The notes: a model not told the origin generated them from the sequence alone. 64,000 nt of DNA from a bacterium (GCA_963675295.2 CAXXKJ010000002.1:288001-352000), one strand, 5' to 3'. Positions 1-64,000 are shown, counted from the stretch's first letter. Numbers and translations are program-made.

Positions 1-127
1 AAACTTCTTAATGCTAACAACAAAGGATAACGGCTTTAAACAGCATAATATTCATTTTAACTAATTTACTTTTTGTTTTAGCAACAGATTTCGTTTTTTT
101 TTCGCGCTTTTCGTGGACAGAAGCGGT

Positions 128-162
128 TTTCTGTTTCCGTTTATTCCGTGTATTCCGTGGTT
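128..162. repeat. 9-nt periodic micro-repeat (TTCCGTGTA-like)
   Basis: ttctgtttc-cgtttattc-cgtgtattc-cgtggtt just past the GT4 stop; resembles the repeats that commonly flank GxxExxY-type cassettes; AT-rich DNA lies to its left. Confidence 0.45.
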
Positions 163-168
163 GCAGAC

Positions 169-1407
169 TTACATCCACCCTTCCCGTTTCCAGTAGTACA
201 CCAGGCGGTCGGCGACGGCGCGGATGTCATGCGTGTTCGTGACCCAGGTACGTCCTTCCCGTCCCTTGACCGCACGGTAAGTCTCATCATCGACAAGACG
301 GATCAATTCCTGCTCGAGCGTGTCGGCGGTGGCGTGGATGAACGGGTGATCCGGAACAAACGCCTGCATCTCCGGCCCCATCCGGGTGATGGTCGGAATG
401 CCCATCGCCAGCGATTCGACACCGGACATGCCATACCCCCACCCGCCGGCGTCTGCGATCTGGTCAACGAAAATATCGCAGCTCGCCTTGAGCTGTTGCG
501 CCTCAGCGTGCGGCAGGCTCTCGATCATCACCATCTCGACCGGATAGCCGCGCAGCCGCAGGTCGGTGACGATGTCGATGATTGTGTCCGACCCCTTGTT
601 CGCCCGCACCCGCGCGGCGTGCCCGATACGAACCTGTTTGCCACCACGCGATGTGCCGTTCGTCTCGGGGTTGTGTCTATATGTGCCCGTGTCTGCTTGC
701 AGACGCGGATCTGGACCAGTGGATAAACTCTCACCAGAAAATGATCCCGTCTCCGTTTGTGTTTGCCCCGACTTGCTTGCAAGTAGGGATGCACCGTCGC
801 CGGCATACACCGGATCACTCAGATCCACGGGCAGGAACAGGTATTCGAGACGATCGTCGAGGTACAACAGGTCGACTTCGCTGGTCAGGCGCAGGCCCAG
901 GTGCCTGTCGATTTGCGGCAGAATCCCCCGGTTGCGCATGTCGGACCCGTGGTAGAACGCCATCATCGGCTTGTTCATCGCGGCCCAGCGCTGGACCGTA
1001 CGTCCGTCCCGGAAGAACTCCGCTCCCTGATCGAGCCAGATAATGTCGGCATCGTCGAGGTTCAGCTGTTCGATGGCCGACTGGATCCGTGGCGCGAGCA
1101 CGTTATCGCGGACATCGAAGAAGGCTTGCACGGCAGGGTGCGGTGCCGGTTGGAACGGTGGCCGGGCGTCGATCGGTGCGTCGTCCGGTTCCGCGCCACG
1201 AAGGGCTTTGTAGGCGAGCGTGCGTGCCTTGATAAAGGCGTCGTTGCTCGGTTGCAAAGGCAGGTCGAGGCAGATGTCTTCGTCGAACCCGAACGGGCTG
1301 CGGAACAAGGTCACATAGCGGAACCGGTGCCCACGGCGGGCGAATTCACGTTTCCACAGCGACAGGGTGCCGGTGACATGGTAGGGCGCGACGCAGAGGA
1401 TGTTCAT
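169..1407 (-). CDS. GT4/GT-B glycosyltransferase with an internal insertion of about 50 aa
   Basis: RIGHAA..NKG, CDIFVDQI..GYGMSGVESLAMGIP GT-B C-terminal motif. Confidence 0.8.
   Translation of the reverse strand: MNILCVAPYHVTGTLSLWKREFARRGHRFRYVTLFRSPFGFDEDICLDLPLQPSNDAFIKARTLAYKALRGAEPDDAPIDARPPFQPAPHPAVQAFFDVRDNVLAPRIQSAIEQLNLDDADIIWLDQGAEFFRDGRTVQRWAAMNKPMMAFYHGSDMRNRGILPQIDRHLGLRLTSEVDLLYLDDRLEYLFLPVDLSDPVYAGDGASLLASKSGQTQTETGSFSGESLSTGPDPRLQADTGTYRHNPETNGTSRGGKQVRIGHAARVRANKGSDTIIDIVTDLRLRGYPVEMVMIESLPHAEAQQLKASCDIFVDQIADAGGWGYGMSGVESLAMGIPTITRMGPEMQAFVPDHPFIHATADTLEQELIRLVDDETYRAVKGREGRTWVTNTHDIRAVADRLVYYWKREGWM
683..710 (+). repeat. TGCCC-head REP-like hairpin, in frame inside the GT4 CDS
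   Basis: gtgcccgtgtctgcttgcagacgcggat; near-identical copies at 56372-56399, 17306-17333 and (inverted) about 23647-23674. Confidence 0.8.
763..790 (+). repeat. TGCCC-head REP-like hairpin, in frame inside the GT4 CDS
   Basis: ttgccccgacttgcttgcaagtagggat; same head, stem and GGGAT tail as the family. Confidence 0.7.
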
Positions 1408-2339
1408 GCCGGACGGTTCTCCAGTTTGAGGTAGCCTGCAATGGGTGCGGACCGTGCCAGCCCCCCGCCATTCATCAGGGTCTGGCGGGTGTGGTCCTCG
1501 GAGGGTGTGCGAAGCACATCGACATCATCCAGCAATCCGACTCCGAACAGCGGGCGTGGTGTCGCGATGCCGGTCGCCACGGACGGCGGGGGTTCGGCTT
1601 CCCCCATGTCCAGCTCGCGCAATTCCATCGGGTTCACCCGTTTGCCCGGCCCGGCCCAGATCTCGACCCGTTTCCCCATCCGGCTCATCAACGCCGCCAG
1701 CGCGCCGGAACCGATTTTGTTGACGAAATGCGTGTTGTCGTAGGCGTCGCAGCCGAGGATCAGGGTGTCCAGCTTGCCGGAACGGGCGTAATCGGTGAGT
1801 TGCATGTCCGACACCAGCCACACCGACCAGCCGAGCCGTGCGAGAAACTCGGCCATCTTCTTCCCTTCTCCGCCGGGGAGGGATTCACCGACAAACGCAC
1901 GCGCGGGTTCGAGCCGTTTCGCCATCGCGCGAAAGCCGTTGGCGACGGTGGACGACCACGAGAAAAAGCCGAACCGTTCGCCGGGAAGGTCCAGCTTGAT
2001 CATGCGTTCGCGCAGCATCTGGTCGGCGGTGGTTTGCAGGTCCCGCATGTCGAGGACATTCTTCCGCATGCGGTTGACCCACGCGGTACGGTCATGCTCG
2101 GGATACGGATTGTCCAGCCAGTGGCATACTTCGGCGGTCAGGTTCAACACCGGCGCCATCGCCGGTTGGTTGAACCGGAGGGCGATCATGGCCGAGCGAA
2201 CCGGGTCCGCGTGAAAGTCGGCGGGTTTGTCGAAGGCGTCCAGCAGGCAATCCAAGGCGTCCACAATCAGTTCGGACGCACCTCGCTCGCGGTCGCGAGC
2301 GACCTCTTGCAGCCGATGCTGCCAGGATATCGTGGTCAC
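1404..2339 (-). CDS. eIF-2B alpha/beta/delta (MtnA/R15P isomerase fold) family protein
   Basis: GASEL, QPAMAPVLNL, FSWSSTV, GESLPGGEG, GCDA..FVNKIGS motifs; overlaps the GT4 start. Confidence 0.75.
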   Translation of the reverse strand: MTTISWQHRLQEVARDRERGASELIVDALDCLLDAFDKPADFHADPVRSAMIALRFNQPAMAPVLNLTAEVCHWLDNPYPEHDRTAWVNRMRKNVLDMRDLQTTADQMLRERMIKLDLPGERFGFFSWSSTVANGFRAMAKRLEPARAFVGESLPGGEGKKMAEFLARLGWSVWLVSDMQLTDYARSGKLDTLILGCDAYDNTHFVNKIGSGALAALMSRMGKRVEIWAGPGKRVNPMELRELDMGEAEPPPSVATGIATPRPLFGVGLLDDVDVLRTPSEDHTRQTLMNGGGLARSAPIAGYLKLENRPA

Positions 2340-2341
2340 GG

Positions 2342-2575
2342 TCAGTCGTTGCTCTGAAAAATGCTCTGCATGTTGAATTCAAAGTACTCCGGCATGCAAA
2401 ACTGGCAGCCGTGGTACCCATCCCGGGCGTTCATCGGGTCGTCAAGGAAACGATCAACACCGCCCTTGGTGTAAATCTTCTTCCGCCGTTCCTTGTCGAT
2501 CTTGCCGATGTGGCATTCATACGCGGGCTTGGACATGTCATGCACGACTTTTTTGTCGAGATCGACAATCCACAT
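2342..2575 (-). CDS. Small putative metal-binding protein (77 aa)
   Basis: GAAGGAG RBS before ATG 2575; VH...C...GY.GCQFC motif; the longer ORF-track start runs through a REP. Confidence 0.6.
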   Translation of the reverse strand: MWIVDLDKKVVHDMSKPAYECHIGKIDKERRKKIYTKGGVDRFLDDPMNARDGYHGCQFCMPEYFEFNMQSIFQSND

Positions 2576-2696
2576 GGGACGCTCCTTCAGCAGGCTTGAC
2601 GTTTCCCGGAATATCGGGTCCGTGTCCAGACGCTGCAAGCGACCAGACGAAAATGTCCACGCTCGGGCGAGAGGTTGGGGTGCCGTCGTCTTGTCC

Positions 2697-2830
2697 ATGC
2701 CCCAGACATTCATGTCTGGGCTCATCCGCATGTATCAGGATGGATGGGTAGCTTGAGTCATCCTGCGATTCAGGTATCCCATTCCGAGGGCAGGGCCGTG
2801 TGCCCCGACCGCAGAAGAGCTGGTCGGGAT
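2697..2830 (+). repeat. Two TGCCC-head REP-like hairpins (2697-2722, 2800-2830)
   Basis: atgccccagacattcatgtctgggct; gtgccccgacc...ggtcgggat. Confidence 0.75.
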
Positions 2831-3012
2831 TACCTGACCTTGAATCACATGGCTGATGATGTGTTACCCATGCTCCAAGTACATACATGATGACAACACG
2901 GGCTATCCTCATCCTCTCATGAACCCTCCCCGTCTCGAATTTCGTCACTCGAATCACGCCGGGCCGCCACTCGGTGTGGGTTCTGTCCCTTACCTTCCGT
3001 GTCATGGGAACA

Positions 3013-6000
3013 ATGGAGCGATGGACAGGTTTGCCGGGATCGGGGCGATTCCCCGCAGCCGTGGAACACGCAGTGTCAGCCGCCCGCGCTGGTCGCGCGG
3101 TGTGGTGGATTGTGGACGGCCGCCGTCAGGGGGAAAGGGTCGAGGACGGCTTGTTGGATTCCTGCCCCGATGGGATCGCCGGGGTGGAAGTGGTGACCGT
3201 CAACCGGCTCGCCCAGAGACTGCTGGAGGACGCCGGTACGCCGTTGAACCCGGTCTCGCCGACGCTGCGGGAATTGATCTTCCGGTCGCTGGTTGGCGAA
3301 CGCGACTTCGCCGCCCGCTGGACACCGCCAGACAGCGCGGGGTGGGTGCGGAAAGCGTCGCAACTGTTCGAGCGCACGCACGCCTCCGGCCCGGATAGCC
3401 TCAGCCGTGACCAACTGCGGGCACGCTTCCCGTGGATGCCGGCGTTGTATCAAGCGTACGACCGTTGGTTGGACACCACACAGCGCCAGGATGAGGCCGC
3501 ACTTCCGGGGATGGCGTTACGGCTGCTCGAGGACATTCCCACCACCCTGCCCGGACTGCTGATCGTCGACCGGCTCGCGCCCTTGTCACACCGTCTCGAA
3601 CATCTTCTCGGCACCCTCGCGGGAAAGGTGGACGAAGTGATCCGTCTCGTGGATCACGCGGATAGTGTGTTTGCCGTCGCACCCGAAGATCCGGATCGCG
3701 ATGCGTTGTGGCCGTCCGCGACGACGACCCGGCCCTTCTCCAGCTCCGCCGCCAATCTGGCGTTCGCGCGGGAGCTGTTCACGGTTCGCGCCGCGCCGGA
3801 CGACGATGACACCGGACCGACTCGCATTCCTCCACCTCATGACGCGGCGCTGTGGTTCCATCCGGACCCGGCCGCCGAGGTGCGGATGGTGCTCAGGGAT
3901 GCTGCATACTGGGTGCATGAGACTCCGGTTGACGAATCGGATATCGCGATCGTCTGCGCCGACCTGAATGGCACACTTCCCCGTCTTCGTGAGCTGGCGG
4001 AGTCGTATGGATTGCGGCTGGACGCGTCCCGCAGTTGGCTGTTGATCGCCCGTCCGCTGGCGGTGCTGGTTCTCGACCTGTTGGCGCTGCGCACGGCCGG
4101 ATTGCAACGTAACCGTTTGACTTCGTTGTTGCTTAACCCGCTCGTGAAGTACAAAAAACACCTCGGCTCACGCGAAAATGTGTTGCTGTTGGACACAGCG
4201 GCGAAGGACGCAGGGGTGCGTGGCGGGCACGGCACATTCGAGCGTGAGTGGGCGGCTCCGTTACAACGGGTGATCGAGTTGAAGCGCCGGCCAAGACGCC
4301 TCCCGGACGATCCCGAGGAGGGCGCCCGAGTCCGTGATGCTGCCCAACGGGAAGCTAGCCGGTTGGCCGCCAGCCTCGACGAGCTTCGTGATCTGGTCAA
4401 CCTGATCCACGGTCTCCCGGACAATTGCAGCGCGGCCGAGTTGCGCGAGTGGATGGATACCCTGTTCTCCGCGCTGGACGTTGATTCACGACTGCACACC
4501 GTGCTCCGCTCCGGCGGCGACTTAGACGAACGTTTGACCCTCGGCCGGATCAACGTATTGTTCGCCAACCTCGCGCAGATGGCTCCGGGCGAGCAGCGAC
4601 GTCCGCTGGCGCGCTGGGTCGAACTGGTCCGGCAGGGCATGCAACGGATGACGGTCAGCGAGCCGCAACGCATCCGTGCCGGCATCCCCGTGCTCGCACC
4701 GGGCGATCTGCGCGGCTTGCGGGTAAAGGTGCTTTATTTACTGGGAATGACCGACGAACAGTGGCCCGTAAAGCCGGACACTGACCTGCTTGATCCCCTT
4801 TCCAGCGCCCAGGGTGTGCAATCCCTGGCTGACGCTCGCGCGTTGACCCTCGAAGCCTTTCTCGCGGCGGAATACGCACGTATATCCTGTCCGTGCCCGT
4901 TGGACGATGAACACGACCAGTCGCCGTCCCCGTTGCTGCAGGAGATTGTGCGTGCCGATGAAACGCTGATCGACCCGTTGCATCACCAGGCGGAACCGGA
5001 CGAGTTTCGCGGGCTGATTGATCTGCTTCCCGCGTTGGGGCAGGATCTGACTCAACAGGACGAGACCCGTGCAGCGATTGCGGAACGCCGGTTGGCGACC
5101 GCGGCGTCGCAGGTGGATGAACGTCCGTTGCGCGCGGCATGGCACGGCATCCGTGTTGAAGCCTTACGGCAGAATCCGGAAACGTTAACCAGGTACGAAG
5201 GCATGCTGACTGGAACGCCGGTCGGTGAACAGCTTGCCGCCGCCATCGCGGACGAAAATGTCAGCCCGACACGGCTCGATACCTTTGCCCAGTGCCCGAT
5301 GAAGTTCTTCCACAACTACGTGCTGAGGGTGCAGGAGCTGCGTGAACTGGAAGACGAGATCGACGCGCTGACCCTGGGCAGCCTCGTGCACGACATCCTC
5401 GCGCGTACAGTGCAGGAGTTACGCAAGATCCGTGGGGAGCGCTATATCGACCTCGGCGAGAATCAGGACGAAACCGCGCGGGTGATGCACGAGATCGGTA
5501 GGGCTCTGATTGAGGAGCAGCGGCTACCGTCCGTGTACTGGGATTTGCTTCGCGATGATTTGCTCAGCGGGTTGGCTGATGATAGGCGAAACGGTCGTTT
5601 GAAACAAGCGTTAGACAAAGAATTGCTATCATCCGCTCGGTCACCCGTTCAAGGCGAGCGGATCGCGTACATCGAGGCTGGGTTTGGCCTGGATTCAGAA
5701 GAAGGTCACGATGTCTTGCTGGAAGAACCGTTGCGGCTCGAGCGGGACAGTGAAACGGTCGAGTTTCGCGGACGGATTGACCGCATCGGCCTGCATCCGG
5801 ACAAGGGTTGGCGTGTATGGGATTACAAGACGGGTAGTACGACGCCCGCCTCGCCAAGTGACATGGAATTGGGATTGAAATTTCAACTTCCTGTGTATTT
5901 GTGGGTGTTACACAAGGCGATCGAAGATGGAGCGGTTGCCGATGTGGCGGACATCAATCTCGCCGGATACTACAAACTTACACGCGATGCTGTCGCATTT

Positions 6001-6294
6001 GGCGGCAAAACAAACTGGCAAGCTTTCAGCAAATTCTCAGACGATTTGCTGGCACGGGTATTCGAACTGCGACGAGCCATCCGTGTGGGACGTTTTCATC
6101 ACCCGCTAAGCCAGGACAACAGGCTGTGTAGCGATAGCGATGAATCCAATTTCTGTCCATTTCGTTTTGCTTGCCGCCGTGAACATTTCCTGTTCCGGCA
6201 ACGCGCCAAACGGCTGAATTGTGATGCTCTCAACGACGCTTACCTTTTTGATTTTCAACCAGATCTGATGGCAAAGCGGGAGGGTGACGCATGA
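3013..6294 (+). CDS. addB: AddB/RexB-like PD-(D/E)XK nuclease subunit
   Basis: SPTRLDTFAQCPMKFF, GRIDRI..DYKTG, C-terminal C..CPF..C Fe-S staple; coupled to addA; start uncertain (2974-3013). Confidence 0.85.
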   Translation: MERWTGLPGSGRFPAAVEHAVSAARAGRAVWWIVDGRRQGERVEDGLLDSCPDGIAGVEVVTVNRLAQRLLEDAGTPLNPVSPTLRELIFRSLVGERDFAARWTPPDSAGWVRKASQLFERTHASGPDSLSRDQLRARFPWMPALYQAYDRWLDTTQRQDEAALPGMALRLLEDIPTTLPGLLIVDRLAPLSHRLEHLLGTLAGKVDEVIRLVDHADSVFAVAPEDPDRDALWPSATTTRPFSSSAANLAFARELFTVRAAPDDDDTGPTRIPPPHDAALWFHPDPAAEVRMVLRDAAYWVHETPVDESDIAIVCADLNGTLPRLRELAESYGLRLDASRSWLLIARPLAVLVLDLLALRTAGLQRNRLTSLLLNPLVKYKKHLGSRENVLLLDTAAKDAGVRGGHGTFEREWAAPLQRVIELKRRPRRLPDDPEEGARVRDAAQREASRLAASLDELRDLVNLIHGLPDNCSAAELREWMDTLFSALDVDSRLHTVLRSGGDLDERLTLGRINVLFANLAQMAPGEQRRPLARWVELVRQGMQRMTVSEPQRIRAGIPVLAPGDLRGLRVKVLYLLGMTDEQWPVKPDTDLLDPLSSAQGVQSLADARALTLEAFLAAEYARISCPCPLDDEHDQSPSPLLQEIVRADETLIDPLHHQAEPDEFRGLIDLLPALGQDLTQQDETRAAIAERRLATAASQVDERPLRAAWHGIRVEALRQNPETLTRYEGMLTGTPVGEQLAAAIADENVSPTRLDTFAQCPMKFFHNYVLRVQELRELEDEIDALTLGSLVHDILARTVQELRKIRGERYIDLGENQDETARVMHEIGRALIEEQRLPSVYWDLLRDDLLSGLADDRRNGRLKQALDKELLSSARSPVQGERIAYIEAGFGLDSEEGHDVLLEEPLRLERDSETVEFRGRIDRIGLHPDKGWRVWDYKTGSTTPASPSDMELGLKFQLPVYLWVLHKAIEDGAVADVADINLAGYYKLTRDAVAFGGKTNWQAFSKFSDDLLARVFELRRAIRVGRFHHPLSQDNRLCSDSDESNFCPFRFACRREHFLFRQRAKRLNCDALNDAYLFDFQPDLMAKREGDA

Positions 6295-9200
6295 GCAAGC
6301 CGATCACCTTCCGTCCCGCGCAGCTGCGGGCGCTCGATCTAAAATGTGGCAAGCTGGTTGTTGCCGGAGCGGGCTCGGGCAAGACGACGGTCCTGGCGGA
6401 ACGCTATGTCCGCCTGCTCGAATCCGGCCTGCGTCCCGGCGAGATCGTCGCGATGACGTTCACCCGCAAGGCGGCGTCCTCGTTACGCTCCAAGGTGTAT
6501 GCCAACTTGCTGACACGCGAACAGCGGCAATCCGGAAACGCGCGATTCTGGCGGGAGTTACGCGACGAGATGCAGGCGGCGCACATCAGCACGATTCACT
6601 CGTTCTGCAGCAGCCTGCTGCGCGCATATCCCGCCGAGGCGGGGATCGATCCAGAGGCGTCCGTCGGACCCCGCGCGACGTTGATCCGCCAGCAAACGCT
6701 CCGTGATCACTTGCAAAGGCTGGCGTATCGTCGGGACGACGACCTGCGCGCTCTGCTGGCCGTGTTCAGTGCGGAACGGCAGAAGCACACCGAAGCTGTG
6801 TGCAACCTGGTGCTGCAGAATCCGCCGTTGCTTCGTGCGATCGAACGTGCAGAGCAGGACCCGGACGTCGCGAACGCGTACCTGACCGCACAGGCGAAAC
6901 GGCTGCGGGATCTGTTCACTGAGGAAGACAAACCCAAGCCGCTGCACCCGGATCATCGTGAGTTTATCGATGCGTTGATCGCGGCGAAACGTGTGGTTGC
7001 GCCGTTGTTGCAGGACGCCGCCGAACCACGGATGGCGCTCAGCTTCGACGATCTCGAGCATCTGACGTACGCCTTCCTCGCGGGCAACAGCTGGGCGGCG
7101 AAACAAGTACGGCAGTCGATACGCGCGTTGCTGGTTGACGAATTCCAGGACACCTCGACGCTGCAATGGCAGATTATACGTGAACTTGCCCGGGATGAGG
7201 CGGGTACGCTTGACGCGAACAAACTGTTCCTCGTCGGGGATGAAAAGCAGTCGATCTACTCGTTCCGTGACGCGAATGTGACCGTGGTGCACCAGGCGCG
7301 GTCGGAGCTATGCGGGGACGACGGCACAATGGAACTGGTGCCGCTGGTGGAGAATTTCCGCACCCGTCCGTCGCTGATGCGCACTTTGAACCCGATTCTC
7401 GACCGCTTGTTGCGGAACACCGAGCATTCGGACGCATCCTTTGTCGCGCAACCGCAAGAATTGGCGGCGGGGCGTGAGAATGAAGGGCCTGGCCAGTTGG
7501 ACACGGTATTTGTGTTGGACGAAGGCGCAGACGGTCCATCACGGTACATCGCCGACTGGATTCGACGTCACGGGACGGTTAAATCCGAGTCGAGCCTGTC
7601 GGGAGGGGCGGATGAGGGGTCCGAACCGAGAAATTCTGCTATTCCGGACCCAGAGAAAGAGATATACGCATATCACGATATTGCGATCCTCATGAAAACC
7701 CGCACGATTCTACCCTCCCTGGAGCTGCAATTGCAGCTGGCCGGTATCCCGTATTCGGTTCATGGCGGCGTCGGCTTTTTCGCTCGTCAGGAAGTGCTGG
7801 ATTTGATCAACCTCGTGTCGGCATTCGCTGATCCTCGGGATGAGCTGGCGCGGGTGGCGGTGCTGCGTGGACCGTTGTTCGCGTTGTCGGACGTGGCCGT
7901 GGCGGCGCTGTTCGACACCCGGTTGCAGCCTCGAAATGCCTGGCGTGATTGGTTAGATGGCAAGGGTGGCGACGACCTGCTGGTGACGCAGCTGGACGCC
8001 GAGGATCGCGAAGCGTTGGCAAGGGCTCGACTGTTGTGGCGCGAGTTGCATACCACGGCTGGCCGCATGGACCCGGTCGCGTGGATCCGGCGCGCTCTGG
8101 ACCGTAGCGGGGCATGGGGCAGCTACGCCGTCGGACGGCGTGGCCGGCAGGCGTTGGCGAACATTGGCAAGTTTCTGGACTATCTCGGCGAGATTGTGTC
8201 CGAGCAGGGACCGGGACTGCGGGATTTGTCGGAGCGTTTGCGGGTTGAGCTTGATAATGCGGAACAGGAAAACGCGTCCGAGGCGGATGTCGCGGCGGGC
8301 CACGGGGTTCGCATCCTCACCATACACTCTGCCAAGGGGTTGGAATTTCCCGTGGTGATCCTCGCCTTGCCCTCCACAAAACCAACCAGGAAGCCCAAGC
8401 TGAACGGTGGCAACCTGTTGGCGGAGGACGGTGACTATCGTCCGTTGACCGACCCGAAGCTGTACAATCTGGCGAAGGGCGCGAGCGCGGATGTTGCCAG
8501 CACGGTGCACGGCGTGATGTATAATCTCAGCGCACCGGCGGAGGAGCACGCGGAACACCTGCGCTTGCTGTATGTCGCGGCGACGCGTGCACGCGACCGC
8601 TTGCTTGTGGTGACCCGGAACGCGAAGAAAAAAAACGGCGACCTCGAGATCCCGGAGAACTCCTCTACGGAATTGTGGCTGAAAGCGTGCGGCGTAAAAC
8701 CAGAGGATCTGCTGGAGCGATGTATTGCGGCGGCACCGGACACAACTGCCGAACAGGTCGCTGACGAGCATCTGGAATTTCCCACCGGCATGCGGTTGAG
8801 CTGGGTGCCGGTGTCCGCACTGCCCGAGCATGACGATCAGGAAATCCCGCGCGAGTTGGCCCCCCAACCGGAATTCGCGGCTGACGCCGACGATCCGCAG
8901 GTGAAGTTGCGCGGACCGCGTGAGACGGTTCAGCTGCAGGTCCCGTTGGAGAAATTCGCGGCCTGGTTTGTGAAGCCGACGCGTGAACACTTGGACGAGT
9001 TGCTGCATCTGGGTGGGGCGGAGGTTGAGTCCGCGAACCTCGAAAATGACCGTACGCCTGGGTATGAAACCGTCGAATCCCGGCCTGAATCGGACGAAAC
9101 CCAGCCTGTCAACCCCGATCTGCCACGGTTGAGCGGCACGTTGTTGCACCGCACGGTACAGCGGTTCGGTCCGGGCGCGGCGTGGGACGAGGTGCGGGAC

Positions 9201-9695
9201 TGGGTGACGGCCACGGCGTCGTCAATGACGGCGGACCCGGAGCTGCGTGACGCTCTGCTTGCACGGGCGCGTGAACTGGTAACAGCGGGCGCGGCGCACA
9301 GTTGGGGAAATGCGGCTACCGCCAAACGTGAGCTGCCGGTGTTGCTGCGGCTGGGTGCGGTGTCGTTGCGGGGACGGATCGATCTCGGGTGGGTGGAAGG
9401 CGATACGGCGGTGGCGCTGGACCTTAAGACGAACGATATCGACGCCGCATCGGTCAACGAAACCATTGAGCGGCATGGCTATCAGCACCAGGCGAAGCTG
9501 TACGCCATGGCATTGGCGGCATCCGCGGGCTTCAGCCGGGCGGAGGGGCGACTGCTGTTTCTACCTGCGGGGATTGAGAAGTCGTTCCCGGTGACCGTCG
9601 AAGACCGTCGTGAATACGAAGCCCGGGCGGCTGAATTGGTGAGGATTGCTAAGGAATTTCACACCTCTGCATATACGAGGGAGAGCATATCATGA
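6291..9695 (+). CDS. addA: AddA-like UvrD helicase/nuclease
   Basis: AGAGSGKT, TFTRKAA, VDEFQDT, VGDEKQSIYSFR, TIHSAKGLEFP, LYVAATRA, GRIDL..DLKT. Confidence 0.9.
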   Translation: MSKPITFRPAQLRALDLKCGKLVVAGAGSGKTTVLAERYVRLLESGLRPGEIVAMTFTRKAASSLRSKVYANLLTREQRQSGNARFWRELRDEMQAAHISTIHSFCSSLLRAYPAEAGIDPEASVGPRATLIRQQTLRDHLQRLAYRRDDDLRALLAVFSAERQKHTEAVCNLVLQNPPLLRAIERAEQDPDVANAYLTAQAKRLRDLFTEEDKPKPLHPDHREFIDALIAAKRVVAPLLQDAAEPRMALSFDDLEHLTYAFLAGNSWAAKQVRQSIRALLVDEFQDTSTLQWQIIRELARDEAGTLDANKLFLVGDEKQSIYSFRDANVTVVHQARSELCGDDGTMELVPLVENFRTRPSLMRTLNPILDRLLRNTEHSDASFVAQPQELAAGRENEGPGQLDTVFVLDEGADGPSRYIADWIRRHGTVKSESSLSGGADEGSEPRNSAIPDPEKEIYAYHDIAILMKTRTILPSLELQLQLAGIPYSVHGGVGFFARQEVLDLINLVSAFADPRDELARVAVLRGPLFALSDVAVAALFDTRLQPRNAWRDWLDGKGGDDLLVTQLDAEDREALARARLLWRELHTTAGRMDPVAWIRRALDRSGAWGSYAVGRRGRQALANIGKFLDYLGEIVSEQGPGLRDLSERLRVELDNAEQENASEADVAAGHGVRILTIHSAKGLEFPVVILALPSTKPTRKPKLNGGNLLAEDGDYRPLTDPKLYNLAKGASADVASTVHGVMYNLSAPAEEHAEHLRLLYVAATRARDRLLVVTRNAKKKNGDLEIPENSSTELWLKACGVKPEDLLERCIAAAPDTTAEQVADEHLEFPTGMRLSWVPVSALPEHDDQEIPRELAPQPEFAADADDPQVKLRGPRETVQLQVPLEKFAAWFVKPTREHLDELLHLGGAEVESANLENDRTPGYETVESRPESDETQPVNPDLPRLSGTLLHRTVQRFGPGAAWDEVRDWVTATASSMTADPELRDALLARARELVTAGAAHSWGNAATAKRELPVLLRLGAVSLRGRIDLGWVEGDTAVALDLKTNDIDAASVNETIERHGYQHQAKLYAMALAASAGFSRAEGRLLFLPAGIEKSFPVTVEDRREYEARAAELVRIAKEFHTSAYTRESIS

Positions 9696-10390
9696 TCGGT
9701 GTCATTGGTGGGACCTCATTTTTTCATACGCCGGTGCTGCGAGAAGGGCGGCGCGAGCGGGTGGTGTCGCCATACGGATCAGTGGAAGTGGTCCGAGATG
9801 AGTCCACGGTTATGATTTCGCGGCATGGGGTGGAAGGATCGATACCGCCACACGCTGTAAATCATCATGCGCATATCTGGGTATTGAGAAATCTGAATGT
9901 CGAGGGGGTCGTCTGCTTCGGTTCTGTCGGAGGGCTTTCGGAGAGCTTCACGCCCGGAACTCTTCTTCTAGCTTCGGATTACTACGCCCCATACCGCACT
10001 GTCACCTTCCACACCAACAGCATGGCGACCACCATTCCGCGCCTGATGACGCCGTGGCGTGAGCATGTCGCACGGTGGTTGAACGATGCCGGCATTGAGT
10101 TCGTTAAGGAGGGTGTGTATGCCGAAACACTCGGCCTGCGGTTTGAAACTCAGGCAGAAGTGCAGGCTCTGGCGCGAGATGCGGATGTTGTCGGAATGAC
10201 CTGCGCGTCCGAAGCGACCTTGGCGCGCGAGATCGGTCTGCCAGTCGCGATCCTGGCGATGGTGGATAATGTCGCGCATGGGCTCGGGGTGGAGCCGTTG
10301 ACCGGGGACGCGTTCCACGCGAAAGTCCGCGAGAATGAGGCGGCTGTGGTGAATACGCTACAGGCGATTCGTCACGGTGCATCCGCCTGA
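9692..10390 (+). CDS. Methylthioadenosine/purine nucleoside phosphorylase (MTAP family)
   Basis: IGVIGGT, RHG..PPH.VN, G.RFET.AE, DVVGMT..EA.LARE. Confidence 0.85.
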   Translation: MIGVIGGTSFFHTPVLREGRRERVVSPYGSVEVVRDESTVMISRHGVEGSIPPHAVNHHAHIWVLRNLNVEGVVCFGSVGGLSESFTPGTLLLASDYYAPYRTVTFHTNSMATTIPRLMTPWREHVARWLNDAGIEFVKEGVYAETLGLRFETQAEVQALARDADVVGMTCASEATLAREIGLPVAILAMVDNVAHGLGVEPLTGDAFHAKVRENEAAVVNTLQAIRHGASA

Positions 10391-10684
10391 ACGCGCAGAA
10401 CTCGGGATTTTCGTAGTCGTATCCAGTTAACCCCTCGTTGCACATTCCTGATAACGAAGAACTTACGCTTCGTCTCAGCCCCTGGGTCTCTCTTGGGGTT
10501 TTCAGTTCACTCCGGAACGACGTTTGCAGTTCTGACTGGCGACTGTTACGTTATGAGTTAGACAGCCCGAACTCAGAGCCCGGTCCATGGTGAGTGTACA
10601 CTGTTCTGCCAGGTTGTTCATCCAAAACTGGTAGGGTTGGAGTTTGCAGGCTGACACGACTTGCACCCGCGGAGGGAGGACGGC

Positions 10685-12082
10685 ATGCGCACGATACGAC
10701 TTGCAGCGGTAGTGTTATTGTTGGGTATTGTCACGGCCAACGCGGCCGTGTTCACGGTATCGCCGGACGGTTCCGGTAGTTATGCCACCATCCAGCAGGC
10801 GATGGATGCCGCGCATGATGGTGATGTGATCGAATTGCTGGACGGCGTGTATCGTGGTCCCGGCAATTTCAACATCGACTTCCTTGGCAAGGCGGTTGAA
10901 CTTCGGTCTCAGAGTGGAAATGCGGAAGCGTGCATCCTGGACGTGAACGGCATCAACGGCAACTGGGAGCCGGAACGCGGGCTCCTGTTCGTGAACGAAG
11001 AGGGGCCGGAGACGATTGTCCGCGACATTACGATCATGAATGCGGACGCTGACGGTTCCTGCCCGGAGTGTGAAGGCGGCGCGTTGCTGATTCGCAACAG
11101 TTCGCCGGTCTTCCACAACGTGATCATGAAGAACAATTACGCGGTCAATGGAGCGGGCGCGTTCGTGGACGGACTCGAGGAACCTACTCCCGCGCCGAAG
11201 TTCTACAACTGCCAGTTCATCAACAACACCGGTTTTGTCGGGGTGGGAGTCGAGCTGGTTGGCGGCAAGGCGTTCTTCTATGATTGCATTTTTGTCGGCA
11301 ATTCGGCGACAAGTAACGGTTTCGCCGCCGCGGTACGTGTGTTCAACAATGCCGGCATGCTAATGGATGGGTGCACGGTGGCGTACAACAACGCGCAATT
11401 CGCGTCGGCATTCGAGATCTACGACAGCCCGGTGCTGATCAAGAACAGCATCATCGCGTACAACCGTGGCGACCAGGCGATCCGCATCACCAGCGAAAGC
11501 CAGGTGTATGTGCGTTATAGCCTGATGGCGGGAAATGATGGCAACGATTGGCCGAAGGCGATTGGCGGGCAAAAGCATGGATTCGGCAACTTGACAGTTG
11601 AACCGGGCTTTGACGGTTCCTTCCTCACCCGGTCGGTGCAGTTGAGCGCGAGTTCACCATGCATTGACGCCGGCGATCCGGACAGTTCGCTCGACCCGGA
11701 CAGCACCCGGCGTGACATTGGCGCGTTGTACTTCAGCCAGATCGATGACCTTCAGCCGATCAACAACGAACCGTTTCAGGTAGCCAACGGTGCGGCCACG
11801 CAGGGCACGGTGCCGGACCAATTCCGTCTGACGCCGATGCATCCGAACCCGTTCAACGCGATGACAACCGTGACGCTCGCGTTGCCCGATCTCGACATGG
11901 TGCAGCTGCGTGTGCTGGATGTGTTGGGCCGTGAGCGGGCGTTGTTGCACCAGGGCCCGTTGTCGGCGGGATCGCATGAGTTCACCGTGAACGCGACCGA
12001 TTTTGCCAGCGGGATCTATTTCGTTGTCGCGGAGTCCAGTGCGTACGGCCGTCAGGTGCAGAAGGCGGTGTTGGCGAAGTAG
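10685..12082 (+). CDS. Secreted right-handed beta-helix protein with C-terminal PNPFN sorting (T9SS-A/FlgD-like) domain
   Basis: Signal peptide; TIQQAMDAA, parallel beta-helix repeats, SPCIDAGDP..DIGA, PNPFN..ASGIYFV; strong RBS. Confidence 0.8.
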   Translation: MRTIRLAAVVLLLGIVTANAAVFTVSPDGSGSYATIQQAMDAAHDGDVIELLDGVYRGPGNFNIDFLGKAVELRSQSGNAEACILDVNGINGNWEPERGLLFVNEEGPETIVRDITIMNADADGSCPECEGGALLIRNSSPVFHNVIMKNNYAVNGAGAFVDGLEEPTPAPKFYNCQFINNTGFVGVGVELVGGKAFFYDCIFVGNSATSNGFAAAVRVFNNAGMLMDGCTVAYNNAQFASAFEIYDSPVLIKNSIIAYNRGDQAIRITSESQVYVRYSLMAGNDGNDWPKAIGGQKHGFGNLTVEPGFDGSFLTRSVQLSASSPCIDAGDPDSSLDPDSTRRDIGALYFSQIDDLQPINNEPFQVANGAATQGTVPDQFRLTPMHPNPFNAMTTVTLALPDLDMVQLRVLDVLGRERALLHQGPLSAGSHEFTVNATDFASGIYFVVAESSAYGRQVQKAVLAK

Positions 12083-12083
12083 G

Positions 12084-12165
12084 GCGGAAGTCGGAAGTCT
12101 GGCCGAAGTCGAAAAGAAGTACTTAGTTTAGCAGAAGTACCGAGTACTACAGAAGTGCTGAGATA
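12084..12165. repeat. Degenerate heptamer-like micro-repeat (GAAGT/AGTAC units)
   Basis: ggaagtc ggaagtc...agaagtac cgagtac...; a second array (cagccca units) at 12208-12238. Confidence 0.5.
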
Positions 12166-12172
12166 AAAACAC

Positions 12173-12205
12173 AACGGCCACGGACGCGAATCCGTGGCCG
12201 TTTTT
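12173..12205. terminator. Bidirectional intrinsic terminator
   Basis: aacggccacgga-cgcgaa-tccgtggccgtt followed by a T-tract, between convergent genes. Confidence 0.75.
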
Positions 12206-12238
12206 GCCTACAGCCCATGGCCCACAGCCCACAGCCAC

Positions 12239-13855
12239 TTAAGGTAGATAGAACCCCTTGTCGGTGATGCGTCCGATCTCTCCTGCTTCGATGCGCAACG
12301 TGAGGGTCGGGCAGAATCGGTAGCGGCTGCCGCCGAGGTTAGCCTGCAGGCCGAGGGTGACCGCTTCGACGACATCGAGTCCGATCGCGTCGGCGAGACG
12401 GAACGGTCCCTGGTTCATCCCGAACGCGCGTTTCAGGGCGGCGTCGACATCGGCCGGCGAGGTCAACAGCCGTTCATGGAGCAGCCATGCGGCATGGTTC
12501 ACCAACAGTGCGAATAACCGTGCGCTGATCCCGCCGGGTTCGTCGGCGACTTGGATCGGTTGAAACCCGAGGCCGTACGCGGCACCCATCGCCTTGGCGA
12601 GGTCGGAGGGGGACGAGTTCCGGGGACGCGAGAGCTCGACGACGTTGGATTCGCCGAACGGGGTCAGCCCGCCGAACCCGACCGCGGTGAACATTTCGGG
12701 TACTGGCTGCACCGTGATCGTGGACGGCAGGTTGAGCGTGTGCACCCACACCTGGGCGTCCTTGGCGAGCAGCGGCACGACCAGATCCAGCACCTGCTGG
12801 CGTTCATCCGGCGGCCCGAGCAGCACTTCCAGCGCGAGGTCGAACGGGCCCTGTTCCTTCACCGACAACAGGCCTTCCTCGGTGATCGACCCGAGGTCCC
12901 AGATCTCCCACGCGACCGTCTGTGTCTTTCCCTGGCTGGACTCGTAGATACGATCCTTCCACGCCTCGGCGAGGTGCGGTGTACCGATCACCAGCACCCG
13001 GCCCGGGCGCTTGATGTAGGTATCCGGCACCATCGGCTCGTCCGGCGTGGCAGAGAGTAGCGACCACAAATCCGAGCTCGCGGGCGGATACGCGTCATGC
13101 AGTGGACGGAAGCGGCCGTCCCCGTACATCGCCTGCGCCATCTCGTGCGTCTCGAGCCATGAGACTTCCGGATCGCGGGCGAGCAACTCGTCGAAGAGGC
13201 CGTCCTCACGGCCAAAAACCTCCGCGCTGAGACGGTTGATCCACGCCGGGTTGGCCGCGCTGGTGCGCATCAGCGACCACGCCTCGGTTTCGATTGCGGT
13301 GCGGATCCGTTGCGCCGCTCCGCCGGGAACATCCAGCCAGACTGTCGAGAACGGGCAGCGCAATTCCTGCAGATGGGCGGTGAATTCACGCATCAGCTCC
13401 TGGCTTGAACTGAGCGCGTCCACGATCTCCATATTGACCAGGCCCTCTTCCCGGAACACTGGCCGCACACCGATCACCCGCTCGGGGTTGTCGGTGTTGC
13501 GCCACGATTGCTGCGACAGGGCTTGCACGCCGAGGACAACGACCTGGATGCGGGCGTTCAGCAGCGCCTGCCGTCCGATGATCAGCTCTTCGTCGAGCAG
13601 CAGGTCGCCGGGTTCGGAATAATCGATCCACGCGATGTCCGGATTGCTGTTGTGCCCGTTGGATTCGTCCTCATCGACCAGCGTGTAAAATCGTTCGATC
13701 GGATCGAATTCACCCTCTTCGAACATCTCCTCCAGCTCCGGCGATTCGATTTCGACGACCAGCCGTGGCGCGTCGTCACCATCATAGATGTCGCGCAAGG
13801 TGGCCCACAATGTGGGGGTCAGGGTGGGGACATAAATCAACGGAGTTTCCGGCAT
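12239..13855 (-). CDS. 3-hydroxyacyl-CoA dehydrogenase-like protein, degenerate, with long N-terminal region
   Basis: C-terminal 3HCDH_C signature (VADEPG...DVDAAL...GPFRLADAIGLD...GRITDKGFY); no GxGxxG and no HFFNP; GGAGG RBS before 13855. Confidence 0.65.
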   Translation of the reverse strand: MPETPLIYVPTLTPTLWATLRDIYDGDDAPRLVVEIESPELEEMFEEGEFDPIERFYTLVDEDESNGHNSNPDIAWIDYSEPGDLLLDEELIIGRQALLNARIQVVVLGVQALSQQSWRNTDNPERVIGVRPVFREEGLVNMEIVDALSSSQELMREFTAHLQELRCPFSTVWLDVPGGAAQRIRTAIETEAWSLMRTSAANPAWINRLSAEVFGREDGLFDELLARDPEVSWLETHEMAQAMYGDGRFRPLHDAYPPASSDLWSLLSATPDEPMVPDTYIKRPGRVLVIGTPHLAEAWKDRIYESSQGKTQTVAWEIWDLGSITEEGLLSVKEQGPFDLALEVLLGPPDERQQVLDLVVPLLAKDAQVWVHTLNLPSTITVQPVPEMFTAVGFGGLTPFGESNVVELSRPRNSSPSDLAKAMGAAYGLGFQPIQVADEPGGISARLFALLVNHAAWLLHERLLTSPADVDAALKRAFGMNQGPFRLADAIGLDVVEAVTLGLQANLGGSRYRFCPTLTLRIEAGEIGRITDKGFYLP

Positions 13856-13980
13856 CAGTTTCAGGCCTCCCGACGAAAAAACGCGATGGGCCAAGGTTGC
13901 CCATCGCGTGAAGGTACAGTCAAATCACGGTCTCCGGTGCGGACGGGTGTGTCCGATGGGAGCCGTGCGAGGGGTGCGTC

Positions 13981-14898
13981 TTACGCGCCCGGATCGGTGT
14001 GCGGCTCGATCAGGATCGAGAGGAAGATCGGGTGCCGGCGCGTTTCGAGGAAGCGCTTCAGGTCGTTCATCACGGCGGCCCAGCCGTCATAGTCACTACG
14101 GGTCGAAAGCACGACCGGTTCGGTGAACGAACCTTCGGTCAGCGACACGCGGGTGCCGTTGCCTTCGTCCTTCAGTTCCCAGCGCACGACGAGGTTCGGA
14201 TCTTCGTCCGCGACTTCACGCCAGCCGAAGCTGAACTTGACGTTTTCTTCCACTTCGACGACCGGGAGCTGATCCCATCCGAGGTCGAGGATGCCGCCCT
14301 CGTTCAGCTCGATCTTCTTCACCTGCGGGGCGAAGAAGCCGCGGATGCCGTCTACGGTGGTCAACGTTTCGTACACTTCTTCACGCTTCGCGGTGGTCCA
14401 GAAATCGAGGCGGAAGTCCTTGCCGCGCTTGTGCGTAAACTCCGGGCGAACCCACGCGGAGGCGCCTTCCATATGGAACACGAAACCGTTCAGCAACAGC
14501 GTCCACAAGTTGCGGAGGTCATCGTCGGTAAGGTCATCGTCGCCGACCACGTGGTCGACATCGAGACGGCAGGTGTTTTCTTCCATACCGGAGACGCGGA
14601 AGTGGACTTCGGTCTCGACGATTTCGCCGTCACGTTGCCGTACCGGCCAGGTGAAGGACAGCGTCATCTCATCCGGGTTGATCTCGAGGATTTCCTGTTC
14701 CGGGCGCTCATCGTAGCGCAGGAAGGGCAGGAATTTTCCGCCGAAGGAGAGCTGCTGGTTGTCGATGTCGACGTTCACTTGCTGGGCGAACCAGATCTGG
14801 AGTTCGCGTGTGTCGCTGATGGCACGCCAGGCGACTTTCGCGGGGACGCGGACGTCCACTGCAACCGAGGCGCGCTTTTTGTTGGTTTCCGTGGCCAT
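13981..14898 (-). CDS. Tandem SRPBCC/AHSA1-like domain protein
   Basis: Two repeats: VAW.AISD..L..WF and VYETLTT...FF, each ending in a W...L..L helix. Confidence 0.75.
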   Translation of the reverse strand: MATETNKKRASVAVDVRVPAKVAWRAISDTRELQIWFAQQVNVDIDNQQLSFGGKFLPFLRYDERPEQEILEINPDEMTLSFTWPVRQRDGEIVETEVHFRVSGMEENTCRLDVDHVVGDDDLTDDDLRNLWTLLLNGFVFHMEGASAWVRPEFTHKRGKDFRLDFWTTAKREEVYETLTTVDGIRGFFAPQVKKIELNEGGILDLGWDQLPVVEVEENVKFSFGWREVADEDPNLVVRWELKDEGNGTRVSLTEGSFTEPVVLSTRSDYDGWAAVMNDLKRFLETRRHPIFLSILIEPHTDPGA

Positions 14899-15221
14899 GA
14901 AGTACCCTTGGTCTGCGTGCGGCGACACGGGTCGCCGTGCTGCTGGTTTTGGTTGCCTGTTGTACAAAGGCCGGGTTGCGAGGTTCCAAACAAACAGACC
15001 TCACCCCGACCACGAATTGGTCCAGAAAAAAATCTCTTGGGAAGACGTAAAAATAGGGTGTCAGTCGGGGTATAACAACCCCGCTGTGACGAGCCTCTCG
15101 GGCGCTGAGGGGAGACAAAACGAGGGTGAAGTGACCTGGAGGAGGGACATGTGAACGATTGGATTCAAGTAAACTGACTGGTGACTTTTTGTCCCCAAAG
15201 TGTCCCAGGTAGAATCAGTAT

Positions 15222-15250
15222 GTGCCCCGGACGGCTCCGCCAGTCGGGAT
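15222..15250 (+). repeat. TGCCC-head REP-like hairpin
   Basis: gtgccccggacggctccgccagtcgggat; close to the copy at 60807-60835. Confidence 0.65.
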
Positions 15251-15299
15251 AAATCGCCTTCGGATCATCCGCGTCCGCAAGCGGACACGGGCACTTTCT

Positions 15300-15381
15300 T
15301 CTACTTCAGTCCTCAGTCCTCAGTCCTCAGTCCACCGATTACCGACCACCGAATACCGAATACCAGCTAAAGCCCACAGCC
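15300..15381. repeat. Heptamer micro-repeat array
   Basis: (cagtcct)x3-4, then accgatt accgacc accgaat accgaat. Confidence 0.7.
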
Positions 15382-17133
15382 CTATGTCTTCTCCGGCTTC
15401 TTCCAGAACGGCCGCTGATGCAGCCGTTCCTTGATGTCGATGGAGGGCGCCAGTTCCTCGTCGTACGGTTCGAACGCCACCGCCCACGCGATCCCGATCA
15501 GCAGCATCGCCGCCGCGCGCACGGACGGATCATCCAGCGCAAACGCCGACATCCCGTGCAGCACCGCCGCGAACAACGCCCCGGACAGCACGAACCCTTC
15601 CAGCGATTCGCGTGTCAGCAGCCCGATGTTCAACGCGAGGATCAGGATCACGGTCGCGCCGAGCCCGATCCAGCCGCCGGCGACGGTCACTTCGAGGAAC
15701 AGGTTGCGCGAATTATAGCCTAGTAGCGCCTCAGACGCTCCCGGTCCGAGCCCGAACCACGGCCGCGCGCCGAGCAGAGCGTACACGTCGCGCCAGATTT
15801 CGGCGAGCGGCGGATTCGCGAGTCCGCCGCCACGGTTGAGCGCGTCGTTCGCCGCCTGCAGGTACTTGTCGGAGCGGACGTGCATCAGCCGTCCCAGCCG
15901 GTTCGGTTCGCCGGGCAGGTCGGATTGGAACAGCAGCAGGTACGGGGACGCGCGGTACTGGCTGAACAACCCGCCCGGCCCCTTGAGGTCGATGACGATG
16001 AAGCCCTGCTCTTCGTGGCTGCGGAAGGGGAGGGTGATCGAAATCTCTTCGCCCGGTTCGACATGTTGGGCCAGCGGTGCCGAAACCCAGCCGCCACGCA
16101 GGAAGCGTACCGGCCCGCGATCATCGAGCGATTCCGGGTACAATACGTGGTAGCCGGTTTCGAATCCCGCCTGCCACGACACCGGCCCGGGGTTGACCAG
16201 GGTGACCGCCAGCGAGTCCTGCTCGTAACTCTCCAGCGCGGTCAACGCGCGCACGGTAAACCCGACCGGCTCCTGGTACGGGCCCCAGCGTGCGCGAAAC
16301 GCCGGGTTGAACAGCGCGATCACGACACCGATCAGCAACGGAATCGACAGCCCCGCCACCGAGTGACGGATACCGGCCTTGGCGGTCATCACGACCAGGA
16401 TTCCGGCCAGCGCGGCGATGGGTGCGCCGAAGGAGAGCGTCATCAAGGTGCCGAGCCAGAAGATCCCGACCAGCAGCAACATCAGCTCGCGTTTTTTACC
16501 CTCCACCGACATTGCCGCCCCGGCAAGCAACGGGGTTAACACCGCGCAGATCCACGACATCGCGTCGGCATGTGTGAACGGACCTGTCAAACGCAGCAGC
16601 AGCTGCCACGCTTCCGGCGCGTCATGGAAGATGCGGACAGCGTTTTCGACGGCGGGAATGCGGAAGAGTTCGCCGAAACCCATTGCGAGTGCGAGGAGTG
16701 TAGAGAGTACAAGAGCGGCCAACGCGGCCAGGCGTTCGGTGGGATGCCCGGAATAGAGGATCGCGACTCCGGCGACCAGCAGCACCGGCTCCCACAGCGC
16801 GGCGACGGACAGGATCGGATCACTGCCCCGGGACACGGCACCCAGTCCCGCCAGCAACGCCAGTCCGAGCACGATGGGCAGCGCCCAGCGTCCCCGCAAC
16901 TTGTACGCGCCTCCGGTGGCAACGCTGGCGATGGCAAACAGCGGGATGATCAACCCGAGCAGGCTCGCGGCCGGCAGCAACCGTCCCGTGCTGAGCGGGA
17001 TCGCGTCCAGCCGCCCCACGAACGGCATCGTGAAGGCGAGGATCAGGATCAATCCGCGTCCGATCTGCCCCCACGGGTCGTCCGCCCAGAGATGTCGCGA
17101 GCGTTGGGTCATATCGGTTAGACGCCGCTGCAT
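15382..17133 (-). CDS. O-antigen ligase (Wzy_C/WaaL-like) membrane protein with inserted Ig-like domain
   Basis: Many TM helices; RLTGPFTH, RPWFGLGPG, NLFLEV motifs; periplasmic VTLVNPG..W...VEPGE segment. Confidence 0.65.
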   Translation of the reverse strand: MQRRLTDMTQRSRHLWADDPWGQIGRGLILILAFTMPFVGRLDAIPLSTGRLLPAASLLGLIIPLFAIASVATGGAYKLRGRWALPIVLGLALLAGLGAVSRGSDPILSVAALWEPVLLVAGVAILYSGHPTERLAALAALVLSTLLALAMGFGELFRIPAVENAVRIFHDAPEAWQLLLRLTGPFTHADAMSWICAVLTPLLAGAAMSVEGKKRELMLLLVGIFWLGTLMTLSFGAPIAALAGILVVMTAKAGIRHSVAGLSIPLLIGVVIALFNPAFRARWGPYQEPVGFTVRALTALESYEQDSLAVTLVNPGPVSWQAGFETGYHVLYPESLDDRGPVRFLRGGWVSAPLAQHVEPGEEISITLPFRSHEEQGFIVIDLKGPGGLFSQYRASPYLLLFQSDLPGEPNRLGRLMHVRSDKYLQAANDALNRGGGLANPPLAEIWRDVYALLGARPWFGLGPGASEALLGYNSRNLFLEVTVAGGWIGLGATVILILALNIGLLTRESLEGFVLSGALFAAVLHGMSAFALDDPSVRAAAMLLIGIAWAVAFEPYDEELAPSIDIKERLHQRPFWKKPEKT

Positions 17134-17305
17134 GGCAAAAAGATTCCGGTTTGTTTCGCCTCGCGGAGGATCTTGAAAAAAGTTCGGCGAGGCTACACTG
17201 GCAAACTACCGGCCCAAAGGGGGCTTGTACAAGGCTTGCCAGCGAAGAAATGGAAGCCGTACGTTGCCACATCTCCAATGGCCTGTGTAAGGTACCCGTA
17301 TTGAC

Positions 17306-17382
17306 GTGCCCGTGTCCGCTTGCGGACGCGGACGTGTTGAGGATGGATGCACGATGCCCGCGGGAGCTTTGCTACCGCGGTT
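17306..17382 (+). repeat. Two TGCCC-head REP-like hairpins upstream of murG
   Basis: gtgcccgtgtccgcttgcggacgcggac; atgcccgcgggagctttgctaccgcggtt. Confidence 0.65.
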
Positions 17383-17458
17383 GATCCCTGCTGGCGGAGC
17401 CATCAGGGGCACATATTCAGGGATGGTTGAATTCGAGGGGAAGGGTGCGCGCGATCTC

Positions 17459-19519
17459 ATGAGAGTCGTGTTGACAGGTGGAGGCAGTGGCGGACATGTG
17501 AGCCCGATGCTCGCGGTCGCGGAGGCGTTGCGTGAGCTCGAGCCGACGGTCGATCTGCGCTATATCGGGGTACGCAACGGCCTCGAAGCCGACCTCGTCC
17601 CCCGGGCGAACATCCCGATCCGTTTCGCGTCCGCCATCGGCATGCCCGGCATGTCGCTTTCGCCCGCGATGTTCAAATTCCTGTTCACGTTGCTCGGCGG
17701 TGTCCTCGCCGCAACGGGTCACCTGATCGCGTATCGTCCCCATGTGATTGTCGCCTCCGGCGGTTTCGCCAGCGCCCCAGCCGTGTTCGCGTCGGCATTC
17801 CTGCGCGGCCTGACCTTTGGTTTGTGGCGCATCCCGGTTTATCTGCACGAACAAAACGCCGTCCCCGGCCGGATGAACTCCGCCGCCGCACGCATCGCCC
17901 GGCAGGTCGGCGTCGTGCACGCGGTGTCGTTGAACCGGCTGCCGCATGCCGTCAACGAAGTCGTTGGCTATCCGGTGCGAGCGGGATTTGCTTCGGTGGA
18001 CCGTGCCACGGCCCGCAAGGAACTGGGCGTCCCGGATGATGCGGAATATGTCGTCGTCACCGGCGGTAGCCAGGGCGCGCGCACGATCAACCGGGCGGTT
18101 GTTGATGCGCTGCCGTTCCTTGCCGATCGCCGGAACCTGTGGCTGACCCACTCCACCGGCGCGATGAAGGGCCGGGGCTATGACGCGGTCGGTGACACGA
18201 AGTCTCGACTCGACGCCAACTCCCGCAAGCCGGACCATTACCGCGTTACCGACTACCTGCACGACATGCCCTTGCACCTCGCCGCAGCGGACCTCGCGGT
18301 GATCCGTGGCGGCGCGGGCTCGCTGTTCGAGGTCTGCACCCAGGGCCTGCCCGCGTTGGTGATTCCGAAGGCGAATCTGCCCGGCGACAGCCAGGTGGCC
18401 AACGCCCGCGAGTTGGCGGCGCGCGGCGCGATTGAACTGTTGTACGAGGAGCCAGCGTTCGTGGACGGCGCTTTCATCGAAGTGGTCCCCGGCGAATTGA
18501 TGGCGGAGAAGATCACGGCGTTGCTCGACAATCCGGACCGTCGCCATGAGCTGAGCGCCAGGGCGAAAGAGGCGTTTGACCGGCGTGCGGCGAACCGGAT
18601 CGCGAAACGGGTGGTCGCGTTGGCGAAGAGCATCCGCGCGATCGACGTCGAGAACGACAACACGCCGAGCTCTGCCGAAACGTTGACCGAAACCACGCTG
18701 CCCGATTCGCCGACCGCGTTGCGCCGGTATGCCGAGCAGGTGATGGGCGTGCGTTACGAGCGGGCGTTCGCGCAGGGTCCGATCCGCGACTGGGAGCTGG
18801 AGAAGCTGGACGATCTCGCGTACTTCCGTTATCGCGGCGCGGCGTTGCTGGCACACTCGCACTGGTCGATGCGCAATGAAGGGATCAAGCTGTTGGCGTT
18901 GACCCGGCACGTCGACAAGCTGGACCTCGTGCTCCATGTGCTCACCGACCGTACCCCCGCGCCAAAGCTGCACCGCATGCTCGGCGGCGACTTCGCCCAG
19001 GTCGGGTTCATCCGCCGGAACGCCGTTAACGCGCTCGCGTTCATGGGTGTGGTCAACGAGGATGTGCGCGCGGCGATTGTCACCGCGTTGGACGATCCCT
19101 ACTACGAGGTCCGCTCGGCGACGCTCAAGCTGATCCGTTCGATGATCAAGAATGATCATAAGTTGGCCGATAATCCGGAGATCGTGTCGCGGGTGCGGAA
19201 ACTGACACGCGACCGCAATCTCGAGGTTCACTGGGAAGCGTTGCACACCTTCGGCTTCGTCGGCGCGCCGGAGGATGTGCTGGCTACCAACCGCGCGTAC
19301 GCCGTCACCGGCAAGACGCCACTGCGCGAGGCAGTGCTGCGTTCGTATCACGCCCTGCTCGACCGCTATGATGGCGCGGCGGATGAGCCGTGGCGTCACC
19401 AGTTGAGCGACGACATCGACCATTTCGCCATCACCTCGCTGGCGTTCCACCCCCATTTCCCGTTGAAGGAACGGTACGTCTCGCTCTGCAAACGGATGGA
19501 CGAGGAGGTTTCGGCATGA
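17459..19519 (+). CDS. murG: MurG glycosyltransferase fused to a C-terminal HEAT-like repeat domain
   Basis: TGGGSGGH, GGFAS.P, HEQN..PG.MN, GGSQGA, RGGAGS..E, Q..NA; C-terminal 270 aa with RRNAVNAL/DPYYEVR/EVHWEAL helical repeats. Confidence 0.85.
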   Translation: MRVVLTGGGSGGHVSPMLAVAEALRELEPTVDLRYIGVRNGLEADLVPRANIPIRFASAIGMPGMSLSPAMFKFLFTLLGGVLAATGHLIAYRPHVIVASGGFASAPAVFASAFLRGLTFGLWRIPVYLHEQNAVPGRMNSAAARIARQVGVVHAVSLNRLPHAVNEVVGYPVRAGFASVDRATARKELGVPDDAEYVVVTGGSQGARTINRAVVDALPFLADRRNLWLTHSTGAMKGRGYDAVGDTKSRLDANSRKPDHYRVTDYLHDMPLHLAAADLAVIRGGAGSLFEVCTQGLPALVIPKANLPGDSQVANARELAARGAIELLYEEPAFVDGAFIEVVPGELMAEKITALLDNPDRRHELSARAKEAFDRRAANRIAKRVVALAKSIRAIDVENDNTPSSAETLTETTLPDSPTALRRYAEQVMGVRYERAFAQGPIRDWELEKLDDLAYFRYRGAALLAHSHWSMRNEGIKLLALTRHVDKLDLVLHVLTDRTPAPKLHRMLGGDFAQVGFIRRNAVNALAFMGVVNEDVRAAIVTALDDPYYEVRSATLKLIRSMIKNDHKLADNPEIVSRVRKLTRDRNLEVHWEALHTFGFVGAPEDVLATNRAYAVTGKTPLREAVLRSYHALLDRYDGAADEPWRHQLSDDIDHFAITSLAFHPHFPLKERYVSLCKRMDEEVSA

Positions 19520-20640
19520 TCTACGCACTCACCGACTTCCTCGCCGATCAGGGCGGTATCTTCGGCCCGTTACGTGTGCTGAATTACGTGTCGACGCGCT
19601 CGATCATCGCCGCGCTGACGACCTTGCTGCTGGTGATTTTCTTCGCGCCGCGCGTGATTCGCATGCTGTACCTCGCCGGTCAACGCGACAGCCACCGCGA
19701 TTTCGACGAGCACCTCGCCAAGTCCAAGCGTGGCACGCCGACCATGGGCGGCGTGCTGATCATCGGCGCGATGATGGTCAGCCTGCTGCTGTGGGGGGAT
19801 TGGACCAACGGCTACATGTGGGCGGTGACCAGCGCGCTGCTGGTGTTCGGTTTCCTCGGCGCGGTGGACGATGTCGCGAAAGTCCGCGGCGGCAGCGCCG
19901 AAGCGGGCCTCAGCCGTCGCGCGAAACTGGTGATCCAGACGTTGTACGGGCTGGTGCTCGGCGCGCTGTTGTTCCTGCCGAACACGACGCCGTTCCCGCT
20001 CGAAATCGCTGACACCATCGGGATTCCGTTCCTGAAACCGGCGGAATTCGGCGGGCTCAATGTCCACCTGTCTTTCTTCTATGTCGTGTTCGTCGCGTTT
20101 GTCGTCGTCGCGGTCAGCAACGCGGTCAACCTGATCGACGGCCTCGACGGTCTCGCCGCCGGCACGACCATGCTGCCGGTCGCGGTGTACGGCATCTTCG
20201 CCTACATCCTCGGGCACGCCAGCCTGTCCGGCTACTTCCTGTACTCCTTCCAGCCCGGCGTGCACGAACTGGTCGTCTTCACCGCCGCGCTGATCGGCGC
20301 GTTGATCGGCTTCCTCTGGTTTAACGGCTACCCGGCGCAAGTGTTCATGGGGGATACAGGATCGCTGGCGTTGGGCGGGACACTGGCGGTGCTGATCGTG
20401 CTGACCAAGCAAGAACTGCTCTTCCTCATCGCGGGCGGGGTGTTTTTGTACGTCAACGCAACCCATGTCATCGGCGACCGCATCGGCATCAACATGCTCG
20501 GCCGCCGCATCTTCTACCGCACCCCGATCCACCACGCGTACGAACACCTCGGCATCGCCGAAACCAAGGTCGTCCTGCGCTTCTGGATCATCTCGCTGCT
20601 GCTCGCCCTTGTCGCGGTTGCAACGTTGAAGTTGAGGTAA
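19516..20640 (+). CDS. mraY: Phospho-N-acetylmuramoyl-pentapeptide transferase
   Basis: KRGTPTMGG, DDVAK, NAVNLIDGLDGL, PAQVFMGDTGS, PIHHAYE; ATGA overlap with murG. Confidence 0.9.
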   Translation: MIYALTDFLADQGGIFGPLRVLNYVSTRSIIAALTTLLLVIFFAPRVIRMLYLAGQRDSHRDFDEHLAKSKRGTPTMGGVLIIGAMMVSLLLWGDWTNGYMWAVTSALLVFGFLGAVDDVAKVRGGSAEAGLSRRAKLVIQTLYGLVLGALLFLPNTTPFPLEIADTIGIPFLKPAEFGGLNVHLSFFYVVFVAFVVVAVSNAVNLIDGLDGLAAGTTMLPVAVYGIFAYILGHASLSGYFLYSFQPGVHELVVFTAALIGALIGFLWFNGYPAQVFMGDTGSLALGGTLAVLIVLTKQELLFLIAGGVFLYVNATHVIGDRIGINMLGRRIFYRTPIHHAYEHLGIAETKVVLRFWIISLLLALVAVATLKLR

Positions 20641-20659
20641 GGCGGGTCCTCACAAGGCG

Positions 20660-21145
20660 TTAGCTCTGCTTGGCTTGTGTTGTCTGTCCCGCTTCCGGAT
20701 CCTTGTCATCCGGCGCACGGTGGGTGTCGGCACCGTCCGGGTGGAGTCGGATGTACAGTCCAAGCGTCTGATCGGCTTTCTGCGTATGGCTGGTGACATG
20801 CTTGAGAATCCAGTCCCGGAGGGCGTTGTACGTGTCGACATTCACCATCATCTCGCCATCCTGCCACCGCGAAATCAGCAGTGCCAGGTCACGTTTAAAT
20901 CCTTCGTGAATCTGCTTGTGTTCCTCGTAGCGCGGGTAGTTGTACCGTTGCATGATGAATTCTTCGGACTGGAAATGGTAGTGGGTGTAGTCGGCGAGGC
21001 GGCCGAAGATGCTTGCGATGATCTGCGAACCTTTGCCTTGTCGCAGGGCGGTGGTGAGTTCGTCGATGATCGCGAACAGCCGCTTGTGCTGTTCATCAAT
21101 CTGGGGCACTCCGATGTTGTAGCTGTCGTCCCAACGTAACTCCAT
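20660..21145 (-). CDS. Bacteriohemerythrin
   Basis: W.DSY.IG...ID.QHK.L, HF..EE, H...H, W...H...D. Confidence 0.9.
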   Translation of the reverse strand: MELRWDDSYNIGVPQIDEQHKRLFAIIDELTTALRQGKGSQIIASIFGRLADYTHYHFQSEEFIMQRYNYPRYEEHKQIHEGFKRDLALLISRWQDGEMMVNVDTYNALRDWILKHVTSHTQKADQTLGLYIRLHPDGADTHRAPDDKDPEAGQTTQAKQS

Positions 21146-21284
21146 GGTGCGGCCTCACGTGCAAACTGTCTGAAAAAGGAGCGATATTACCGACGAGTCA
21201 TCGTGAGCAGGATTAGGATAACATCTGGTGAAACAAAGAGCAAGAATCGTACCGTATGAGCTGTGACAGCTGGAGGATCTGACG

Positions 21285-21848
21285 GTGCCGCAGGACAACA
21301 TCATCACGACCACCCCCCGTTTGATTATCCGTTCGATTCGCGACACGGACATCCCGGTTTTGTACGAACGCATCTTCGGTGATCCGGAGGTGATGCGTTT
21401 CATCAGCTCCGGTGTGTCGCCGAACATCGAGCACGCCGCCCAACGGGCGCACAAGTACATGAGCTGGGAGCAGCGGTTCGGGATGTCGTTCTGGGCGGTG
21501 ATCCTGAAGCAAACGGGCGAGCTGATCGGAAATTGCGGCCTGATACCGGTGGAAGGACACGGTCCGGAGATCGAAATCGGTTACGACACCGCGCAGAAGT
21601 TCTGGCGGCAGGGCTACACCAGCGAAGCGGCGGCGGCATGCCTCAAGGTCGGGTTCGAAACATTGAAGCTGAAACGGATCATCGCGATCTGTGATCCGTT
21701 GAACACGGGCTCGTGGAAGGTGATGGAAAAAATCGGCATGCACAAAGCCGGCACAACGAACAAGTTCTACGGCATGCACTGCCTGTTGTATGACATTACC
21801 GCCGACCAGTTCGCCGAACAGCAGGCGGGCGCTCACGAATCGGGGTAA
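21285..21848 (+). CDS. GNAT family (RimJ/RimL-like) N-acetyltransferase
   Basis: TPRLIIR, EIGY...FWRQGY.SEA, N..S.KVMEKIGM. Confidence 0.85.
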   Translation: MPQDNIITTTPRLIIRSIRDTDIPVLYERIFGDPEVMRFISSGVSPNIEHAAQRAHKYMSWEQRFGMSFWAVILKQTGELIGNCGLIPVEGHGPEIEIGYDTAQKFWRQGYTSEAAAACLKVGFETLKLKRIIAICDPLNTGSWKVMEKIGMHKAGTTNKFYGMHCLLYDITADQFAEQQAGAHESG

Positions 21849-21864
21849 CCCGAGTCCACGAGAG

Positions 21865-21890
21865 TAAATCGGACACGCGTATCCGATTTA
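21865..21890. repeat. 26-bp palindrome family B (copies at 29030-29055 and 56556-56581)
   Basis: taaatcggacacgcgtatccgattta / taaatcggacacgcgtgtctgattta / aaaaccggacacgcgtgtccggtttt. Confidence 0.75.
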
Positions 21891-21981
21891 ACGGGACAGA
21901 GAAATGCCACGGACAGACAGCGCCCGTGGCATCCTTTTCGCCCACGCCTGGCTGGATCGCCCAGATGCGACCAGCCAACCG

Positions 21982-22473
21982 TTATTTCTTCGTCATCTCC
22001 AGCGCGATGGCAAACGGATCGCTGGATTTTTTCTTCGCGTACTCTTCCGCTTCCTGGTCGGTCCACGGCTTATCGTCCCACACCAGCGCGCCGGTCGGGC
22101 AGTATTTCGCACAGGCCGGGTCGCCTTTGCAGACGTCGCACTTGATGTATTCATTGTGCGTGTCATCGTAGTCCATGCAGCCGAACGGGCAGGCCTTGAC
22201 GCAGAACCCGCAGCCGATGCACTTGTCGTTGACTTCGATCGCGCCGGTTTCCGGGTTGCGTTCCAGCGCGCCGACGGGGCACACCGCCATGCACGACGGT
22301 TCGTCACACTGCAGGCACAGCAGCACGAAGTTGTTCTGATCGTCCACCTTGAACGACTGCACCCGTGGCCGTGCGGGCACGCCGGGGACAGGTGTGTTCG
22401 CCAGGCTGCAGGCTTGTTCGCAGACCTTGCAGTCGATGCAACGGTACGGGGTTACGTACAGGCGCTTGCTCAT
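21982..22473 (-). CDS. Poly-[4Fe-4S] ferredoxin (CooF/HydN/AOR small-subunit type)
   Basis: CIDCKVCEQAC, CLQCDEPSCMAVCP, CIGCGFCVKACP, KCDVC..DPACAKYCP. Confidence 0.9.
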   Translation of the reverse strand: MSKRLYVTPYRCIDCKVCEQACSLANTPVPGVPARPRVQSFKVDDQNNFVLLCLQCDEPSCMAVCPVGALERNPETGAIEVNDKCIGCGFCVKACPFGCMDYDDTHNEYIKCDVCKGDPACAKYCPTGALVWDDKPWTDQEAEEYAKKKSSDPFAIALEMTKK

Positions 22474-22530
22474 CGTTCGCCTCTGTCTATCTTGGCCGGG
22501 GCTTTCAACCCCGGTTTCGTTGTTCTGTTC

Positions 22531-22629
22531 ATGCCCCAGACATTCATGTCTGGGATCATCCGCGTCTGCAAGATGTTTGACACGGCCACACGTGTTTGAA
22601 CTCTTACCACGGACTTTAGTCCGTGGTAA
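22531..22629. repeat. REP cluster: TGCCC hairpin, inverted partner and family C palindrome
   Basis: atgccccagacattcatgtctgggatc; atccgcgtc...gacacggccac; ttaccacggactttagtccgtggtaa. Confidence 0.75.
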
Positions 22630-22638
22630 ATGGGAAGA

Positions 22639-23460
22639 TCACTTCGCGTCTTCCGCCAGACGATCTTCGACATCGGCGACCCGGCTCAACTTCCGCGCGT
22701 ACTCGTACCGTTTCACCTTCGCCGATTCCTGCTTCATCGTTTCCGGCCACACCAGGCCGTTGCCCTCGGCGCGTTTCTGCACATGCGAGAGATACTCCGG
22801 TGTGCCGAGCACTTCGCCGGTGCGTTCGTCGGTGACGAGGTCGAATTCCTTGTCCCAGATCCGGCGCTTGCCGTTATCGTTTTCGACGAACGGGATCGCG
22901 TCGGTCGGGCACAGTTTCGCGCACACCAGGCAGCCGATGCAGGCGTCCTTGTTCGGCACGTCCACGTATTTGTCCGGCCCACGGCTGAGCGTGGCGATGG
23001 CGCTGCGGCCGATCGCTTCGCACGCGCGCACGCAGATCGTACACATGATGCACGTATCGTCCGTGTCGCGTGGGGTGTAGGACGTTTCGGTGACACCGTA
23101 GTCGGCGGCGAGCTGCTTGATGTAGTCGCTCTCCGGCACACGGGCCATCTGCAGATCGAGCACCACGCTCCGGTTCTGCCGTACCTCGTCCGAATCGGTC
23201 CACACCTTCAGGCCTTCCTCGACCGGGTACAGGCAGCTGGTGACGAGCTGTTTGTACCAGTCATCCCAGCCCGGTTTCTGGATTTCGACGACACACAGGC
23301 GGCATGCGCCGAAGGGTTCCAGCGCCGGATGTGCGCACAGGCTCGGGACATCGATACCCATCCCGCGCGCCACGTCGAGGATCATCGCGCCTTTCGGTGC
23401 GTCAACCTCGCGGTCGTCAATGGTCAGATGGACCGTCTCGTTTGTTTTTGCTTCGCTCAT
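22639..23460 (-). CDS. Short NuoG/HydA N-terminal-like Fe-S subunit (BfuA-like), no catalytic domain
   Basis: [2Fe-2S] LC..GACRLC..TSC plus CIMCTICVRAC and CIGCLVCAKLCP; ends at 273 aa without H-cluster or Mo-bisPGD domain. Confidence 0.85.
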   Translation of the reverse strand: MSEAKTNETVHLTIDDREVDAPKGAMILDVARGMGIDVPSLCAHPALEPFGACRLCVVEIQKPGWDDWYKQLVTSCLYPVEEGLKVWTDSDEVRQNRSVVLDLQMARVPESDYIKQLAADYGVTETSYTPRDTDDTCIMCTICVRACEAIGRSAIATLSRGPDKYVDVPNKDACIGCLVCAKLCPTDAIPFVENDNGKRRIWDKEFDLVTDERTGEVLGTPEYLSHVQKRAEGNGLVWPETMKQESAKVKRYEYARKLSRVADVEDRLAEDAK

Positions 23461-23483
23461 GAGTTTCCTCAAGGCTCCGGTAC

Positions 23484-23674
23484 TACCGCGGACTGAAGTC
23501 CGTGGTAAGAAGTGTATGTAAAGCTATCACATGCCCACGACATGAACGTCGCGGATCATCGTCGTTTGTGCCCCAGACGTTTGTATCTGGGATCATCATC
23601 GCTTGTGCCCCAGACATTCATGTCTGGGATTAACCACCGTATTCAGGTCCGCGTCTGCAAGCAGACACGGCCAC
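23484..23674. repeat. REP cluster: family C palindrome, three tandem TGCCC hairpins (37-nt period) and one inverted copy
   Basis: taccgcggactgaagtccgtggtaa at 23484; hairpin heads at 23531, 23568, 23605. Confidence 0.8.
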
Positions 23675-23724
23675 GCTTCTACTTTTACTATCAGTTACTA
23701 TCTTTTACTATCCGTCACTTCTGT

Positions 23725-25659
23725 TCAAGCTACCGCGTCGCGGCTGACGATCTTGTCGCCGCTCTTGATATCCACCGCGTCAAACTTACAGACGCTCTTG
23801 CAGATCCCGCACGAGATGCACTTGTCCGGATCGATGGTGTACATCTTCTTCTTCACGCCGGTGATCGCTTCGGTCGGGCAGTGACGCGCGCAGATGTCGC
23901 AGCCAGTGCAATCCTCGTTGATCTCGTACGTGATCAGGCTCGGGCACACCCCCGCACGGCATACCTTGTGCTGGATGTGCTCTTCGTACTCTTCGCGGAA
24001 ATACTTCAGCGTCGAGGTGACCGGGTACGGTGCCGATTTGCCAAGCGCGCACAGGCTGGCGACTTCCATCGTGTGGCACAGCTTTTCGATCTTCTCGATG
24101 TCGCCGTCCTCGCCCTCGCCCTTGGTGATCTTGTCGAGCAGGTCGTAGACCTGGCGCAGGCCTTCACGGCACGGGACGCACTTCCCGCAGCTTTCACCGA
24201 TCAGGAAGTTGATGAAGTATTTTGCGACGTCGACCATGCAGGTGTGATCGTCCATCACGATCATCCCGCCCGATCCCATCATCGCGCCGGCACGGCTGAG
24301 CGTGTCGAAATCCACCGGCAGGTCGAGCTTGTCGGCCGGGAGGCAGCCGCCGGACGGTCCGCCGGTCTGTACCGCCTTGAACGGGCGGTCGTCAATGATT
24401 CCGCCGCCGATGTCGTAGATGATCTCGCGCAACGTGCGGCCCATCGGCACTTCGATCAGGCCGGTGTGTTTCACCTTGCCGACCAGCGAAAACGCCTTGG
24501 TGCCCTTGGACTTGTCGCGTCCCATGCTGGCGAACCAGCCCGCGCCCTTGTCGATGATCGCCGGGACGCAGGTGAAGGTCTCGACGTTGTTCAGCACCGT
24601 TGGTTCGTCGTGCAGGCCTTTTTCGACGCTGCGCACATACTTCGCGCGCGGTTCGCCGACCTTGCCTTCGAGCGAACGCATCAGCGCGGAGGATTCGCCG
24701 CAGACAAACGCGCCGCCACCACGGGAGATGCGAATGTTCAGCGTCATCCCGGTGCCGAGGATGTTGTCCCCGAGCAGGCCGGCGGTGTGCAGCTTATCGA
24801 TCGCCAGTTGCAGGTGTTCGACCGCCAGCGGGTACTCGTGACGGACGTAGATGTAGGCATCGGTCGCGCCCAGCGCGTACGCCGCGATCATCATCCCTTC
24901 GAGCACGCTGTACGGGTCGCCTTCCATGATCGCGCGGTCCATGAACGCGCCCGGGTCGCCTTCGTCCCCGTTGCAGATCAGCCACACCCGATCCTGCTTC
25001 ACCCGCAGCGCGCCACGCCATTTGCGACCGGTGGAAAAACCCGCGCCGCCACGTCCACGCAGCCCACTCTCCTCGACCTGGTCAATGACCGCCTCCGGCG
25101 TCATTTCGGAAATCGCTTTCGCGAACGCCGCGAATCCGCCTTCGGCGAGGAAATCGTCAAAGCTGGTCGGGTCGACGACGCCGACATTCCGCAACGCCAC
25201 CCGCACCTGCAAACTGTAGAACGGGATGTCGGTGTAACGTTCGGCCTTGCCGCCACCACGTTCATGGCCCAGCTCATACAGCAGCGGGTCGACGAGCTGA
25301 TCGTTCAGCAGCGTCTTTTCGACGATCTTCTTCGCGTCGCGCGGTTTCACGCCGGTATAGAATGTGCCTTCCGGTTCGAGCGTGACCACCGGCCCGGCTT
25401 CGCACATGCCGTGGCAGCCGGTGCACTTTTCGGACAGGGTTGCGTCCAGCTCGAGTCCGGCGGCTTTCAGTTCCTTCGCGTGCGATTTGATCTCGCTCTG
25501 GAACTGTTTGTGGATGTCCTTCGCCCCGCGTGCGATACAGCCCGGCCCGGCGCAGACACGGATTTCCTGCTTGATCGCCTTGCGTTCGGTCCGGATAGCT
25601 TCAGCGCGTTCGAGCAGAGCCTGCGGGCTGCCAAAGGGTTTGCCGTTTCCTGAAATCAT
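23725..25659 (-). CDS. NuoF/HydB-like NADH/FMN-binding subunit (BfuB-like)
   Basis: N-terminal CAGPGC..CHGMC; GLRGRGGAGF, GDEGDPGAFMDR, GGPSGG, ESCGKC.PCR, C-terminal 2x[4Fe-4S]. Confidence 0.9.
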   Translation of the reverse strand: MISGNGKPFGSPQALLERAEAIRTERKAIKQEIRVCAGPGCIARGAKDIHKQFQSEIKSHAKELKAAGLELDATLSEKCTGCHGMCEAGPVVTLEPEGTFYTGVKPRDAKKIVEKTLLNDQLVDPLLYELGHERGGGKAERYTDIPFYSLQVRVALRNVGVVDPTSFDDFLAEGGFAAFAKAISEMTPEAVIDQVEESGLRGRGGAGFSTGRKWRGALRVKQDRVWLICNGDEGDPGAFMDRAIMEGDPYSVLEGMMIAAYALGATDAYIYVRHEYPLAVEHLQLAIDKLHTAGLLGDNILGTGMTLNIRISRGGGAFVCGESSALMRSLEGKVGEPRAKYVRSVEKGLHDEPTVLNNVETFTCVPAIIDKGAGWFASMGRDKSKGTKAFSLVGKVKHTGLIEVPMGRTLREIIYDIGGGIIDDRPFKAVQTGGPSGGCLPADKLDLPVDFDTLSRAGAMMGSGGMIVMDDHTCMVDVAKYFINFLIGESCGKCVPCREGLRQVYDLLDKITKGEGEDGDIEKIEKLCHTMEVASLCALGKSAPYPVTSTLKYFREEYEEHIQHKVCRAGVCPSLITYEINEDCTGCDICARHCPTEAITGVKKKMYTIDPDKCISCGICKSVCKFDAVDIKSGDKIVSRDAVA

Positions 25660-26246
25660 GCCGGCTTCTCCTTCTTCAGCATTTTGCCGATGTTGCCGGG
25701 TGCCATGTTGGCGTAGTAATTGTCGCCAACCATCACCACGGGCGCCATGGCGCATGCGCCGACGCAGTTGACCGTTTCGAGGCTGTAGTCGCCGTCTTCG
25801 CTCATCCCGTGCCCGGGTTCGACCTTGAGGCTGCGTTTCAGCTCATCGACCAGCATCCCGGCGCCACGGACATGGCACGCCGTTCCGAGGCACACCTTGA
25901 CCGTTTTCTTGCCCTTCGGCTCAAGCGAAAATGCCTTGTAGAACGTGGCGACGCCCTGCACCTTGCCGAACGGGACACCGAGCTTCTCCGCTACCCGCAG
26001 CAACGCCTTCGGCGGCAACCACTGGTAGTGGTCGTTCAGCTCCTGCAGCACCATGATCAGGCTGGGCTCTTCCAGCGGATAATGGGCGAGGATCTCGTCC
26101 GCCGCGCGTTCCTCGTCACTGAGGTCGCTCGGTCGTGATTTGTTCGGCCGGGGCGGAGCTTTCGCGCCGGTATCGCCGGCAGCGGGCTCCAACGCCTCGG
26201 TGTTGTCGAGATCGACGTCGGTTTTCTTCGCGCGACGCGGGCTCAT
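25656..26246 (-). CDS. NuoE/HydC-like [2Fe-2S] subunit (BfuC-like)
   Basis: VATFY..F, VCLGTACHVRG, CVGACAMAP; ATGA overlaps on both sides. Confidence 0.9.
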   Translation of the reverse strand: MSPRRAKKTDVDLDNTEALEPAAGDTGAKAPPRPNKSRPSDLSDEERAADEILAHYPLEEPSLIMVLQELNDHYQWLPPKALLRVAEKLGVPFGKVQGVATFYKAFSLEPKGKKTVKVCLGTACHVRGAGMLVDELKRSLKVEPGHGMSEDGDYSLETVNCVGACAMAPVVMVGDNYYANMAPGNIGKMLKKEKPA

Positions 26247-26797
26247 AGCACAGCCTCCAGCGCTTGCTTGGCGATTTTTGCGCCTTCCCGGATGCAGGCG
26301 ATGTTCGACTCGATGAACTGCGGCTTGCGGGCGAAGGTGACCGGCACCTGCGCGACCACGGTTTCGAGGCTGACCACCCCGGAGCATGCGACATACGCGC
26401 CGAGAATGACCATGTTCGCGCCACGGTTGTTGCCGAGTTTCATCGCGACGTCATTGGCCGGCACCAGGATCTCGTGCACGTCTTTCCGTTGCACACGGTC
26501 CGGGATCAGGGTGCTGTTGACCAGGATGAAGCCGCCCTCACGGATCGTCGGCTCGAATTTCTCGAGGCTCGGACGGTTCATCGCGACGAGATCAGATGGG
26601 TTGTTCACCACCGGGCTGCCGATCGGATGGTCGGCGATCACGACGGTACAGTACGCCGTCCCGCCGCGCATCTCCGGGCCGTACGATGGCACCCACGCCA
26701 CCTCTTTGCCTTCTTCCAGGGCGGCGTCGGCGAGGAAATGCCCAGCCGACAAAATGCCCTGCCCGCCGAATCCGGCGAATTTCACTTCACGTTGCAT
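26243..26797 (-). CDS. 2-oxoacid:ferredoxin oxidoreductase gamma subunit
   Basis: AGFGGQG, PSYGPEMRGG, NMVILGA. Confidence 0.9.
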   Translation of the reverse strand: MQREVKFAGFGGQGILSAGHFLADAALEEGKEVAWVPSYGPEMRGGTAYCTVVIADHPIGSPVVNNPSDLVAMNRPSLEKFEPTIREGGFILVNSTLIPDRVQRKDVHEILVPANDVAMKLGNNRGANMVILGAYVACSGVVSLETVVAQVPVTFARKPQFIESNIACIREGAKIAKQALEAVL

Positions 26798-26888
26798 CGT
26801 CTGTCCTCCAACCGGGAGGGTTGGTTTTGTTCAAATGGGGGACACTCGCACGAAGTAGGGGTGTCCCCATGTCTTATGTATCAGAGGG

Positions 26889-26981
26889 TGTCATCCTGAA
26901 CGCAGTGAAGGATCTCTAGATTATCCAACGTTTTACCCAGCTGGAGATTCTTCACTTCACGTCGTTCCGTTCAGAATGACA
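26889..26981. repeat. GTCATCCTGAAC...CAGAATGAC palindromic element (family D)
   Basis: tgtcatcctgaacgcagtgaaggatctc...gagattcttcac...gttcagaatgaca long imperfect inverted repeat. Confidence 0.75.
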
Positions 26982-26996
26982 TCGTATATCATCCAA

Positions 26997-28937
26997 TTAC
27001 TTCACCACCACCAGTCGTTTCGTCTGGGTGTAGGCTGAACCGGCGTCAACGCGCACGAGGTACGTCCCGCTCGGGTAGTGATCGAGCTCCAGGTGCAGAC
27101 GCTGTCCGCCGGGATGAATCACGCCGGCGTCAATGGTGTCCACTGTGCGGCCGAGGATGTCGCTGATCGCAACGGTCACCCGCTGCGCCGTCGGCACGGA
27201 CACGGTGATCGTCGTCGCGGCGTTCGCCGGGTTCGGGTAGACCTGTACGTCCAGATCCGCCCGTACCGCCAACGGTTCGTTTTCACCCGCCGTCACCGTC
27301 GTTCCGTCAAACGCGTTCGCCAGTTCGGACGGCGCGGAGCCGCTCATTGTCCACATCTGCGGCGCCGTGCTGGACGCGACCGTATTCGCGGTCACGGTGA
27401 ACGCAAACTCATCCTGCGCGGCGACGAAATTCGGGAAAATGCCGGCGTACGCGTGCCACGTATAGTCGCCCACCGGTGCCATCTGCGGGATTGGCTGCGT
27501 GACGTTTGCGACACTCAAGTCCATGTTGTCTTCGAACTGCAGGCGAACGCGTGCGACCGGCCCGTACAGGCTGCCGTTCGGCAGGGTTGCCGCCAGCCAG
27601 ACGTCGCCCGGACGATTCATCGGCAAGTCGCCGGTTGTTAGCGCGATACCGTAGCTGAAGCTTCCGCCGCGCGGCACATTGATCGGCGTGTTGTGCGGCG
27701 TCAGGGTCAACGTGACCAGCGGATTCGTGCCGCCGGACACCCCTTCGAAGCAATACGCACCGCCGCTGCTGGCGGAGATGATGTCGCCGTTGTTCGCGAC
27801 TGCCGCGCCGGCGTAGTGGTTGTTATTGAGCGGATACGACCACAGTTCGGCCAGGGTCGCCGGGTCCAGCGCGTAGAGGCGCCCGTCGCTGGTGCCGGTC
27901 GCGCAGTAGATGGTGTTGTTGTCGTCCACAGCGAAGCGCGGGTAGCCGAGATAGGTTCCGCTGGTCAACGGGGCGGAGGTTGCGAGCACGTCGCCGGTCG
28001 CGTAGGCGTGACGCTTGACCACGGTCGCGTGCGTTACCACGACGTCGCCATTGTCCAATGTTGCGAAGTGTCCGCCGATGGGTGGAATCGGTCCGAAGTT
28101 GACCGGAACCTGCCACACGATCTCGAAGCCGGTGCCGGTGTCTTCGACACGGAACAGGTCGCCGCCGTCGCGGATGATGTAGATCGCGCTGTCGTCGTGG
28201 ACGCTGAACGGGATTTCCTGGTCGCCGTCCCCGGGCAACGAGATGCTGTACAGTTCGGTGCCGGTGGTGAGATCCCACGCGGTAAATTCCACCTGGCCGA
28301 TGCCGCCGTCCCAGCCGTACACCTTCTCGCCGTAGACGCAGACATGTTCCGATCCGCCGATCACCGCGCAGACACGGGGCGTCGTCCAGACAATCGAGCC
28401 GTCCGTGTGGTCCAGCCGTGTCAGCAGGTAGCTGCCGTTCGGGTCCTTGGCGTTGACGATCAGGTCGCCGTTGTTCGCGAACGCCGCGCTGGCGATGATG
28501 CCCTGCTTGAGGCCGGTTTCCGCGATCCAGAGGATCGAACCGTCCGCGGGATCAAGCGCGTACAGCGTATCGTTGTTGGTTTCCTGGAATCCGAGGGCGT
28601 AGATCTGGCCGTCCCGGAAGCCGACCGGCAACGATCGTGTGCTCGGCCCGGGCAGGTCCACAGACCACAGCTCCGCGCCGGTGTTGACGTCGAGGCAGAC
28701 GATGGGGGAGAAGTCGATCGTGTTGAACCGCATCATCGCGGCGTAGTCGCCGTCGGTGTAGATCGGTCCGGCGAACAGGCACGGGTCGTTGTATGTCCAG
28801 CGCAGGGTCGCGTCATCGGGTCCGACGAAATCCGCCTGTCCGTTTCGCAGGCTGCCGCCGCCCATCGTGTGCCATGCGGCGAGGACGGAGATCGGGAGCA
28901 ACGCGCAGATCAGAATCGCGAGTACGGTGGTTTTCAT
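26997..28937 (-). CDS. Secreted PQQ-like beta-propeller protein with C-terminal sorting domain
   Basis: Signal peptide; repeated LYALD..TG..W; VYPNPAN..PSGTYLV C-terminus. Confidence 0.8.
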   Translation of the reverse strand: MKTTVLAILICALLPISVLAAWHTMGGGSLRNGQADFVGPDDATLRWTYNDPCLFAGPIYTDGDYAAMMRFNTIDFSPIVCLDVNTGAELWSVDLPGPSTRSLPVGFRDGQIYALGFQETNNDTLYALDPADGSILWIAETGLKQGIIASAAFANNGDLIVNAKDPNGSYLLTRLDHTDGSIVWTTPRVCAVIGGSEHVCVYGEKVYGWDGGIGQVEFTAWDLTTGTELYSISLPGDGDQEIPFSVHDDSAIYIIRDGGDLFRVEDTGTGFEIVWQVPVNFGPIPPIGGHFATLDNGDVVVTHATVVKRHAYATGDVLATSAPLTSGTYLGYPRFAVDDNNTIYCATGTSDGRLYALDPATLAELWSYPLNNNHYAGAAVANNGDIISASSGGAYCFEGVSGGTNPLVTLTLTPHNTPINVPRGGSFSYGIALTTGDLPMNRPGDVWLAATLPNGSLYGPVARVRLQFEDNMDLSVANVTQPIPQMAPVGDYTWHAYAGIFPNFVAAQDEFAFTVTANTVASSTAPQMWTMSGSAPSELANAFDGTTVTAGENEPLAVRADLDVQVYPNPANAATTITVSVPTAQRVTVAISDILGRTVDTIDAGVIHPGGQRLHLELDHYPSGTYLVRVDAGSAYTQTKRLVVVK

Positions 28938-29029
28938 GCTGCGTCCTCCCGTTAACGTTGAACGAATCGTTTCCGTCATGTCCGGCTGCAGTTTCCAGCT
29001 CAGCTGAACGGCCTTTCAGACGGTACTTT

Positions 29030-29091
29030 TAAATCGGACACGCGTGTCTGATTTATCTGTTTGTCCCGACGGCAAGTGAGCTCGTCGGGCT
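29030..29091. repeat. Family B palindrome plus REP-like hairpin
   Basis: taaatcggacacgcgtgtctgattta; ttgtcccgacg...cgtcgggct. Confidence 0.65.
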
Positions 29092-29145
29092 TACAGGATA
29101 TTTCAGTTACCGACAACCATTCACCGCTTACCTAAGGCCCATAGC

Positions 29146-29931
29146 CTACTTCGCCACCCCCGTCATCCGCTCGAAGTTTTCGTCCGCGCCTTCCGGCGAT
29201 TTTAGTTCGCCGAGCGGGTAGTAGGGGATCATGTTGTCCTTCAGCCATTTGGTTGAATCGGTCGGCGTCATGCCCCAGTTTGTCGGGCAGGTGCTGAGGA
29301 TTTCGACCATGCTGAAGCAGGTCGCCTTGTCCTGGTACTGGAAGGCTTTCCGGATCATCGCCTTGGTCCTGATCGCCCATTGCGGGGAATGGACCGACCC
29401 ACGCGCGATGTAGGCCGGGGTGCGCAGCGTGGACAGCAGCTCGCGCATCCGGATCGGCCAGCCGGCGAGCTCGACGTCACGTCCTGTCGGGCTGGTGGTT
29501 GTCACCTGGCCCGGCAGCGTGGTCGGTGCCATCTGGCCGCCGGTCATGCCATAGATCGCATTGTTGACGAAGATGACAGTGATTTTTTCGCCACGGTTGG
29601 CGGCGTGCAGGATCTCGTTACCGCCGATGGACGCGAGGTCGCCGTCCCCCTGGTACGCGAACACGATCTTCTCCGGCGAGACACGTTTCATCCCGGTCGC
29701 GAAGGCCGGCGCACGGCCGTGCGCGGCTTCGAGGAAGTCGCAGTTGAAGTAGTTGTAGCAGAGCACCGAGCAGCCCACCGGCGCGACACCGACCGCGCGT
29801 TCACGCATGTGCAGCTCGTCCAATACTTCCGCGACGAGACGGTGCGCGACACCATGCGTACACCCGGGACAGTAGTGGGTGTGGTTCGATGACATCGCTT
29901 CGGGCTTGCAGAAAATCGTGTTCTCGGCCAT
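29146..29931 (-). CDS. 2-oxoacid:ferredoxin oxidoreductase beta (TPP-binding) subunit, Vor-like
   Basis: HYCPGC.HG, PVGC, HGRA, YQGDGD, NN..YGMTGGQ, CPTNW. Confidence 0.9.
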   Translation of the reverse strand: MAENTIFCKPEAMSSNHTHYCPGCTHGVAHRLVAEVLDELHMRERAVGVAPVGCSVLCYNYFNCDFLEAAHGRAPAFATGMKRVSPEKIVFAYQGDGDLASIGGNEILHAANRGEKITVIFVNNAIYGMTGGQMAPTTLPGQVTTTSPTGRDVELAGWPIRMRELLSTLRTPAYIARGSVHSPQWAIRTKAMIRKAFQYQDKATCFSMVEILSTCPTNWGMTPTDSTKWLKDNMIPYYPLGELKSPEGADENFERMTGVAK

Positions 29932-30156
29932 GATGACCTCTATTCGATGTGGGGTCGGGGACATCTGAACGGATCGTTTCTGTTGGTTGAATCCGCAGCA
30001 GGGTTCACTCCACCGTTACGTGTGGCTGAACGTTGCGCGTCAATCCGTTCAGGTGTCCCCTTCCTTTTCGTTACCAAATCTGCCCCGGACATTCATGTCC
30101 AGGATCAACTCAACGTCTTTCGACTTTGTACTTCTGTACTCAGTACGTCCGTTCTA

Positions 30157-31308
30157 CTACTTCTTCTTCGTGGCCGGTTTTTTCGCGGCCGGTTTCTTCG
30201 CGGTGGTCTTTTTTGTTGCTGGTTTCTTTGCCGACGCAGAGGCTTTCTTCGGTAACAGTTTCCGAATCGCATCGATCACTTCTTCCGGGGACGGTACAAT
30301 CCCGCCCTGACGTCCGAAGAAGCTGATCGGCTTGCGGTTGTTGGTGTACAGCCGCACGTCCTCAATCATCTGCCCGTTGTTCATCTCGACGCTGAGGAAC
30401 TGCTTGACGTGCGCTTTCTGGCTCAGCTCGTCAATCGCGACGGCAGGGAAGGGGTAAAGGCTGATAGGCCGGAACAGCGCGACATCCACACCCTCACCGT
30501 TCAGCACGTCGATCGCGGTCTTGCAGACACGGGCGGCAGTGCCGAACGACACGATGATCAGCTCCGGCTTGCCGAGGCCGCCGTACATCTCATGCTTCTG
30601 TTCGTGCTTCGTGATCGTGGCGTACTTCTCGGCGAGGTGATGGTTGTGCGCTTCGTTGTCGGCCGGGTTCAGGTACAGCGTTTTGATGATGTGCTTCTCG
30701 CGTCCTTTTGCTCCGGTCACGGCCCAGCTGGAATGGTCAGCGGGGGTGCCGGTCTTGACGGCGTCGAAGTCGACCGGTTCCATCATCTGCCCGATCAGGC
30801 CGTCCGCAAAGATCATCACCGGGTTGCGGTACTTGTCGGCGAGGTCGAACGCGACCATCATGTGTTCGACCGCTTCCTGTACCGTGGACGGCGCGAGCAC
30901 GATCAGCCGGAAATCGCCGTGTCCGGAGGCGTGTGTCGCCTGGAAATAGTCGCCCTGGCTTGGCAGAATGCCGCCGAGGCCGGGGCCTGCACGGCAGACA
31001 TTGATGAACACACACGGCAGCTCGGCGCTGGTGATGTAGGATAACGCTTCGCTCATCAGGCTGATGCCCGGGCTCGAGCTGGAGGTGAAGACCCGCTTGC
31101 CGGAGGATGCCGCGCCGAAGATCATGTTGGACGCGCCCAGCTCGGATTCCGCCTGCACGAACACACCGCCGACTTCCGGCAATCTGCGCGCGAGGTATTC
31201 CGCGACTTCGGTTTGCGGGGTGATCGGGTAGGCGAAGTAACGGTCGGCACCGGCACGGATGGCCGCTTCACCGATCGCTTCGTTGCCCTTCATCAATTTC
31301 TTTGCCAT
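30157..31308 (-). CDS. vorB: 2-oxoacid (ketoisovalerate-type) ferredoxin oxidoreductase alpha subunit
   Basis: LMKGNEAI, YPITPQ, QAESE, SSSPG, R.GPGLG.I.PSQ.DY, VEM..GQ; Lys/Ala/Pro-rich tail. Confidence 0.85.
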   Translation of the reverse strand: MAKKLMKGNEAIGEAAIRAGADRYFAYPITPQTEVAEYLARRLPEVGGVFVQAESELGASNMIFGAASSGKRVFTSSSSPGISLMSEALSYITSAELPCVFINVCRAGPGLGGILPSQGDYFQATHASGHGDFRLIVLAPSTVQEAVEHMMVAFDLADKYRNPVMIFADGLIGQMMEPVDFDAVKTGTPADHSSWAVTGAKGREKHIIKTLYLNPADNEAHNHHLAEKYATITKHEQKHEMYGGLGKPELIIVSFGTAARVCKTAIDVLNGEGVDVALFRPISLYPFPAVAIDELSQKAHVKQFLSVEMNNGQMIEDVRLYTNNRKPISFFGRQGGIVPSPEEVIDAIRKLLPKKASASAKKPATKKTTAKKPAAKKPATKKK

Positions 31309-31407
31309 GACGGCCTCTTACTTCAGCTGTGAGTTATGAGCTGTGAGTGATGAGCCTGAAAGACAACACAAAACCACGCTCAGCACGTAGCAAGTGACGG
31401 AACTTGC

Positions 31408-31641
31408 CTAATACGGGAAATAGTTGTACTGGACGGCGTTGACGCCGATTTCGATCGCGACATCCGGGCAGGTGATCGCGCACAGGCGGCAGCCGATGCA
31501 GCGCGGCTGGTCGAACACTGTGGCGTAGAAATAGCCCTTGGCGTTGATCTTCTTCGACATCTCGATAATCTGCTGCGGGCAGGCCTGCACACACAGCTCG
31601 CAGCCTTTGCAGCGGTCGGGTTCGATGGTGACACGTGGCAT
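31408..31641 (-). CDS. 2-oxoacid:ferredoxin oxidoreductase delta subunit (2x[4Fe-4S])
   Basis: CKGCELCVQACP, NAKGY, CIGCRLCAITCPD. Confidence 0.9.
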   Translation of the reverse strand: MPRVTIEPDRCKGCELCVQACPQQIIEMSKKINAKGYFYATVFDQPRCIGCRLCAITCPDVAIEIGVNAVQYNYFPY

Positions 31642-31677
31642 GAACGGATCACTTTCGGTTGTGACAATCCGCCGGTA

Positions 31678-31695
31678 TCGTGAAAATTCGCACAA
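31678..31695. promoter_or_regulatory. Putative Rex operator
   Basis: tcgtgaaaattcgcacaa matches 11/14 positions of TTGTGAA-N4-TTCACAA, 37 nt upstream of the operon; second match at 31957-31974. Confidence 0.4.
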
Positions 31696-32337
31696 GCTGA
31701 AAACGTTGTGCGTATTGGCTGTTGGGGACTCGACTGTTCCGGCGGGAACACAGGTGAACGAAAGATAGGGGCAGGGAATTGAGCCGCGCAAATACGCCGG
31801 AGTGTGCAAACCGTTACCAGCTTTGCATAGTGTTCATTTTAACAGCGATGCTGGAAACAGTCAAAATGCCCAGCGTCCATGCGGTCTATCAGCGGGTGTG
31901 GGGTCGCCTGGGCACCAGGTCATTCACCTGTTCACCGGAGAAAGGGGAGGTTAACCATGTGAAAAGATACGCAAGAACGTGTTCTGTCAAGGGTTTCGTG
32001 GTCGTGGTCGGCGATGTTTTCAGCACTGGAAAGTGGTCTCGTCCGATCTATATGGGCCGGCCCGTACTGCATGCCTCCGGAAATCGGCACCCCCTCCGGG
32101 AGGGAATCGCCCCTAACAGTATAGGAATTAGGGAATTACCTCGGAACTACGGATTATAAGCGGATGTAAATCATCATTGACCTGTTCGAGAGAAAGTTGT
32201 TAGCTTGAGCTTCAGAGGGGCAAAACTACGGGGAAAGTCCGCCTCTCAAACATGGATAGCAAGATCTGCGCATCACTTAATCCCCCCTTCAGGATACCAC
32301 TCAATCCGGCCACGCCGGACAAGCGGAGGACCTGTCC

Positions 32338-34596
32338 ATGAAACACCTGCCCCTTTTACTTCTGATCATCTGCCTGATAGTCGCGATGCCAGTCGTGTCC
32401 GGCTCCAAGATGACACCGGCGGAACGGCAGCAGTACAACATCGATCAGAAAACACAATCCGATACGGACCCCGGCCTTCCGCACCTTGACAGCACCGGCG
32501 GTCCGGATACCTTCGGCTACACCTGGATCGACAGCGAGGAGGCTGGCGGACCCACCTACAGCTGGGTCGATATCACCGCCACCGGCACCGAAATCGCGGC
32601 GGCGGATGAATTGGACGACGATGACCGCGTCGGCCCGTACCCAATCGGATTCCTGTTTCCGTTTTACGGTGCGGGGGAAGAATACTTCTGGGTGCAATCC
32701 AACGGTGGCGTGTCGTTTGTCCCGAACCTTCTTGGATTATCCAATCAGTCGATGCCGTACCAGTATTTTGGCGCGCTGATTGCGTTGTTCTGGGACGATC
32801 TCGATCCGGAGAACGGTCTGTACGGCAGCGTTTACTATGACACGGTGACCATCGGCACGCAGGACGCATGCGTCGTCTCGTTCATCAACTACTCGGAGCA
32901 TCCGCCAAGCGACACGTCACCCCGCATCAACATGCAGGTCTTGCTGTTCGAGGATGGCCGCATTCGTCTGCAGTACCAGTCCATCGACAACGGCTTCGAC
33001 TGTACCAGCTGCACGGTGGGGATTCAGAACCACGCTGGCAACGACGGTCTCTCGGTCATCTACAACAATGCCAGCGGCAACTATCCGTATGCCGGGTATG
33101 TCGTCGACTTCATACCACCGACACCGACGGCCGCTCTCTACGGTATCGTTTATCTGCAGGGTGGAGCGCCTCTGGCCGGCGCAAACGTCCGTTGCGGTTG
33201 CAGAGAAACGGTTACGGATGCTGTCGGCAGCTACACGATCACGGGATTGTACCCTGGAACGTACAAGGACATCGTCTGGAAATCGGGTTACGACGCGATC
33301 AACAGTACGACGACTCTTGCAACTGGGACGAACAATCTGAACTATGCGCTTTCGCTCAGCCCGACCCCGATCAACGGCCCGTTCACGGACGATTTCGAAA
33401 GCGGCGGTACGCCGTTGTTCACAGGTTCCGGTGACTGGGAATTTGGATCACCAACCTATGATCCCAACGGCGCCCATTCTGGCAGCAACGCCTGGAGTAC
33501 TATCCTCAACGGGGATTACAACCTCAACCGTGACGACTGGCTGATTTCGCAGAAAGGGTTCGTCGTCCAGGCAAATTACTCGCTGAAGTACTGGCACTGG
33601 TTCGACTATGAGGGTGGATACGACGGCTACAATGTCTGGATTTCCACCACCGCCGGGGCGTTCTGGGAGATGCTCTATCCGACGGACGGCTACAGCGATC
33701 CGGACGGATTCTACACCGCCTTTGGGCTGCCGAACTTCAATAACTGGAACACGAACGAAGAGCGAATGTGGGTAGAAAAGGAATTCCCGCTCGGGGACTA
33801 TGTCGGCCAGACAGTCTGGTTCGCCTTCCGCCACAACACCGACGTCTCGGTCGTTTATTCCGGGGTGACGATCGACGACCTCGACTTCAGCAGCGGCGGC
33901 ACCGCGCCGTATGTGCTGCTCCAGTTATGGCCGGTGAATGTCAACATTCCGTCCTACGGCGGCATGCTGGTGTACGACGCCGGTATTACCAGCACCTACA
34001 GCCAGATGATCACCGGCCAGGCGTGGACCGATCTCATCCTGCCGAACGGCAACTCGTACGGCCCGTTGATGGTCATTCCGGTCAATGTCATGCCCGGCTA
34101 CAGGTTCTTCGGCAACCTGACGCAGAACATTCCTGCGATGGCACCGCCGGGACCGTACATGTTCAACGGGTACCTCGGACGGAGACCGTATGTCGCGTCC
34201 ATGGATAGTTTCCCGTTCACCAAAACGGTTGTTCCGGGGCCGGACGGTGAGGAAGTGTTGAACTGGGATGCTGAGGAATGGGTGAGCTCGGACGCGCCGC
34301 CGGAGGTCGTGGAAACGGCCGCTCAGCTTCCGGAATCGTTCGCGCTGCATGCCGTATGGCCGAACCCGTTCAACGCGTCCGCGACGATCACCGTTGACTT
34401 GCCGGTGACGGCGAACCTGGAGGTTTGTGTTTTCAACCTGAACGGGCAGGAGATGGCGGTGCTCGTGAACGGCCAGACCGAAGCTGGGTCGCACAGCTTG
34501 CATCTGGACGGATCAACCTGGGCGAGTGGTGTGTACTTTGTGCAGGCGCGGCTGGGTGATCAGGTCGCAGTGCAGAAGATGACGCTGCTCAAGTAA
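32338..34596 (+). CDS. Secreted multidomain protein (GGPD.FGY/NIDO-like, carboxypeptidase-regulatory-like, jelly-roll, C-terminal sorting domain)
   Basis: Signal peptide; TGGPDTFGYTWIDS, FWDDL, TDAVG.Y, YDGYNV, WPNPFN..ASGVYFV. Confidence 0.8.
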   Translation: MKHLPLLLLIICLIVAMPVVSGSKMTPAERQQYNIDQKTQSDTDPGLPHLDSTGGPDTFGYTWIDSEEAGGPTYSWVDITATGTEIAAADELDDDDRVGPYPIGFLFPFYGAGEEYFWVQSNGGVSFVPNLLGLSNQSMPYQYFGALIALFWDDLDPENGLYGSVYYDTVTIGTQDACVVSFINYSEHPPSDTSPRINMQVLLFEDGRIRLQYQSIDNGFDCTSCTVGIQNHAGNDGLSVIYNNASGNYPYAGYVVDFIPPTPTAALYGIVYLQGGAPLAGANVRCGCRETVTDAVGSYTITGLYPGTYKDIVWKSGYDAINSTTTLATGTNNLNYALSLSPTPINGPFTDDFESGGTPLFTGSGDWEFGSPTYDPNGAHSGSNAWSTILNGDYNLNRDDWLISQKGFVVQANYSLKYWHWFDYEGGYDGYNVWISTTAGAFWEMLYPTDGYSDPDGFYTAFGLPNFNNWNTNEERMWVEKEFPLGDYVGQTVWFAFRHNTDVSVVYSGVTIDDLDFSSGGTAPYVLLQLWPVNVNIPSYGGMLVYDAGITSTYSQMITGQAWTDLILPNGNSYGPLMVIPVNVMPGYRFFGNLTQNIPAMAPPGPYMFNGYLGRRPYVASMDSFPFTKTVVPGPDGEEVLNWDAEEWVSSDAPPEVVETAAQLPESFALHAVWPNPFNASATITVDLPVTANLEVCVFNLNGQEMAVLVNGQTEAGSHSLHLDGSTWASGVYFVQARLGDQVAVQKMTLLK

Positions 34597-34682
34597 CGGC
34601 AATGCTGCTTGAGCGAGGGAGAGATAAGTTAGTTGCTCAACTCGTGAAATGTGGAATAGACGTCATAGAAACGAGATAAAGC

Positions 34683-34712
34683 AAACGGGCGCGGAAAAAC
34701 CGCGTCCGTTTT
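34683..34712 (+). terminator. Intrinsic terminator
   Basis: aaacgggcgcgg-aaaaa-ccgcgtccgtttt followed by T-rich sequence. Confidence 0.6.
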
Positions 34713-34727
34713 GTTTCTCGTGAAACA
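34712..34727. promoter_or_regulatory. parS-like site (1 mismatch)
   Basis: tgtttctcgtgaaaca versus TGTTTCACGTGAAACA. Confidence 0.6.
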
Positions 34728-34877
34728 ATCTCTCGAAGCCTCTCGTGACGCGGGTTCCGCTCCATTCCGATTTTTCCGGATCGTGGAACACACGGTGTCC
34801 GTCGTGCGGACTTGCATTTCTGCACGGTAGAACGCAACGTTTCTCCCTGACCCGTTCACCCAACACCGGCCCGATCC

Positions 34878-35342
34878 ATGTCCGTCACACCCGCGATCCG
34901 TTTCCTCAAGCAGCACAAGGTCCCGCACGAAGTCCTTGAGTACGATCACAAGGTGAAGGGGGCATCCTTCGCCGCCGAGGCGATCGGGTGGCCGTTGGAG
35001 GCAGTGTTGAAAACACTGGTCGTCGCATTGAATAATCGTGAATTTGCGCTTTGCTGCCTGCCGGGCACGGCAGAGTTGTCGCTGAAAAATCTAGCCCGTG
35101 CGGCGGGGGTGAAGTCGGCACGGATGGCGACGCAGCAGGAGGCGACGAAGGTCACTGGCTACGTCTTCGGCGGCACCAGCCCGTTCGGCACCCGCAAGCG
35201 TCTGCCGGTGTGGTTCCACGAGCCGGTCGTGTCGCTGGACCGGATTGCCATCAACGGCGGGCATCCCGGCACCCTGGTTGCCCTTTCCCCGCAGGACGCC
35301 GTCTCTGTTCTAGGCGCTCAGACCGCTGACCTCGCTGCCTGA
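34878..35342 (+). CDS. ybaK: YbaK/EbsC aminoacyl-tRNA deacylase
   Basis: TPAIRFL, KTLVV, TGY..GG.SP.G.RK, GG..G. Confidence 0.85.
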   Translation: MSVTPAIRFLKQHKVPHEVLEYDHKVKGASFAAEAIGWPLEAVLKTLVVALNNREFALCCLPGTAELSLKNLARAAGVKSARMATQQEATKVTGYVFGGTSPFGTRKRLPVWFHEPVVSLDRIAINGGHPGTLVALSPQDAVSVLGAQTADLAA

Positions 35343-35369
35343 TCTATCCACGTGGCCCAGTCTATCCAC

Positions 35370-35526
35370 GTGCCCCAGACACTCGTGTCTGGGCTGATCC
35401 GAGGATCCATCACCATGCCCACGACATTCATGTCGTGGATTCTCCGCTCTTGCCCGAGTTGGCTTTGACAACGCGGGCTTTCCGGAAGCGGCCGCAGTCT
35501 GCCCTGACGAGTTTACTCGTCGGGAT
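35370..35526 (+). repeat. Cluster of four TGCCC-head REP-like hairpins
   Basis: Heads at 35370, 35415, 35450, 35499 with different stem interiors. Confidence 0.75.
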
Positions 35527-35623
35527 TATCTGGCACTTCCAGGCCCGTGCGGGCGTGCATGCGCAGCTTCATTCACCTTCCATAGCCCATAGCTCCCCAA
35601 TCTGTTGTATTGTCTCCACGAGC

Positions 35624-35641
35624 TGTTGTAGTTCTACAACA
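35624..35641. promoter_or_regulatory. Putative operator of the XRE regulator
   Basis: TGTTGTAG-tt-CTACAACA perfect inverted repeat 20 nt before the ATG. Confidence 0.55.
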
Positions 35642-35661
35642 AACCGTCGTAGATTTCACCT

Positions 35662-35919
35662 ATGAAGACGAGGCAACTATACAACCGTATCGCTGTTCTG
35701 CGGAACGAACGCAACGTTTCGCGAAAGGAGCTCGCGTCGGCGATCGGGGTCAACTACCAGACGGTTGGCTATCTCGAGCGTGGGGAATACAACCCCAGCC
35801 TCGACCTGGCCTTCAAGATCAGTGAATTTTTCGGTTTGCCGATCGAGATCATTTTCTCGACACAGCCGATGAAGCCGCTCAGCGAGGAGTTGTTTGAGCG
35901 GAGAAGGGGGGACCAATGA
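35662..35919 (+). CDS. XRE-family HTH transcriptional regulator
   Basis: NRIAVLR..R..SRKELA..IGV.YQT..YLERG.YNPSL.LA.KI. Confidence 0.9.
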   Translation: MKTRQLYNRIAVLRNERNVSRKELASAIGVNYQTVGYLERGEYNPSLDLAFKISEFFGLPIEIIFSTQPMKPLSEELFERRRGDQ

Positions 35920-36407
35920 CACGCGAACAGGCACGTAACGAAATTCGCGGTTGGGTGATGACGAATTACGGCTTCACGTTGTTTGCGGTGTTGTTGCCGG
36001 CGTTGCAGAAACAGCTCGAACTCGACTGGCCGTGGATCACGTTGATTCTGCTGGTTGTGGTAGCGGGGATTGCGTGGTCCCATGACCGCGCGTTCGTGCG
36101 CACAGGGCTGTGGGCTCAAACACACGCCAAACCGGACACGTTGGACGAACGCGAACGCGAGATCGCGCATCAGGCGCTCGCCACTTCGTACCGCTGGATC
36201 ACCGTTATCATGCTGTTGGCGATCTACCTGATCATCCTGTCTCATGAACAGGTGGTCGCCACCTGGTTACATTGGATCAGGCCGGTCGCGCCGGTGCTGG
36301 CGGTGGGGTTGATTTACGCGGCTCACACGCTTCCAGCCGCGCTCATCGGCTGGAAGGAGCTGCCGCCGGCAGAGGGTTCGGCAAACGACGTCGCTGCGGC
36401 GCAGTAG
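35916..36407 (+). CDS. Membrane protein (LDERE motif)
   Basis: About 4 TM helices; LDERER..A.A.SY; coupled to the XRE gene. Confidence 0.7.
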   Translation: MTREQARNEIRGWVMTNYGFTLFAVLLPALQKQLELDWPWITLILLVVVAGIAWSHDRAFVRTGLWAQTHAKPDTLDEREREIAHQALATSYRWITVIMLLAIYLIILSHEQVVATWLHWIRPVAPVLAVGLIYAAHTLPAALIGWKELPPAEGSANDVAAAQ

Positions 36408-36419
36408 AGGGAGGTCCGC

Positions 36420-36959
36420 ATGCTTGATCAACGCATGAACCTGAGGTCCGCGAAGTGGATTGGGTTTGGCGGATTGACGGGAATCGTGATCCTCGGCGCG
36501 CTGGGCCGGTTTGTCATGGCCGGGCTGGCGGTGGCGCTGGGGTATCCGGCGAATCTGAGCGTCGCTGGTATCATCATGGTCAGCCTGCTCGGCGGCGTGC
36601 TCGGTGCGATTGGCGGGCTGATCGCGCAGATGCTGACCCGGATAGGGTTCATCCGGGGTCGGGGCGTGTTTGCCGGGATGGTGCTGTTCGTGATGTCGAT
36701 GGTGTTGCTGCAGGCGCCGCAGCCGTCCCAGCCGGCGGTTGATGCGAATCCGCAGCTGGCGGTGATGTGGTTGCACAACGGGCCGGGCGTCGACTCGGAG
36801 AACTACGCGATTCGTCTCGCGACATTAACCCTCGCGGCGCTGATGTATCTGTTGTACGGTTTCGCGCTCGACCGGCTGCTGCGCGACAAACCAGTCGCAG
36901 ACGACGAGAAGGACGACGCTACTCCTGACCTGGATTCGGATCCAGGGGAACGGCTTTGA
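36420..36959 (+). CDS. Hypothetical membrane protein
   Basis: GGAGG RBS; about 4 hydrophobic helices. Confidence 0.6.
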   Translation: MLDQRMNLRSAKWIGFGGLTGIVILGALGRFVMAGLAVALGYPANLSVAGIIMVSLLGGVLGAIGGLIAQMLTRIGFIRGRGVFAGMVLFVMSMVLLQAPQPSQPAVDANPQLAVMWLHNGPGVDSENYAIRLATLTLAALMYLLYGFALDRLLRDKPVADDEKDDATPDLDSDPGERL

Positions 36960-37905
36960 TCGTCGCGTAAACCGGGAAATGGTCGGAGGTAATCCGACCG
37001 TTCACCGTCTCGTTAAGGATGCCGGCGTCGAGGATTTTCCACCCCGCTGACGTGAATACGTAGTCAATTTTCTCCCCGGACCGGTCGCCTGTCCAACTGT
37101 TGTAGGTGCCCACGCTGTCCGCGTCCGGATGCAGCACGCGGAACGTGTCACGGAACGGTTGGTGCCACGGCGCGTCTGCAGGAATGGCTGAATCAAATTC
37201 AATACGGAGGCCGATTGGGGTTCGGAAACTGCCCGGAACAAATTCCCGGCGCAGGGGGTCCAGCGCAGGGTTGTCTTCGCCGGCGTTAAAGTCCCCGGTC
37301 AACACGAGCGGACCCGACCCGAAGTACCACATGAACTGACGGATCAGCTTCACACTCTCTTCCCTCGAACGTTGGGATTCGTGATCCAGATGGGTATTGA
37401 AGACCGTGAACCTATCACCCGAATCGTCCGTCAACACGGCCCATGTCACGATACGGGGCAAAGTGTTTCCGAACGATCGAGCGCCGGTCTCATAATACCG
37501 TTCCGCCAACCACCACGTGCCTTGATCGATCACGGAAAACCGGTCCGTCTTGACCAGGATCGCGCTGTATTCTCCGGCTGCGACGCCATCATCCCGGCCG
37601 ACGCCGATCTCGGTGTAGCCCGGAACACGTTCTTCCAGCTGGTCGAGTTGATGCCGCAGCGCTTCCTGCAGGCAGAGAATCTCGGGGTCGAGGTCGCGAA
37701 TCTGTTGCGCGACGGCGTCCACACGCAATTCCCAGCGGTTGTCACCGTCGCCGGGGTTGTCGTAACGGATGTTGAAGCTCATCACGGTGATCGGCTCGGC
37801 GCCACTTCCCGATTCGGCTTGCGCGATCCCCGCCGAACAGGTCATCACAGCGATCCCCATGCCAAACATCAGGAATAGAGTGCGAATCCGCCAATCGTTA
37901 ACCAT
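36919..37905 (-). CDS. Endonuclease/exonuclease/phosphatase family protein
   Basis: MSFNIRY, CLQE, NTHLD, GDFN, IDYVF, SDHFPV; start uncertain. Confidence 0.9.
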   Translation of the reverse strand: MVNDWRIRTLFLMFGMGIAVMTCSAGIAQAESGSGAEPITVMSFNIRYDNPGDGDNRWELRVDAVAQQIRDLDPEILCLQEALRHQLDQLEERVPGYTEIGVGRDDGVAAGEYSAILVKTDRFSVIDQGTWWLAERYYETGARSFGNTLPRIVTWAVLTDDSGDRFTVFNTHLDHESQRSREESVKLIRQFMWYFGSGPLVLTGDFNAGEDNPALDPLRREFVPGSFRTPIGLRIEFDSAIPADAPWHQPFRDTFRVLHPDADSVGTYNSWTGDRSGEKIDYVFTSAGWKILDAGILNETVNGRITSDHFPVYATIKAVPLDPNPGQE

Positions 37906-37909
37906 CTCG

Positions 37910-38473
37910 TTACAGGCTCCGTGGTTTGACAAACGCTGCGATTCCGGCACCGGCGAGGGACCAGCCGATCACCTGGTCGAACACTTCCGCCCACACATAC
38001 CCGGCCGGGAACATCATCCAGTTGCCGAGCGTCAACGGGCCGATCACCGCCGCGAAAACCCCCAACGCCGTCGCCACCAGCACCCGCATCGGGTAGCGCC
38101 GCAGCCGCCGTCCCGCCAGCTTCATCATCACCGACACAATCCCCGCCGCAACCAAAGCCATGAGGATGCCCCTGATGTACATCATCGCGTTCATCATCTC
38201 CATGCCTTCCGCATAGTAGACGAGGAACGGCACCACCGGTCCGGCCTTGTGCTGTTCGATGAATTCTTCGCTGTTCGCGGTGTATTCGGTCATGCTCGGC
38301 ACGGTGTACAGGCCGGTTTCGAGATTGTTCGCCTCCATCGCCTCGGCAATCGGCTTGGAATCCTCCAGCGGGGTGAAGGCCATGGTGTGAAATGGCAGCA
38401 CGGTCCACGAAATCGATAGGAAAATGAAAAAGATCACGCCACCTACCAGCGTTCCCAACAGTACCTGCTTCAT
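37910..38473 (-). CDS. Conserved hypothetical membrane protein
   Basis: MKQVLLG.LVGG..W..LP.H, G.Y..P; 4 TM helices; GGGAG RBS. Confidence 0.7.
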   Translation of the reverse strand: MKQVLLGTLVGGVIFFIFLSISWTVLPFHTMAFTPLEDSKPIAEAMEANNLETGLYTVPSMTEYTANSEEFIEQHKAGPVVPFLVYYAEGMEMMNAMMYIRGILMALVAAGIVSVMMKLAGRRLRRYPMRVLVATALGVFAAVIGPLTLGNWMMFPAGYVWAEVFDQVIGWSLAGAGIAAFVKPRSL

Positions 38474-38938
38474 CGTTCGCTCCCTGTTCTTACGTTGTCC
38501 CTGATTGCCCCGAAAGTACCGCCGGAACCCTGGCCAGCCAACCATAACCTGTACATTTCCGGGAGTTCATCGATCCCGGGCTGAAACCCCGAAACATCTG
38601 ACCGGGTACCATTGGTTCAGTATGACGGTATGCACTTGTCTGCTAAACAGACAAGTACAGTTGAGGGTGGGGTAAACGCGCTGAAGTTATAGTCTCTCTT
38701 TAATTCTTACAACGCTTCGTATACATTGTTATCAGGCCGTATCTTGTCAGGACATCACGTCGAACTTCCCGTAGACTATCAACAGACGTTAGCAAGACCG
38801 GCTTCTCAGTCCGCTGAACACCGGTTTCTGAACGACGTTTGGCTGCCTCAGGCAAGTTGCACGGGTGTTCATCGGTCCGTTGCGTGTCAGAAGCTGCGCG
38901 CCGTACGTTTCAATGCTATAACGGATGGATGGAGTACA

Positions 38939-39436
38939 ATGCGTCCTTTGACGGCGATCACGCTGGCGTTCGCACTGCTGGTGGTATTTTCTGCTTGCAT
39001 GAATCCGTTCGCGCCGGAGGAGGGCGGTGTTGCCGGGGATCTGTGGGATCCGCAGACCTCCATTGGCGGTATGTTGCGCAATTTCCAGACGGCGTATACG
39101 CTTCGTGACAGCTTGCGATACGCTGACCTGATCGCAGAAGAATTTGTTTTCCAGTTCTTCGACGCGAACGAAAATCGCTACGATCAGTGGTACCGGGACA
39201 CCGAATTGCGCACCACTGGCGCGTTGATGCGCTCGTTTGAATTGCTGGATTTACGTTGGGGTCCGATTCCGACGTCGCTGGACACGTTCTCGCGTCCGGA
39301 CACGACGGTGGAGTTTACAATAAATTTCACACTTTCCGCGGGAGATTTCTCACCGATCGCCGGGTTTGCGCGTTTTCAGACCCGTGCCGGGGATGACAGC
39401 CGTTTCCGTATCGTGCAATGGCGGGATGACTATTGA
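38939..39436 (+). CDS. Lipoprotein (C.NPFAP type, possibly NTF2-like)
   Basis: Lipobox FSAC followed by MNPFAP; W.D C-terminus. Confidence 0.7.
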   Translation: MRPLTAITLAFALLVVFSACMNPFAPEEGGVAGDLWDPQTSIGGMLRNFQTAYTLRDSLRYADLIAEEFVFQFFDANENRYDQWYRDTELRTTGALMRSFELLDLRWGPIPTSLDTFSRPDTTVEFTINFTLSAGDFSPIAGFARFQTRAGDDSRFRIVQWRDDY

Positions 39437-40404
39437 GCGGACGTATACGCATACGACGTAGAATCAAACTGCTGCTGGCACTGAACATCGTGGTGATCGC
39501 CGGGCTCGTCATCCTCTTGTTCGTGAATTGGCTGCGGACCGGTACTCCGCGCACGCATGTGACGCAGGTATCTTCCGCTCCCGCCAATGGTGTCGCGTAT
39601 GCGGGTGATCGACCGAAATCTCGTCCGCGGACGCACATCCGGCAAACCCCGGCAAGCTATTTTCCCCGCAGCCAGCCGTCCCGTGTACGTGCACTCGCAA
39701 CGAAACATGGCCACATCGCGCTGGTCATCGACGATTTCGGTTTTTCTCTGACCTCATCGACCGTACAGGGCATGCTCGATCTGCCGGTTCCGTTAACCAC
39801 CGGGGTCATTCCCGGGCTTGCGGCCAGCGACGCCGTCGCCAATGCCGCGTACGAACGTGGTCACGAAATCCTCGTCCATCTACCGATGGAACCACTTGGT
39901 GAGCGGTACGATACGCTTGAGGCAGAGCTGCATTCGGGCATGACCCCCGATCAATTTGCTGCCTTTATGGACACGATGACAACTGTGCCGCACGCCACCG
40001 GCATCAGCAACCATCAGGGTTCCGCAGCGACACAGGACCGCGAGTTGATGGACCGGCTCGCGGACTGGTGCTCGCGTCACGATTGGTACATCCTCGATAG
40101 CATCACCCATCCCGGCTCCGTACTTTACCGGGCGGCGACGGCGGCGAACGTGCCGGCGTATCGCCGCGACATCTTCCTTGACCACTACCAGGAGCCGGAT
40201 TCGATCCGTGCTCAGCTGCGTGCCGCGGTGGAGCTTGCCGAACGGCGCGAAGGGCTGGTGGTTGTGATCGGCCATCCGCGTGCCTCCACCCTGCAGGTGT
40301 TGCAGGAGGATTTGCCGGGCCTGGTGGAACAAGGCGTACGCTTCATGCGTCTCAGGGAAGGGTCAACGTTGACGGCGGAGAAGCTGGCGGTGGAGGATCG
40401 TTGA
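39433..40404 (+). CDS. Divergent polysaccharide deacetylase family protein
   Basis: ALVIDDFG, HLPMEP, NHQGS, LDS, RDIFLD, IGHP. Confidence 0.9.
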   Translation: MSGRIRIRRRIKLLLALNIVVIAGLVILLFVNWLRTGTPRTHVTQVSSAPANGVAYAGDRPKSRPRTHIRQTPASYFPRSQPSRVRALATKHGHIALVIDDFGFSLTSSTVQGMLDLPVPLTTGVIPGLAASDAVANAAYERGHEILVHLPMEPLGERYDTLEAELHSGMTPDQFAAFMDTMTTVPHATGISNHQGSAATQDRELMDRLADWCSRHDWYILDSITHPGSVLYRAATAANVPAYRRDIFLDHYQEPDSIRAQLRAAVELAERREGLVVVIGHPRASTLQVLQEDLPGLVEQGVRFMRLREGSTLTAEKLAVEDR

Positions 40405-41099
40405 TGATGAATGTGGCGTTACGCCTGGACAGTCTGCTCCATGGCAGCGCTCCCCCGACTCCGGCCCATGCCGCCCGGATCGCGGCAACGGCCTCGCTCG
40501 CCGGGGTTGACAGCCTCGTGGTTGTATTGCCGGCCACCGGAGCCGGCGGCTGGAAAGTGCCGCTGGACCGCATCCGTGACGTATTCGACGGCCCCGTTCT
40601 TGTCGTCTGCCCACTCCTCGACGAACCCCTGCAGCTTGTACACGACATGCGCCCGGAGCTGACGATCTTTACCGGAGAAGGCGTCCTGCCGCTTGACCGG
40701 GACGATCTCGCGGGACCGATTGCACGGGACACCGCTCAGACGATGAGAACCTCACGCGTTCCATTCGTTTTTCACGTGTCCGCAAACGTTGCGTTGATCA
40801 AGGCTGCGCGCCAGCTTGAGGCGGAGGGTGTACTTCTTCCTGCGGCACCGTTGCTAAACGCGGACGAAACCGACCAGGCTGTTGTCGCGATGGAAGAGCT
40901 GGAAACCGGCGCGCTCGCGGCGAGCAAGCTGGGACTGCGCGTGTTCCTCGATGGGGAGCTGGATCGCGCGTCCTGGGGAGCGTTGAGCCGTCTTGATCTG
41001 TTTGAAGGGGCTGTCGTGGGATCATCGTTGACCGACCGTGCGTTGTTGCTGGGTCTTGGCCCGGCGATGACCGAACTACGCATGCTGAACCTGCACTGA
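40401..41099 (+). CDS. Degenerate PdxJ-like (pyridoxine 5'-phosphate synthase fold) protein
   Basis: A..AG.D..VV.L, A..LGL.V, G.SL..RALL.GL..A..E patterns as in PdxJ; catalytic motifs absent. Confidence 0.6.
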   Translation: MMMNVALRLDSLLHGSAPPTPAHAARIAATASLAGVDSLVVVLPATGAGGWKVPLDRIRDVFDGPVLVVCPLLDEPLQLVHDMRPELTIFTGEGVLPLDRDDLAGPIARDTAQTMRTSRVPFVFHVSANVALIKAARQLEAEGVLLPAAPLLNADETDQAVVAMEELETGALAASKLGLRVFLDGELDRASWGALSRLDLFEGAVVGSSLTDRALLLGLGPAMTELRMLNLH

Positions 41100-41108
41100 G
41101 AAAATCCG

Positions 41109-42149
41109 TTGATTCGAGCATCCGCATATACGCTTATCATCACGTTATTGATCTTCTTGATGGTAGGCTGCGATGGAGCTGCCGGACCGGACGGGCTAGA
41201 CGCGCCCCCGGTTGATAATGTCGGTCCATCCATCCAACTCATCCGGCCACAGCCCGGCGCTGTTATCACCACCTCAACCATGATCCTCGAAGCTGCGCTC
41301 GCGGACACGGAAGACGTCGACAACGGTGACATTGACCGGGTCCGCTTCTATGTTGACGGGGCAAACCAGCTGGGTGAGGATTCGGCCGTTGTGACTGCAC
41401 CGCCCTACATTTTCGAGTGGGATTTCGACGTTTCCGGTACGGGTTTCGGCCCGGTCACAGTCATGGCGGAAGCGATTGACACGCTTGGCAACCGCAACAG
41501 CACCGCGTTGTTGCTGGTCAACCGGCGTCAGCTCGCGGACCGGGACACGTTGACCGATCGTTTTGCGCTGGGTTCCGCCAGCGATCTGTCTGTCCCGTTC
41601 CAGATACCTCTACTCGACACAAACAACGTTCCCTACGATACCGTCTACATCACGGAGCTCGGCACGCGTTTCCTCGCGCAGGCCCGCTGCATACTGAGCC
41701 AGGCGCGGCTCTATCCTGTGATGCGACTGGACGCTCCATTCACCGACATGGCGGACTACTGGGTCATTCTCCGTGCGTCGCAGGATAGCCTGTATCCCGG
41801 CGAGGCGCTGGATTCCATCTTCGTGCAGCCGGATCTGATGCTTTATGATCGTTGGCTGACGCTGGATCTGGATGGTATACCAGAATCGGAGCGCACGTTC
41901 GAGGCCGGCGAAACGTTCTTCCTCACTCTGCGTCCTGAAGCAAACGCCGACAGCCTGGATGCCGGAGTGACCATCGGTACGCTGTTCGAATCTGACACGA
42001 CCGATTTCGCGGATGGGGAGAAAGCCTACTGGTATGAGCGTCCGCCGCAAGGATTGGGTTGGCGTCCGGTGTCAGATTTGTACGAGACCTATGGCGTGCA
42101 CCATCTGTATCTCGAGGCGGTGGTGGATTATCAGGCGGAGGGGGAGTGA
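41109..42149 (+). CDS. Ig-like (Big) domain lipoprotein, paralog 1
   Basis: LMVGC-DGAAGPDG, V.FYVDG, PY.F.W, A.A.D..GN. Confidence 0.75.
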   Translation: MIRASAYTLIITLLIFLMVGCDGAAGPDGLDAPPVDNVGPSIQLIRPQPGAVITTSTMILEAALADTEDVDNGDIDRVRFYVDGANQLGEDSAVVTAPPYIFEWDFDVSGTGFGPVTVMAEAIDTLGNRNSTALLLVNRRQLADRDTLTDRFALGSASDLSVPFQIPLLDTNNVPYDTVYITELGTRFLAQARCILSQARLYPVMRLDAPFTDMADYWVILRASQDSLYPGEALDSIFVQPDLMLYDRWLTLDLDGIPESERTFEAGETFFLTLRPEANADSLDAGVTIGTLFESDTTDFADGEKAYWYERPPQGLGWRPVSDLYETYGVHHLYLEAVVDYQAEGE

Positions 42150-42271
42150 TGGGTGGTTCTGAGAAGCGTGAGATTCGCGAGCGCACATATGGAGATACGG
42201 AGATGTCAGCGTCTCGCGAGCACGTAAACCCATATGCGAGTATCGAGATAACTGAGAAGACCACAGCTGGA

Positions 42272-43324
42272 ATGTCATCCCGTAAAGCGATCCTGTTCCT
42301 CCTGCCCATGTTCCTGCTAACCCTGTTCTGGTGGGGCTGTGAGGGCCCTCAGGGTCCAGAGGGAGAGGGGGTTGGCGACCTGGATACCGAGCCGCCGAAG
42401 GTATCATGGGTTGAGCCGGTACGGTCAGACACCACCTATGCGAACACCTTCGAAGTCGAGGCGACGGCAAGTGATAACGAAGGGGTGGCATACGTCGAGT
42501 TCTTCCTCGATGGAAGCAGTGAGATGGGCGACTCGTCCGCAATCGACTCCACCGCGCCCTACACCTGGACCTGGAATTTCGATTCCACCGGACATGACTT
42601 CGGTTTTTACCCAATCATGGCGCGTGCGTTTGATGGAGCCGAAAACGCAGCCGACACGCCAACATTACTGAAGCATTACCTGCCAGTGCCGACGGAACGG
42701 GTACTCTACTACTACGAAGGCGAAACCCTCGGCGCGTTGACGATGCCGGACGAATACGGCGACCGTTTCTGGAATGTCCGCTTCACGCCGGACGAAGAGT
42801 GCGAGCTGCTGGAAATCCAGTTGGAATTCCGCAACCCGCTTGAAGTCAGGCTGACGGACGAGGACGATTTCCTCACCGGCGGCACGGACTTCATGGTGTA
42901 TGCGTGGAACAGCGGCGACAACCGTTTGCCTGTCGAGCCTCCGCTTGACAGCTTGTACGTCGAGGAAACGCAAGCGGTTTATAATGAAGGGTTTACGGTT
43001 GTTGATGTGTCGAACTGGGGATTGACCCTGACGGACGATTTCCATGCCGGCTTCTCCATTCCGTCTGCGCTGAATTACGGCCAGCTGATTGACGATTTGC
43101 GGGCGATGCCGATTATTTTCACGTTGGACGATACCCCGCCGGCGGATTCCAGCGCGCATCGCAGTGTTGAAAAGGCGAACGGTCAGAACTGGCGCACAAT
43201 GCTGCAGAGCTGGAAGCAGCCGATTGATTTCCACATTCGTGTCAAAGTGCGCTACAGCAGCGGTGAAACGGCGACCATTGCCCCAACAGGCAGCCGGATT
43301 CCGCTGCCGGACGGTGAACGATAA
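42272..43324 (+). CDS. Ig-like (Big) domain lipoprotein, paralog 2
   Basis: WWGC-EGPQGPEG, ASDNEGV..VEFFLDG, PYTWTW, ARAFD. Confidence 0.75.
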   Translation: MSSRKAILFLLPMFLLTLFWWGCEGPQGPEGEGVGDLDTEPPKVSWVEPVRSDTTYANTFEVEATASDNEGVAYVEFFLDGSSEMGDSSAIDSTAPYTWTWNFDSTGHDFGFYPIMARAFDGAENAADTPTLLKHYLPVPTERVLYYYEGETLGALTMPDEYGDRFWNVRFTPDEECELLEIQLEFRNPLEVRLTDEDDFLTGGTDFMVYAWNSGDNRLPVEPPLDSLYVEETQAVYNEGFTVVDVSNWGLTLTDDFHAGFSIPSALNYGQLIDDLRAMPIIFTLDDTPPADSSAHRSVEKANGQNWRTMLQSWKQPIDFHIRVKVRYSSGETATIAPTGSRIPLPDGER

Positions 43325-43365
43325 GCGTGGGTGGCGCAACGGCCGCCCGAGTGAAGGCTGAACGT

Positions 43366-44397
43366 ATGAATTGGACGTGGATACGCAGGAAAATGAGCGG
43401 CCCGGCCGTAAGGGTTGTGGCGTCCCTACTGTTGTTGGCGGGATTTGCCGCCTGCAGCGGTGAGGATGGTGCGGCGGGGCTTGATGGCACCAGCCCGGAC
43501 ACCTATCCGCCGGCTGTGGCGTTACTTTCGCCGTCGGCGGGGGACACGCTTGGTGACACCATGCGTGTGATCGTAACCGCCGTTGACAATGTCGCTATCG
43601 ACCGTGTGGTCTTTTACCTGGATGGTTCGGATCAGGTGGACGACACGTTATATGCGGAGATAGACGGCGCGGACGCGACGGACAACCAATTCGTCTGGAC
43701 CTTTAACCTGGTACAAATGGGTGTGGCCAATGGTGCGCACACGGTGATGGCGAGGGCATTTGACGTTGATCGCAACTATGCCGACACCCCGCCGGTGATT
43801 GTCTTTACCGAGTACCAGACCCCGCCGGGTGAGGCGATTCTGCGGGTCTGGGAGCCGGACAGCACCGGCTTCTACCAGTTCCCGAACCGGGATGCGGACG
43901 ATCCGAACATCGTGCTGGATTCCCTGCACAACATCCGTCTCCGTCCCGAACGCGATGGCCAGATCGATCAGGTCCGTTTGTACTTGAGCGTGGACGCGTT
44001 CTCGTCGTTGGCGTACGATACCACTTTGCACGTCGCGGTTCATGGCTCGGATGGTGTGTACCCGGATCTGGGAGAAGAACTCAGCTCACAGGATCTGACC
44101 CGCGCGGATTTCGATTCCACACGGTGGTACTCCGTGGTATTCCCGAACATCGTGTCGTTTCAGGCGAACGAAATTCTCCACATTACCCTGTCGGTTCCGG
44201 AGAAAACCGATACCACTGCGTTCGCCATCGGCACGTCGATCATTCCGAAGTACGACTATCCGACGCAGAGCCATTCCAGCCGCTGGCTGATCGATCAAAC
44301 GACCGAGTTGGAATACTGGCAGCCACTGCAGGAGCAGTATGCGTTCGAGGATCGCACTCGTGAGTTCATGATCGAGGTCTGGGTGACGTACGAATAG
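43366..44397 (+). CDS. Ig-like (Big) domain lipoprotein, paralog 3
   Basis: FAAC-SGEDGAAGLDG, AVDN..IDRVVFYLDG, ARAFD; start uncertain. Confidence 0.75.
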   Translation: MNWTWIRRKMSGPAVRVVASLLLLAGFAACSGEDGAAGLDGTSPDTYPPAVALLSPSAGDTLGDTMRVIVTAVDNVAIDRVVFYLDGSDQVDDTLYAEIDGADATDNQFVWTFNLVQMGVANGAHTVMARAFDVDRNYADTPPVIVFTEYQTPPGEAILRVWEPDSTGFYQFPNRDADDPNIVLDSLHNIRLRPERDGQIDQVRLYLSVDAFSSLAYDTTLHVAVHGSDGVYPDLGEELSSQDLTRADFDSTRWYSVVFPNIVSFQANEILHITLSVPEKTDTTAFAIGTSIIPKYDYPTQSHSSRWLIDQTTELEYWQPLQEQYAFEDRTREFMIEVWVTYE

Positions 44398-44426
44398 CGA
44401 TGCAGAGCGAGAGTGACAAACGTGAA

Positions 44427-44452
44427 AAACGGGAAGCGCGCGCTTCCCGTTT
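44427..44452. terminator. Bidirectional terminator
   Basis: aaacgggaagcg-cg-cgcttcccgttt between convergent genes. Confidence 0.7.
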
Positions 44453-44488
44453 CTTGCTCGTAACTTGCTATAAAGCTAGACGATTAAC

Positions 44489-45850
44489 CTACTCGGAAAC
44501 AGAGCTTTCCGGAACGTTTTCGTCGGATTCACCGGATTTCGCGCCCTTGTATTCCAGCACCAGCACGTAGCGATGGGGCAGTACCGGCAGCGCATACAGC
44601 AGTTTCCACTTGTCGCGGTCCAGCGCTTTCGCTTCCCGTTCTCCTTCCGGTCCTTTCCATGACAGCAGGGTCCCACCCGGTTTCAGCAGGCTTTCGCACC
44701 ACTGCGCGACTTCGGGCAGCACACTCACCGCACGCACCACCACCGAATCGTACGGCACATCCAACCGTTCCGCATGCGTTTCCGCGCGATCGTGCACGAC
44801 GCTGATGTTTTTCGCGCCGAGTTCGGCGGTCATCCGTTGCAGGGACAACGTTTTCGCCCGCCGTGAATCCAGCAGCGTCATTTTCGCATCGTTGAGCGCC
44901 AACGCCAGCGGCAGGCCCGGAAAACCGCCTCCTGTACCGAGATCCAGTAGCCGCGGCCCACGCCACCAATCAGGTTCAGCCGCTGGAATCAGGCTTTCCC
45001 ACAACGACTGCAGCAGAACCGCGTCCACACTCGCCCGGCTGACCAGGTTCACCTCTTCGTTGATCGCCTTCACCAGCTCGAGGTGCTTGTGGAACGGTTG
45101 GGCGTCGGTGGCCACGAGCAGGATGTCCGTCACCTGCTTGACTCGCTCAAAATCGACCTTGAACGGGTGATCCAGCCGTCCTATCCAGGCAGGAGTTTCC
45201 GGACGCCGTCCTCGGATTGGCAGGCCGAGTTTTTTGCGTTTCTTCACCTTGTGCGGAATCGGGATCGGTGCATCATCACTGCGTTTCGGCGGAGAATACC
45301 GGTCGCTGGATCGTGGCTTGTCGCGATCGTTCGAGTCGGAACGTCCACGATCGGGCCGGTCAAAATCGCGCCGTGGCTTGTCGTTTCGGGGCCGGTCGGA
45401 GTTGAACTTGTCGGGACGAGGCCCGCTGGATCGTGACGAATCACGGCTCGGCCGGTCAGACTCACGCCGCGGTTTGTCGCTTCGCGGCCGGTCAGACTTG
45501 AATCGGTCAGAGCGTGCTTCGCTGGATCGTGACGAATCACGGCTTGGACCGCCTGGACGCGGGCCACCGGGTCTCTTTGAATCGGACGGTTTGCCGGACT
45601 TGTACGCGGAGGAGCCGCCGCGCGCTGGCCCGGGTTTGCTTGAACCGGGGCGTGACGAATCACGATTCGGCCGGTCGGAACGTGGTCCACCGGATTTCTT
45701 CGAGTCGGATGGTTTGCCGGATTTGTACGAGGAGGAGCCTGCACGTGACGGCCCCGGTTTCCGGGGGCCGGACGGTTTCGATCCCGGGCGGTTGGAGCCG
45801 GGATGGCGTTGGGACGATTCACGCTTGGGGTTTGGACGGTCGTCTTTCAT
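44489..45850 (-). CDS. rsmG: 16S rRNA m7G527 methyltransferase with N-terminal low-complexity extension of about 200 aa
   Basis: NLVSR, LDLGTGGGFPG.PLA, DS...K, RAE, RAV, KG; downstream of mnmG. Confidence 0.85.
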   Translation of the reverse strand: MKDDRPNPKRESSQRHPGSNRPGSKPSGPRKPGPSRAGSSSYKSGKPSDSKKSGGPRSDRPNRDSSRPGSSKPGPARGGSSAYKSGKPSDSKRPGGPRPGGPSRDSSRSSEARSDRFKSDRPRSDKPRRESDRPSRDSSRSSGPRPDKFNSDRPRNDKPRRDFDRPDRGRSDSNDRDKPRSSDRYSPPKRSDDAPIPIPHKVKKRKKLGLPIRGRRPETPAWIGRLDHPFKVDFERVKQVTDILLVATDAQPFHKHLELVKAINEEVNLVSRASVDAVLLQSLWESLIPAAEPDWWRGPRLLDLGTGGGFPGLPLALALNDAKMTLLDSRRAKTLSLQRMTAELGAKNISVVHDRAETHAERLDVPYDSVVVRAVSVLPEVAQWCESLLKPGGTLLSWKGPEGEREAKALDRDKWKLLYALPVLPHRYVLVLEYKGAKSGESDENVPESSVSE

Positions 45851-45946
45851 GCCACTTGCGCAGGCTTGTCAACGGGTTGCGGATTATCAGCACGGAAGCT
45901 AGTGCGGAAAGTCGCCAAATCCAAGAGGGGATTTCCGATCTCGCGA

Positions 45947-47815
45947 TCAGGCGGACAAGGTACGCGCGGCTGAACGTTCCCGATCCCGCAGAAAAACGAC
46001 CAGTAACGCGAGATCGGACGGCGTCACTCCGGCAATCCTGGACGCCTGCCCGACGGTCGCGGGACGGTGCGTTTCCAGCTTCTGCCGGCCCTCGGCGGAC
46101 AGCGCTTTGACCGTGTCGTAGTCGAAATCGTCAGGAATGCGTTTCTCTTCCTGCGAACGTAGCTTCTCCACCTGGCGCCGCTCGCGGTCGAGATAGCCTG
46201 CATAGCGCAACTCGGTCTCGATCGCGGTCAACAGGGCGGGGTCGGGGCGTTCGGGCAACGTACCGTTTCCACGTTCGAGCAGGGTCGCGAGCTTGATTTC
46301 CGGTCGCCGCAGCAGTTGCGCAGCGCTTTCCAACTGGTTCGGCTTTTTGTCGCGTGCCACGATATCGCCACGCCGGAACTTAAGCGTTTCCAAGCGCTTG
46401 ATCCATGACGATTTGTCATCCAGCCGTTGGCGGATCGCCGCGTATCGTTCCTCCGCAATCAACCCGGCGCTGAATGCTTTCTCGTGCAACCGTTCTTCCG
46501 CGTTGTCCTGGCGCAGCAGCAGCCGGAATTCCGCCCGGCTGGTGAACATGCGGTAGGGTTCGGTCGGATGCGTGGTCACCAGATCATCGACCAACACACC
46601 GCCGTACGCTTCGTCGCGCCGCAGGATGAACGGTTCACGCCCCTGCACCGTCAACGCGGCGTTCGTCCCAGCGATCAAGCCCTGGATCGCGGCTTCTTCG
46701 TAGCCGGATGTCCCGTTAATCTGCCCGGCGAGGTACAGTCCCGGGATCCGCCGTGTGCTCAATGTTGCGCGCAACTCGTGCGGCGGAACCACGTCGTATT
46801 CTACCGCATAACCCGGCCGTGAAAACCGGATATTCTCACAACCCGGCACCGTTTGCAGGGAGGCCAGCTGTACCTCTTCTGGCATGGAGCTGGAAAAACC
46901 GTTGACGTACATCAGCGGGTTGTCGAGCCCTTCCGGTTCGAAAATCAGCGGGTGCCGGTCGCGATCCGGGAACCGCATCACCTTGTCCTCAATGGACGGG
47001 CAGTAGCGCGGGCCGGTGGACTGGATCGTACCATTGTACATCGGCGATTCGTCGATCCGCGCGCGGATGCCGTCATGCGCATCCGGGACCGTATATGCAC
47101 GGTAGCACGGGAGTTGCGGGTTGTGGCGTCGTGTGGTCTCGTGGCTGAAGAACCAGGCCTCGTCCTCGCTGTCCTGCTGCTCCATCACGCTGAGGTCGAT
47201 GCTGTCCCGGTAGACACGTGGCGGTGTACCGGTTTTAAAGCGTAGCAACGGGTAGCCGAGACGTTCTAGGTCGGCCGAAATGTGATTCGCCGGGGGTTCG
47301 CCGAAGCGGCCGGACTGGTTTTGCACCGTGCCGGTGTGCGTCAGGCCGCGCATGAAGGTACCGGAACACAAAATGGCGGTCTTGCAGGCGAGGACGCCAC
47401 CGTTCGCCAGGCGGACGCCGGTCAACGTGTCGCCGTTGACGACGAAGCCGACGGCCTCGTCTTCCACGATTTCGATGTCGGGGTAGCGTTCGTAAAACAG
47501 CGTGTCGATGGCCTGGGTGTACAGATCGCGGTCGGTTTGCGCGCGTGGGGACCACACTGCTGGTCCCTTCGACCGGTTCAGCATGCGGTACTGGATTGCG
47601 GCGCGGTCGGTTGCGACGCCCATCAGGCCGCCGAGGGCGTCAATCTCTTTGACAAGCTGGCCTTTGGCGGTTCCACCCATGGCTGGATTGCAGGACAAAC
47701 GGGCGAGCGCAGCCCGTTCCCGGGTCACCAGCACGACACTGGCACCTGCCCGGGAGGCTGCCGCCGCGGCTTCGACGCCGGCGTGTCCTCCTCCAATCAC
47801 AACCACATCGACCAT
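45947..47815 (-). CDS. mnmG: tRNA uridine 5-carboxymethylaminomethyl modification enzyme
   Basis: GGGHAG.EAA, SCNP..GG..KG, RFKTGTPPR, GPRYCPSIE, AGQINGT.GYEEAA, PYRMFTSRAE. Confidence 0.97.
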   Translation of the reverse strand: MVDVVVIGGGHAGVEAAAAASRAGASVVLVTRERAALARLSCNPAMGGTAKGQLVKEIDALGGLMGVATDRAAIQYRMLNRSKGPAVWSPRAQTDRDLYTQAIDTLFYERYPDIEIVEDEAVGFVVNGDTLTGVRLANGGVLACKTAILCSGTFMRGLTHTGTVQNQSGRFGEPPANHISADLERLGYPLLRFKTGTPPRVYRDSIDLSVMEQQDSEDEAWFFSHETTRRHNPQLPCYRAYTVPDAHDGIRARIDESPMYNGTIQSTGPRYCPSIEDKVMRFPDRDRHPLIFEPEGLDNPLMYVNGFSSSMPEEVQLASLQTVPGCENIRFSRPGYAVEYDVVPPHELRATLSTRRIPGLYLAGQINGTSGYEEAAIQGLIAGTNAALTVQGREPFILRRDEAYGGVLVDDLVTTHPTEPYRMFTSRAEFRLLLRQDNAEERLHEKAFSAGLIAEERYAAIRQRLDDKSSWIKRLETLKFRRGDIVARDKKPNQLESAAQLLRRPEIKLATLLERGNGTLPERPDPALLTAIETELRYAGYLDRERRQVEKLRSQEEKRIPDDFDYDTVKALSAEGRQKLETHRPATVGQASRIAGVTPSDLALLVVFLRDRERSAARTLSA

Positions 47816-47938
47816 CGGGTCTGTGTCCTTTTGCGACAGGTTCCGGTTGCTGCTCATCCTCATCGTGAGGTCAGGCGCACAATTCGCCCGATTTGGCGCT
47901 CTCTCTTGTTGAGAGCCATGGAACGCGCATAAAACCTG

Positions 47939-47954
47939 TGTTTCACGTGAAACA
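47939..47954. promoter_or_regulatory. Canonical parS site
   Basis: Perfect TGTTTCACGTGAAACA between mnmE and mnmG. Confidence 0.9.
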
Positions 47955-48014
47955 AGAACTCCGTACCCCGCATCGCCAGAGGGTTTCCGGCGCTCGGAGT
48001 TCACAAACCGGAGT

Positions 48015-49370
48015 TTATTTCCCGATGCAGAACCGGCCGAAAATCCGGTTCAGCACGTCATCTCCGGCGATTCGCCCCGTGATCTCACTCAACGCATCCA
48101 GCGCAGCGCGAATTTCTACCGCGATCAATTCCTCGCTCACATTCGCCGACGCTAACGTTGACGAGCGTTCCAGCGCCTCAGCGGCGTCATTGAGGTGACG
48201 CGCGTGCCGTTGCTCCAGCCCGAGGCTCTCTTCGTAGTGGGTGAGGCCCAGCTTTTTGATGATCATGGCTTGCAGTTCAGCAACACCTTCACCTGTTTTC
48301 GCGCTAATAGACGTGTCCGATTCGTCCAAAACCACTTTCGGTACCTCGGCTGCCAAGTCTGACTTGTTCCGCACGAACATCAGATTGCTGTGATGAAAAT
48401 ACTCTACGTCGGGCCATAGAAAGTCAGGCGGCGACCACAGCCACAGAATTACATCCGCTTGATCCAGCAGCGACTTTGTCCGTTTCATTCCCTCTTGCTC
48501 GATCTCCTCCTCAGACGTACGAAGGCCTGCGGTATCGATTAATCGAACCGGGATACCGTCCCAATCCACCGCCGCATCGAGATAATCCCGTGTGGTACCA
48601 GGGGTTTCGCTGACAATTGCCCGATCCTGTCCCAGCCAGCGATTGAACAAGGTCGACTTGCCGGCGTTGGTTTCGCCCGCGATCACGATGTGTATCCCAT
48701 TCCTCAGGTACTTGCTGATATTGGCATTAAACAACAGGATATACAACGAGTGGACCAGTTCTTCGATTTGAATCAGAAACCGCTTCCGATCAAAGACCGG
48801 AACCTCTTCTTCCGCGAAATCGAGTTCCAGCTCAACCAGTCCCAATGCGTCCTGCAGCGATTCTTCGATGGTCTGCAGCTGTGTTTTCAGGCCACCCATC
48901 AGCACGCGCAGCGATGACCGTGCCGCGGCACCAGTTTTCGCGTCGATCAGGGACGCCACCGATTCCGCCTGGTCCAGCGTCAGTTTGCCGTTGATGAACG
49001 AACGCCGCGTAAATTCGCCAGGTTTTGCGGGCCGCGCGCCCAGTTCGAGGAATCGCTCCAATACGAGGGTTAACGCGGCGGGGCTGCCGTGTCCGATGAA
49101 TTCGATGAGATCTTCGCCGGTGCTGGAGTTGGGACCTTTCCACGGCAGTAGTACGCCTTCATCCAGCACGCCGCCTTCCGCGTCACGGATGGTCACGACC
49201 TGCGCAGCACGTGGTGTCCAGCTTTCCGGGATTGATTCGTGTCCGCAGGCGTGCGCGGCGAGGGTCCAGACACCGTCTCCGCTCATCCGGATAATACCCA
49301 AAGCGCTTTGCCCTGGCGGGGTGGCCAGGGCAGCGATGGGATCAGAACTTAGAATGGATGGCGCCGGCAC
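48015..49370 (-). CDS. mnmE: tRNA modification GTPase
   Basis: IAALATP, GETNAGKS, GTTRD, DTAG, NKSD, FCIGK end. Confidence 0.97.
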   Translation of the reverse strand: MPAPSILSSDPIAALATPPGQSALGIIRMSGDGVWTLAAHACGHESIPESWTPRAAQVVTIRDAEGGVLDEGVLLPWKGPNSSTGEDLIEFIGHGSPAALTLVLERFLELGARPAKPGEFTRRSFINGKLTLDQAESVASLIDAKTGAAARSSLRVLMGGLKTQLQTIEESLQDALGLVELELDFAEEEVPVFDRKRFLIQIEELVHSLYILLFNANISKYLRNGIHIVIAGETNAGKSTLFNRWLGQDRAIVSETPGTTRDYLDAAVDWDGIPVRLIDTAGLRTSEEEIEQEGMKRTKSLLDQADVILWLWSPPDFLWPDVEYFHHSNLMFVRNKSDLAAEVPKVVLDESDTSISAKTGEGVAELQAMIIKKLGLTHYEESLGLEQRHARHLNDAAEALERSSTLASANVSEELIAVEIRAALDALSEITGRIAGDDVLNRIFGRFCIGK

Positions 49371-49373
49371 GGC

Positions 49374-51182
49374 TTACTTCCGATCCTTCTTCTGACGGCG
49401 GCGCTCCTGCCGTTCTTCTTCTTTTTCCTGCTCGGCCTTGCGTTCGGCGACCAGGCGTTCCAGTTCCGGATCGCTGGTCTTCATCATCTTCTGCTGGCCC
49501 CAGCTAAGCAGGTTGAACAGCGTGTAATACAGCGTCAGGCCGCTCGGGAAGTTGTTGAACAGGAAGATGAACATGATCGGCATCATCATGGTCATCATCT
49601 TCTGGTTCGGATCGGTAACCGTTGACTTGGACTGGAGATACGTGCTCAATGCCATGATCAGCGGCAGCACAGCGAGGTGGTCGCCATACAGCGGGATCGT
49701 GAACGGCAGGTTGAACAGCACGTCCGGCATCGAGAGGTCGTTGATCCACAGGATGAACGGCTGCCCGCGCAACTCAATAGTCGAACGGAAGACAATGAAC
49801 AACCCGTACAGCATCGGCATCTGCAGCAGCATTGGCCAGCACCCGCCCATCGGGTTGACCTTGTGCTCCTTGTACAGCGCCATCACTTCCTTCTGCATCC
49901 GCTGCGGGTTATCCTTGTACTTTTCCTGAGTCTCTTTCAGAATCGGCTGAAGCATTTGCATGCGCTTCATCGACTTGTGAGACTTGTAAGTAAGCGGCCA
50001 GACGATAATTTTGATCAAGATGGAGAATATAATTAGTACAACACCATAATTGGGAATAAAATCGTGCAACCAGACCAGAACATGGAACACACCCTTGGAG
50101 AAAGGCTCGATAATCGGCCATCCCCACGACATCATTTCCTCTAATGACGGATCAATCCGTGAAACGTGCTCTTGTTCCAGCGGTCCGAGGTAGAAGGTCA
50201 GCCGCTGATCAAGGTCACCTTGCGGGATGTTGAACAGGAGATCGGTTGCGTACAGCTTTGGACGGTGCTTGCCATCATACGTCGGGTGCGGCCAGGTGCG
50301 CAGGGTCGCGCCGTCGGCCGGCGTGCTCGGGACCAACGCCATCAGGAAGTACTTGGTACGTTGCGCAACCCATCGCGTCGCGCCAGACGCGTTTTCGTCC
50401 TCGGTTTCCTTGCCGTTGCTCTTCAGCTTTTCCTTCGACCCAGTGTAGTAGGCCGCTTCGGTGTAGTAAAGGTCCTGGGTTGTGTCCGCTTCGGTCAAAG
50501 CCAACCCACCGCCCCAGCCGAACGTGGCGGAAATCGCGCCGGTCGATGCGCCCAGTCCACGGCTTTGCAGGTGAACGTCGACCTTGTAGCGGTCCGGGTG
50601 GAAGACGAACGTTTCCCGGTACCAGCGCCCCTCGCCCAATGGGATGGAAAAGGTCAACGAATCAGGTCCGTCACCTTCGTTCAGCGTGATGTCGCCGCCG
50701 TCCACGCTGAACACACGGTCGCGCGTCCGCAGCAGACCCGATCCGCCAAGTGCGGTCAGGGTCAGGTTTTCGTCCGCGAAACGGTCACGCACCAGTTCTT
50801 CGGTTTCCAGCAGGTACGGCTGCGTCGGCTGGATCCGCCACGAACGGATCGTCGCGCCTTTTGTGCTGAACGTCGCCGAGTAGAGCGGCGTGTCCACGTG
50901 GATCAGCTTCTCTTCGGCATCCGAAGCCGGCATCGAAGAAGGATCGTTCATGCCAGATCCACCAGCGAACGTATCGGACCCATTGTACATCGTGTCCGTT
51001 TCGTCTCCGCCGAACGGTTGGCCGTCGCCCATCGAGCTCGCCGCATCTTCGGCCGTCATGACTGCCGATTGTGCGGTCGAGTCCGCTGGTGGCTCTTCCG
51101 GGGTCACCAGCTTGTAGTAGTAGGGCATGGTCAGGATGACCACGCCGATCAGGACAAATGCAAATATGGTCTTGCGATCCAT
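49374..51182 (-). CDS. yidC: Membrane protein insertase
   Basis: NYGV..I, KSM..MQ.LQP, NP.GGC.P.L.QMP, WI.DLS.PD, GL.LY. Confidence 0.95.
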   Translation of the reverse strand: MDRKTIFAFVLIGVVILTMPYYYKLVTPEEPPADSTAQSAVMTAEDAASSMGDGQPFGGDETDTMYNGSDTFAGGSGMNDPSSMPASDAEEKLIHVDTPLYSATFSTKGATIRSWRIQPTQPYLLETEELVRDRFADENLTLTALGGSGLLRTRDRVFSVDGGDITLNEGDGPDSLTFSIPLGEGRWYRETFVFHPDRYKVDVHLQSRGLGASTGAISATFGWGGGLALTEADTTQDLYYTEAAYYTGSKEKLKSNGKETEDENASGATRWVAQRTKYFLMALVPSTPADGATLRTWPHPTYDGKHRPKLYATDLLFNIPQGDLDQRLTFYLGPLEQEHVSRIDPSLEEMMSWGWPIIEPFSKGVFHVLVWLHDFIPNYGVVLIIFSILIKIIVWPLTYKSHKSMKRMQMLQPILKETQEKYKDNPQRMQKEVMALYKEHKVNPMGGCWPMLLQMPMLYGLFIVFRSTIELRGQPFILWINDLSMPDVLFNLPFTIPLYGDHLAVLPLIMALSTYLQSKSTVTDPNQKMMTMMMPIMFIFLFNNFPSGLTLYYTLFNLLSWGQQKMMKTSDPELERLVAERKAEQEKEEERQERRRQKKDRK

Positions 51183-51194
51183 GGTTCCTCACGG

Positions 51195-51548
51195 TCAGGA
51201 TGCGGTGGCATCCGAACGTTCTATCGCTGAATGATCGTGATCGTGTTCGTGGCGGCAATGGTGATGATCAGAGTGTCCGGTGGGAGGGACGGGATCGAAA
51301 CCGCCGGGATGCAACGGATTGCACTTCGCGAGCCGCACCGCGCTCAGCCAGAACCCGCGTAACACGCCGTGCGTTTGAAACGCTTCCATCGAATACACGC
51401 TGCAGGAAGGATAAAACCGGCACCGGCTGCCGAGGGCATACATCACCGGCGACAACACCTTACGGTAGACGCGCAGCAACGGCAACACCAGCCAACGCAC
51501 CAGGAACCGGTCCGCGGTAGAGGTGGGTTTGCGTGTTTCTGCACTCAA
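51195..51548 (-). CDS. yidD: Membrane protein insertion efficiency factor with His-rich tail
   Basis: Y...[23 protein letters not shown]; probable TTG start overlapping the rnpA stop. Confidence 0.9.
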
Positions 51549-51943
51549 CGTGCGCGTTCCTCGTTCGCGCCCGGTGCGCCGAACCGGCTTGCCGCTTTCT
51601 TCCGCGCGACCTTCAACAGACGGTCCAGCTCCACAAAAAAATCGTTCCAGTCCTTTGGCGCGGCATACAATCGCACCAGGATCTGGCAATTCACCGGGAA
51701 CAGCTCTTTGTTCCTGCGAAAGTATTCACGCAGTCGGCGGCGCGCATAATTTCGTCCCACTGCTGTCCCGAAGAGACGGCGGGGAACCAGCGAGCCGAAC
51801 TGGCGAATGGCGGCATCCGACGGCAAAAAAAAAAGGGACACGCCGTTACCGCGCACCCTTTCAGCTCCCTGAAGGAGTCGCTGATAAGCTGCGCGACCCC
51901 GGATGATTTCATCCTTTCGCAGGGTTTCGCTACCGGATTTCAT
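51545..51943 (-). CDS. rnpA: Ribonuclease P protein component
   Basis: G.AV.RN..RRRLRE..R motif; located between rpmH and yidD. Confidence 0.85.
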
Positions 51944-52079
51944 CGGAGACGGTCAACCGCTTACGTCCCTTGGCACGTCGGCGCTTCAACACCGCGCGTC
52001 CAGCTTTCGAAGCCATGCGTGCACGGAAACCATGCTTATTACGGCGTTTCCGATTGCTCGGCTGAAAGGTGCGCTTCAT
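51930..52079 (-). CDS. rpmH: 50S ribosomal protein L34 (49 aa, not in the ORF track)
   Basis: Manual translation [49 protein letters not shown]. Confidence 0.97.
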
Positions 52080-52313
52080 GGAAATGCTCCTGCTCTATCG
52101 TTTTCTTGTCGAATCCAAAGCAAGCCGGAATTTAGGCGGAGTGAACCCATGGAGCAACGTTCGCTCCCGGAGGGAGCCCCCTTTAGAGCCGGCGGGTCGA
52201 GACAGGTGTTGGTCTCTCGTCTCGCGGCGAAACCGGCTCGACACGGAATGCGTACCACAGATAAGCTATCTTAGCCGGAACGTACGCAGCAAACTCGGTC
52301 CCGGAGGCATGTT

Positions 52314-52880
52314 GTGGCTCTGAGAACACCCTCGTATCACTCCACCACGAGCCTGATCCACACGTTGGTGCTCGTTGCAGTGTTCGCCACGCAAGCCGTG
52401 GCGGAGGATCGCACGCTCACCACCAACCTCGGACGGATCACCATTCCGGACTCCTGGCAGGTCGAACAGGTATCAGACGACCACATCGCGGCGTGGTCCG
52501 ACGAAGACGGGTCCCGTCTGGACCTGTACCAGCGACCGTTTGAGCCGTTGGCTGAATATCTGCATACCCGAGCAGACGAGTTACGCATATCGAGATATGT
52601 GAGAAGTGTGTCGAAAGACTTCCTCGAAGAGGCGAACGCCGGCAAGGGCGGCTTCATCCTCGGCCTGAATCCAGTCGCGGCGGAGGATGCCCCGGTTGTG
52701 CCGGTGGACGGCTGGGACGATCTCGACCTGGAAAACTTGACCGGTGTGCCGTCGGACTACTTGTACGTGGTCGCGTACGAACGTGAACGGCAGCTGTATG
52801 TGCTCGAGGTGACGGCGCCGACGGAGAGCGGGGACGAGCTGTTGCTGGCCGACCTCCACCGGTCCTGGCGACTTCCGTAA
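52314..52880 (+). CDS. Hypothetical exported protein
   Basis: GGAGG RBS; signal-like N-terminus; acidic. Confidence 0.55.
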   Translation: MALRTPSYHSTTSLIHTLVLVAVFATQAVAEDRTLTTNLGRITIPDSWQVEQVSDDHIAAWSDEDGSRLDLYQRPFEPLAEYLHTRADELRISRYVRSVSKDFLEEANAGKGGFILGLNPVAAEDAPVVPVDGWDDLDLENLTGVPSDYLYVVAYERERQLYVLEVTAPTESGDELLLADLHRSWRLP

Positions 52881-52922
52881 ATGAGCATATCGAGATAACT
52901 GAGAAAGGAGATATCGCACCGC

Positions 52923-53459
52923 ATGCCCCACCCGCAACCGTTGATGACCGCCGATGATTTCGCCACTGGCATGACCTGGGAACAGTACTTGGAACAGGTT
53001 TCCGCCAGCGCACGCTTGCAGATGAAGCATTACCAGTCGGTTACCGACGACGACCTGTCGGACTTCGCTCCGCCCGATGAAACCCTGTACGCGGTCATCC
53101 TGTCCAAGGAGAAGTGCGGCGACGGCGCCTGGGCGGTCCCTCGCCTGGTTCGCATTCTACGGGATCGCATGGGTATTGAGCTGCGCATCTTCTTCCGGGA
53201 CGAGCGCGAAGACCTGATGGATCATCTCGAAACAGACGGCAAGCGCGCCATCCCGAAGCTCGCGTTGCTGGACAAGGACTTCCGTATTGTGGGAGTCTGG
53301 GGCCCGTATCCGGAGGCGATCAAACCCTATGTCCGTGAGCACGCCGGCATTTACGACCGTTCCGAATGGTATCCGGAAGTGATGAAGTATTACCGTAAAA
53401 CAGGTCATAGAGACCTGATCCGTGATATCCAAACACTGATCACGGAGTTGGATGTATAA
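52923..53459 (+). CDS. Thioredoxin family protein (Thioredoxin_9-like, single Cys)
   Basis: CGD, RD...LMD..T.G.RAIP, WGP.P. Confidence 0.75.
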   Translation: MPHPQPLMTADDFATGMTWEQYLEQVSASARLQMKHYQSVTDDDLSDFAPPDETLYAVILSKEKCGDGAWAVPRLVRILRDRMGIELRIFFRDEREDLMDHLETDGKRAIPKLALLDKDFRIVGVWGPYPEAIKPYVREHAGIYDRSEWYPEVMKYYRKTGHRDLIRDIQTLITELDV

Positions 53460-53577
53460 GCTCCCCGTGCTCGGAGCCGGGCAATTCAACAAGACTCACG
53501 GCGGGGCACTGCGGGTGCCCCATTGCCAAATTTGTCAGCCTATCTTAGAGGACCTTTACAGCAAACCTGGATGGACG

Positions 53578-56331
53578 ATGCGAATCGCAACCCTGTTCCT
53601 GCTAACCCTGATCCTGTTTGTGACACTCCCAGCTGCCATCCTCGCTTCTTCGGATGCGGGCGCGGTCGTATACGTTAAACTGCAGCCAACGGGCAACGAG
53701 CTGGACGCTCCCCGCGCAGCGGTTGCTGAACGTCCGGAAGTGATAGCGATGGAAACCGCGGTGCCAGCGACGAATGCTCAAATCTTCGCGGCACTTGGCC
53801 AGTGGCAACGGGTCGTTGTCGAACCGGGAACGGATCTGGACGCGTTCCTCGCGGACGTGTCGCAGCTGCCTGGTGTTGAGGTTGCGGAGCGCCAGCCGGT
53901 TCGTGAACTGTGCGTTTTACCGGGGGCAGAGCGTGAGATAGCCGACCGTCCGAACGATCCCCTGATCTCTTACCAGTGGCATTTGTCGCAGATCAATGCG
54001 TTCGCGGCGTGGGACGAAGCCCCGCTCGCGGACGGCGTCAAGATCGCGATTCTTGACAACGGTGTAGACCTTGACCACCGGGACCTCAAGTCGATCATCT
54101 GGATCAATGACGAGGAAGACGGCGGCACGGCCAACTTCGACGATGACGGCAACGGGTACGTGGACGACATTTACGGTTGGGACGCGAACGACTGGGACGG
54201 CAACCCGGACGCGCCGAGCCTCGATCCCAGCGAAAGCCCGGGTCACGGCACCCACTGCTCCGGCATTGCGGCGGCGATTCAAAACAACAACGTTGGTGTC
54301 GCCGGGCTTGCTCGTGGCGCGCAAATTATGGCAGTCCGGGTTGGCGAAGGCCGCACGATCGGGTTTGCGGTGGACGGTTTGCTGTATGCGGTCATCAATG
54401 AAGCAGACGTCATTTCAATGTCCTTCGCCGGCCCGATCGAATCGGTGTTCGAACGGGACATCATCAACTACGCGGCCGATCAGGGGATCATCATCCTTGC
54501 CGCCGCGGGCAACGAAAACAACAATTCGCTGACCTATCCGGCGGCGTATGAAAACGTGATCGGCGTCGCGGCAACCGGCATTGACAACAACATCGCCTCG
54601 TTCAGCAATTATGGCTGGTGGGTGCAGGCCGCCGCACCGGGGGTTGATATCCTCAGCACCTACATCGGTGGCTACGGGTATTCGTCGGGCACGTCCATGG
54701 CGACGCCGCTGGTCGCCGGCCTCGCTGGATTGCTTAAGGGGATGGACCCGGACATCACCCGCGAGCAGGTGCTCGCCCGAATTCAGCAGGGCGCGCAGCC
54801 GGTGGGGAATGCGGGGGAGAAGGAAACGCCGGTTGGTGTGATTGACGCCTGGCGTTCGGTGCTGCCGGATCGTCCGGTAGTCGCATACAAAGGGATGACG
54901 GTCAACAACGCAGACGGCCGCATTCCGCTGGCGGCAACGACCAGCGTCACCTTCGACATGGAGCTGCTTGGCGGGGACGCTGACCAGGTCAAGATCAGCC
55001 TCGTCTCGCTGGCGGAATTCATGTCGACGAACGGCGTGTACAACGGCTCACAGCAGGCGGTCGGCGACTTCACGGCTGACTTTCAGATCACGACCTACGG
55101 CTTCACCGAACAGGGGGACAACCCGGCGGTGCTGCTGATCAACGCGGATGGGTGGCGGGACACGTTGTCCGTGCGCATCCCTGTTGATCCGCCGTATGTC
55201 ACGGTCGAAGGCGGTGAAATGATCGCCAGCGTCACCGACTTCGGCGCGATTGGCTACTGGGACTACGTACCGCCGATCGACACTCGAACCGAAGGCGTCC
55301 GCTTGCTCGGCGACAAGCTCGGCGCGTTGTTCCACGGATCCGTGTTGATCGCGGACATGGCGAACGTTGCTGACTGCATCTACGGCACCGACAATCAAAC
55401 CCAGTTCGATTTCCGTGTTTACGATGACGGGCACTACGCGAAAGTGGATGCACCGCAGGGCCGCGAGATGTGGCGCTGCACCTACACCGACCGCTACGAC
55501 GGCAGCCCTGTGGGCGTGAACGTGACGCAGACCGTGGAAGGGTATCCGGACAACGACGACCAGTCGGTCGTCTACCTGACCTACTCCATCGAGCGTGTGA
55601 TCGGTGCACCAATTGACATGTACGTTGGCATTCTCTGCGACTGGGACATCCTCAATCTGTACGGCAACCAGGTGCATTACAACAGCCAGTATCGCCTGTC
55701 CTACATGAGTGGCAGCAGTTATGGCGGCGGGCAGACACGTTTCGCGGGTATCATGGCGTTGGGTGACGAGACCATCTCCGGCGTCCGTGCGATCAACAAT
55801 TCAAGCTTCAGCTACACCGATTCGAACAAGCTGTCCATCATACGCGGCGGTACCTCCCAGGCTACATCCTCGTCACAGGACGACTGGGCGAACCTGATCG
55901 CGGTTGAGGTGCCGGATGTCGGATCTTCGATTCCGCGCACGGTGGAATTCGCGCTGATCATGGCGAAAACGGAATCGGAACTGCTGAGTATTGCATCCGA
56001 CGTCGCCAGCACGCATGGTGGCAAAACCGTGTCGGTGGGGCACGAGCTACCGTCCCAATTCGAGCTGACACGTGCGTGGCCAAACCCGTTCAATGCGTAC
56101 ACCCGTGTGGATCTCGCGCTGGACGCTGGCGCGGATGTCGAGATCGCGGTGTATGACGTGCTCGGACGGATTGTTACCACGTTACATCGTGGCGAACTCA
56201 CCGCTGGCAGCCACGCGTTTACGTGGAATGGTCTCACCAGCAACGGTCAGCCGGTCGCGGCGGGTGTGTACATCATCGAGGCGAATTCCGGCGACCTGCA
56301 CGCCCGGCAGAAAGTGGTGTTGGTGAAGTAA
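53578..56331 (+). CDS. Secreted S8 subtilisin-like peptidase with C-terminal sorting domain
   Basis: AILDNGVD, HGTHCSG, AAAGN, GTSMATP; WPNPFN..WNG..GVY. Confidence 0.92.
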   Translation: MRIATLFLLTLILFVTLPAAILASSDAGAVVYVKLQPTGNELDAPRAAVAERPEVIAMETAVPATNAQIFAALGQWQRVVVEPGTDLDAFLADVSQLPGVEVAERQPVRELCVLPGAEREIADRPNDPLISYQWHLSQINAFAAWDEAPLADGVKIAILDNGVDLDHRDLKSIIWINDEEDGGTANFDDDGNGYVDDIYGWDANDWDGNPDAPSLDPSESPGHGTHCSGIAAAIQNNNVGVAGLARGAQIMAVRVGEGRTIGFAVDGLLYAVINEADVISMSFAGPIESVFERDIINYAADQGIIILAAAGNENNNSLTYPAAYENVIGVAATGIDNNIASFSNYGWWVQAAAPGVDILSTYIGGYGYSSGTSMATPLVAGLAGLLKGMDPDITREQVLARIQQGAQPVGNAGEKETPVGVIDAWRSVLPDRPVVAYKGMTVNNADGRIPLAATTSVTFDMELLGGDADQVKISLVSLAEFMSTNGVYNGSQQAVGDFTADFQITTYGFTEQGDNPAVLLINADGWRDTLSVRIPVDPPYVTVEGGEMIASVTDFGAIGYWDYVPPIDTRTEGVRLLGDKLGALFHGSVLIADMANVADCIYGTDNQTQFDFRVYDDGHYAKVDAPQGREMWRCTYTDRYDGSPVGVNVTQTVEGYPDNDDQSVVYLTYSIERVIGAPIDMYVGILCDWDILNLYGNQVHYNSQYRLSYMSGSSYGGGQTRFAGIMALGDETISGVRAINNSSFSYTDSNKLSIIRGGTSQATSSSQDDWANLIAVEVPDVGSSIPRTVEFALIMAKTESELLSIASDVASTHGGKTVSVGHELPSQFELTRAWPNPFNAYTRVDLALDAGADVEIAVYDVLGRIVTTLHRGELTAGSHAFTWNGLTSNGQPVAAGVYIIEANSGDLHARQKVVLVK

Positions 56332-56371
56332 GGCCGTCTTTCGCCTCTGTAAATCGTGCCCGAACGACTAC

Positions 56372-56581
56372 GTGCCCGTGTTTGCTTGCAAACGCGGCTA
56401 CGACGCCCCGGGACGTGCTAGTAGTAACCCTTGCCCGTGTTGTCTCTGACAACGCGGGCTTGTTATCTCAGTTTGTCCGGATATGACGGCAGTTCCACGG
56501 TTTCCTGGGCAAATCCAGACATCACCCTTTAAATCGGAATCGACCCCCCAAAGAAAAAACCGGACACGCGTGTCCGGTTTT
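56372..56581. repeat. REP cluster: TGCCC hairpins (56372, 56431) and family B palindrome (56556)
   Basis: gtgcccgtgtttgcttgcaaacgcggct; ttgcccgtgttgtctctgacaacgcgggct. Confidence 0.75.
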
Positions 56582-56706
56582 AGTTGATAGCAACTATTGA
56601 TTCCTGGTGTCTGTGCGAATCCGCCTGACGGTTCGCGCAGAACCGCCCACTCCAAATTACAGGCGTGGGGTTTGAGCCCAGAGCCCGAAGCCCCGAGCCC
56701 GTCCCA

Positions 56707-58029
56707 TCACGAAACCGCCACATCCGGCGTCAGTTTCGCACCCTTCAATTCCTCACGGATCTGATCCATATCCACCGGGAATTCACGCGGATCGGAGATC
56801 TTTCCGGTCAACGCGGTCGCGGCGGCGGTGTGCGGGCTGGCGAGGTACACTTCCGATTCCGGGTTGCCCATCCGGCCGCGGAAGTTGCGGTTCGACGTCG
56901 CGAGCGATTTTTCAGCGTTTGCCGGAACGCCGAGGTGGTTGCCCATGCACGGTCCGCAGCCCGGTGTTGACAAGGTCGCGCCGGCGTTGATCAGCTTCGG
57001 GATGTAGCCGAGGTTCATCGCGTCGAGCATCGTCCGGCTGCTGGCGGGAATGACCACCAGGCGCGTTGTGTTTGCGATATGCTTACCGTCGAGGACATGC
57101 GCGAGGATCGCGAGATCGTCGAGGCGGGCGTTGTTGCACGTGCCGACGAACACCTGTTCGATCGTTTCTCCGGCGAGGTCGGTCACCGGCATCACGTTGT
57201 CCACCGTGTGCGGTGCGGCGACTTGCGGCACCAGCGTCGACAGGTCAAAGTCGAGGATTTCGTCGTAGTCGCAATCCTCATCAGAGAAGACCGGCGTATA
57301 GTTTGTCTTCGCCCGGCCTTCGAGGTAATCGTACACGATCTGGTTCGGCGGAACGTAGCCGACTTTCGCGCCCATTTCGACGGCGAGGTTGCAGATCGTC
57401 ATCCGTTCCGACACGCTGAATTTCGCCGCCGCCGGACCGGTAAACTCGATCGCACGGTAAAGCGCGCCGTCCGCACGGATCGTGCCTGTGATATGCAGCG
57501 CGACATCCTTGACGTACACGCCTTCCGGCAGTTCGCCGTTGAGGTTCATCCGCATCGTTTCCGGGACACGGAACCAGATCTTTCCAGTTGCCATGATCAC
57601 GGCGGTTTCGCTGCGGGTGACGCCGGTTCCGAACGCGCCAAACGCGCCGTAGGTCGTCGAGTGCGAGTCCGATCCGGTCATCACGGTGCCCGGCAGGCAG
57701 TGTCCGTTTTCCGCCATCACCTGGTGGCAGATGCCATTGTTGATGTCGTAGAAATTCTTGATCCCGTGCTTGCGGACGAATTCCCGGATCACCTTGTGGT
57801 TGTTGGCGAAGGTGGCATTGGCCGGCGGCACGCAATGGTCAAGCACGACAAGGTGGATGTCTGGATCGTACAGCTTGTCGACACCGATTTTCTCGAACGT
57901 TTTCGAGATTGCGGCGGTGTTGTCGTGGCTCATCGCGACATCGGGGATCACTTCGACGATCTGCCCGGGCACGACCTCGTCCAACCCACTGTACTTCGCG
58001 AGGATCTTTTCGCTGAAAGTTTTGCCCAT
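56707..58029 (-). CDS. leuC: 3-isopropylmalate dehydratase/homoaconitase large subunit (LeuC type 2/HacA)
   Basis: MGKT..EKIL, DH, GICHQ, DSHS.T.GA, GTCNN.R, GCGPC.G, SNRNF.GRMG; exact substrate uncertain. Confidence 0.8.
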   Translation of the reverse strand: MGKTFSEKILAKYSGLDEVVPGQIVEVIPDVAMSHDNTAAISKTFEKIGVDKLYDPDIHLVVLDHCVPPANATFANNHKVIREFVRKHGIKNFYDINNGICHQVMAENGHCLPGTVMTGSDSHSTTYGAFGAFGTGVTRSETAVIMATGKIWFRVPETMRMNLNGELPEGVYVKDVALHITGTIRADGALYRAIEFTGPAAAKFSVSERMTICNLAVEMGAKVGYVPPNQIVYDYLEGRAKTNYTPVFSDEDCDYDEILDFDLSTLVPQVAAPHTVDNVMPVTDLAGETIEQVFVGTCNNARLDDLAILAHVLDGKHIANTTRLVVIPASSRTMLDAMNLGYIPKLINAGATLSTPGCGPCMGNHLGVPANAEKSLATSNRNFRGRMGNPESEVYLASPHTAAATALTGKISDPREFPVDMDQIREELKGAKLTPDVAVS

Positions 58030-58351
58030 GCTTGCCTCAACGCTCGGGTGACTGGTTTTTGCGGATACGAAGCCGGCGGGGGAAAGGGATCGTTACACGC
58101 TGGATCGCCCGCCGGGAAGCTGAATGTACGGCTCTACCTCAACCGGCGCAAAAGGCTCAGGGATCGCTGGCGCCGCGCCCTCATCGATTGTCACATTGTA
58201 CGCTAAACAATTCGTAACACTCTTGTTATACAGTGCGCCGGAATAGCGGGATTTTCGCTCGAAACAACGTGAGGATTGTGTTAGCGGGAGCCGTGTAAAA
58301 CGGGTATCTTTTGTTCGCGAACCAATCCTCCCTCGGAGACAGGAACCTCCC

Positions 58352-60727
58352 ATGGCAAAGGCAGATTTACACGTTCATTCCAAGTTTTCCAACCGGCCAT
58401 CGGAATGGGTGCTGCAGCGGCTTGGCGCGGCACAGAGCTACACGGAGCCTGAAACCGTGTACCAGCGTGCCAAGGAAGCGGGCATGACCTATGTCACCAT
58501 CACCGACCACAACACGTATGAAGGGTCGGCGATCCTTGCGCAGAAGTATGACGACGCGTTCACCGGCGCCCAGATGACAACGTACTTCGAGGACGGCTGC
58601 AAGATTCACCTGCTGGTCTGGGGTTTCAATCCGGTCCAGTTCGAGGAAATGCAGACGTTGCGGACCTCGATTTTCGATCTGCGTGAGTATGTTGTGGATC
58701 AGAAAATCACGCACGCAGTTGCGCACGCCACATACAACATCAACAACAAGCTGACCCTTGAACACCTGGAAAAGCTGGTGTTGCTTTTCGACGTGTTCGA
58801 ATCCATGAACGGATCCCAGAACAAGGCGAGCAACAGTTCGTGGTATTATTACCTGAAATACCTGAACGAGGCCAAGCTGGCAGAACTGACGGAACAGCAC
58901 GGTATTCAGCCGCAGACTCCTGATTCCTGGGTCAAGGGCTTCACCGGCGGATCGGATGATCACGCCAACCTGTTCATCGGTAAAACGTACACCATGGCGA
59001 ACTCGGGCAATGTCGAGGGTTTCCTTAAAAGCATCCGGCACCGGAAATCGTTCGCCAAGGGCCGTACCAACGATTTCCACACCCTCGCATTCACCGTCTA
59101 CAAGATCGGGCACGATTTTTCCAAGACGAAAAGCCGTCCGCTCAGCTACACCCCGCTGGCCAGTGTGCCGGACATGATCTTCGGCAACGAAAAGCCGAAC
59201 CTGATCGACAGCCTGCTGGTGCTTGGGATGAAAGCGGATACCGGCTACAAGCGCGACCTTGCGGAGCTGGTGGATGAAATCCGCAAACGCAAGGTGCCCA
59301 ACGTCGAAGACAACATCGATTTCGTCTTCGATCGTATCACTGACATCGTCGACAGCATGATTGCCTCACTGATCGAAACCGTTATCGATAAAACATCATC
59401 CGGCGACCTGTTTTCCGTGGTCAAGGATGTGTCCGCCGCGCTGCCCGGAATTTTCGCGCTGGTCCCGTTTTTCACCAGCCTCAAGGTGATCAACCATAAT
59501 GCGCCGTTGCTGGAGCAGTTGCGCAACGAAGTCCCGGAGCAACGCAACCGTCGCATCTTGTGGTTCACCGACACGCTTGTCGACCTGAACGGTCCCTCAG
59601 TCACGTTGAAGAACATGGGTTGGGCGTTTTATCAGCACGGCATCGACGTCAAGATCGTTACCTGTCTCGAACCCGAGCAGATGACGCCGGATCTGCCGCC
59701 GAACACCGTCAACCTGCCTTATATCTACAAGTTCGAGTTGCCGTATTATGACGCGTACCAGATGAAAATTCCGTCGGTGCTCAAGGCGATGAAAGAGCTG
59801 TATCCGTTCGAGCCGGACGAAGTCTTTATCTCCACTCCCGGTCCGGTTGGTGTGCTGGGGCTCGTGCTCGCGAAACTGCTCAGCATACGAGCCGTCGGGA
59901 TCTACCACACCGACTTCACGCTGGAGCTCAGCGAAATCACCGACATGGACGACAATACGGTCTCCACCGTCGAAGAGGCTGTACGTTGGTTCTACAACCA
60001 GATGGACGAGGTCAAGGTCCCGACCCGGTCGTACATCGAAATCCTCAGCAAGCGCGGAATCTCACCAGACAAGATGTCGGTTTTCCCGCGGTTGATTGAT
60101 CATGAAATCTTCCACCGGCTGCCGGAAAACGAATGGGAGGAGTATCGTATCCCGTTCGACAGCGGTGTGAATTTCCTCTACGCCGGCCGCGTCTCGAAGG
60201 ACAAGAACCTCGAGTTCCTGCTTGAGGTGATTGACGAGATGTACAAGGTGCGGCAGGATATCAACTTCCTCTTTGTTGGTGACGGACCGTATCGCAAGGA
60301 GATGGAGGATCACCTGAAGGGTCATGCGGATCACGTCCATTTCTTCGGTCGTGTACCGCATGACGACTTGCCGAAACTGTATTCCCAGGCGGACGCGTTG
60401 GTCTTCCCCAGTACCACGGACACTTTCGGCATGGTGGTGCTTGAGGCACAGTGTTGTCACCTGCCGGCATTTGTTTCGGACATCGGCGGTCCGAAGGAGA
60501 TTGTGATTCACGAAGAAACCGGCTGGGTGTTGCCGGCGCTCAAGGTGAAGTTGTGGACCGACGCGCTGTTGCAGTACGCGGACGCTGTCTCCAAGGAGAA
60601 GCAGTCGGCGGAAGCGATGCGGCAGGCGGCGGGCGACAACGCGCGTCACCGGTTCGGGTTGCAGGCAGTGCTCAAGGGCCTGACCAGCAGCGAGCTGGTG
60701 CCCCGCCCACGCGAATTGGTCGACTGA
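58352..60727 (+). CDS. PHP-domain/GT4 glycosyltransferase fusion
   Basis: DLHVHS, ITDH, GGSDDH; then DT..D.NG, YHTDF, GRVSK.KN, DTFG.VVLEA. Confidence 0.85.
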   Translation: MAKADLHVHSKFSNRPSEWVLQRLGAAQSYTEPETVYQRAKEAGMTYVTITDHNTYEGSAILAQKYDDAFTGAQMTTYFEDGCKIHLLVWGFNPVQFEEMQTLRTSIFDLREYVVDQKITHAVAHATYNINNKLTLEHLEKLVLLFDVFESMNGSQNKASNSSWYYYLKYLNEAKLAELTEQHGIQPQTPDSWVKGFTGGSDDHANLFIGKTYTMANSGNVEGFLKSIRHRKSFAKGRTNDFHTLAFTVYKIGHDFSKTKSRPLSYTPLASVPDMIFGNEKPNLIDSLLVLGMKADTGYKRDLAELVDEIRKRKVPNVEDNIDFVFDRITDIVDSMIASLIETVIDKTSSGDLFSVVKDVSAALPGIFALVPFFTSLKVINHNAPLLEQLRNEVPEQRNRRILWFTDTLVDLNGPSVTLKNMGWAFYQHGIDVKIVTCLEPEQMTPDLPPNTVNLPYIYKFELPYYDAYQMKIPSVLKAMKELYPFEPDEVFISTPGPVGVLGLVLAKLLSIRAVGIYHTDFTLELSEITDMDDNTVSTVEEAVRWFYNQMDEVKVPTRSYIEILSKRGISPDKMSVFPRLIDHEIFHRLPENEWEEYRIPFDSGVNFLYAGRVSKDKNLEFLLEVIDEMYKVRQDINFLFVGDGPYRKEMEDHLKGHADHVHFFGRVPHDDLPKLYSQADALVFPSTTDTFGMVVLEAQCCHLPAFVSDIGGPKEIVIHEETGWVLPALKVKLWTDALLQYADAVSKEKQSAEAMRQAAGDNARHRFGLQAVLKGLTSSELVPRPRELVD

Positions 60728-60806
60728 CCGCCGGTACCTGGTTGGATAGACCGTACTTAGGTTGATTGGTTGTCACGTCGTGGATCAGGCAGCGATGGTG
60801 CGGAAT

Positions 60807-60938
60807 GTGCCCCTGATGGCTCCGCCAGCAGGGATTATCCGAACGGCCATGTACCACAGTGACGACCGTTGTTTCTGTGATGATCGTTGTCTCTGTGATG
60901 ACTGGTTTGTGTGCCCCGACCAGCTTGCTGATCGGGTT
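60807..60938 (+). repeat. Two TGCCC hairpins bracketing three degenerate 18-nt tandem units
   Basis: Hairpins at 60807 and 60911; gtgacgaccgttgtttct / gtgatgatcgttgtctct / gtgatgactggtttgtgt. Confidence 0.6.
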
Positions 60939-61095
60939 CATCCGGACGTTCAAGGACAACAACCGGTAAGCAGGCGTCAACCGCTGTAGAGAAAGGGGTT
61001 CCCCCGAGGTTCTTACCATGGACTTCAGTCCATGGCAAAGATCTCCGAACGATCAATGCCAACCCCCGGAACACAAGATTCAGGACTCGGAACTC

Positions 61096-62607
61096 GTGGA
61101 TTTCGACATCATCATCATCGGATCGGGCGCGGGCGGCGGCACGGCTGCGTGGGCGCTGTCGAAGGGCGGCAAGCGTGTGTTGTTGATGGAGCGCGGTCGC
61201 CGGTTTGAGGATCCGGAGGCGATGCAGGACGAGGCGGAAACACTGATCCGTATGCGTCCATACGAGAATCGAGATATCTGGATGAATGAGAAGCGCCGCC
61301 GTCTCTATGTCGGTGGCGTAACCGGAGGTGGAACAAGTCTCTACGGTGCGGCGTTGCTGCGTCCCTCTCCTGAAGACTTTCATCCTGGTCGCTACTATTC
61401 ACGCTACTTGCCGCGCCAGCAGTGGGATTGGCCGGTATCTTACGACGATCTCGCGCCATACTATGAGCAGGCGGAGGATCTGTACGGCGTCGCGGCCTCA
61501 ATCGCCGACCCGTTGCTGCACCTGGGTCAGCGAGGAAAGCCGTTCCAGCAGCAGCCCGACCCGTTGGCTCCCATCAGCAAATGGATTGCGCGCGGTGTGC
61601 AACGTCGCGGCTATCACCCGTTCCGGCTGCCGTTGGCGATTGATCGTGCAACCTGCCTGCGTTGCCCCAGCTGCCCGGGCTACTTGTGTCCCACCGGCGC
61701 GCGCGCATCATCTCTGAACCGCTGTATCGACCCTGCGATCCGTGAGTACGGCCTCGAAGTCTGGCACGATACCCAGGCGGAGCAATTGATCCATCAGCGT
61801 AACGGATCCGGCGAGGTTCGTGTCTCAGGGGTGCGGGTAACGCGAAACGGCGAGACGCGTGAGGTGACGGCGGAAAAAATCGTTGTTGCCGCAGGCGCGA
61901 TCGGAACACCGGTGCTGCTGACACGTTCCAGTTTAGGTGCCCGTTCAGGCCAGTTGGGCCGCAATTACATGTACCACGACGGCGGTATCGCGGCGGGGGT
62001 GTACTATCATCCGACCGGCGCGGGTGACAGATTCGGCAAGCAGATCGGGTTTACCGACCTGTATTTCGGCACCGACGAGTTTCCGTTCAAGCTGGGCTAT
62101 GCGCAAGTGTTGCCGGTGCCTGGCCCGAAGACCATTCAGGCGATGCTGCCGTTTCCACTTCCGGACCGGGTTGCGCGCTGGGCGCACGCTCGCATCATCA
62201 CCCTGGCCGGTTCGGTCGAGGATCTGCCGCAGGCGACGAACCGGGTGCAGCTTCGCAGCAACGGATCAATTGTAATTAATCATAAGTTTCATCCGTTTGA
62301 CCGACTGCGGTCGAATTTCTATAAACGGGAAGTCACGAAGATCATGTACGCCGCCGGCGCGCAACTAGTTGTCGGCGCGACGGGCGAGGCGGACGAAACC
62401 CACACCGCCCACCAGGTTGGAACCGCACGTTTCGGCAACGACCCGGAGTTTGCCGTATTGGATGGAAATAACCGGATTTACGGCACGCAGAACGCGTACG
62501 TTGTCGATGGCAGTTTCATGCCGACATCGCTGGGTGTGGGCCCGGCGCTGACCATTATCGCAAACTCACTGCGCGTGAGTGATCATATCCTTGGGGAGGG
62601 AGCGTGA
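61096..62607 (+). CDS. GMC family oxidoreductase
   Basis: IIGSGAGG, GG.T..YGA, AAGA, GRNYM.H, H..GT.R.G, VVDGS; start may be 61018. Confidence 0.9.
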   Translation: MDFDIIIIGSGAGGGTAAWALSKGGKRVLLMERGRRFEDPEAMQDEAETLIRMRPYENRDIWMNEKRRRLYVGGVTGGGTSLYGAALLRPSPEDFHPGRYYSRYLPRQQWDWPVSYDDLAPYYEQAEDLYGVAASIADPLLHLGQRGKPFQQQPDPLAPISKWIARGVQRRGYHPFRLPLAIDRATCLRCPSCPGYLCPTGARASSLNRCIDPAIREYGLEVWHDTQAEQLIHQRNGSGEVRVSGVRVTRNGETREVTAEKIVVAAGAIGTPVLLTRSSLGARSGQLGRNYMYHDGGIAAGVYYHPTGAGDRFGKQIGFTDLYFGTDEFPFKLGYAQVLPVPGPKTIQAMLPFPLPDRVARWAHARIITLAGSVEDLPQATNRVQLRSNGSIVINHKFHPFDRLRSNFYKREVTKIMYAAGAQLVVGATGEADETHTAHQVGTARFGNDPEFAVLDGNNRIYGTQNAYVVDGSFMPTSLGVGPALTIIANSLRVSDHILGEGA

Positions 62608-63377
62608 AACGCATCGTTGTCATTACCGGCATCTCGGGAACGTTGGGTTCGGCGTTGGGACGAGAGTACATCCGGCGCGGCTGGCACGTTATTGGCGTAA
62701 GCAGGCAAAGTGAGCTATCTGGCGATTATTTCAATGAGTTGTGTACGAATGCGCAACAGAGCGCGGAAGATGCTCAAGCGCTGCTCAAACACAATCCAGA
62801 TCTAATTATTATAAATGCTGGGCAAATTGAAACAGAAATCGGTGAAATGGGTGTTCCGCTCACGAGTGTTACAGAATCGATCACTCGTGTGAACTACACG
62901 TTCCCCGCTGTCCTCTCGTTGGAGGCGGCGCAACTGGAACGAAATCGGCCGCTGGACATCATAGCGATAGGGTCGATTGCCGATGGCAGCCCGTCCTGTT
63001 TCGGGCCGGTGTACCACGCGTCCAAGATCGCGCTGCACTATTTCATCAGCGGGGTCGGGCCGATTGTACACAACGCCAACCGGAACATTCGTTTGCGGTT
63101 GTATCGGCCCGGGGCGATCAAGGGGCCTCTCAGTTGGGCTCCGGTGAATCGCCTGAACGAGAAGGGATACAAGATCCGTGCAAAACGTTGTGACGCCGCC
63201 CCGGAAGGGCATGTTGTCGCCCGCACCATCGCACGGTGGATTGATGGCAATGAGTGGGTTGGAACCTACGAAGAGCCATTTAGTTTCAAGATTTTCAAGT
63301 GGCTGTTTGCATTGGCGCCGAACCTGTTCTATAAATTACAGCTTCTCGGATGGCGCAAGGGAAGCAAGTTCGTCTGA
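62604..63377 (+). CDS. Short-chain dehydrogenase/reductase
   Basis: ITG.SG.LG, NAG, GS, YHASK, PG. Confidence 0.85.
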   Translation: MKRIVVITGISGTLGSALGREYIRRGWHVIGVSRQSELSGDYFNELCTNAQQSAEDAQALLKHNPDLIIINAGQIETEIGEMGVPLTSVTESITRVNYTFPAVLSLEAAQLERNRPLDIIAIGSIADGSPSCFGPVYHASKIALHYFISGVGPIVHNANRNIRLRLYRPGAIKGPLSWAPVNRLNEKGYKIRAKRCDAAPEGHVVARTIARWIDGNEWVGTYEEPFSFKIFKWLFALAPNLFYKLQLLGWRKGSKFV

Positions 63378-63378
63378 G

Positions 63379-64000
63379 ATGACGGACGTTGAGTTGAATT
63401 CAGTTGGATCCGCGATGTTTGCTGAGAAAAGTTTAACGTGGAAACGGATGGAGCAGTCGTACGCCGACGCGCTGAAGGTGCCTTTTGACATCACGCGCGA
63501 CCGCTACGTCATCTTCAGCGATCTCCATCTCGCCGACCGCGTTCATGGCATCGATGATTTCGCCCGCAACGAGATGATCTACTGCCATGCCCTGCAGTCC
63601 TACTACGATCAGGATTTCCACCTCGTGTTGAACGGGGACGTGGAGGAAGGCTGGGAAGCCCGCCCGCGCAAGATCCGCCAGGCGTACCGCGACACGGTAT
63701 ACGCGATGGAACGCAAGTTCGCAGACCGTGGCGAACCGTGGCACGTCCGCATTTACGGCAACCACGACAACATCTGGTCCAACCCGGAAAAGGTTCGGAA
63801 GCACTTGTGGCCGGAACTGGGCGAGGTCAAAGTGTATCCGGGCCTGCGTCTCGGTGAGAATATCTTCATCGCGCACGGTCACCAGGGCGAACTGATTTCC
63901 GACTCCGGCGCATGGATCAGCTCCCAGGCGATCCGTTTCGGCTGGCGCTGGTTTCAGCGGCTGACGCGGCTGACGTCGGCCCGTGCTGCGACCAACCACC
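63379..64000 (+). CDS. Metallophosphoesterase (calcineurin-like), truncated by the window end; not in the ORF track
   Basis: Manual translation: FSDLHL, LNGDVEE, YGNHD, AHGHQ; start 63379 or 63415. Confidence 0.85.
   Translation, partial: MTDVELNSVGSAMFAEKSLTWKRMEQSYADALKVPFDITRDRYVIFSDLHLADRVHGIDDFARNEMIYCHALQSYYDQDFHLVLNGDVEEGWEARPRKIRQAYRDTVYAMERKFADRGEPWHVRIYGNHDNIWSNPEKVRKHLWPELGEVKVYPGLRLGENIFIAHGHQGELISDSGAWISSQAIRFGWRWFQRLTRLTSARAATNH

Follow-up and report, generated by a model that had tools for sequence, protein, structure and literature searches.

A bacterial gene cluster predicted to join a VorB-family 2-oxoacid oxidoreductase to an electron-bifurcating BfuABC module

Introduction

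In a 64,000-nucleotide stretch of bacterial DNA (hereafter the window), the genes of a four-subunit 2-oxoacid:ferredoxin oxidoreductase (OFOR) run into those of an electron-bifurcating (Bfu) module. Does such a locus encode one enzyme, in which oxidation of a 2-oxoacid drives the coupled reduction of NAD+ and ferredoxin, or separate enzymes from neighboring genes? A reading made from the sequence alone had favored one enzyme, stating that OFOR-linked Bfu enzymes were already predicted and that no biochemical characterization of this arrangement was known. The literature agrees: Por-Bfu (Por-BfuABCDEFG) was predicted from genomes by Schut et al. 2022 (PMC9304861) and is a genome prediction only, and the literature we searched yielded neither a characterized 2-oxoacid-driven bifurcating enzyme nor a biochemical study of the present arrangement. 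The cluster probably belongs to that predicted, never purified class of energy-conserving enzymes, as a variant that has gone unstudied. It makes two questions testable, namely why Bfu enzymes bifurcate from donors that need no bifurcation to reduce ferredoxin, and how a dimeric OFOR is connected to a BfuBC core.

Results

The cluster comprises nine minus-strand ORFs (eight genes plus an insert), all present and intact, in the order delta-alpha-beta-(insert)-gamma-NuoE-NuoF-short NuoG-polyferredoxin given by the sequence-only reading. The ATGA overlaps that it had claimed at gamma/NuoE and NuoE/NuoF (here BfuC and BfuB) were both seen, at 4 nt each. Remaining intergenic gaps measure 99–264 nt, and several contain palindromic repeats. 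A promoter/terminator scan of the window stayed at or near chance level. One weak promoter-like site (31836..31864, minus strand; 10/12 consensus matches with TG) lies 5′ of the delta gene; sites of that quality were found three times, against 3.2 expected by chance, and hence only its position speaks for it. At the other end, stable hairpins at the convergent junction with a GNAT gene (21865..21934, minus strand) mark the probable end of the unit. The region 21850–21981, just past the last gene, has a fold z-score of −4.8, and the scan called no terminator at the hairpins. An Rfam search of the window gave no matches.

To see how widely the arrangement recurs, as the earlier reading had suggested checking, we fetched 80 loci with the window BfuB (the NuoF-like protein) as query. 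All eight genes occur in the same order in 31 of them, at BfuB identities down to 56%. The gamma gene directly precedes bfuC in 37 of the 80 (the operon loci), and the six of these that do not hold all eight genes are truncated at a contig end or interrupted by an N gap. Locus L058, seemingly devoid of delta, alpha and beta, proved to be no exception, as an N gap lies directly before its gamma gene. The gamma/BfuC junction overlaps in 31/37 operon loci and stays within 300 nt in all of them; at every one of the other six junctions, this length is surpassed in one to four loci. Pairwise identities of the OFOR and Bfu halves are correlated (Spearman 0.84 for alpha–BfuB and 0.88 for alpha–BfuA, with within-module controls at 0.80), which is also expected for any co-inherited neighbors. 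Taken together, the recurring order, the gamma/BfuC overlap and the matched divergence of the halves support the proposal that OFOR and Bfu genes form one functional unit.

By their titles, the hosts of the operon loci belong to Zixiibacteriota, Ignavibacteriota, Myxococcota, Acidobacteriota, Planctomycetota, Deferrimicrobiota and unnamed bacteria, and the closest relatives of the window operon are loci L001–L008. Plasmid and phage collections held no operon copy, and no full-length WorA-type BfuA was among the matches listed. All trees were quick LG+G4 trees. A test for a single clade of the 38 operon BfuBs gave a p-AU of 0.149, a value that is compatible with a single origin but does not establish it; the unconstrained BfuB tree needs three changes. 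An ATPase gene clusters 5′ of the operon in 30 of the 37 loci. The window copy lacks it, and this absence, the loss of zinc-finger cysteines, a passenger gene and repeats within the run are oddities of this copy that sit uneasily with the one-enzyme reading.

The passenger is the gene between beta and gamma (26997..28937, minus strand), whose 646-aa product is a beta-propeller protein with a T9SS-type C-terminal domain. A full-length orthologue at this place was found only in L001 and L002. Because its domains are of secreted type and it is present in only 2/37 operon loci, we rejected it as an enzyme subunit; it is a lineage-specific passenger and no part of the enzyme.

The OFOR half belongs to the VorB family. 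The alpha subunit (30157..31308, minus strand; 383 aa), with its YPITP motif, Glu54, Arg106 and Lys/Ala-rich C-terminal tail, scores 502 bits against NCBIfam NF005507 (VorB; cut-off 399) and only 101 bits against PorA_Arch, below the cut-off of 550. The beta subunit (29146..29931, minus strand; 261 aa) has the TPP-binding GDGD motif and proximal [4Fe-4S] ligands C21, C24, C54 and C215. The gamma subunit (26243..26797, minus strand; 184 aa; PF01558) has a stop codon overlapping the BfuC start, and the delta subunit (31408..31641, minus strand; 77 aa) has motifs for 2x[4Fe-4S]. The family match, the delta-alpha-beta-gamma gene order and the intact TPP and cluster motifs thus all point the same way. 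At the beta position occupied by x-Arg in 2-oxoglutarate enzymes, 33/33 operon copies have Val-Leu or Val-Phe; we take that Arg to be the specificity residue of the 2-oxoglutarate enzymes (OGOR). An arylpyruvate enzyme also falls within the VOR sequence cluster (PMC13285125), so a branched-chain substrate is likely but not fixed. The substrate would be a hydrophobic 2-oxoacid, most likely branched-chain and possibly aryl.

The delta subunit has a conserved C-terminal tail of fixed length with an invariant terminal Tyr. This Tyr-ended tail is present in 34/34 aligned operon copies and in 0/5 deltas of stand-alone Vor operons; since these five Bacillota/Bacteroidota operons come from one side of the alpha tree, the tail may instead mark a clade or make its contacts within the OFOR itself. 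Another 120/120 tail-bearing delta matches were left out as circular, because the profile itself contained the tail. When the complex of beta (1–250), gamma and delta with the WorS-type subunit (1–140) as partner was predicted, the scores were 0.60, 0.66 and 0.59. Replacing the partner brought the score to 0.00 in two controls, but replacing beta left it at 0.54, so the prediction misses the required margin and its score may come from a kept chain; we count it neither for nor against the complex. We regard the tail as a candidate docking strap.

If the two halves act together, does the Bfu half bifurcate? The BfuC subunit (25656..26246, minus strand; 196 aa; NuoE/HydC-like; PF01257) has the C1 [2Fe-2S] motifs at residues 119 and 160. 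BfuB (23725..25659, minus strand; 644 aa; NuoF/HydB-like) has an FMN/NAD(H) site and ligands for B1–B5, with domains PF01512, PF10531, PF10589 and PF00037 (FMN/NADH, SLBB, B1 [4Fe-4S] and C-terminal 2x[4Fe-4S]). Every feature that the sequence-only reading had named in it could be located: the N-terminal [2Fe-2S] (B5) ligands C36, C41, C82 and C86, GAFMD at 237–241, GGPSG at 433, the extra three Cys and one His of the B2 site (C474, H561, C567 and C572), and the C-terminal 2x[4Fe-4S] (B3/B4) at C584–C624. The B5 and B2 ligands and the B3/B4 cysteines are conserved in 36/36 copies. At the NADH site, A238 is kept in 36/36 and M240 in 35/36, and at the FMN site F318 in 36/36, as compared by eye with the bifurcating set (Suppl. 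Fig. 10); the definition of that published set supplied both the B2-ligand and the NADH/FMN-site criteria. The best PDB matches of BfuB are bifurcating HydB/WorB (724–700 bits), with non-bifurcating NuoF/FdsB at ≤383 bits. On every sequence criterion that can be applied, then, the earlier Bfu assignment holds, and BfuB has all testable sequence marks that define bifurcating Bfu enzymes.

These marks bear on a reading without tight bifurcation, in which the module serves as an NAD+-reducing sink, whether attached to the OFOR as a functional equivalent of PadEFGHI or re-oxidizing the free ferredoxin of an ordinary Vor. From about −500 mV both half-reactions are downhill (PMC9304861, Table 1). 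Since a 2-oxoacid can donate to either acceptor without bifurcating, what the coupling would gain is not obvious (PMC9304861), and NAD-linked OFORs with a WorS-type domain exist. However, the B2–B5 ligands preserved in all 36 BfuB copies are absent from non-bifurcating homologues, and WorABCSL, with the same thermodynamics, requires both acceptors. An NAD+ sink is in our judgment unlikely.

The redox half proved to be more specific than the catalytic-less Bfu module first described: the Bfu identity stands, but that description missed its nature, which by sequence and structural model is that of a WorC-B-A-S module without WorL. The short NuoG-like protein (22639..23460, minus strand; 273 aa) is a WorA-like Type 2 BfuA, with clusters A1, A2 and A4, no A3/A5 and no catalytic domain. 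Pfam gave neither an H-cluster nor a molybdopterin domain, as the earlier reading had held, and no NADH-G_4Fe-4S_3 match in the window BfuA; the HxxxCxxC pattern, used as the A3/A5 check, occurs in 1/36 family members. In a profile alignment, BfuA matches WorA over its full length, including the C-terminal adaptor helix (approximately residues 247–261), where Tyr238/Ala239/Phe242 of WorA correspond to Y254/A255/L258. Its structure model aligns with WorA at Z 23.9 (rmsd 3.0, 244 residues); the next entry reaches Z 20.2 over 185. Zinc-finger cysteines, lost in the window copy, are kept in 20/36.

The last gene (21982..22473, minus strand; 163 aa), the polyferredoxin, encodes a WorS/AorA-type 4x[4Fe-4S] subunit, the proposed wire between OFOR and BfuA. 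Its best PDB matches are 8c0z_C (E 3.9e-31) and 9mqx_E (E 1.2e-27). A WorS homologue is present in 34/37 operon loci; 16 Cys are invariant among these 34 copies, as is Phe97, and the groove positions are hydrophobic in the window copy.

The likeness of this module to WorABC plus WorS, in sequence and in fold, is also what recommends a second alternative, that of co-regulated separate enzymes: BfuABC and the S subunit would form a Wor-Bfu, with WorL supplied by a gene elsewhere, and would oxidize aldehydes such as those given off by OFORs in side reactions. True WorS-WorL-BfuCBA loci (L056, L059, L062, L068, L075 and L078) do lie near in the BfuB tree. Yet WorL directly follows WorS in such loci, whereas an AOR is found in the flanks of 0/37 operon loci. 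A WorL query (tblastn) found no match in the window and none in the 37 operon loci (flanks ≤10 kb), and no AOR, CODH or H-cluster gene was found in the 64 kb window. Operon WorS-like proteins also cluster apart from WorL-linked ones, except that of L017 (quick tree). Moreover, in 22/34 WorS-type copies ≤20 residues follow the last Cys-Pro, which leaves no room for the WorS filament helix. Most members are therefore unlikely to form a 1:3 nanowire; the tail of the window copy has 39 residues. Judged from the window and these flanks, separate enzymes seem improbable.

Discussion

We think it likely that the eight products form a single Type 2 ‘Vor-Bfu’ whose oxidation of hydrophobic 2-oxoacids yields acyl-CoA and is coupled to the reduction of both NAD+ and ferredoxin; its physical coupling, bifurcation and substrate are all predicted from sequence. 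In such an enzyme, the alpha/beta/gamma/delta OFOR, whose family and motifs are clear, would decarboxylate the presumed hydrophobic 2-oxoacid on TPP with CoA. Electrons would leave the proximal cluster of beta for the two clusters of delta, the established OFOR path, and then enter the WorS-type subunit in place of free ferredoxin, held probably by the delta tail and/or gamma. The WorS-type subunit would in turn be anchored by the C-terminal helix of BfuA. The helix and groove residues seen here, and homology with the structure of WorABCSL, suggest that electrons then reach BfuB along S4-A4-A2-A1. BfuBC, bearing the marks described above, would reduce NAD+ and ferredoxin jointly, for a net reaction of 2 RCOCOO− + 2 CoA + NAD+ + 2 Fd(ox) → 2 acyl-CoA + 2 CO2 + NADH + 2 Fd(red).

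We favor this catabolic direction. An anabolic version, in which one complex confurcates NADH and reduced ferredoxin to carboxylate acyl-CoAs to 2-oxoacids for amino-acid synthesis, has been proposed for Dehalococcoides Por-Bfu (PMC9304861), has a parallel in the reverse direction proposed for a methanogen VOR (PMC13285125) and is in keeping with a citryl-CoA-lyase-like gene near the operon in 14 loci. But that gene is divergent and in most of the 14 separated from the operon by another gene. Moreover, NADH (−280 mV) and ferredoxin (−500 mV) average about −390 mV, so that a −500 mV carboxylation would cost some 21 kJ per mol oxoacid more than if ferredoxin were the only donor (our arithmetic, pyruvate value). 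We consider the anabolic version very improbable.

If the catabolic ‘Vor-Bfu’ exists, coupled reduction of NAD+ and ferredoxin would give Zixibacteria and other uncultured anaerobes a way to oxidize amino acids, and may hint at how peptide-fermenting uncultured lineages balance NADH and reduced ferredoxin. The operon is compact and tightly coupled, a structural model can be borrowed from WorABCSL, and the BfuA helix, the S-subunit groove and the delta tail offer mutable targets.

Among known systems, Por-Bfu likewise has genes of a four-subunit TPP oxidoreductase beside bfuC-B-A, a Type 2 BfuA and a proposed 2-oxoacid/NAD/ferredoxin coupling, and is uncharacterized. It has seven subunits and is known from 12 sequences, mainly of Chloroflexi and syntrophic Proteobacteria (PMC9304861), and its BfuA is said to lack the C-terminal helix, with no WorS (PMC12318220). 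The window cluster, in contrast, has eight subunits, both the BfuA helix and a WorS homologue, and an OFOR of the VorB family rather than PorA; it is therefore a different build. Published Por-Bfu BfuBs fall in clades 35, 44 or 45; in our tree, built without the published reference sequences, the operon copies neighbor Wor-, CODH- and FlpD-linked BfuBs, a position compatible with clade 45. In our judgment the odds are slightly below even that a TPP enzyme was hard-wired to the Bfu core through a WorS-type adaptor independently of Por-Bfu, and that the Tyr-ended delta tail evolved as a docking strap.

WorABCSL of Acetomicrobium mobile (PDB 9mqx; PMC12318220) shares BfuC, BfuB, the short BfuA (A1/A2/A4, adaptor helix), the 4x[4Fe-4S] S subunit and a low-potential third substrate; here a TPP enzyme stands in the place of WorL, and the zinc finger is lost in the window copy. 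Stand-alone Vor operons (NF005507; L081–L085) have the same delta-alpha-beta-gamma order, with alphas 49–50% identical. They differ in having no Bfu genes within 4 kb flanks, a delta without the Tyr-ended tail and, in all five, Gln where the operon alpha has Leu115.

The NAD module of PadEFGHI is, we presume, the flavoprotein PadH and not BfuABC. Like the present cluster, PadEFGHI (phenylglyoxylate:NAD+ oxidoreductase; PMC5109826) combines an OFOR with a pyridine-nucleotide module and a WorS/AorA-type four-cluster domain, but this domain is fused to beta in PadI and encoded by a separate gene here. Pad NCBIfam models score far below cut-off in the window (PadI 90 and 39 bits versus 700). Two further precedents carry a WorS-type domain on an OFOR beta subunit: P0165 and, together with an NAD-type flavoprotein domain, P0221. 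Of 721 longer BfuA relatives, the best 120 included no BfuA-OFOR fusion (by OFOR Pfam) but were FlpD/FAD-domain fusions, an absence that is weak evidence. If our reading is correct, the window cluster completes a two-by-two set: AorABC (aldehyde, NAD only), WorABCSL (aldehyde, bifurcating), PadEFGHI (2-oxoacid, NAD only) and the present operon (2-oxoacid, bifurcating).

Gene organization and spacers

The single minus-strand run described in the sequence-only reading is intact, with nine open reading frames (ORFs) within 31641-21982, one stop each, and GC3 values of 0.80-0.85. Pfam and NCBIfam models name the products as delta, alpha and beta subunits of a 2-oxoacid:ferredoxin oxidoreductase (OFOR), a beta-propeller protein with a T9SS-type tail, OFOR gamma, NuoE-like (BfuC), NuoF-like (BfuB) and short NuoG-like (BfuA) proteins, and a four-cluster ferredoxin. 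The overlaps reported earlier at gamma/NuoE and NuoE/NuoF are 4 nt each. The remaining spacers measure 99-264 nt, and several hold palindromic repeats found elsewhere in the window too.

Several families of short REP-like palindromes, repeated across the window, fill the intergenic spacers of the operon. One group occurs at 2693-2726, 22527-22560, 23527-23634, 30076-30109 and 35366-35444, a second at 21865-21890 and 29030-29055, and a third at 22602-22629 and 23484-23510; a further palindrome lies at about 26875-26985. An Rfam search gave no match. In and beside the operon, two genes (26997-28937, 32338-34596) encode secreted-type proteins whose C-terminal domains are T9SS-like. The alpha subunit ends in a Lys/Ala-rich low-complexity tail (30157-30250), and many relatives have basic tails of varying length. 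Elsewhere in the window, mraY adjoins a gene for MurG fused to a C-terminal extension some 300 aa long (17456-19519).

Conservation of the operon

We sampled the best 80 of 355 confirmed BfuB relatives in GTDB species genomes, and the counts are lower bounds. In this sample gamma directly precedes bfuC in at least 37 loci (the operon loci), and the synteny search suggested earlier recovered all eight genes in the same order in at least 31; in the remaining six, the end of a contig or an N gap interrupts the run. Most operon loci are tightly packed (median gaps of -4 to 24 nt), and in L011, L021 and L045 no gap between the eight genes exceeds 30 nt. The closed chromosomes CP070674.1 and CP070824.1 are among the carriers of the operon. 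The seam between the two modules, gamma/bfuC, overlaps in 31 of 37 loci when starts are called automatically and is at most 300 nt long, a length exceeded at every other junction in 1-4 of 37 loci. Pairwise identities correlate at 0.77-0.88 between the halves versus 0.80 within them, which, at the level of sequence, shows co-inheritance of the halves and not contact. The OFOR and Bfu halves travel together. Record titles name six phyla among the operon hosts in this sample of 80. In both trees, loci titled Ignavibacteriales or Deferrimicrobium fall among those of Zixibacteria. The real taxonomic range may therefore be narrower than the titles imply, or may be a product of transfer.

The window's insert gene is found between beta and gamma only in operon loci L001 and L002. 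Within this lineage the beta/gamma spacer is a hot spot for insertions, and L002 has two T9SS-type genes there; further loci of the lineage carry different insertions. Upstream of delta, a gene for a CbiA/ParA-like P-loop ATPase of about 250 aa occurs in 30 of the 37 operon loci, or 31 by tblastn (e.g. L007:3165-3962, L010:6350-7081). The window, L001 and L002 lack this gene, whose product may be a maturation factor. A short gene for a citrate-synthase C-domain (citryl-CoA-lyase-like) lies near the operon in 14 Zixibacteria-clade loci, mostly divergent upstream (e.g. L014:2361-3128).

A Bfu core with a Wor-type module

In the available text of Schut et al. (PMC9304861), electron-bifurcating Bfu enzymes have as their defining feature an invariant BfuBC core that contains clusters B1-B5 and C1. 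We counted these features in the window's BfuB and 35 operon relatives (n = 36). All ligands of B2, B3, B4 and B5 are kept in 36/36, and one B1 cysteine is replaced by Asp in three. The NADH-site Ala (36/36) and Met (35/36) and the FMN-site Phe (36/36) are likewise present. The closest solved relatives are the bifurcating HydB and WorB (724-700 bits), compared to no more than 383 bits for the non-bifurcating FdsB and NuoF. The Bfu ligands and best solved relatives thus agree with the earlier assignment of the NuoF-like subunit to the bifurcating type, and by these sequence measures the core is a Bfu core.

The top PDB match of the short NuoG-like protein is WorA (9mqx_A, E 2.9e-43; runner-up 1e-21). 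Its AlphaFold model (mean pLDDT 90.6) aligns with WorA over 244/247 residues (Z 23.9, rmsd 3.0), and the family profile alignment extends through the WorA C-terminal helix. This helix recruits WorS, with the electron order S4-A4-A2-A1, as described in the accessible part of PMC12318220. The counterparts of WorA helix residues Tyr238, Ala239 and Phe242 in the window's BfuA are Y254, A255 and L258; across the family, small or hydrophobic residues occupy these positions. AorA and WorS are the top PDB matches of the last gene's product, and the window's S subunit has hydrophobic residues at the groove positions. A search for AOR in the window and in the flanks of all 37 operon loci found none. Homology identifies the redox module as WorC-B-A-S without WorL.

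The BfuA zinc finger is complete in 20/36 proteins and lost in the window copy. Among S-like proteins, 22/34 stop within 20 residues of the last Cys-Pro, a tail too short for a filament helix; the window's protein has 39 residues beyond this point. In one protein relative, P0124, an operon-type S subunit (sister to that of L069) is fused to a Fer4_5-family membrane-type ferredoxin domain, possibly a membrane tether or a read-through artefact.

The OFOR half and its substrate

Alpha scores 502 bits against the NCBIfam VorB cut-off of 399, and the Por, Kor, Ior, Oor and Pad models each fall below cut-off, which places the predicted enzyme in the VorB family. The alignments show no variation in YPITP, Glu54, Arg106, GDGD or the four proximal-cluster cysteines. 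Beta has Val-Leu or Val-Phe (33/33) at the position of x-Arg in solved 2-oxoglutarate enzymes; this Arg binds their substrate's distal carboxylate. The likely substrate is therefore a hydrophobic 2-oxoacid. According to the available text of PMC13285125, the VOR sequence cluster also includes a hydroxyphenylpyruvate enzyme, so an aryl substrate is possible too.

Clues to a link between the halves

Model positions 9-136 of PadI match the S-like protein, and 226-364 match beta. Two proteins within the 150 best of 15,896 representative hits are informative: P0165 is an OFOR beta fused to a four-cluster domain, and P0221 is the same type of fusion with an added NAD-type flavoprotein domain. Fusions of S-type four-cluster domains to OFOR beta occur in nature.

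Operon deltas end exactly 20 residues past the last Cys-Pro (34/34 aligned), with an aromatic residue at positions 72 (34/34) and 75 (31/34) and an invariant terminal Tyr. This tail is unstructured and of low confidence in the monomer model, and it is absent from 5/5 stand-alone Vor operons, a small set from one side of the tree. Such features would suit a peptide that folds on a partner; that partner could lie inside the OFOR itself.

Proposed mechanism

Gene content, motifs, synteny and homology of the cluster are direct observations. We infer one complex, with its docking site, coupling, substrate and direction. Electrons would pass from TPP to the beta cluster, the two delta clusters, the four S clusters, A4-A2-A1, B1 and FMN, from which one branch would lead to NAD+ and the other via C1/B2-B4 to ferredoxin. 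Arithmetic from potentials in the available text of PMC9304861, with pyruvate as a proxy, puts the mean acceptor at about -390 mV versus -500 mV for the donor (~ -21 kJ per mol oxoacid), so oxidation would be driven forward even when the ferredoxin pool is highly reduced, which is the rationale offered for Wor-Bfu. The same averaging of acceptors would make the reverse reaction harder than with ferredoxin alone.

Other BfuB loci

For the other 43 loci, we scanned 50 of the 97 listed neighbouring ORFs. The partners among these are WorSL, CODH, AFOR_C-fused BfuA, FlpD/FAD-domain and FeFe proteins, and OFOR genes matching the window's were found at none of the 43.

A well-supported BfuB clade of 16 rows has BfuA fused to AFOR_C without AFOR_N, about 665 aa (L023:1212-3212, L029:4216-6204, L034:12125-14119, L035:7155-9152, L039:11797-13818, L057:12216-14210 and relatives); in L049 an AFOR_N ORF lies upstream. 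These look like a split tungsten-oxidoreductase Type 1 Bfu, a form absent from the Type 1 enzymes listed in the available text of PMC9304861. At L050, L064 and L076 (titled Planctomycetota, Sumerlaeota), a CO dehydrogenase gene comes immediately after bfuC-B-short A, and L050 and L064 also have a four-cluster ferredoxin upstream. This is a Codh-Bfu outside the Firmicutes, the only phylum for which PMC9304861 gives it. A large family of BfuA fusions, 500-1320 aa long, combines BfuA with FlpD/MvhD, FAD and additional ferredoxin domains (L024:7902-11846; protein relatives P0271-P0390).

Comparison with known systems

The OFOR-Bfu concept is not new, since Por-Bfu was predicted in 2022 from 12 sequences with seven subunits (Schut et al., PMC9304861, available text), as the sequence-only reading had said of OFOR-linked Bfu in general. 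The literature searched (subscription papers outside its scope) held no description of a Vor-linked Bfu; it contained the term 'Por-Bfu', in two papers, but neither 'Vor-Bfu' nor 'Kor-Bfu', and 'Bfu' does not appear in the available part of a 2026 PFOR review (PMC13768988). Some clade 35 or 44 'Por' entries of Schut et al. could be of the Vor-Bfu type. The cluster has a different OFOR subfamily from Por-Bfu, and has both the BfuA C-terminal helix and the WorS that Por-Bfu is stated to lack in PMC12318220. It is Type 2 Bfu by every sequence test and not Por-Bfu as published. Within the predicted OFOR-Bfu class, the cluster is a well-conserved variant that had not been distinguished before, and we propose that it functions as WorABCSL does, with the tungsten subunit exchanged for a TPP enzyme.
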